Origin: Peduovirus P22H1 | Strand: one strand, 5' to 3' | Sequence record: NC_049386.1 | Length of the DNA: 32,662 bases | Part shown: piece after piece, positions 1-32,662 of the stretch | Layout of the letters: each line of letters begins with the position of its first letter | Position numbering within the stretch: position 1 is the stretch's first letter | Made by a program: the position numbers and the translations under genes | Notes under the pieces: generated by a model | What the model was told of the DNA's origin: nothing | Seen by the model: the letters and a program-made list of their open reading frames with translations, nothing else | The model's database searches: none

Positions 1-31
1 GTCGGCAGCGTCAGATGTGTATAAGAGACAG
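1..31. other. Illumina Nextera / Tn5 mosaic-end adapter remnant (library artifact, not biological)
   Basis: Bases 1-31 read GTCGGCAGCGTCAGATGTGTATAAGAGACAG, the Nextera read-1 adapter ending in the 19-bp Tn5 mosaic end; recognised from memory. Confidence 0.9.
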
Positions 32-41
32 GGGAAAGCAC
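31..41 (+). other. cos: Partial cos cohesive-end sequence (last 11 nt of the P2-type 19-nt cos)
   Basis: GGGGAAAGCAC directly after the adapter matches the 3' part of the P2 cos sequence GGCGAGGCGGGGAAAGCAC as I recall it; the following bases also resemble the P2 left end and the portal gene follows as in P2. Confidence 0.6.
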
Positions 42-183
42 TGCGCGCTGGCGGTGGTGCGGATTTTATTTTTTCAGCGTCTGAGCGCGTCGTGAAGGCG
101 TTTACTTGGCCTGCTAGGGCGTTGGTGTGTCTGCGGGGTGTTTTGTGCGGTGGTGAGCGTGTGAGGGCGTGATGACGGGGTGT

Positions 184-205
184 AAAAAAGCCGCCCGCAG
201 GCGGC
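184..205 (-). terminator. Putative rho-independent terminator after portal gene Q (minus strand)
   Basis: Hairpin GCCGCC-cgca-GGCGGC (190-205) adjacent to an A6 run (184-189) on the plus strand, i.e. a T-run after the hairpin on the minus strand, just past the Q stop codon. Confidence 0.5.
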
Positions 206-210
206 GATGT

Positions 211-1245
211 TCAGCCGTTGTCAGTGTCCAGTGAGTAGTTTTTAAAGCGGATGACCTCCTGGCCGAGCCAGCCGTTTATTTCCCGAATCCTGTCCTGTAA
301 CGGGATTAGCTCATTGCGGACAAAGACCTTTGCCACTTTCTCAATATCACCCAGTGACCCGACGTTCTCCGGCTTGCCACCCATCAACTGAAAGGGGATG
401 CGGTGTGCGTCCAGCAGGTCAGCGGCGCTGGCTTTTTTGATATTAAAAAAATCGTCCTTCGTCGCCACTTCACTGAGCGGGATAATTTTAATGCCGTCGG
501 CTTTCCCCTGCGGGGCATAGAGAAACAGGTTTTTAAAGTTGTTGCGGCCTTTCGACTTCACCATGTTTTCGCGAAGCATTTCGATATCGTTGCGATCCTG
601 CACGGCATCGGTGACGTACATGATGTATCCGGCATGTGCGCCATTTTCGTAATACTTGCGGCGGAACAGCGTGGCCGACTCATTCAGCCAGGCAGAGTTA
701 AGGGCGCTGAGATATTCCGGCAGGCCGTACAGCTCCTGATTAATATCCGGCTCCAGCAGGTGAAACACGGAGCCGGGCGCGAAGGCTGTCGGCTCGTTGA
801 AGGACGGCACCCACCAGTAAACATCCTCCTCCACGCCACGGCGGGTATATTTTGCCGGTGAGGTTTCCAGTCTGATGACCTTACCGGTGGTGCTGTAACG
901 CTTTTCCAGAAACGCATTACCGAACACCAGAAAATCCAGCACAAAGCGGCTGAAATCCTGCTGGGAAAGCCACGGGTGCGGGATAAACGTTGAAGCCAGA
1001 ATATTACGTTTGACGTAAATCGGTGAGCTGTGATGCACGGCAGCACGCAGGCTTTTTGCCAGACCGGTAAAGCTGACCGGCGGCTCATACCATCTGCCGT
1101 TACTGATACATTCGACGTAATCCAGAATGTCACGGCGGTCGAGCACCGGCACCGGCTCACCAAAGGTGAATGCCTCCATTTTCGGGGCGCTGGCGGTCAT
1201 TTTTTTTGCCGCAGGTTGCGGTGTTTTCCCTTTTTTCTTGCTCAT
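211..1245 (-). CDS. Q: Portal (capsid portal) protein gpQ
   Basis: 344-aa ORF, same length as P2 gpQ; sequence recognised as P2-type portal; sits at the cos-proximal left end next to P. Confidence 0.9.
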   Translation of the reverse strand: MSKKKGKTPQPAAKKMTASAPKMEAFTFGEPVPVLDRRDILDYVECISNGRWYEPPVSFTGLAKSLRAAVHHSSPIYVKRNILASTFIPHPWLSQQDFSRFVLDFLVFGNAFLEKRYSTTGKVIRLETSPAKYTRRGVEEDVYWWVPSFNEPTAFAPGSVFHLLEPDINQELYGLPEYLSALNSAWLNESATLFRRKYYENGAHAGYIMYVTDAVQDRNDIEMLRENMVKSKGRNNFKNLFLYAPQGKADGIKIIPLSEVATKDDFFNIKKASAADLLDAHRIPFQLMGGKPENVGSLGDIEKVAKVFVRNELIPLQDRIREINGWLGQEVIRFKNYSLDTDNG

Positions 1246-3053
1246 CAGTAAAACTCCAGAATGGTGGATGTCAGCGGGGTGCTGATACCGGCGGGGTCGT
1301 CGGCAGCGTCAGATGTGTATAAGAGACAGGTGAGTGGCTCATTTAACAGGGCGTGCATGGTCGCCCAGGCGAGGTCGGCGTGGCTGGCTTCCTCGCTGCG
1401 GCTGGCCTCATAAGTGGCGCTGCGTCCGCTGCTGGTCATGGTCTTGCGGATAGCCATAAACGAGCTGGTGATGTCGGTGGCGCTGACGTCATATTCCAGA
1501 CAGCCACGGCGGATAACGTCTTTTGCCTTGAGCACCATTGCGGTTTTCATTTCCGGTGTGTAGCGGATATCGCGCGCGGCGGGATAGAACGAGCGCACGA
1601 GCTGGAACACGCCGACACCGAGGCCGGTGGCATCAATACCGATGTATTCGACGTTGTATTTTTCGGTGAGTTTGCGGATGGATTCAGCCTGAGTGGCAAA
1701 GTCCATGCCTTTCCACTGGTGACGCTCAAGTATTCTGAATTTGCCACCGGCCACCACCGGCGGTGCCAGCACCACGCATCCGGCACTGTCGCCACGGTGT
1801 GACGGGTCGTAACCAATCCATACCGGGCGGGAGCCGAACGGATTGGCGGCAAAGGGTGCATAGTCTTCCCATTCTTCCAGCGTGTCGACCATGCAGCGTT
1901 GCAGCTCCTCGAACGGGAACACCGACGCCTTGTCGTCAACAAATTCACACATGAACAGGTTTTTAAAATCGTCGGCGCTGTTTTCACGTTTGAGCTGCTC
2001 AATGTCGAACAGTGTGCAGCCGCCTTTCAGGGCGTCCTCAATGGTGACAATCTGCCGCCACTGGCCGTCCGCACAGAGAAGCCCGCTGGCAAGGGCGTTA
2101 TGACTGACGTCGATTTCCACACGTTCGGCGGCGCTGGCACGTCCCCGGTTGAACAGTTCACCTGACCAGAACGGGTAGGCGTCGTGCGCCAGCGTGGACG
2201 GGGTGGAGAAATAGGTCGAGCGCAGGTGACTCTGTGAGGCCATACCTGATGCCACCTTACGCAGTACCTGAAAATTCGGGATCCAGAAAATCTCATCGAC
2301 GTACAGGTCGCCGTTATGGCTCTGCGCGGTGTTGGAGTTGGTGCCGAGAAAAATCAGTTTTGCGCCGTTATTGCCCAGGACAATCGGGTCACCGGTAAGG
2401 TCAACGTCCACCAGACGGGCAAAGGCGATGATGTATTCGCGGAACACATACGCCTGCGTTTTACTGGCCGACAGAAAAATCTGGTTATGACCGGTTTTCA
2501 GGGCGCGCAGCAGTGCCTCGCGGGAAAAATAAAACGTCGCGCCAATCTGGCGGGATTTCAGGATATCGCGGATGCGGTGCTCAAGCCCGGCGCGATACCA
2601 GTGCAACTGATAGTCGAAAGACTGCTCAAAGAAAATCTGCTCCAGCTTTTCGATGGCTTCGTCACTGAAAAAATTCTTTTTCGGTTTGCGACGCCCGCCT
2701 TTGTTGCGGTTAGCGACGTTCGGATTAAGGTCTGCCTCGTTGCCGGTCTGGCTGTAGCGGTTTACCCGTGCCAGTCGTTCAATCTGGCGTCCCAGCAGGT
2801 CAATTTCCTTGAAGTCACCGCCGGTTTTCTGCGGTTTGATGATGAGCTGGGTCAGCCGCGCTTCCAGGCTCATTTCGACACGGCTGATGGGGGCAACGCT
2901 GTCCCAGCCGTCGCGCTGTTTCCAGCTCTGCACCGTCGGGCGTTTCATCTGCAACATGGCGGCAATCTGCGGCACGGAAAACCCCTGCCAGTACAGCAGC
3001 GCCGCCTGACGACGCGGGTCGTGTAAAAGAGTGGTGTCTGTGGTGATGGTCAT
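1245..3053 (-). CDS. P: Terminase large (ATPase) subunit gpP, carrying an in-frame 33-nt adapter insertion near its 3' end
   Basis: N-terminus MTITTDTTLLHDPRRQ at the internal ATG 3053 (10 codons into the track ORF); about 591 codons without the adapter versus about 590 for P2 gpP; stop TGA overlaps the Q start (ATGA). Confidence 0.88.
   Translation of the reverse strand: MTITTDTTLLHDPRRQAALLYWQGFSVPQIAAMLQMKRPTVQSWKQRDGWDSVAPISRVEMSLEARLTQLIIKPQKTGGDFKEIDLLGRQIERLARVNRYSQTGNEADLNPNVANRNKGGRRKPKKNFFSDEAIEKLEQIFFEQSFDYQLHWYRAGLEHRIRDILKSRQIGATFYFSREALLRALKTGHNQIFLSASKTQAYVFREYIIAFARLVDVDLTGDPIVLGNNGAKLIFLGTNSNTAQSHNGDLYVDEIFWIPNFQVLRKVASGMASQSHLRSTYFSTPSTLAHDAYPFWSGELFNRGRASAAERVEIDVSHNALASGLLCADGQWRQIVTIEDALKGGCTLFDIEQLKRENSADDFKNLFMCEFVDDKASVFPFEELQRCMVDTLEEWEDYAPFAANPFGSRPVWIGYDPSHRGDSAGCVVLAPPVVAGGKFRILERHQWKGMDFATQAESIRKLTEKYNVEYIGIDATGLGVGVFQLVRSFYPAARDIRYTPEMKTAMVLKAKDVIRRGCLEYDVSATDITSSFMAIRKTMTSSGRSATYEASRSEEASHADLAWATMHALLNEPLTCLLYTSDAADDPAGISTPLTSTILEFY
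1297..1329. other. Internal Nextera adapter sequence embedded in the terminase gene (assembly or trimming artifact)
   Basis: TCGTCGGCAGCGTCAGATGTGTATAAGAGACAG, the full 33-nt adapter, at 1297-1329; translates to an 11-residue insert (LTCLLYTSDAA) near the gpP C-terminus. Confidence 0.9.
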
Positions 3054-3226
3054 GAATACCTCGCCGTGATGAATACACGGCAAGGCTACTGAGTCGCGCC
3101 CCGCGATTCGCTAAGGTGCTGTTGTGTCAGTGATAAGCCATCCGGGACTGATGGCGGAGGATGCGTATCGTCGGGAAACTGATGCCGACATGTGACTCCT
3201 CTAATCACTATTCAGGACTCCTGACA
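3054..3226. promoter_or_regulatory. Divergent intergenic region expected to hold the late promoters for the P-Q and O-N-M-L operons
   Basis: Inference from position between divergently transcribed P and O, as in P2; I could not confirm an exact Ogr-box (TGT-N12-ACA) by eye. Confidence 0.4.
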
Positions 3227-4081
3227 ATGGCAAAAAAAGTCTCAAAATTCTTTCGTATCGGCGTTGAGGGTGACACCTGTGACGGGCGTGTCATCAGTGC
3301 GCAGGATATTCAGGAAATGGCCGAAACCTTTGACCCGCGAGTCTATGGTTGCCGCATTAACCTGGAACATCTGCGCGGCGTCCTGCCTGACGGTATTTTT
3401 AAGCGTTATGGCGATGTGGTCGAACTGAAGGCCGAAAAGATTGACGATGATTCGGCGCTGAAAGGCAAATGGGCGCTGTTTGCGAAAATCACCCCGACCG
3501 ATGACCTTATCGCGATGAACAAGGCCGCGCAGAAGGTCTATACCTCAATGGAAATTCAGCCGAACTTTGCCAATACCGGCAAATGTTATCTGGTGGGTCT
3601 GGCCGTCACCGATGACCCGGCAAGCCTCGGCACGGAATACCTGGAATTCTGCCGCACGGCAAAACACAACCCCCTGAACCGCTTCAAATTAAGCCCTGAA
3701 AACCTGATTTCAGTGGCAACGCCCGTTGAGCTGGAATTTGAAGACCTGCCTGAAACCGTGTTCACCGCCCTGACCGAAAAGGTGAAGTCCATTTTTGGCC
3801 GCAAACAGGCCAGCGATGACGCCCGTCTGAATGACGTGCATGAAGCGGTGACCGCTGTTGCTGAACATGTGCAGGAAAAACTGAGCGCCACTGAGCAGCG
3901 CCTCGCTGAGATGGAAACCGCTTTTTCCGCACTTAAGCAGGATGTGACTGACAGGGCGGATGAAACCAGCCAGGCATTCACCCGCCTGAAAAACAGTCTC
4001 GACCACACCGAAAGTCTGACCCAGCAGCGCCGCAGCAAGGCCACCGGTGGTGGCGGTGACGCCCTGATGACGAACTGCTGA
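3227..4081 (+). CDS. O: Capsid scaffolding protein gpO
   Basis: Internal start MAKKVSKFFRIGVEGDT gives 284 aa, the P2 gpO length; track ORF begins 22 codons upstream. Confidence 0.85.
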   Translation: MAKKVSKFFRIGVEGDTCDGRVISAQDIQEMAETFDPRVYGCRINLEHLRGVLPDGIFKRYGDVVELKAEKIDDDSALKGKWALFAKITPTDDLIAMNKAAQKVYTSMEIQPNFANTGKCYLVGLAVTDDPASLGTEYLEFCRTAKHNPLNRFKLSPENLISVATPVELEFEDLPETVFTALTEKVKSIFGRKQASDDARLNDVHEAVTAVAEHVQEKLSATEQRLAEMETAFSALKQDVTDRADETSQAFTRLKNSLDHTESLTQQRRSKATGGGGDALMTNC

Positions 4082-4139
4082 CCGGCGTCAGTCAGTCCGG
4101 GAAAACCTTCACGATTAACCCTTAATTTCAGGAAAAACT

Positions 4140-5213
4140 ATGCGCCAGGAAACCCGCTTTAAATTTAATGCCTACCTGTCCCGTGTTGCCGAACTGAACG
4201 GCATCGACGCCGGTGATGTGTCGAAAAAATTCACCGTTGAACCGTCGGTCACCCAGACCCTGATGAACACCATGCAGGAGTCCTCTGACTTTCTGACCCG
4301 CATCAACATTGTGCCGGTCAGCGAAATGAAAGGGGAAAAAATTGGCATCGGTGTCACCGGCTCCATCGCCAGCACCACCGACACCGCCGGTGGCACCGAG
4401 CGTCAGCCGAAGGACTTCTCGAAGCTGGCGTCAAACAAGTACGAATGCGACCAGATTAACTTCGATTTTTATATCCGCTACAAAACGCTGGACCTGTGGG
4501 CGCGTTATCAGGATTTCCAGCTCCGTGTCCGTAACGCCATTATCAAACGCCAGTCCCTTGATTTAATCATGGCCGGTTTTAACGGCGTGAGGCGTGCCGG
4601 AACCTCTGACCGCAGCAGCAATCCGATGCTGCAGGATGTGGCGGTCGGCTGGCTGCAGAAATACCGCAATGAAGCCCCGGCGCGCGTGATGAGCAAGGTC
4701 GCTGACGAGGAAGGTCGCACCACCTCTGAGGTCATCCGCGTGGGTAAGGGCGGTGATTATGCCAGCCTTGACGCACTGGTGATGGATGCGACCAACAACC
4801 TGATTGAGCCGTGGTATCAGGAAGACCCTGACCTTGTGGTGATTGTGGGACGTCAGCTACTGGCGGACAAGTATTTTCCCATCGTCAACAAGGAGCAGGA
4901 CAACAGCGAAATGCTGGCCGCTGACGTCATCATCAGCCAGAAACGCATCGGTAACCTGCCGGCGGTACGCGTCCCGTACTTCCCGGCGGATGCGATGCTC
5001 ATCACAAAGCTGGAAAACCTGTCCATCTACTACATGGATGACAGCCATCGCCGCGTGATTGAGGAAAACCCGAAACTCGACCGCGTGGAGAACTACGAGT
5101 CAATGAACATTGATTACGTGGTGGAAGACTACGCCGCCGGTTGTCTGGTGGAAAAAATTAAGGTCGGTGATTTCTCCACACTGGCTAAAGCGACCGCAGA
5201 GCCGGGAGCGTAA
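4140..5213 (+). CDS. N: Major capsid protein gpN
   Basis: 357 aa, same as P2 gpN; position after O. Confidence 0.9.
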   Translation: MRQETRFKFNAYLSRVAELNGIDAGDVSKKFTVEPSVTQTLMNTMQESSDFLTRINIVPVSEMKGEKIGIGVTGSIASTTDTAGGTERQPKDFSKLASNKYECDQINFDFYIRYKTLDLWARYQDFQLRVRNAIIKRQSLDLIMAGFNGVRRAGTSDRSSNPMLQDVAVGWLQKYRNEAPARVMSKVADEEGRTTSEVIRVGKGGDYASLDALVMDATNNLIEPWYQEDPDLVVIVGRQLLADKYFPIVNKEQDNSEMLAADVIISQKRIGNLPAVRVPYFPADAMLITKLENLSIYYMDDSHRRVIEENPKLDRVENYESMNIDYVVEDYAAGCLVEKIKVGDFSTLAKATAEPGA

Positions 5214-5216
5214 CCG

Positions 5217-5960
5217 ATGACGAGTCCCGCACAGCGCCACATGATGCGGGTCTCGGCAGCGATGACCGCGCAGCGGGAAGCCGCCCCGCTGCGACATGCA
5301 ACTGTCTATGAGCAGATGCTGGTTAAGCTCGCCGCAGACCAGCGCACACTGAAAGCGATTTATTCAAAAGAGCTGAAGGCCGCGAAAAAACGCGAACTGC
5401 TGCCGTTCTGGTTGCCGTGGGTGAACGGCGTGCTGGAGCAGGGCAAAGGTGCACAGGATGACATTCTGATGACGGTCATGCTGTGGCGTCTGGATACCGG
5501 CGATATTGCCGGTGCGCTGGAGATTGCCCGTTATGCCCTGAAGTACGGTCTGACCATGCCGGGTAAACACCGCCGTACCCCGCCGTACATGTTCACCGAG
5601 GAGGTAGCGCTTGCGGCCATGCGCGCTCACGCTGCCGGTGAGTCTGTGGATACCCGCCTGCTGACGGAGACCCTTGAACTGACCGCCACGGCTGACATGC
5701 CTGATGAAGTGCGCGCAAAGCTGCACAAAATCACCGGTCTGTTTCTGCGTGACGGTGGTGATGCCGCCGGTGCGCTGGCTCACCTGCAACGTGCGACACA
5801 GCTCGACTGTCAGGCAGGCGTCAAAAAAGAGATTGAACGACTGGAGCGGGAGCTGAAACCGAAGCCGGAGCCGCAGCCCAAAGCGGCCACCCGCGCCCCG
5901 CGTAAGATCCGGAGCGTGACACCGGCAAAACGTGGACGCCCGAAAAAGAAAGCCAGTTAA
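5217..5960 (+). CDS. M: Terminase small (endonuclease) subunit gpM
   Basis: 247 aa, same as P2 gpM; basic C-terminal tail; synteny. Confidence 0.85.
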   Translation: MTSPAQRHMMRVSAAMTAQREAAPLRHATVYEQMLVKLAADQRTLKAIYSKELKAAKKRELLPFWLPWVNGVLEQGKGAQDDILMTVMLWRLDTGDIAGALEIARYALKYGLTMPGKHRRTPPYMFTEEVALAAMRAHAAGESVDTRLLTETLELTATADMPDEVRAKLHKITGLFLRDGGDAAGALAHLQRATQLDCQAGVKKEIERLERELKPKPEPQPKAATRAPRKIRSVTPAKRGRPKKKAS

Positions 5961-6059
5961 CAACCGAATGCGCCCCGCGCCAGGGCGGCACGCCGGTCAG
6001 TGAGGGTGAATCACCTGACACTGCACCGGCGTCCACCGCCCGACTTTTCAGAGGTAGTC

Positions 6060-6569
6060 ATGATGACGCTGATTATTCCGCGAAAGGAGGCTCCCGTGTC
6101 CGGTGAGGGTACGGTGGTCATCCCGCAACCGGCAGGCGACGAGCCGGTGATTAAAAACACGTTCTTTTTTCCCGATATCGACCCGAAGCGCGTCCGGGAA
6201 CGTATGCGCCTTGAGCAGACCGTCGCCCCCGCCCGTCTGCGTGAGGCCATCAAGTCAGGCATGGCGGAGACGAATGCGGAGCTGTACGAGTACCGCGAAC
6301 AGAAAATTGCCGCCGGTTTTACGCGTCTGGCGGACGTCCCGGCGGACGACATCGACGGTGAAAGCATCAAAGTTTTTTACTACGAGCGCGCCGTGTGTGC
6401 GATGGCGACCGCGTCGCTTTATGAACGTTATCGCGGTGTGGATGCCAGTGCGAAAGGCGACAAGAAGGCCGACAGCATTGACAGCACCATTGATGAGCTG
6501 TGGCGGGATATGCGCTGGGCAGTGGCGCGCATCCAGGGCAAGCCGCGCTGCATCGTGAGTCAAATCTGA
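6060..6569 (+). CDS. L: Head completion/stabilisation protein gpL
   Basis: Internal start MMTLIIP preceded by GAGG gives 169 aa, the P2 gpL length; stop overlaps the X start (TGATG). Confidence 0.8.
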   Translation: MMTLIIPRKEAPVSGEGTVVIPQPAGDEPVIKNTFFFPDIDPKRVRERMRLEQTVAPARLREAIKSGMAETNAELYEYREQKIAAGFTRLADVPADDIDGESIKVFYYERAVCAMATASLYERYRGVDASAKGDKKADSIDSTIDELWRDMRWAVARIQGKPRCIVSQI

Positions 6570-6772
6570 TGAAGACCTTTGCGCTACAGGGCGACACGCT
6601 CGACGCCATTTGTGTCCGGTATTACGGGCGCACTGAGGGCGTGGTTGAGACCGTGCTCGCCGCAAATCCGGGACTGGCTGAACTGGGTGCGGTGCTGCCA
6701 CACGGCACCGCCGTCGAACTGCCCGACGTTCAGACCGCGCCCGTGGCTGAAACTGTCAATCTGTGGGAGTAA
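6569..6772 (+). CDS. X: Tail protein gpX (LysM-like)
   Basis: 67 aa from MKTFALQGDTLD, the P2 gpX length; synteny. Confidence 0.75.
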   Translation: MKTFALQGDTLDAICVRYYGRTEGVVETVLAANPGLAELGAVLPHGTAVELPDVQTAPVAETVNLWE

Positions 6773-6775
6773 CGC

Positions 6776-7057
6776 ATGACAGCAGAAGAAAAAAGCGTCC
6801 TGTCGCTTTTCATGATTGGGGTGCTGATTGTTGTCGGCAAGGTGCTTGCCGGTGGTGAACCCATCACCCCGCGTCTGTTTATCGGGCGCATGTTGCTCGG
6901 TGGTTTTGTCTCGATGGTTGCCGGTGTTGTTCTGGTGCAGTTTCCTGACCTGTCACTGCCTGCGGTGTGCGGCATCGGCTCCATGCTGGGTATCGCCGGT
7001 TATCAGGTGATTGAGATTGCCATTCAGCGCCGCTTTAAGGGCAGGGGGAAACCGTAA
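6776..7057 (+). CDS. Y: Holin gpY
   Basis: 93 aa with hydrophobic membrane segments (LSLFMIGVLIVVGKVLAGG; FVSMVAGVVLVQF); first gene of the lysis cassette. Confidence 0.8.
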   Translation: MTAEEKSVLSLFMIGVLIVVGKVLAGGEPITPRLFIGRMLLGGFVSMVAGVVLVQFPDLSLPAVCGIGSMLGIAGYQVIEIAIQRRFKGRGKP

Positions 7058-7554
7058 TGCCGGTTATTAACACGCATCAGAATATCGCCGCCTTTCTCGA
7101 CATGCTGGCCGTGTCCGAAGGGACGGCAAACCATCCGCTGACGAAAAACCGGGGCTATGACGTGATAGTCACCGGACTGGACGGGAAGCCGGAAATTTTC
7201 ACCGACTACAGTGACCACCCGTTCGCGCATGGCCGACCGGCGAAGGTGTTTAACCGTCGCGGTGAAAAGTCCACGGCATCCGGTCGCTATCAGCAGCTTT
7301 ACCTGTTCTGGCCGCACTACCGCAAACAGCTTGCCCTGCCGGATTTCAGTCCGTTGTCACAGGACAGGCTCGCCATTCAGTTGATCCGCGAACGCGGTGC
7401 ACTGGATGACATCCGGGCGGGACGCATTGAGCGCGCTATTTCACGCTGTCGCAATATCTGGGCGTCCCTGCCGGGAGCCGGTTACGGTCAGCGTGAGCAT
7501 TCACTGGAAAAACTGGTCACCGTCTGGCGTACCGCTGGCGGCGTACCGGCTTAA
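7057..7554 (+). CDS. K: Endolysin gpK
   Basis: 165 aa, the P2 gpK length; immediately after the holin. Confidence 0.85.
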   Translation: MPVINTHQNIAAFLDMLAVSEGTANHPLTKNRGYDVIVTGLDGKPEIFTDYSDHPFAHGRPAKVFNRRGEKSTASGRYQQLYLFWPHYRKQLALPDFSPLSQDRLAIQLIRERGALDDIRAGRIERAISRCRNIWASLPGAGYGQREHSLEKLVTVWRTAGGVPA

Positions 7555-7568
7555 ACGGAGTAAACACC

Positions 7569-7994
7569 ATGAAGAAATTATCCCTTTCACTGATGCTGAA
7601 CGTGTCGCTGGCGCTGATGCTGGCACTGTCCCTGATTTACCCGCAGAGCGTGGCCGTCAGTTTTGTCGCCGCCGGGGCGATTCTGGCGACGGTTATCTGT
7701 GTGGTTGCCGGTGGTGTCGGCGTGTATGCCACAGAGTATGTACTGGAGCGCTACGGGCGGGAGCTGTCGCCGGAATCGCTGGCCGTGAAGATTGTCGCGT
7801 CGCTGTTTTTGCAGCCGGTGCCGTGGCGCAGACGGGCGGCGGCTCTGGTGGTGATGGTGGCGACGTTTATCTCGCTGGTCGCTGCCGGGTGGATTTTTAC
7901 TGCGCTGATTTACCTCGTGGCGTCGGTGTTTTTCCGGCTGATACGTAAAGCCTGTCGTCAGCGTCTTGAGGGGCGGGAATTATGTCAAAGCTGA
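7569..7994 (+). CDS. lysA: LysA lysis-timing membrane protein
   Basis: 141 aa, strongly hydrophobic with several predicted membrane helices; P2 lysA position. Confidence 0.7.
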   Translation: MKKLSLSLMLNVSLALMLALSLIYPQSVAVSFVAAGAILATVICVVAGGVGVYATEYVLERYGRELSPESLAVKIVASLFLQPVPWRRRAAALVVMVATFISLVAAGWIFTALIYLVASVFFRLIRKACRQRLEGRELCQS

Positions 7995-8407
7995 TGATTG
8001 TGCTGGTCGTGTTGTTATCGCTGGCGGTGGCGGGGCTGTTTCTGGCGAAGCATGAAAACGCCAGCCTGCGCACCTCACTGGACAGGGCGAACAGCGTCGC
8101 CAGCGGGCAGCAGACGACCATCACCATGCTGAAAAATCAGCTTCATGTTGCACTCACCAGGGCAGACAAAAACGAGCTGGCGCAGGTGGCACTGCGTCAG
8201 GAACTGGAGAACGCCGCGAAGCGTGAAGCACTGCGCGAGAAAACCATCACGAGGTTACTTAATGAAAACGAGGATTTTCGCCGCTGGTATGGCGCTGACC
8301 TGCCTGATGCTGTGCGCCGGTTGCACCAGCGCCCCGCCTGCACCGACGCCAGTGATTGTCCACAACGCCTGCCCGAAAGTGAGTCTTTGCCCGATGCCGG
8401 GCAGTGA
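7982..8407 (+). CDS. lysB: LysB, Rz-like inner-membrane spanin
   Basis: 141 aa with an N-terminal membrane anchor (MSKLMIVLVVLLSLAVAGLFLA) and coiled-coil-like remainder; P2 lysB position. Confidence 0.75.
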   Translation: MSKLMIVLVVLLSLAVAGLFLAKHENASLRTSLDRANSVASGQQTTITMLKNQLHVALTRADKNELAQVALRQELENAAKREALREKTITRLLNENEDFRRWYGADLPDAVRRLHQRPACTDASDCPQRLPESESLPDAGQ

Positions 8408-8552
8408 CCCGGAGACGAACGGCGATTTAAGTGCCGATATCCGGCAGCTTGAGAACGCGCTGGCACGCTGTGCCAGCCAGGTAAAAATGATTAAACACTG
8501 TCAGGACGAAAACGATGCTCAAACCCGACAGCCTGCGCAGGGCGCTGACTGA
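8262..8552 (+). CDS. lysC: LysC, Rz1-like outer-membrane lipoprotein spanin nested out of frame in lysB
   Basis: Internal start MKTRIFAAGMALTCLMLCAGC carries a lipoprotein signal and lipobox; 96 aa, the P2 LysC length; overlaps the lysB 3' region and the R start. Confidence 0.7.
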   Translation: MKTRIFAAGMALTCLMLCAGCTSAPPAPTPVIVHNACPKVSLCPMPGSDPETNGDLSADIRQLENALARCASQVKMIKHCQDENDAQTRQPAQGAD

Positions 8553-8982
8553 TGCCGTCACGGTGCTGAAAACTAACCCCGATATGCTGCGGATATTCGT
8601 GGATAACGGGAGTATTGCTTCCACACTGGCGACGTCGCTGTCATTCGAAAAGCGTTACACGCTCAATGTCATTGTGACCGACTTTACCGGTGATTTTGAC
8701 CTGCTCATCGTGCCGGTGCTGGCGTGGCTGCGGGAAAATCAGCCCGACATCATGACCACCGACGCAGGTCAGAAAAAGGGCTTCACGTTTTATGCAGACA
8801 TCAACAATGACAGCAGCTTTGATATCAGCATCAGCCTGATGCTGACCGAGCGAACGCTGGTCAGTGAGGTGGACGGCGCACTGCATGTGAAGAATATCCC
8901 GGAACCTCCGCCGCCGGAGCCGGTCACCCGCCCGGTGGAGCTTTATATCAATGGCGAACTGGTGAGCAAGTGGGATGAATGA
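8515..8982 (+). CDS. R: Tail completion protein gpR
   Basis: 155 aa, the P2 gpR length; synteny. Confidence 0.8.
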   Translation: MLKPDSLRRALTDAVTVLKTNPDMLRIFVDNGSIASTLATSLSFEKRYTLNVIVTDFTGDFDLLIVPVLAWLRENQPDIMTTDAGQKKGFTFYADINNDSSFDISISLMLTERTLVSEVDGALHVKNIPEPPPPEPVTRPVELYINGELVSKWDE

Positions 8983-9427
8983 GTTTAAGCGTTTTGAAGA
9001 CCGGCTGACCGGACTTATTGAATCGCTGTCACCGTCAGGGCGTCGACGACTGAGTGCCGAACTGGCGAAACGTCTGCGTCAGAGTCAGCAGCGTCGGGTG
9101 ATGGCACAGAAAGCCCCGGACGGCACACCCTACGCGCCACGCCAGCAGCAGAGCGCCAGAAAAAAGACCGGTCGCGTTAAGCGAAAAATGTTTGCGAAAC
9201 TTATCACCAGTCGTTTTTTGCATATCCGCGCCAGCCCGGAACAGGCATCAATGGAGTTTTACGGCGGGAAGTCACCGAAAATCGCCAGCGTGCATCAGTT
9301 CGGTCTGTCGGAAGAAAACCGGAAAGACGGTAAGAAAATTGATTATCCGGCGCGTCCTCTGCTCGGCTTTACCGGTGAGGATGTGCAGATGATTGAAGAG
9401 ATTATCCTGGCTCACCTCGACCGTTAG
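8975..9427 (+). CDS. S: Tail completion protein gpS
   Basis: 150 aa, the P2 gpS length; synteny. Confidence 0.8.
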   Translation: MNEFKRFEDRLTGLIESLSPSGRRRLSAELAKRLRQSQQRRVMAQKAPDGTPYAPRQQQSARKKTGRVKRKMFAKLITSRFLHIRASPEQASMEFYGGKSPKIASVHQFGLSEENRKDGKKIDYPARPLLGFTGEDVQMIEEIILAHLDR

Positions 9428-9493
9428 TTGTGCCATTCCCGACACCTCATCGTCACATTGCCGCCGGTATGACCCGGCGGCATCCTTCCCGTT

Positions 9494-10129
9494 ATGAACA
9501 CTCTCGCAAATATTCAGGAACTCGCGCGCGCACTGCGCAACATGATTCGCACCGGCGTTATCGTCGAAACCGACCTTAACGCCGGTCGCTGCCGTGTGCA
9601 GACCGGCGGCATGTGTACCGACTGGCTGCAGTGGCTGACCCATCGCGCCGGACGTTCGCGCACATGGTGGGCACCTTCCGTGGGGGAACAGGTGCTGATT
9701 CTGGCCGTGGGCGGTGAACTCGACACGGCGTTCGTTCTGCCGGGGATTTATTCCGGCGATAACCCCGCGCCGTCTGCGTCGGCGGATGCCCTGCATATCC
9801 GTTTCCCTGACGGGGCGGTGATTGAGTATGAACCCGAAACCAGTGCACTCACGGTAAGCGGAATTAAAACGGCCAGCGTGACGGCTTCTGATTCTGTTAC
9901 TGCCACGGTGCCGGTGGTCATGGTGAAAGCATCAACCCGCGTCACCCTGGACACACCGGAGGTGGTCTGCACTAACAAACTGACTACCGGCACGCTGGAA
10001 GTGCAGAAGGGTGGGACGATGCGCGGCAACATTGAACACACCGGTGGTGAACTCTCATCAAACGGTAAGGTGCTGCATACCCATAAACACCCCGGCGACA
10101 GCGGCGGCACAACCGGGAGCCCTCTATGA
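9494..10129 (+). CDS. V: Baseplate spike/assembly protein gpV
   Basis: 211 aa, the P2 gpV length; first gene of the baseplate operon. Confidence 0.85.
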   Translation: MNTLANIQELARALRNMIRTGVIVETDLNAGRCRVQTGGMCTDWLQWLTHRAGRSRTWWAPSVGEQVLILAVGGELDTAFVLPGIYSGDNPAPSASADALHIRFPDGAVIEYEPETSALTVSGIKTASVTASDSVTATVPVVMVKASTRVTLDTPEVVCTNKLTTGTLEVQKGGTMRGNIEHTGGELSSNGKVLHTHKHPGDSGGTTGSPL

Positions 10130-10473
10130 CAGCGCGTTATCTCGGAATGAATTGCAGTGATGGCCTGACTGTCACTGACCTTGAGCATATCAGCCAGAGT
10201 ATCGGCGATATCCTGCGCACACCGGTCGGCTCGCGGGTGATGCGTCGTGATTACGGCTCGTTGCTGGCGTCAATGATTGACCAGCCGCAGACTCCGGCGC
10301 TTGAGTTGCAGATTAAGGTCGCCTGTTACATGGCGGTGCTGAAATGGGAACCCCGCGTCACCCTGTCATCCGTCACCACGGCGCGCAGCTTTGACGGTCG
10401 AATGACAGTTACGTTAACCGGCCAGCATAACGACACCGGCCAGCCACTTTCGTTAACCATCCCTGTGAGTTGA
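10126..10473 (+). CDS. W: Baseplate protein gpW (gp25-like)
   Basis: 115 aa, the P2 gpW length; start overlaps the V stop. Confidence 0.85.
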   Translation: MTARYLGMNCSDGLTVTDLEHISQSIGDILRTPVGSRVMRRDYGSLLASMIDQPQTPALELQIKVACYMAVLKWEPRVTLSSVTTARSFDGRMTVTLTGQHNDTGQPLSLTIPVS

Positions 10474-10477
10474 AACC

Positions 10478-11386
10478 ATGCCGATTATCGACCTGAACCA
10501 GCTACCCGCACCGGATGTGGTTGAGGAGCTGGACTTTGAAACCATTCTCGCCGAACGCAAGGCGACACTGATTTCCCTTTACCCGGAAGACCAGCAGGAG
10601 GCGGTCGCCCGTACCCTGACGCTGGAATCTGAGCCTCTCGTCAAACTGCTGGAGGAAAATGCTTATCGTGAGCTTATCTGGCGTCAGCGTGTGAATGAGG
10701 CTGCACGGGCGGTAATGCTGGCCTGTGCCGCCGGTAATGACCTTGATGTGATTGGTGCCAATTACAACACCACGCGCCTGACTATCACCCCGGCAGATGA
10801 TTCGACCATTCCGCCGACACCGGCAGTGATGGAATCTGACACCGATTATCGTCTGCGTATTCAGCAGGCCTTTGAAGGTTTAAGCGTCGCCGGGTCGGTG
10901 GGTGCCTATCAGTATCATGGTCGCAGTGCTGACGGGCGTGTCGCGGATATCTCTGTTACCAGTCCGTCTCCGGCCTGCGTCACCATCTCCGTGCTGTCAC
11001 GTGAAAATAACGGTGTGGCATCCGAAGACCTGCTGGCTGTGGTGCGTAACGCCCTTAATGGCGAGGACGTCAGGCCGGTGGCTGACCGTGTGACCGTGCA
11101 GTCTGCCGCCATTGTTGAATACCAGATAAACGCCACGCTGTATCTTTACCCTGGTCCAGAAAGCGAACCCATCCGCGCTGCTGCCGTGAAAAAACTGGAA
11201 GCGTACATCACGGCACAGCACCGGCTGGGGCGCGACATCCGTCTGTCTGCCATTTATGCCGCTTTGCATGTGGAAGGCGTGCAGCGTGTCGAACTGGCTG
11301 CACCGCTGGCCGACATCGTGCTTAACAATACGCAGGCGTCTTTCTGCACCGAATACCGCGTCGTGACCGGAGGCTCGGATGAGTGA
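10478..11386 (+). CDS. J: Baseplate wedge protein gpJ
   Basis: 302 aa, the P2 gpJ length; synteny. Confidence 0.85.
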   Translation: MPIIDLNQLPAPDVVEELDFETILAERKATLISLYPEDQQEAVARTLTLESEPLVKLLEENAYRELIWRQRVNEAARAVMLACAAGNDLDVIGANYNTTRLTITPADDSTIPPTPAVMESDTDYRLRIQQAFEGLSVAGSVGAYQYHGRSADGRVADISVTSPSPACVTISVLSRENNGVASEDLLAVVRNALNGEDVRPVADRVTVQSAAIVEYQINATLYLYPGPESEPIRAAAVKKLEAYITAQHRLGRDIRLSAIYAALHVEGVQRVELAAPLADIVLNNTQASFCTEYRVVTGGSDE

Positions 11387-11909
11387 TTCGCGCCTGCTGC
11401 CAACCGGCTCATCGCCGCTTGAAGTTGCCGCCGCAAAAGCCTGTGCGGAAATTGAAAAAACGCCGGTCAGTATTCGTGAGCTGTGGAACCCGGACACCTG
11501 CCCGGCAAATCTGCTGCCGTGGCTGGCGTGGTCATTTTCGGTCGACAGGTGGGATGAAAAGTGGCCGGAAGCGACAAAACGCGCCGTTATCCGCGATGCC
11601 TATTTCATCCACTGTCATAAAGGCACTGTCGGCGCAATCCGGCGTGTGGTGGAGCCGCTCGGCTATCTCATTAACGTAAAGGAATGGTGGGAGACAAACG
11701 ACCCGCCCGGAACCTTCCGCCTTGATATCGGCGTACTGGAAAGCGGCATCACGGAGGAGATGTATCTGGAAATGGAACGGCTTATTGCCGATGCCAAACC
11801 CGCAAGTCGCCACCTTATCGGTCTGAACATTATCCAGGACATTCCCGGCTGTCTGTATACAGGCGGTGTGGTCTGTGATGGTGATGTTATTACTGTTTAT
11901 CCCGGATAA
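11379..11909 (+). CDS. I: Baseplate protein gpI
   Basis: 176 aa, the P2 gpI length; overlaps the J stop. Confidence 0.8.
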   Translation: MSDSRLLPTGSSPLEVAAAKACAEIEKTPVSIRELWNPDTCPANLLPWLAWSFSVDRWDEKWPEATKRAVIRDAYFIHCHKGTVGAIRRVVEPLGYLINVKEWWETNDPPGTFRLDIGVLESGITEEMYLEMERLIADAKPASRHLIGLNIIQDIPGCLYTGGVVCDGDVITVYPG

Positions 11910-11919
11910 GTGAGAAACA

Positions 11920-14679
11920 ATGAGCACGAAATTTAAAACCGTTATCACTACTGCCGGAGCCGCGAAGCTGGCAGCCGCCACTGTTCCCGGCGGGAAAAAA
12001 GTAAACCTGTCTGCAATGGCTGTGGGTGACGGTAATGGCCAATTGCCGGTGCCGGATGCCGGTCAGACGAAACTGGTGCATGAAGTCTGGCGTCATGCAC
12101 TGAATAAAGTCAGTGTGGATAACAAGAATAAAAACTATATCGTGGCTGAACTGGTTGTTCCGCCAGAAGTGGGCGGCTTCTGGATGCGTGAGCTTGGTCT
12201 GTATGACGATGCCGGAACACTGATTGCGGTATCCAACATGGCAGAAAGCTATAAGCCAGAACTGGCTGAAGGCTCCGGACGTGCGCAGACCTGCCGCATG
12301 GTTATTATTCTCAGCAACGTGGCGTCCGTTGAGCTGAGTATTGATGCCAGCACAGTGATGGCGACGCAGGATTACGTCGATGACAAAATCGCAGAGCATG
12401 AGCAGTCCCGCCGCCATCCTGACGCCACGCTGACAGAAAAAGGTTTTACTCAGTTAAGCAGTGCAACAAACAGCACCAGTGAAAAGCAGGCTGCAACGCC
12501 AAAGGCAGTAAAAGCAGCCTATGACAATGCTGAGAAACGTCTGCAGAAAGACCAGAACGGTGGCGATATTCCAGATAAGGACGCTTTTCTGGACAATGTT
12601 GGCGTTACCAGCCTGACGTTTATGAAAAACAATGGCGAAATGCCGCTTGATGCTGATCTGAATACATTTGGTCCCGTTAAGGCTTATCTGGGAATCTGGT
12701 CTAAAACTACCTCAACTAACGCAACACTGGAGAAAAATTTCCCGGAAGATAATGCTGTCGGTGTGCTTGAGGTTTTTGCTGCCGGCAATTTTGCAGGTAC
12801 GCAACGCTTCACCACGAGAGACGGCAATGTATACATACGCAGACTCGCCAATAAGTGGAATGGCTCTGATGGTCCGTGGGGCATATGGCGTCACACTCAA
12901 TCAGCTACCCGCCCTTTGAGTACGACTATAGACCTGAATACGCTTGGAGCCGCCGAACATCTTGGTTTATGGCGTAACAGTAGCTCGGCTATAGCTTCAT
13001 ATGAACGCAATTATCCAGAGGAAGGCGGCTTTGCTCAGGGGATGCTTGAGATCCTCGAAGGCGGAAATTATGGAAGAACGCAACGTTATACCACTCGCCG
13101 TGGAAATATGTATGTCCGCTGCCTTGCGGCAAGCTGGGATGCATCAAATCCGCAGTGGGAACCGTGGTTAAGAGTCGGTCATCAGTCAGAGAGTCGTTAT
13201 TACGAAGGTGATTTGAATGATGTAACCTCACCAGGTATTTACAGCGTTACAGGTAAAGCGACCAACGGTCCAGTACTGGACGGAAACGGCGTGACTGTAC
13301 TCGGCATTCTGGAAGTGTTGAGGCGGTTTGATGGTGTTAATGTATGGCAGCGTTATACAACTGCCGGAACAGGTACAACCCTTAAAGGCCGCACCTTTGA
13401 GCGCGTCTTTACCGGCAGCTCATGGAGCGAATGGCGGGAAGTCTACACCTCGTATTCACTTCCCCTGAATCTGGGTATCGGCGGTGCTGTGGCAAAGCTC
13501 ACCAGCCTGGACTGGCAGACCTACGATTTTGTGCCGGGCAGTCTGATAACCGTTAGGCTGGATAATATGACCAATATTCCCGACGGTATGGACTGGGGCG
13601 TCATTGATGGCAACCTGATAAACATCGCAGTTGGTCCGAGTGATGATTCCGGTACGGGGCGCTCAATGCATGTATGGCGCAGCACTGTAAGTAAAGCGAA
13701 CTACCGATTTTTTATGGTGCGTATTTCAGGAAATCCGGGAAGCCGCACGATCACAGCAAGACGAGTACCAATCATTGACGAAGCCCAGACATGGGGCGCG
13801 AAACAGACATTCAGTGCTGGCCTTTCTGGTGAACTGTCCGGCAATGCGGCGACAGCAACAAAGCTGAAAACAGCCCGTAAAATTAATAACGTTTCGTTTG
13901 ATGGAACATCAGATATTAACCTGACGCCGAAAAATATTGGTGCATTTGCTTCAGGAAAAACAGGAGACACCGTTGCGAATGATAAAGCCGTTGGGTGGAA
14001 CTGGAGTAGCGGAGCCTATAACGCAACTACTGGTGGGGCATCAACGTTAATTCTTCATTTTAATATCGGTGAAGGAAGTTGTCCCGCCGCCCAGTTCCGC
14101 GTTAATTATAAGAACGGCGGTATTTTTTATCGTTCTGCTCGTGACGGTTACGGATTCGAGGCTGACTGGTCTGAGTTTTATACCACAACGCGAAAACCTA
14201 CAGCGGGAGATGTCGGTGCACTGCCGTTATCTGGTGGTCAATTGAATGGTGCTCTGGGTATAGGAACATCCAGTGCTCTTGGCGGTAATTCGATTGTTTT
14301 GGGTGATAATGACACGGGCTTTAAACAAAATGGTGATGGTAATCTGGATGTTTATGCTAATAGCGTCCATGTTATGCGCTTTGTCTCGGGAAGTATTCAA
14401 AGTAATAAAACCATAAATATTACGGGGCGTGTTAATCCCTCGGATTACGGTAACTTTGATTCCCGCTATGTCCGGGATATCCGGCTTGGTGGTGCTGCCA
14501 CATACAAACCTGCGAACAATGGCATGACATGGACACATCAGGCACCGTCCGGGTGTGTATATTCCGGCATTATTGTTCAGGATACCGGCTCAAACTCTGC
14601 CGATAACATTGGTGGTGTATATTACAGACCGGTTCAGAAATACATTAACGGGACATGGTATAACGTGGCGCAGGTATAA
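11920..14679 (+). CDS. H: Tail fibre protein gpH with an extended, divergent C-terminal region
   Basis: 919 aa; N-terminus MSTKFKTVITTAGAAKLAAA is P2 H-like, but P2 H is about 669 aa; three degenerate tandem domain repeats are visible in the middle. Confidence 0.85.
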   Translation: MSTKFKTVITTAGAAKLAAATVPGGKKVNLSAMAVGDGNGQLPVPDAGQTKLVHEVWRHALNKVSVDNKNKNYIVAELVVPPEVGGFWMRELGLYDDAGTLIAVSNMAESYKPELAEGSGRAQTCRMVIILSNVASVELSIDASTVMATQDYVDDKIAEHEQSRRHPDATLTEKGFTQLSSATNSTSEKQAATPKAVKAAYDNAEKRLQKDQNGGDIPDKDAFLDNVGVTSLTFMKNNGEMPLDADLNTFGPVKAYLGIWSKTTSTNATLEKNFPEDNAVGVLEVFAAGNFAGTQRFTTRDGNVYIRRLANKWNGSDGPWGIWRHTQSATRPLSTTIDLNTLGAAEHLGLWRNSSSAIASYERNYPEEGGFAQGMLEILEGGNYGRTQRYTTRRGNMYVRCLAASWDASNPQWEPWLRVGHQSESRYYEGDLNDVTSPGIYSVTGKATNGPVLDGNGVTVLGILEVLRRFDGVNVWQRYTTAGTGTTLKGRTFERVFTGSSWSEWREVYTSYSLPLNLGIGGAVAKLTSLDWQTYDFVPGSLITVRLDNMTNIPDGMDWGVIDGNLINIAVGPSDDSGTGRSMHVWRSTVSKANYRFFMVRISGNPGSRTITARRVPIIDEAQTWGAKQTFSAGLSGELSGNAATATKLKTARKINNVSFDGTSDINLTPKNIGAFASGKTGDTVANDKAVGWNWSSGAYNATTGGASTLILHFNIGEGSCPAAQFRVNYKNGGIFYRSARDGYGFEADWSEFYTTTRKPTAGDVGALPLSGGQLNGALGIGTSSALGGNSIVLGDNDTGFKQNGDGNLDVYANSVHVMRFVSGSIQSNKTINITGRVNPSDYGNFDSRYVRDIRLGGAATYKPANNGMTWTHQAPSGCVYSGIIVQDTGSNSADNIGGVYYRPVQKYINGTWYNVAQV

Positions 14680-14682
14680 TTT

Positions 14683-15210
14683 ATGCAGCATTTAAAAAAT
14701 ATTACGGCGGGTAATCCAAAAACGGTTGAACAATATCAATTGACAAAAGACTTTGATGTTGTCTGGTTTTTTTCAGAAGATGGTAAGAACTGGTACGAAG
14801 AACAAAAGTATTTTGCTGATGACACGCTAAAAATAGCGTACGACAAAGATAATATCATCCGCTATGTGGAAAAGGATGTGACAGCTATCAGACCGGATGG
14901 ATTAAGTGTTGTTGAAGTGGCGGATATTACTGCTAACCGACGGGCGGACATTTCAGGGAACTGGATGTTTAAGGACGGCAAAGTGATTAAACGCATTTAT
15001 ACGGCAGAGGAATTGCTGCAGCAGGCAGAAAACCGGAAAGCCAGACTTCTTGCAGATGCTGAATCCGTGATTTTGCCGCTGGAGCGCGCGGTCAGACTGA
15101 ACATGGCAACAGATGAGGAGCGTAGCCGACTGGATGCATGGGAGCGTTACAGCGTTCTGGTCAGTCGTGTGGATCCTGCAAATCCTGAATGGCCGGAAAT
15201 GCCGCAATAA
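14683..15210 (+). CDS. G: Tail fibre assembly chaperone gpG
   Basis: 175 aa, the P2 gpG length; directly after H. Confidence 0.8.
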
Positions 15211-15431
15211 GTTGTATGATCTCTGGAGTGAGCAAACATATCTATGGCACAGAGTAAAGCCTAATCTGACAGGCCGCTCTGTGTCTGGAGTAGATTTTAG
15301 TAAAGCATTATTTTATTAGTGCAAATTCTAATCAATACATTTTATGTATATGATATCCTGCAGACTTTAATGACTTGGTTTAGGCTAACCAGATAACACT
15401 GAAGGAATATTTTTGATAATTAAGGTGCGGT

Positions 15432-16025
15432 ATGTTTACTAAGCGACGATTAAAAAATATTAACTGGGAGGCAAGTTCAGTGATTCTTGCTATGGTTCTC
15501 TTTGTTGGAAATATATTTTATACAAATCATCGTGATGATATAACTATGGAGGCTGAGAGGGACAGTATCAGAACAATGTTTGCATATGAAATCGCTAATA
15601 ACCATCGCGCTCTCACTTTTCTTGATAAAACGAGATATATTGGCTTTGACGAAAATTCGGAGCATTTTGTTGGCGAGCCTTTTGCCATTAATGTCAAATC
15701 ATTAGGGGGGCCTCGCTTACAGATTGCATTAAACCAGACTGATAAAGTGTTTAAATCCTACTTCAGCGAATTAAGTAAGCTTGATAAAGAGGATGTTACT
15801 CTTCTTATGGACTATTACCATGAGCAAAGCATCCTGCTGGAGCGTGTAAAATCTACGTTACAGAAGATGAAAAGTGGTAATGATATTAAAGTTGATATTG
15901 ATGGTTACTTATTAGAAGAACACTTCATGAATGAGCTTAATCTTTCTAATATTTTGCTTAAACGCTATAGCCATTTGTTGTCACAACACACCAAAGAACA
16001 TAAAACAAAAGATTTACATAATTGA
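15432..16025 (+). CDS. Hypothetical membrane-anchored protein in the Z/fun variable slot (accessory/moron gene)
   Basis: 197-aa ORF with Shine-Dalgarno AAGGTG four nt upstream; N-terminal hydrophobic helix (SSVILAMVLFVGNIFY); AT-rich relative to flanking tail genes; occupies the P2 Z/fun position. Confidence 0.6.
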   Translation: MFTKRRLKNINWEASSVILAMVLFVGNIFYTNHRDDITMEAERDSIRTMFAYEIANNHRALTFLDKTRYIGFDENSEHFVGEPFAINVKSLGGPRLQIALNQTDKVFKSYFSELSKLDKEDVTLLMDYYHEQSILLERVKSTLQKMKSGNDIKVDIDGYLLEEHFMNELNLSNILLKRYSHLLSQHTKEHKTKDLHN

Positions 16026-16231
16026 TAATCTGCTAATGGTTATTCATGGGGTAACTATGTTTTATATGTAATCCAACTCAGATGAATTATTGATTCTGGA
16101 TAATAACCGCAGAGCGGTATATACCCTGACAGGCAAATGTCCGCTTCTTGTTCAAAGCAGACCGTCAGATTTGATAACTTTTGGGCTATGTAAATTGTCA
16201 GTCGGAAAATGAGTGAGTTCAAATCAGGACA

Positions 16232-16258
16232 GGCGGGCGAATTGCCCGCCTTTTCTTT
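16232..16258 (+). terminator. Rho-independent terminator closing the Z/fun-slot transcript
   Basis: Perfect 7-bp stem GGCGGGC-gaatt-GCCCGCC followed by TTTTCTTT. Confidence 0.6.
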
Positions 16259-16354
16259 ATCTGTTGTTTCATCCACTGACCAGCCAGGTCAAATAGCGTC
16301 TCATGCTCTGCACAACAGAAAATAGTTGCACCCATTAACCACGGAGTTAAACGG

Positions 16355-17545
16355 ATGAGTGACTATCATCATGGCGTGCAGGTGCTGGAGATTAACGACG
16401 GCACCCGCGTCATTTCCACCGTATCCACTGCCATTGTCGGCATGGTCTGCACGGCCAGCGATGCGGATGCGGAAACCTTCCCCCTCAATAAACCTGTGCT
16501 GATTACCAATGCCCAGAGCGCAATTGCAAAGGCCGGTAAAAAAGGCACGCTGGCGGCATCGTTACAGGCCATCGCCGACCAGTCAAAACCGGTCACCGTT
16601 GTCGTGCGTGTGGAAGACGGCACCGGCGAAGACGAAGAAACGAAACTCGCGCAGACCGTTTCCAATATCATCGGCACCACCGACGAAAACGGTCAGTACA
16701 CCGGACTGAAAGCCCTGCTGGCGGCGGAGTCGGTAACCGGTGTTAAACCGCGTATTCTCGGCGTGCCGGGACTGGACACCAAAGAGGTGGCTGTTGCACT
16801 GGCATCAGTCTGTCAGAAGCTGCGCGCTTTCGGGTATATCAGCGCATGGGGCTGTAAAACCATTTCCGAGGTGAAAGCCTACCGCCAGAATTTCAGCCAG
16901 CGTGAGCTGATGGTCATCTGGCCGGATTTCCTCGCATGGGATACGGTCGCCAGTACCACCGCCACCGCGTATGCCACCGCCCGTGCGCTGGGGCTGCGTG
17001 CTAAAATCGACCAGGAGCAGGGCTGGCATAAAACGCTGTCCAACGTCGGGGTGAACGGTGTTACCGGCATCAGCGCATCTGTATTCTGGGATTTGCAGGA
17101 GTCCGGCACCGATGCTGACCTGCTGAACGAGGCAGGCGTCACAACGCTGATTCGCCGCGACGGTTTCCGCTTCTGGGGTAACCGTACCTGCTCTGATGAC
17201 CCGCTGTTCCTCTTTGAGAACTACACCCGCACTGCGCAGGTGCTGGCCGACACGATGGCTGAGGCGCACATGTGGGCTGTGGATAAGCCCATCACCGCAA
17301 CGCTGATTCGCGACATCGTTGACGGCATTAATGCCAAATTCCGTGAGCTGAAAACAAACGGCTATATCGTGGATGCGACCTGCTGGTTCAGCGAAGAATC
17401 CAACGATGCGGAAACCCTCAAGGCCGGAAAACTGTATATCGACTACGACTATACACCGGTGCCTCCTCTCGAAAACCTGACCCTGCGCCAGCGTATTACC
17501 GATAAATACCTGGCAAATCTGGTCACCTCGGTTAACAGCAATTAA
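16355..17545 (+). CDS. FI: Tail sheath protein gpFI
   Basis: 396 aa, the P2 FI length; synteny. Confidence 0.9.
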   Translation: MSDYHHGVQVLEINDGTRVISTVSTAIVGMVCTASDADAETFPLNKPVLITNAQSAIAKAGKKGTLAASLQAIADQSKPVTVVVRVEDGTGEDEETKLAQTVSNIIGTTDENGQYTGLKALLAAESVTGVKPRILGVPGLDTKEVAVALASVCQKLRAFGYISAWGCKTISEVKAYRQNFSQRELMVIWPDFLAWDTVASTTATAYATARALGLRAKIDQEQGWHKTLSNVGVNGVTGISASVFWDLQESGTDADLLNEAGVTTLIRRDGFRFWGNRTCSDDPLFLFENYTRTAQVLADTMAEAHMWAVDKPITATLIRDIVDGINAKFRELKTNGYIVDATCWFSEESNDAETLKAGKLYIDYDYTPVPPLENLTLRQRITDKYLANLVTSVNSN

Positions 17546-17557
17546 GGAGCCTGACCG

Positions 17558-18076
17558 ATGGCAATGCCGCGCAAACTCAAGTTAATGAACGTCTTTCTGA
17601 ACGGCTACAGCTATCAGGGCGTCGCGAAGTCCGTCACGCTGCCAAAACTGACCCGTAAGCTCGAAAACTATCGCGGTGCGGGGATGAACGGCAGCGCACC
17701 GGTAGACCTCGGCCTTGATGACGATGCGCTGTCAATGGAGTGGTCGCTCGGTGGCTTCCCGGATTCGGTTATCTGGGAGCTTTACGCCGCAACCGGTGTG
17801 GATGCCGTACCGATTCGTTTTGCAGGCTCTTACCAGCGCGACGATACCGGCGAAACGGTGGCCGTCGAGGTGGTCATGCGTGGACGTCAGAAAGAAATCG
17901 ACACCGGCGAGGGCAAACAGGGAGAAGACACCGAGTCGAAAATCTCCGTGGTCTGCACCTATTTCCGGCTGACGATGGACGGTAAGGAGCTGGTCGAAAT
18001 CGACACCATCAACATGATTGAGAAGGTGAACGGCGTCGACCGGCTGGAGCAACACCGCCGCAATATCGGCCTGTGA
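17558..18076 (+). CDS. FII: Tail tube protein gpFII
   Basis: 172 aa, the P2 FII length; synteny. Confidence 0.9.
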   Translation: MAMPRKLKLMNVFLNGYSYQGVAKSVTLPKLTRKLENYRGAGMNGSAPVDLGLDDDALSMEWSLGGFPDSVIWELYAATGVDAVPIRFAGSYQRDDTGETVAVEVVMRGRQKEIDTGEGKQGEDTESKISVVCTYFRLTMDGKELVEIDTINMIEKVNGVDRLEQHRRNIGL

Positions 18077-18132
18077 TTTTCATCCGGTCAGCCTGGCTGA
18101 CCGGTTAACCCCGATTCAGAAGTGAGAAAACC

Positions 18133-18408
18133 ATGAACAAAGAAAACGTCATTACCCTGGACAATCCGGTCAAACGTGGTGAGCAGGTTATCGAACAGGT
18201 CACGCTGATGAAACCCAATGCCGGGACGCTGCGCGGTGTCAGTCTGGCTGCAGTCGCGAACTCCGAAGTCGATGCACTGATTAAAGTGCTGCCGCGCATG
18301 ACGGCACCGATGCTGACCGAGCAGGAAGTCGCCGCGCTGGAACTGCCTGACCTTGTGGCGCTGGCCGGTAAGGTGGTCGGTTTTTTGTCGCCGAACTCGG
18401 TGCAGTGA
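18133..18408 (+). CDS. E: Tail assembly chaperone gpE (zero-frame product)
   Basis: 91 aa, the P2 gpE length; between the tube and tape-measure genes. Confidence 0.8.
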   Translation: MNKENVITLDNPVKRGEQVIEQVTLMKPNAGTLRGVSLAAVANSEVDALIKVLPRMTAPMLTEQEVAALELPDLVALAGKVVGFLSPNSVQ

Positions 18409-18560
18409 CGTTTCCGAAAAATCTCTCGGTCGATGACCTGATGGCGGATGTGGCAGTGATATTTCACTGGCCGCCATCAGAACTGTATCCCATGAGCCTG
18501 ACCGAACTCATCACATGGCGCGAAAAGGCGCTCCGGCGAAGCGGAAACACGAATGAGTAA
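18133..18560 (+). CDS. E+E': Tail assembly chaperone gpE+E' made by -1 programmed frameshift at T_TTT_TTG (18381-18387)
   Basis: Slippery heptamer in the correct zero-frame register near the 3' end of E; the -1 frame stays open to TAA at 18558-18560, giving about 142 aa (the P2 E+E' size) and overlapping the T start. Confidence 0.6.
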
Positions 18561-21000
18561 CAATGTAAAATTACAGGTATTGCTCAGGGCTGTTGACCAG
18601 GCATCCCGCCCGTTTAAATCCATCCGTACAGCGAGCAGGTCGCTGTCGGGGGATATCCGGGAAACACAAAAATCACTGCGCGAGCTGAACGGTCACGCAT
18701 CCCGTATTGAGGGATTTCGCAAGACCAGCGCACAGCTCGCCGTGACTGGTCATGCACTTGAAAAGGCACGGCAGGAGGCCGAAGCCCTTGCCACACAGTT
18801 TAAAAACACCGAACGTCCGACACGTGCTCAGGCGAAAGTGCTGGAATCCGCGAAGCGTGCGGCGGAGGACTTACAGGCGAAATATAACCGCCTGACGGAT
18901 TCCGTTAAACGCCAGCAGCGGGAACTGGCCGTTGTGGGAATTAATACCCGCAATCTTGCACATGATGAGCAGGGACTGAAAAACCGTATCAGTGAAACCA
19001 CCGCACAGCTTAACCGTCAGCGCGACGCGCTGGCGCGTGTCAGTGCACAACAGGCAAAACTTAACGCAGTAAAACAGCGTTATCAGGCCGGAAAGGAACT
19101 GGCCGGAAATATGGCCTCAGTGGGTGCTGCCGGTGTGGGGATTGCGGCGGCGGGAACGATGGCCGGAGTTAAGCTGCTGATGCCCGGTTATGAGTTTGCG
19201 CAGAAAAACTCAGAATTGCAGGCCGTGCTCGGAGTGGCAAAAGACTCCGCCGAAATGACCGCACTACGCAAACAGGCGCGCCAGCTCGGCGACAATACCG
19301 CCGCCTCGGCGGATGATGCAGCCGGTGCACAGATTATCATTGCGAAAGCCGGTGGGGATGTTGATGCCATTCAGGCGGCAACGCCGGTCACGCTGAATAT
19401 GGCACTGGCGAACCGCCGCACGATGGAAGAAAACGCCGCCCTGCTGATGGGGATGAAATCCGCCTTTCAGCTTTCAAACGATAAGGTCGCTCATATCGGG
19501 GATGTTCTCTCCATGACGATGAACAAAACCGCCGCTGATTTTGACGGCATGAGCGATGCGCTGACCTATGCCGCACCTGTGGCAAAAAATGCCGGTGTCA
19601 GCATTGAAGAAACCGCCGCAATGGTCGGGGCGCTGCATGATGCAAAAATCACAGGTTCAATGGCGGGGACGGGAAGCCGTGCCGTGTTAAGCCGCCTGCA
19701 GGCACCGACGGGAAAAGCATGGGATGCACTCAAAGAGCTTGGCGTGAAAACCTCAGACAGCAAGGGGAATACCCGACCAGTATTTACCATTCTGAAAGAA
19801 ATGCAGGCCAGTTTTGAGAAAAACCGGCTCGGTACTGCCCAGCAGGCTGAATACATGAAAACCATTTTCGGGGAGGAGGCCAGCTCAGCCGCCGCCGTGC
19901 TGATGACTGCCGCCTCAACTGGAAAGCTGGACAAACTGACCGCTGCGTTTAAAGCCTCAGACGGGAAGACCGCCGAGCTGGTAAATATCATGCAGGACAA
20001 CCTCGGCGGTGACTTTAAGGAGTTTCAGTCCGCTTATGAGGCGGTGGGGACTGACCTGTTTGACCAGCAGGAAGGCGCACTGCGTAAGCTCACGCAGACG
20101 GCCACAAAGTATGTGTTAAAACTCGACGGCTGGATACAGAAAAACAAATCACTGGCGTCAACCATCGGCCTCATTGCCGGTGGTGCACTGGCGCTGACTG
20201 CTGTCATCGGTGCCATTGGCCTCGTAGCCTGGCCGGTTATCACTGGCATCAATGCCATCATCGCGGCAGCAGGCGCAATGGGGGCAATCTTCACGACGGT
20301 TGGCAGTGCTGTTATGACGGCCATCGGGGCGATTAGCTGGCCGGTTGTGGCCGTGGTGGCCGCCATTGTCGCCGGGGCGTTGCTTATCCGTAAATATTGG
20401 GAGCCTGTCAGCGCATTCTTTGGCGGTGTGGTGGAAGGGCTGAAAGCGGCATTTGCGCCGGTGGGGGAACTGTTCACGCCACTTAAGCCGGTGTTTGACT
20501 GGCTGGGCGAAAAGTTACAGGCCGCGTGGCAGTGGTTTAAAAACCTGATTGCCCCGGTCAAAGCCACCCGGGACACCCTGAACCGTTGCCGTGACACGGG
20601 CGTCATGTTCGGGCAGGCACTGGCTGACGCGCTGATGCTGCCGCTTAATGCGTTCAACAAACTGCGCAGCGGTATTGACTGGGTACTGGAAAAACTCGGT
20701 GTTATCAACAAAGAGTCAGACACACTTGACCAGACCGCCGCAAGGACTCATGCCGCCACGTATGGCACCGGTGGGTATATTCCGGCGACCAGCTCTTATG
20801 CAGGCTATCAGGCTTATCAGCCGGTCACGGCACCGGCTGGCCGCTCTTATGTAGACCAGAGTAAAAACGAATATCACATCAGCCTTACGGGTGGTACTGC
20901 GCCGGGGACACAGCTTGACCGCCAGTTACAGGATGCACTCGAAAAATACGAGCGGGATAAACGTGCGCGCGCCCGTGCCAGCATGATGCATGACGGTTAA
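18553..21000 (+). CDS. T: Tail tape measure protein gpT
   Basis: 815 aa, the P2 gpT length; coiled-coil N-terminal region and Gly/Ala-rich hydrophobic central segments. Confidence 0.9.
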   Translation: MSNNVKLQVLLRAVDQASRPFKSIRTASRSLSGDIRETQKSLRELNGHASRIEGFRKTSAQLAVTGHALEKARQEAEALATQFKNTERPTRAQAKVLESAKRAAEDLQAKYNRLTDSVKRQQRELAVVGINTRNLAHDEQGLKNRISETTAQLNRQRDALARVSAQQAKLNAVKQRYQAGKELAGNMASVGAAGVGIAAAGTMAGVKLLMPGYEFAQKNSELQAVLGVAKDSAEMTALRKQARQLGDNTAASADDAAGAQIIIAKAGGDVDAIQAATPVTLNMALANRRTMEENAALLMGMKSAFQLSNDKVAHIGDVLSMTMNKTAADFDGMSDALTYAAPVAKNAGVSIEETAAMVGALHDAKITGSMAGTGSRAVLSRLQAPTGKAWDALKELGVKTSDSKGNTRPVFTILKEMQASFEKNRLGTAQQAEYMKTIFGEEASSAAAVLMTAASTGKLDKLTAAFKASDGKTAELVNIMQDNLGGDFKEFQSAYEAVGTDLFDQQEGALRKLTQTATKYVLKLDGWIQKNKSLASTIGLIAGGALALTAVIGAIGLVAWPVITGINAIIAAAGAMGAIFTTVGSAVMTAIGAISWPVVAVVAAIVAGALLIRKYWEPVSAFFGGVVEGLKAAFAPVGELFTPLKPVFDWLGEKLQAAWQWFKNLIAPVKATRDTLNRCRDTGVMFGQALADALMLPLNAFNKLRSGIDWVLEKLGVINKESDTLDQTAARTHAATYGTGGYIPATSSYAGYQAYQPVTAPAGRSYVDQSKNEYHISLTGGTAPGTQLDRQLQDALEKYERDKRARARASMMHDG

Positions 21001-21014
21001 GGAGGTGACGAACA

Positions 21015-21494
21015 ATGATGCTCGCGTTAGGTATGTTTGTTTTTATGCGCCAGACGCTGCCACACCAGACCATGCAGCGTGAATCAGATTATCGCTGGCC
21101 GTCAAATTCCCGTATCGGTAAACGGGATGCCTTTCAGTTTCTCGGTGTGGGTGAGGAAAACATCACGCTTGCCGGTGTGCTTTATCCCGAACTGACCGGC
21201 GGCAAGCTGACGATGACCACGCTCAGGCTGATGGCAGAGGAAGGCCGGGCGTGGCCGTTGCTGGATGGCACCGGCATGATTTACGGCATGTATGTCATCA
21301 GCAGGGTGAGTGAAACAGGGAGTATTTTCTTTGCAGACGGCACACCCCGGAAAATTGATTTTACGCTGTCACTTACCCGCGTTGATGAATCACTGGCCGC
21401 GCTTTATGGCGATATAGGTAAACAGGCGGAATCGCTCATCGGTAAGGCTGGCAGTATGGCGACTAAATTCACGGGTATGACGGGGGCGGGATAA
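21015..21494 (+). CDS. U: Tail protein gpU
   Basis: 159 aa, the P2 gpU length; synteny. Confidence 0.8.
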   Translation: MMLALGMFVFMRQTLPHQTMQRESDYRWPSNSRIGKRDAFQFLGVGEENITLAGVLYPELTGGKLTMTTLRLMAEEGRAWPLLDGTGMIYGMYVISRVSETGSIFFADGTPRKIDFTLSLTRVDESLAALYGDIGKQAESLIGKAGSMATKFTGMTGAG

Positions 21495-22657
21495 TGCTGG
21501 ATGCGCTGACATTTGATGCAGGCAGTACGCTGACACCGGATTACATGCTGATGCTCGACAGCAGGGATATTACCGGCAATATCAGCGACCGTCTGATGAG
21601 CATGACCCTGACGGATAACCGGGGCTTTGAGGCTGACCAGCTTGATATTGAACTGAACGATGCCGACGGGCAGGTCGGGCTGCCGGTTCGTGGCGCTGTC
21701 CTGACGGTGTATATCGGCTGGAAAGGTTTTGCCCTGGTATGCAAAGGGAAATTCACCGTTGATGAGGTTGAACACCGGGGCGCACCGGATGTGGTTACCA
21801 TCCGCGCCCGGAGTGCAGATTTTCGCGGGACGCTCAATTCCCGCCGTGAAGGCTCCTGGCATGACACCACGCTCGGTGCGATTGTTGAGGCGATAGCCTC
21901 CCGTAACAGGCTGGAAGCCAGTGTCGCGCCGTCACTGGCAGGAATTAAAATCCCGCACATCGACCAGTCGCAGGAGTCTGATGCGAAATTCCTGACCCGT
22001 CTTGCAGAACGCAACGGTGGTGAGGTCTCGGTAAAAATGGGAAAACTGTTGTTTCTCAAAGCGGGGCAGGGGGTGACGGCCAGCGGTAAAAAAATCCCGC
22101 AGGTCACCATAACCCGCAGCGACGGCGACCGCCACCATTTTGCGATTGCTGACCGTGGAGCCTATACCGGCGTAACGGCAAAGTGGCTTCACACCAAAGA
22201 CCCGAAGCCGCAAAAGCAGAAGGTAAAACTGAAACGCAAAAAGAAAGAAAAACACCTGCGCGCACTGGAGCACCCGAAAGCGAAACCAGTCACGCAGAAG
22301 AAAGCGCCAAAAGTACCGGAAGCGCGCGAAGGTGAATACATGGCCGGTGAGGCTGACAACGTTTTTGCCCTGACCACGGTATATGCCACGAAAGCGCAGG
22401 CCATGCGCGCCGCTCAGGCGAAGTGGGACAAACTGCAACGGGGCGTCGCGGAGTTCTCCATCAGTCTGGCTACCGGTCGGGCAGATATTTACACGGAAAC
22501 GCCGGTCAAAGTGTCAGGCTTTAAGCGCGTCATAGACGAGCAGGACTGGACAATCACTAAGGTGACACATTTTCTGAATAATAGCGGCTTCACGACGTCC
22601 TTGGAGCTTGAGGTCAGGCTTTCTGATGTGGAGTACGAAACAGAAGATGATGAGTGA
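21494..22657 (+). CDS. D: Tail protein gpD
   Basis: 387 aa, the P2 gpD length; last gene of the tail operon. Confidence 0.85.
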   Translation: MLDALTFDAGSTLTPDYMLMLDSRDITGNISDRLMSMTLTDNRGFEADQLDIELNDADGQVGLPVRGAVLTVYIGWKGFALVCKGKFTVDEVEHRGAPDVVTIRARSADFRGTLNSRREGSWHDTTLGAIVEAIASRNRLEASVAPSLAGIKIPHIDQSQESDAKFLTRLAERNGGEVSVKMGKLLFLKAGQGVTASGKKIPQVTITRSDGDRHHFAIADRGAYTGVTAKWLHTKDPKPQKQKVKLKRKKKEKHLRALEHPKAKPVTQKKAPKVPEAREGEYMAGEADNVFALTTVYATKAQAMRAAQAKWDKLQRGVAEFSISLATGRADIYTETPVKVSGFKRVIDEQDWTITKVTHFLNNSGFTTSLELEVRLSDVEYETEDDE

Positions 22658-22738
22658 TGTTTTTATTTTATCTGTTTGTTTTATAAGGATAAATTAACTA
22701 AAATGGCACCATCAACAAAACCGGAAGAGGTGCTCGCG

Positions 22739-22957
22739 ATGTTTCATTGTCCTTTATGCCAGCATGCCGCACATGCGCGTACAAGTCGCTATATCACTGA
22801 CACGACAAAAGAGCGTTATCACCAGTGCCAGAACGTGAATTGCAGCGCCACGTTCATCACTTATGAGTCGGTACAGCGATACATCGTGAAGCCGGGAGAA
22901 GTCCACGCCGTAAGGCCGCACCCGTTACCGTCAGGGCAGCAAATTATGTGGATGTAA
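22739..22957 (+). CDS. ogr: Late transcription activator Ogr (zinc-finger)
   Basis: Internal start MFHCPLCQHAAHARTSRY gives 72 aa, the Ogr length; Cys motifs CPLC and CQNVNC; track ORF starts 21 codons upstream. Confidence 0.85.
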   Translation: MFHCPLCQHAAHARTSRYITDTTKERYHQCQNVNCSATFITYESVQRYIVKPGEVHAVRPHPLPSGQQIMWM

Positions 22958-22969
22958 TTACAAACAGAA

Positions 22970-22994
22970 AGCCCCTCAGTCGAGGGGCTTTTTT
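22970..22994 (+). terminator. Rho-independent terminator after ogr
   Basis: Hairpin AGCCCCTC-agtc-GAGGGGCT followed by a T-run, 13 nt after the ogr stop. Confidence 0.7.
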
Positions 22995-23058
22995 GTCGAT
23001 GTGGTCAATGTGTGGACGTGACCAGAAATAAATCCTTTTATTTCATTGTATTACGCGT

Positions 23059-23085
23059 AAAAAATAAGCCCGTGTAAGGGAGATT
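23059..23085. other. attP: Phage attachment site attP core (P2-type 27-nt core)
   Basis: AAAAAATAAGCCCGTGTAAGGGAGATT, which matches the P2 attP core as I recall it, between ogr and int and present once only. Confidence 0.6.
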
Positions 23086-23164
23086 TAGGGTGTCACCAGT
23101 AGGGGCTTTCAACGGTACAATGCGGGTTTGAGCGGCATAAATTACCACTGAAAGCCCTTAAACG

Positions 23165-24178
23165 TTACTCTACTGTGGACACTGTGTGGACACTCTCGGC
23201 CTCAGTACCACCTCTTAGCGGATTAAGAGAAATGGCGTCCTGAAGGTACTCTGGCGCAAAATGAGCGTAAACCATAGTTTGCTCAATCCGCGTGTGACCT
23301 AGTATCCGTTGTAGCGTGATAATACTTCCTCCATTAATCATGAAATGAGTGGCAAAGCTGTGCCTTAGTGCATGTGTGGCTTGCCCCATTGGCAAATCCG
23401 GTTTTATTGCTTTCATTGTTCGTCTGAAGCGAGGGTAATCAGCATCAGGGAATAAAAAACCTCGTTTGTTATCCGCGATCATTTTGGCAACAGCCTCTGA
23501 GATCGGGACGGTGCGTGGTTTGTTTGTTTTCGTTTTAACAAACGTGACGCGGTTATGGATGATATTTTCTGCTTTCAAACGAGCTGCTTCTCCCCAACGT
23601 GCTCCAGTACTCAGGCAAAGAATCGCAATCTTTTTGTTGTCGCCGTCAAGAGCAGCAAGCAGTAAGGCAATTTCTTCCTGCGTGAGATAGCCTGTGTCTG
23701 GTTTTTCCTCCTTAAGCCTTTTTGTCCCTCTGATAGGGTGCTCACCAAAGAATAACTCCGCTTCAATCAGGGCTGTAAACATGCCGCTAATACATGTTAA
23801 ATCACGATTGATACTCGAAGGTTTAATACCCTGACTTCTTCGGGTGGCGCAGTACTGGCTGATAAGCGATTTCGTAATTTGAAATGCGCATGGGTCATTC
23901 GTTATTTTTGTGAAGATTTCAATTTTTCCAAGATTAGATTTCCCATGCTCTTCGTGTTTACCCTTTAAATCCCACCAGATCTGTGTCAGCTCCGACAGAC
24001 GTCGCTTGTCTGTTGGTTTTGATAGCCATTCTTTATTGTGGTGGTTGTACAACGTGTATTTCTCGAAAGCGACAGCTTCGCTTTTCTTATCAAACTTCCT
24101 ACGGATGCGTTTTCCATTACGTCCAGTAGGGCGGATGTCCACTTCATATCGACCATCATCGAGTTTTTTGATTGCCAT
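23165..24178 (-). CDS. int: Tyrosine integrase
   Basis: 337 aa, the P2 Int length; C-terminal catalytic region HALRHSFATHF...LGHTRIEQTMVYAHF with the conserved R, H-x-x-R and Y residues. Confidence 0.9.
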   Translation of the reverse strand: MAIKKLDDGRYEVDIRPTGRNGKRIRRKFDKKSEAVAFEKYTLYNHHNKEWLSKPTDKRRLSELTQIWWDLKGKHEEHGKSNLGKIEIFTKITNDPCAFQITKSLISQYCATRRSQGIKPSSINRDLTCISGMFTALIEAELFFGEHPIRGTKRLKEEKPDTGYLTQEEIALLLAALDGDNKKIAILCLSTGARWGEAARLKAENIIHNRVTFVKTKTNKPRTVPISEAVAKMIADNKRGFLFPDADYPRFRRTMKAIKPDLPMGQATHALRHSFATHFMINGGSIITLQRILGHTRIEQTMVYAHFAPEYLQDAISLNPLRGGTEAESVHTVSTVE

Positions 24179-24293
24179 CAGAAAACCCTCCGAGTGGTGT
24201 GTTTTTTTGCGACTACTAATCGCTTTTTTCGTGGTGGCTGAAATTTAGCCACCAATAGTAGGCACTTGTGATGAATATATTCACGATGAATTG

Positions 24294-24593
24294 TTAACCA
24301 GTCTTTTGACCGGAGTGGGGCGACGTTGTTTCGTTTTGCCCAAAGTGTGCGAGAGCGGGCGCAATTTGCCCGGACTCAGGAGCGATCTGATTGGTCATGA
24401 ACCATAAAGTGTATTTGGTGAATTGTGGGGTCTGCAGGATGTTCATCATGACATCTGTTGGAGGTGTTGAACGACCACTTTCATAGTAACTCAGCGTGCC
24501 ATACGGAACCCCTGTTAAATCAGCAAGTTGTTGTCTGCTCAAATACTCTGATTTTCGCATTAAGACTATCTTCTCGCTTATCGTGTTTGACAT
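24294..24593 (-). CDS. C: Immunity repressor C
   Basis: 99 aa, the P2 C length; HTH segment LSRQQLADLTGVPYGTLSYYESG; divergent from cox. Confidence 0.85.
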   Translation of the reverse strand: MSNTISEKIVLMRKSEYLSRQQLADLTGVPYGTLSYYESGRSTPPTDVMMNILQTPQFTKYTLWFMTNQIAPESGQIAPALAHFGQNETTSPHSGQKTG

Positions 24594-24707
24594 GGTGTTT
24601 AGATCTCAATAGTATTTAGTTTAGATGTAGATTGTTTAGTGCTTGGATGTGGGCACTAAAAGGCATTATAAGACATTAAACGCAATTCATGAGGGCTAGA
24701 GGACGAC
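24594..24707. promoter_or_regulatory. Immunity switch region with divergent promoters and operator direct repeats
   Basis: Intergenic region between divergent C and cox containing repeated TTTAG(AT) units (GTTTAGATC, ATTTAGTTTAGATGTAGATTGTTTAGTG); P2 C binds direct repeats at this position. Confidence 0.5.
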
Positions 24708-24983
24708 ATGAGCAAGCAAGTAACACTCATGACTGATGCGATTCCTTATCAGGAGTTCGCAAAACTAATAGGAAAATCGACAGGAGCGGTTCGTCGGATG
24801 ATCGATAAAGGAAAGCTGCCTGTAATTGATATGACCGATCCACAATCAGCTTCAGGTCGTGCAGGTGAATATTGGGTATACCTTCCGGCATGGAATAACG
24901 GACTAAAACTGGCTTATGAAAGCCGCCCTAAAGAGATTCGTGACGGCTGGTTGATGTGGTTAGGTCTCGGTGAACCACGTTAA
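24708..24983 (+). CDS. cox: Cox excision/transcriptional switch protein
   Basis: 91 aa, the P2 Cox length; first gene of the early rightward operon. Confidence 0.8.
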   Translation: MSKQVTLMTDAIPYQEFAKLIGKSTGAVRRMIDKGKLPVIDMTDPQSASGRAGEYWVYLPAWNNGLKLAYESRPKEIRDGWLMWLGLGEPR

Positions 24984-24993
24984 GGAGAACCGT

Positions 24994-25164
24994 ATGAATG
25001 AGCCTCGTTGTATTGCTCAGTTACTGCGTAACGAAAGCCCCAGGGCGATTGACTTCACCATCACCCACGGTAAGGGGCGTAAGGGAATCATTATCCGCAC
25101 CAAAAAACAGAGTCCGTTAAAAAAGGCTCTGACCTTTCTGAAAAGCCGGAGGGTATGGAAATGA
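24994..25164 (+). CDS. Small early protein (P2 orf78-like), function unknown
   Basis: Start MNEPRC at 24994 with Shine-Dalgarno AAGGAG six nt upstream; track ORF begins earlier at 24970 and overlaps cox. Confidence 0.5.
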   Translation: MNEPRCIAQLLRNESPRAIDFTITHGKGRKGIIIRTKKQSPLKKALTFLKSRRVWK

Positions 25165-25661
25165 CAGTGATGACGCTCAATCTCGTTGAAAAACAGCCAG
25201 CAGCTATGCGCCGGATAATTGGTAAGCATCTTGCCGTTCCTCGCTGGCAGGATACATGTGATTATTATAATCAGATGATGGAGCGCGAACGGTTAACGGT
25301 TTGCTTCCATGCTCAGTTAAAACAGCGTCACGCAACGATGTGTTTTGAAGAAATGAACGACGTCGAACGTGAACGACTGGTATGTGCAATTGATGAATTG
25401 CGTGGTGCATTCTCAAAACGCCGTCAGGTTGGCGCAAGTGAGTATGCATATATTAGTTTTTTAACAGTCAGTCAGCGTCGTACTTTATTTATGCATGCCG
25501 GATTGACTGAAAAAGAATTCAACCAGCCATACTGGCGAATTAATGAAGAGTCATGTTACTGGCGTGATGCTTTATTCCGTGCATTACGTGAATTATTCAG
25601 TCTGTTTGAGTATGCACCGATAATTCTGACGTCGGTAAAACCGGAGCAATATCTGCATTAA
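25161..25661 (+). CDS. B: Replication protein B
   Basis: Start MTVMTLNL gives 166 aa, the P2 B length; GGAGGG upstream; track ORF begins two codons earlier. Confidence 0.75.
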   Translation: MTVMTLNLVEKQPAAMRRIIGKHLAVPRWQDTCDYYNQMMERERLTVCFHAQLKQRHATMCFEEMNDVERERLVCAIDELRGAFSKRRQVGASEYAYISFLTVSQRRTLFMHAGLTEKEFNQPYWRINEESCYWRDALFRALRELFSLFEYAPIILTSVKPEQYLH

Positions 25662-25724
25662 GTAATTAACCAGAGTTTTTAACGCACTTAATTGTGCGGG
25701 GCTTCTTTTTGCCTGGAGAAAGTT

Positions 25725-25949
25725 ATGCATACAGTTTCTGAAAATCAGTGCGGTATATACGCATTACTGCTGCAACAGGCCAGAACCGAAGCACAGGCCG
25801 ACGCTGCGACGCGCTTTTCTTCTCATCTTGATGCCATGATTCGCCACATCACAAAGGCGGAGTTATCCCGCGTGGAGATAGTCGAGCTGCTCAGTCAGGA
25901 GTCGGAAAAATTTCACAATATCGGATTGTCTCGCGGGGAGGTGCTTTGA
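25725..25949 (+). CDS. Small early protein (P2 orf80-like), function unknown
   Basis: Start MHTVSENQ with GGAG six nt upstream; P2 early-operon position. Confidence 0.5.
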
Positions 25950-26251
25950 TGTTCTGTTCTCGTTCAGTTGTATTACTGAATAACGCCTTAAAAATCGCCG
26001 TTATGAAAAATGGCGATTTGTCTCTTATTCAACTTGGTCTTGATAAAGAAAAACGCGAAATAACTGAGTCTGTTATCGCGATTTATCAGAACGAATTAAA
26101 CCTCCTGTCTGATGTGGTCAATTTACTTGTTAAACGCGCTGTGTTTCACAAGCAAATCTCCTCCGTGGATGAACTGACGAAATTAACGACAGAAATCGCC
26201 AGCTATTGCGCTGATGAATTTAAAAACCTTAACGACAAAAGGAACTGGTAA
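25946..26251 (+). CDS. Small early protein (P2 orf81-like), function unknown
   Basis: 101-aa ORF overlapping the previous stop; more AT-rich than its neighbours. Confidence 0.5.
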
Positions 26252-26475
26252 TGCCGGACAACGTAGATTTTATTCAGGAACAACAGGCTGAATTACTGGA
26301 GCGCCAGATTAACGCGGCAAGGGTAAAACATTGCGGTGCTTCTGCGCTGGTTTGCGAAGAGTGTGACGCGCCAATACCTGCTGCCCGTCGTGCGGCTTAC
26401 CCGTCAGCCACGCGTTGTGTTTCCTGTCAGTCAGTCTTTGAAGCAAAAAACAAACATTACCGGAGAACGGCATGA
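26251..26475 (+). CDS. TraR/DksA-type zinc-finger protein (P2 orf82-like)
   Basis: 74 aa with a C4 motif CEECDAP...CVSCQ; start overlaps the preceding stop. Confidence 0.6.
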   Translation: MPDNVDFIQEQQAELLERQINAARVKHCGASALVCEECDAPIPAARRAAYPSATRCVSCQSVFEAKNKHYRRTA

Positions 26476-26747
26476 GTATTCGTATTGAAATTGGCGAACG
26501 TTATGTCGTTACCAGTGACAGCTTTCAGTTTATTCTCCACGAGAAAAAGAGAGCGGAAAGCGGTAAAAACGCCGGTCAGGAATGGCTGGCGGTGGTTGGT
26601 TATTACCCGAAATTAAGCCAGCTCGTTTCAGGCCTGATGCATCACGATATTCTGACCGGAAGCGCAAAGTCTTTTGCTGATTTAAACGTGCAGGTTGAGC
26701 AACTCAGCAAGCGTTGTTCAGAGGCTTTTGGCTCATATGGCCGTTAA
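26472..26747 (+). CDS. Small early protein (P2 orf83-like), function unknown
   Basis: 91-aa ORF with overlapping start; P2 early-operon position upstream of A. Confidence 0.5.
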   Translation: MSIRIEIGERYVVTSDSFQFILHEKKRAESGKNAGQEWLAVVGYYPKLSQLVSGLMHHDILTGSAKSFADLNVQVEQLSKRCSEAFGSYGR

Positions 26748-29025
26748 AGCCTCCGGGCGTTTTGTCCCTCCGTCAGCATTTGCCGCAGGCACCGGTAAGG
26801 CGTTTACCGGTGCTTATGCATGGAACGCGCCACGCGAGGCTGTCGGGCGCGAAAGACCCCTTACACGTGACGAGATGCGTCAGGTGCAAGGTGTTTTATC
26901 CACGATTAACCGCCTGCCTTACTTTTTGCGCTCGCTGTTTACTTCACGCTATGACTACATCCGGCGCAATAAAAGCCCGGTGCACGGGTTTTATTTTCTC
27001 ACATCCACTTTTCAGCGTCGTTTATGGCCGCGCATTGAGCGTGTGAATCAGCGCCATGAAATGAACACCGACGCGTCGTTGCTGTTTCTGGCAGAGCGTG
27101 ACCATTATGCGCGTCTGCCGGGGATGAATGACAAGGAGCTGAAAAAGTTTGCCGCCCGTATCTCATCGCAGCTTTTCATGATGTATGAGGAACTCTGCGA
27201 TGCCTGGGTGGATGCGCATGGCGAAAAAGAATCGCTGTTTACGGATGAGGCGCAGGCTCACCTCTATGGTCATGTTGCTGGTGCTGCACGTGCTTTCAAT
27301 ATTTCCCCTCTCTACTGGAAAAAATACCGTAAAGGGCAGATGACCACGAGGCAGGCATATTCTGCCATTGTCCGTCTGTTTAACGATGAGTGGTGGACCC
27401 ATCAGCTTAAAGGCCAGCGTATGCGCTGGCATGAGGCGTTACTGATTGCTGTCGGGGAGGTCAATAAAGACCGTTCTCCTTATGCCAGTAAACATGCCAT
27501 TCGTGATGTGCGTGCACGCCGCCAGGCAAATCTGGAATTTCTTAAATCGTGTGATCTCGAAAACAGGGAAACCGGCGAGCGCATCGACCTTATCAGTAAG
27601 GTGATGGGCAGTATTTCTAATCCTGAAATTCGCCGGATGGAGCTGATGAACACCATTGCCGGTATTGAGCGTTACGCCGCAGCAGAGGGTGATGTGGGGA
27701 TGTTTATCACGCTGACCGCGCCGTCAAAGTATCACCCGACACGTCAGGTCAGAAAAGGCGAAAGTAAAACCGTCCAGCTAAATCACGGCTGGAACGATGA
27801 GGCATTTAATCCAAAGGATGCGCAGCGTTATCTCTGCCGTATCTGGAGCCTGATGCGCACGGCATTCAAGGATAATGATTTACAGGTCTACGGTTTGCGT
27901 GTCGTCGAGCCACACCACGACGGAACGCCGCACTGGCATATGATGCTTTTTTGTAATCCGCGCCAGCGTAACCAGATTATCGAAATCATGCGTCGCTATG
28001 CGCTCAAAGAGGATGGCGACGAAAGAGGAGCCGCGCGAAACCGTTTTCAGGCAAAACATCTTAACCGGGGCGGTGCTGCGGGATATATCGCGAAATACAT
28101 TTCAAAAAACATCGACGGCTATGCACTGGATGGTCAGCTCGATAACGACACCGGCAGGCCGCTGAAAGACACTGCAGCGGCTGTTAGCGCATGGGCGTCA
28201 ACGTGGCGCATCCCGCAATTTAAAACGGTTGGCCTGCCGACAATGGGGGCTTACCGTGAACTACGCAAATTGCCGCGCGGCGTCAGCATTGCTGATGAGT
28301 TTGACGAGCGCGTCGAGGCTGCACGCGCCGCCGCAGACAGTGGTGATTTTGCGTTGTATATCAGCGCGCAGGGTGGGGCAAATGTCCCGCGCGATTGTCA
28401 GACTGTCAGAGTCGCCCGTATCCCGTCGGATGACGTTAACGAGTACGAGGAAGAAGTCGAGAGAGTGGTCGGCATTTACGCGCCGCATCTCGGCGCGCGT
28501 CATATTCATATCACCAGAACGACGGACTGGCGCATTGTGCCGAAAGTTCCGGTCGTTGAGCCTTTGACTTTAAAAAGCGGCATCGCCGCGCCTCGGAGTC
28601 CTGTCAATAACTGTGGAAAACTCACCGGTGGTGATACTTCGTTACCGGTTCCCACACCTTCTGAGCACGCCGCAGCAGTGCTTAATCTGGTTGATGACGG
28701 TGTTATCGAATGGAGTGACCCGGAGGTCGTGAGGGCGCTCAGAGGTGCATTAAAACACGGTCGGAGAACGCCAAATCGTCAGCAAAGAAACGGAAGCCCG
28801 TTAAAACCACATGAAATTGCACCATCGGCCAGACTGGCCCGGTCGGAACGAATGCAAATTACCCGTATCCGCGTTGACCTTGCTCAGAACGGTATCAGGC
28901 CGCAGCGATGGGAGCTTGAGGCGCTGGCGCGTGGCGCGACCGTAAATTATGACGGGAAAAAATTCACGTATCCGGTCGCTGATGAGTGGTTCGGATTTCA
29001 AGATGAAGTGTCATTTTTTATATAA
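26737..29025 (+). CDS. A: Rolling-circle replication initiator (nickase) gpA
   Basis: Start MAVKASGRFVP gives about 762 aa versus about 761 for P2 gpA; last conserved gene before the cos-proximal variable region. Confidence 0.85.
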   Translation: MAVKASGRFVPPSAFAAGTGKAFTGAYAWNAPREAVGRERPLTRDEMRQVQGVLSTINRLPYFLRSLFTSRYDYIRRNKSPVHGFYFLTSTFQRRLWPRIERVNQRHEMNTDASLLFLAERDHYARLPGMNDKELKKFAARISSQLFMMYEELCDAWVDAHGEKESLFTDEAQAHLYGHVAGAARAFNISPLYWKKYRKGQMTTRQAYSAIVRLFNDEWWTHQLKGQRMRWHEALLIAVGEVNKDRSPYASKHAIRDVRARRQANLEFLKSCDLENRETGERIDLISKVMGSISNPEIRRMELMNTIAGIERYAAAEGDVGMFITLTAPSKYHPTRQVRKGESKTVQLNHGWNDEAFNPKDAQRYLCRIWSLMRTAFKDNDLQVYGLRVVEPHHDGTPHWHMMLFCNPRQRNQIIEIMRRYALKEDGDERGAARNRFQAKHLNRGGAAGYIAKYISKNIDGYALDGQLDNDTGRPLKDTAAAVSAWASTWRIPQFKTVGLPTMGAYRELRKLPRGVSIADEFDERVEAARAAADSGDFALYISAQGGANVPRDCQTVRVARIPSDDVNEYEEEVERVVGIYAPHLGARHIHITRTTDWRIVPKVPVVEPLTLKSGIAAPRSPVNNCGKLTGGDTSLPVPTPSEHAAAVLNLVDDGVIEWSDPEVVRALRGALKHGRRTPNRQQRNGSPLKPHEIAPSARLARSERMQITRIRVDLAQNGIRPQRWELEALARGATVNYDGKKFTYPVADEWFGFQDEVSFFI

Positions 29026-32662: not shown

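Follow-up and report, generated by a model that had tools for sequence, protein, structure and literature searches.

T4 Imm, P22 SieA/SieB and lactococcal Sie2009 are membrane superinfection-exclusion proteins, and gp15 of phage HK97 is a membrane protein that acts at DNA entry, with PtsG and the tape measure protein as its partners. In phage P2, Fun(Z) blocks T5 and confers sensitivity to FUdR. The gene for Fun(Z) lies in the slot between genes G and FI, an interval that has been described as 'moron position 2' (PMC3573123) and as a second defence-enriched locus of P2 (PMC9519451), and for which bioRxiv 10.1101/2024.10.15.618418 gives a further description. Three experimentally found PD systems have been located in this Z/fun hotspot in addition to fun (PMC9519451; 10.1101/2024.10.15.618418), and the same slot also accepts non-defence cargo in the form of the virulence acyltransferase gene neaT (PMC3573123). 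Here we describe the occupant of this slot in a stretch of DNA of 32,662 nucleotides from Peduovirus P22H1 (NC_049386.1), hereafter the window, and consider what its product may do for the lysogen.

Comparison with described systems

The cargo gene of the window shares with P2 fun(Z) its slot between G and FI, the same conserved flanks and the status of non-essential lysogenic-conversion cargo. The two proteins, in contrast, are unlike each other: Fun(Z) has 528 residues and a P-loop-like GEKGTGKT motif, and its gene lies on the opposite strand. Neither protein has a match in Pfam. An initial sequence-only reading of this DNA had allowed that the ORF might prove to be Fun(Z) under another annotation. 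A BLASTP comparison with NP_046777 afforded a best E value of 2.1 over 19 residues, and with the differences in strand and length this identity was rejected. Judged from the sequences, Fun(Z) and the cargo protein are alternative cargoes of the slot and not alleles.

HK97 gp15 is likewise encoded by a single small gene among tail genes; its annotation reads 'moron product', and a putative terminator immediately follows the gene. It differs from the cargo protein in its length of 62 residues and in having no helical-bundle domain, and it was discarded as a relative on an hhalign probability of 0.4% against the family profile (see below). T4 Imm, P22 SieA/SieB and Sie2009 would be analogous to the function proposed here, as phage-encoded inner-membrane proteins that block genome entry, although they differ from the cargo protein in architecture and size; no Pfam or PHROG similarity links the cargo protein to any of them or to other superinfection-exclusion families. 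A transmembrane (TM) helix that is continuous with a four-helix bundle is known for none of Imm, SieA/SieB and Sie2009.

The PD systems reside in the same slot of E. coli P2-like prophages, with one system per slot (Vassallo et al., 2022, PMC9519451). The cargo protein is none of these systems; zero families among the 5027 models of PADLOC-DB 2.0 matched it at E ≤ 1. The neaT gene of the CFT073 prophage phi-b0847 is, like the cargo gene, a single AT-rich foreign gene at 'moron position 2' (PMC3573123), but it encodes a multi-pass acyltransferase (PF01757) with a virulence phenotype and is read from the opposite strand, and its product resembles the cargo protein neither in sequence nor in architecture. 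The cargo gene is a new, uncharacterised occupant of an already known hotspot.

The insert and its borders

The tail-fibre assembly gene G (14683-15210, + strand), whose product near-identical records name tail fiber assembly protein, and the tail sheath gene FI (16355-17545, + strand), annotated in identical and near-identical records, are the conserved left and right neighbours of the slot. The sequence-only reading had taken the whole interval between them, 15211-16354, as the slot. These positions do delimit the G–FI gap, but the insert itself spans only 15284-16139 (856 bp, + strand), since P2 homology ends at 15283 and restarts at 16140. The left 73 nt, at 15211-15283 (+ strand), are P2 backbone 3′ of G, with 89% identity to P2 over 15100-15283, and positions 16140-16354 (+ strand) are backbone 5′ of FI, with 84% identity over 16140-16398. 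In other P2-like phages, the match to the query begins only at about 16135. The insert is AT-rich, with a GC content of 32-38% in 300-nt windows centred inside it, and G and FI have values of 45.3% and 56.8%. The ORF that it contains, at 15432-16025, has a GC content of 34.8% against 51.1% for the whole window, which points to a foreign origin of the ORF.

Inspection of the flanks of the insert revealed only two candidate repeats: CTGACAGGC, a direct repeat of 9 bp with copies at 15266 and 16126, and a 19-nt inverted pair (79%). Both are within the range expected by chance and were set aside as signs of site-specific insertion. A stable hairpin without a U tract is located at 15246-15285, mostly in the P2 backbone (-21.3 kcal/mol, z = -3.8), and was not called by the terminator scan. 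Known RNA elements gave no near-threshold Rfam match in the intergenic regions.

An intrinsic terminator on the + strand, with its stem at 16231-16251 and a U tract extending to about 16260, had been read as the close of the cassette. The terminator is strong and real (-20.1 kcal/mol, z = -4.5 relative to shuffles), but the restart of P2 homology at 16140 makes it a backbone element ahead of the late promoter pF that does not belong to the cassette. It lies 206 nt beyond the stop codon of the cargo ORF, and the pF region, for which the P2 annotation gives an activator site and a transcription start, is situated 3′ of it. Its foreign base composition and its presence or absence among otherwise syntenic phages mark the insert as mobile cargo of a single gene ('moron') in the Z/fun hotspot of P2.

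The cargo gene and its family

The cargo gene (15432-16025, + strand) begins with ATG and encodes 197 amino acids. A Shine-Dalgarno sequence, AAGGTG, can be read at 15422-15427 (+ strand), 4 nt 5′ of the start codon, and AAGGAG or AAGGTG is kept at this position in homologues. Relative to two homologues that are 64-69% identical (L004 and L005), the cargo gene has a dN/dS of 0.14, and the whole protein, including its N-terminus, is conserved across genera at a steady length of about 197 residues. These two observations set the ORF apart from a chance reading frame and establish it as a real gene that evolves under purifying selection. Positive selection gave no signal among close E. coli alleles (ω of 0.17-0.72 on 3-14 substitutions). 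The description of the locus in the sequence-only reading was thus borne out in its main features: a single AT-rich ORF with a good ribosome-binding site lies between G and FI in the variable Z/fun slot, and it encodes a membrane-anchored protein with one N-terminal TM helix (see below) and a remaining domain that finds no match in Pfam, NCBIfam or PADLOC.

The protein is assigned to PHROG 3829 as its sole family (E = 5.7e-137, residues 1-197 of 197); the remaining PHROG matches have E ≥ 0.035 and are to families of unknown function. PGAP labels it 'lysogenic conversion protein', a name that the sources also give to homologues, and no paper was found that names its accession, WP_042209895.1, or explains the PGAP name. 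Comparison of 29 family members with Pfam yielded scattered single matches only (E ≥ 0.002), and the best sequence-profile match to a solved structure had an E value of 0.18. The family is tiny, with 29 representatives in an exhaustive HMMER scan and two loci only in a scan of species-representative genomes. A search with the family profile retrieved 50 proteins, none of which has a Pfam domain except for one fragment with the unrelated PF14804.

Wherever the source names the organism, the family is confined to Enterobacterales, and it is present in plant-associated Pantoea, Kosakonia, Dickeya and Pectobacterium. Of 5426 complete E. coli genomes, 201 (3.7%) carry the gene; relative to the 1018 genomes with a match to the 1144-nt query, this amounts to roughly one in five. 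Many carriers are human clinical isolates. The exact protein sequence occurs on 305 contigs, and shortened copies are also present in databases. Homologues in other P2-like phages, for which a search had been proposed from the sequence, were found in 11 of the 65 phage records matching the query, all 11 being deposited P2-like phages.

Architecture of the predicted protein

A single TM helix is predicted at residues about 12-31 (15465-15524, + strand), with the pattern NWEAsSVILAM.LF and a hydropathy of 1.97 over 17 residues, and hydropathy analysis revealed no second hydrophobic segment in the protein. This helix is unusually conserved, contains a small-xxx-small motif (S16/A20) and is helical in the AF2 model. 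Residues about 39-178 (15546-15965, + strand) are predicted to form a four-helix bundle that is continuous with the TM helix and would lie in the periplasm. Three residues, R47, N57 and L117, are invariant across the whole family. An AF2 model built from close homologues only had a pLDDT of 52, which rose to 85 when distant members were added; in the latter model, the N-terminal TM helix runs into a compact four-helix bundle. The distribution of charge favours a location of the bundle on the periplasmic face, with a net charge of +3 in the N-terminal flank and -3 in the C-terminal flank of the window protein, a bias that is modest in several homologues. A paired CxxxxC motif is found in the C-terminal domain of distant members only.

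A search for structural similarity had also been proposed for the domain. With the confident model, fold searches returned generic bundles only: Foldseek against PDB and BFVD gave nothing at E ≤ 0.001, and de novo designed bundles outscored sensor-domain matches in structure comparison. The 4HB_MCP sensor domain (chemoreceptors Tar/Tsr, PcaY and PilJ; TorS) is recognised by a Pfam match and by two flanking TM helices that lead to a signalling module, and the cargo protein has neither. As modelled, the fold is a generic helix bundle that carries no specific functional information.

Transcription of the cargo gene

An upstream block at 15324-15359 (+ strand) contains a candidate sigma-70 promoter, with a -10 element TATGAT at 15349-15354 and a weak -35 element TTCTAA at 15326-15331. 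Its match to the consensus is weak, and a consensus promoter scan made no call there, the single weak site that it called being at 15393-15420. The block is 83% identical over 36 nt to the upstream region of a 69%-identical Pantoea homologue that sits in an unrelated island. This comparison, in which the ribosome-binding region and the 36-nt upstream block are common to the Pantoea island copy, suggests that the cargo gene is an autonomous cassette. In the lysogen, the gene would be driven by this candidate promoter of its own. Read-through from the late V-H-G operon may contribute as well, since the terminator scan called no + strand terminator between G and the cargo ORF, and the only one called between G and FI lies 3′ of the ORF.

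Genomic contexts of the homologues

Homologues are found as lone genes on phages, P4-like satellites, plasmids, an ICE and integrase islands, and in every context examined the gene stands alone and in its own orientation. In at least 6 of the 12 contexts, its neighbours include genes of defence or conflict (TIR, Lamassu, type II restriction-modification, AbiC-like, KAP NTPase and ArdB). In an integrase island (L010), a TIR protein matching PDC-S66 is located 39 nt 5′ of the homologue, and at hotspot 1 of a P2-like prophage from Proteus (L047), the homologue lies 45 nt 3′ of a gene for a KAP NTPase; the latter protein was considered as a Fun(Z) homologue and rejected, as it has no homology. Lamassu LmuA and LmuB are neighbours on a plasmid-like contig, on which a ParA-type protein is encoded too. 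A copy that closes a lambdoid prophage adjoins a type II restriction-modification system, a copy in Proteus is accompanied by putAbiC and an HD-domain protein, and a further homologue has ArdB and RadC as neighbours. Other copies occupy the cargo position directly after the primase of a P4-like satellite, the transfer region of an ICE, and an IncFII plasmid, where a PIN/VapC50_C protein with its HTH partner is encoded two genes away. The partner gene differs in every context and the window copy has none, from which it follows that none of the neighbouring systems includes the cargo gene as an obligate part. The TIR neighbour in particular occurs in 1 of the 12 contexts (L010) and is absent from the window, and thus does not form a conserved operon partnership.

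Function of the cargo protein

The occurrence of lone homologues on unrelated mobile elements, together with the frequency of defence or conflict neighbours, strengthens the idea of an exclusion or defence role. We infer an exclusion function, along with its step of action, the topology of the protein and its expression in the lysogen, and place at roughly 0.4 the probability that the lysogen makes the cargo protein as a factor of phage exclusion or defence that acts at the envelope. The product would be a bitopic inner-membrane protein with a short basic cytoplasmic N-terminus, a conserved TM helix and a periplasmic four-helix bundle. The TM helix and a membrane-proximal face formed by R47, E53 and N57 would engage either an inner-membrane component or the ejection machinery of the incoming phage, and a heterologous phage would be stopped at or just after genome entry. 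T4 Imm, P22 SieA and HK97 gp15 perform this task as well, but have no sequence relationship to the cargo protein.

The role is stated at this strength because the literature holds no published phenotype for any family member, because the slot also takes non-defence cargo (neaT), and because of data on lysogens of phage SIDE7. The SIDE7 copy of the protein is 99.5% identical and the AC1 copy 94.9% identical to that of the window. Lysogens of E. coli C carrying one of four P2-like phages, including SIDE7 and AC1, have been challenged with eight phages, namely lambda, T4, P1, 186, CLB_P2, LF82_P8, AL505_P2 and T7, a panel to which T5 did not belong (PMC9122126). Protection was reported for AC1 only, and the cloned hotspot-1 TIR system reproduced the AC1 phenotype (PMC9122126). 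Since no protection was reported for the SIDE7 lysogen and the AC1 effect was reproduced by hotspot 1, there is no sign of broad protection by the cargo gene. A link between the family and the AC1 TIR+TM system was also considered and rejected, as a profile search of all AC1 ORFs showed that the hotspot-1 TM proteins are not homologous to the family.

Alternatively, the protein could be an abortive-infection membrane effector or sensor that remains idle in the inner membrane until infection, when it would oligomerise by way of its conserved TM helix and depolarise or permeabilise the membrane, such that the cell is killed or arrested before phage release; it could act alone or on a signal from a neighbouring module. 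Consistent with such a role are the distant homologue directly 3′ of the TIR gene, the one that follows the KAP NTPase gene, and others next to Lamassu and the AbiC-like gene, as well as a conservation of the TM helix far above that needed for a passive anchor; TM proteins are also commonly proposed as abortive-infection effectors (PMC9122126). The variation in partner and the lack of one in the window, however, speak against it, and the TIR neighbour itself corresponds to a single-gene candidate in PADLOC (PDC-S66). The protein, moreover, has one TM helix with no amphipathic or pore-like second segment, and the charge bias and paired Cys would put the predicted bundle in the periplasm, far from cytoplasmic signals. 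We consider this mechanism unlikely.

A role in lysogenic conversion outside defence is also unlikely. Here the periplasmic bundle would alter the physiology, signalling or surface of the host envelope and provide the lysogen with a gain in niche or virulence, for example by binding or mimicking the four-helix-bundle sensors of chemoreceptors or histidine kinases. The slot itself offers a precedent in neaT, an AT-rich acyltransferase gene that aids the fitness of ExPEC in bacteraemia (PMC3573123), and some P2-like phages carry cytolethal distending toxin in hotspot 1 (PMC9122126). The lack of reported protection in the SIDE7 lysogen and the many clinical isolates among the carriers would also fit. 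Against this, the structural match to sensors is generic, with designed bundles scoring higher and Foldseek empty at E ≤ 0.001, the neighbours of the homologues are defence, anti-defence and mobility genes and not virulence genes, and the plant-associated carriers (Pantoea, Kosakonia, Dickeya and Pectobacterium) argue against host-specific virulence.

We regard it as very unlikely that the protein serves as an accessory of the lytic cycle, made late by read-through from the V-H-G operon, for example as a periplasmic regulator of lysis timing or as a late block to re-adsorption or superinfection, as with T4 RI or Imm. The gene is co-oriented with the late genes and the first terminator that such a transcript would meet is the backbone one at 16231-16251. 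A membrane anchor joined to a small periplasmic helical domain would in addition resemble the architecture of antiholins. On the other hand, the homologues on plasmids, an ICE, satellites and integrase islands have no lysis or virion genes nearby, most P2-like phages do not carry the gene (201 of the 1018 query-matching E. coli genomes have it), and the TM helix lacks the Gly/Ala-rich character of the releasable (SAR) type. That the insert is inert or decaying, a hitch-hiker that at present serves neither phage nor host, is highly improbable, for although it has no known domain, no phenotype, an AT-rich foreign composition and shortened database copies, the dN/dS of 0.14 over long distances, the stable length and invariant residues across genera, the confident, compact model and the exact sequence on 305 contigs speak against decay.

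Implications

Phage exclusion at the envelope thus remains the reading that we carry forward. A broader version of it, which we hold to be possible if rather doubtful, is that the homologues make up a new family of membrane-tethered periplasmic bundles that block the entry of foreign DNA through an inner-membrane conduit bound by the TM helix. The family would then be a plug-in gene of Enterobacterales phages, P4-like satellites, plasmids and ICEs, and the blocked DNA would comprise phage genomes and possibly conjugative DNA. If this is true, it would represent a defence mechanism that no current defence catalogue lists, and the Z/fun slot of P2 would have a second 'Fun-like' activity with a mechanism distinct from the first.

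Few sites in E. coli are as densely stocked with anti-phage genes as the G–FI slot of P2-like prophages. Should the cargo gene provide no exclusion, it would be a lysogenic-conversion gene of unknown benefit that is frequent in clinical E. coli. If envelope exclusion is true, a new and very compact single-gene family would be added to the defence repertoire, one that would help account for gaps in the host range of therapeutic coliphages on clinical strains and would serve as a simple model of how genome entry is blocked by a helical bundle tethered to the membrane.

The cargo gene occupies a variable slot of the P2 backbone

The window spans an entire P2-like phage genome with genes ordered as in P2: portal and terminase, capsid, lysis, baseplate, tail fibre (H and G), sheath FI, tube FII, tape measure, D, ogr, int, C, cox, B and A, with an accessory region last. 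The single sizeable plus-strand ORF between the end of gene G (15210) and the start of FI (16355) lies at 15432–16025. This cargo ORF starts with ATG and, as the sequence-only reading had proposed, follows a ribosome-binding site (AAGGTG, 15422–15427), encodes 197 aa and is AT-rich; its GC content is 34.8% (GC3 33%), compared with 45% in G, 57% in FI and 51% in the window as a whole. The same reading placed it in the Z/fun variable slot, and the boundaries bear this out. BLASTN homology to phage P2 runs up to 15283 and resumes at 16140, P2 sequences agreeing on this reading, and the match of P2-like phages lacking the ORF begins at ~16135, at the right side only. The variable insert is therefore 15284–16139, and the leftmost 73 nt of the 1144-nt interval between G and FI are backbone.

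The slot has been described as 'moron position 2' in P2-like phages, where the CFT073 occupant is neaT, a virulence-associated acyltransferase gene (PMC3573123). Three defence systems that Vassallo et al. recovered by experimental selection lie in it, and these authors named it a second defence-enriched P2 locus (PMC9519451); a later survey portrays a mixed-purpose hotspot in which tail-fibre genes are also swapped (10.1101/2024.10.15.618418). The product of P2 fun(Z) measures 528 aa and is encoded on the strand opposite to that of the cargo ORF, and identity of the two was ruled out (BLASTP E = 2.1). Fun(Z) and the cargo gene are alternative occupants of one slot.

The strong terminator previously credited to the cargo gene is real (stem 16231–16251, −20.1 kcal/mol, z = −4.5) but belongs to the conserved right flank, just before the position of the pF activator site in the P2 annotation. 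Being part of the backbone, it closes any slot occupant. A terminator scan called no plus-strand terminator between G and the cargo ORF, and transcription of the late V-H-G operon should therefore continue through the latter. A hairpin right after gene G (15246–15285, −21.3 kcal/mol, z = −3.8), which has no U tract, is kept in P2 and falls mostly in the left backbone 73 nt; possible roles are stabilisation of mRNA 3′ ends, weak termination and marking a boundary of recombination at the slot. The hairpin region has a 52-nt, 79% match ~4 kb from a distant cargo homologue in a Salmonella ICE locus (L015, 9677–9728). Close to both insert edges is a 9-bp direct repeat (CTGACAGGC; 15266–15274 and 16126–16134), and a 19-nt inverted pair (79%) spans the two backbone flanks (15263–15281 and 16153–16171). 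These edge repeats may provide microhomology for cargo swapping but are within the range of chance.

The gene is under selection and mobile

The cargo gene is real, under selection and a mobile single-gene cargo in a known hotspot. Its dN/dS is 0.14 against Pantoea (69% identical) and Salmonella (64% identical) homologues, and the protein is conserved across genera from residue 10 to its C-terminal end, which further supports the start at 15432. The deposited annotations of AC1 (L013, 17235–17780) and SIDE7 (L053, 549–1094) begin at an internal codon, so that the 181-aa products lack the basic, conserved N-terminus along with some of the transmembrane (TM) helix. A copy on an IncFII plasmid is annotated as 161 aa, with the full reading frame open there too.

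The exact protein occurs in 305 contigs, within a 90% cluster of 569 members. At a threshold of at least 80% coverage, the 1144-nt interval is present in 201 of 5426 complete E. coli genomes, chromosomally every time, or 201 of the 1018 with any match to the query. Homologues in P2-like phages, a check that the earlier reading called for, were found in 11 of 50,697 deposited phage records, all of them P2-like coliphages (including SIDE7, AC1, D8, 12W, PhiR44_1, P24E6b and P24B2); only three plasmid records carry the interval. A 36-nt upstream block (15324–15359) and the RBS region are conserved in a Pantoea island copy whose coding DNA is just 72% identical to the window, which suggests that the gene moves along with its own expression signals; TATGAT at 15349–15354 is a candidate −10 promoter element.

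In strain WP7-S17-ESBL-01, a prophage with an identical slot (NZ_AP022173.1, 1938638–1971781) seems truncated: an IS21 element lies beside its portal end, ogrK is followed directly by host yegQ, and the int/C/cox/A region is absent. The cargo gene is thus kept in a defective prophage. Tail-fibre gene H of the window (11920–14679) encodes 919 aa; the gene measures 2010 nt in P2 and 2046 nt in AC1. Since AC1 bears the same cargo with an H of different size, the cargo is not tied to one receptor-binding allele.

A small family of membrane-anchored helical bundles

The soluble domain had been described as unrecognised, and searches of Pfam, NCBIfam and PADLOC indeed returned no known domain or defence family; the PHROGs match is phrog_3829 (E = 5.7e-137), of unknown function. 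PGAP at times uses the name 'lysogenic conversion protein', for which we found no literature source, nor any mention of the protein accession (WP_042209895.1). The family is tiny. It accounts for 38 clusters among 5.8 billion, an exhaustive HMMER scan of 1.84 billion recovered 29 representatives at E ≤ 0.001, and a broader profile reached 50 proteins. All organism-assigned members are from Enterobacterales (Escherichia, Salmonella, Enterobacter, Pluralibacter, Pantoea, Kosakonia, Dickeya, Pectobacterium and Proteus). Down to 20–30% identity they share a basic N-terminus, one hydrophobic helix (W-E/Q-A-x-S-V-I-V-A-M-x-L-F) and the motif N-[IV]-R-x-[MIV]-x-A-x-E-I-x-x-N, with R47, N57 and L117 invariant.

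The cargo protein is a membrane-anchored helical-bundle protein. An AF2 model built from close homologues alone was poor (pLDDT 52), and addition of distant members gave a confident one (pLDDT 85.4, pTM 0.73). It is an up-down four-helix bundle in which a long helix (residues 12–66) combines the TM segment, an N-terminal feature already predicted from sequence, with the first bundle helix, followed by a structured loop (residues 67–91; GEPFAINLKSLGGPRL in the close family), further helices at residues 92–116, 119–148 and 151–178, and a short basic disordered tail. Foldseek searches with this model against the PDB and viral models gave zero matches at E ≤ 0.001, and a sequence profile found no relative among PDB chains.

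The net charge flanking the TM segment is +3 on the N side and −3 on the C side, a bias of the same sign, if weaker, being seen in most homologues, and CxxxxC pairs in distant members are confined to the C-terminal domain. Both features favour an N-in/C-out topology with a predicted periplasmic bundle. The protein offers no Cys for a lipobox and has no obvious signal-peptidase site, and the continuous helix of the model speaks for an anchor that is not cleaved.

Homologues reside in mobile elements

The 12 contexts examined outside the P2 G–FI slot all proved to be mobile elements or islands, in each of which the gene is solitary and has an orientation of its own. One homologue is in a Pantoea island with AlpA, another at the end of a lambdoid Salmonella prophage right before a type II MTase/REase pair, and a third adjoins ArdB anti-restriction and RadC genes in a Pantoea element. 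Others are found in a small contig with resolvase and ParB/RepB genes, on an IncFII plasmid two genes from a PIN/VapC50_C protein and its HTH partner, divergent from Lamassu LmuA/LmuB in a contig also encoding a ParA-type protein, in the tra region of an ICE, directly after the Ash/DUF5375/primase genes of a Kosakonia P4-like satellite, and in Proteus mirabilis ATCC 29906, divergent from an AbiC-like protein and beside an HD-domain protein; a metagenomic contig was uninformative. In an integrase island (GCA_902810315.1; L010, 5090–6657), the gene of a TIR protein matching PDC-S66, a single-gene candidate of PADLOC, precedes a 28%-identical homologue by 39 nt, and PDC-S66 may not be a single-gene system there if the two form an operon. 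Just after the portal gene, at hotspot 1 of a Proteus P2-like prophage (IMG/VR; L047, 4172–6585), a 593-aa KAP-family P-loop NTPase gene is followed 45 nt downstream by a 32%-identical homologue, possibly as a two-gene module; kinship of this NTPase to Fun(Z) was rejected, the two being unrelated. Defence or conflict genes thus adjoin homologues in at least 6 of the 12 contexts, and we infer that the cargo protein acts in conflicts between mobile elements.

In the window itself, the hotspot after replication gene A (29622–32343) encodes a type VI retron module, consisting of an HTH_VI protein (29622–29954) and RT_VI (29893–30870), and, on the opposite strand, a 453-aa protein (30979–32343) matching PADLOC candidate PDC-S15. 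Given these matches, the phage combines recognisable defence cargo at hotspot 1 with an orphan gene at hotspot 2.

Possible functions of the cargo protein

We consider it most likely, at a probability of about 0.4, that the cargo protein is an envelope-level blocker. It would act at the envelope to block a step during or right after genome entry, because the bundle is predicted to face the periplasm and the TM helix is strongly conserved, with a small-xxx-small motif (S16/A20). The TIR and KAP neighbours of homologues would suit a membrane effector of abortive infection, a rather unlikely role given that such partners vary or are missing and that the predicted topology is periplasmic.

Published challenge data bear on breadth. 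Rousset et al. tested E. coli C lysogens of four P2-like phages, SIDE7 and AC1 among them, and reported protection for AC1 only, against lambda and LF82_P8; it was reproduced by a cloned three-gene TIR system from hotspot 1 (PMC9122126). Because SIDE7 and AC1 both carry the cargo ORF, these data indicate indirectly that the gene confers no broad protection against lambda, T4, P1, 186, CLB_P2, LF82_P8, AL505_P2 and T7, a panel without T5, the target of Fun(Z). The silent SIDE7 lysogen, together with the neaT precedent and the MCP-like bundle, supports a non-defence lysogenic conversion function, an explanation we regard as equally unlikely to abortive infection. A late lytic-cycle accessory is very doubtful, as homologues reside on plasmids and ICEs, and inert cargo, contradicted by the purifying selection, is the least credible.

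Blocking at the envelope is in keeping with the exclusion or defence role first suggested, which is reasonable and somewhat strengthened, if unproven. The hotspot is already well described; what is new is its uncharacterised occupant.
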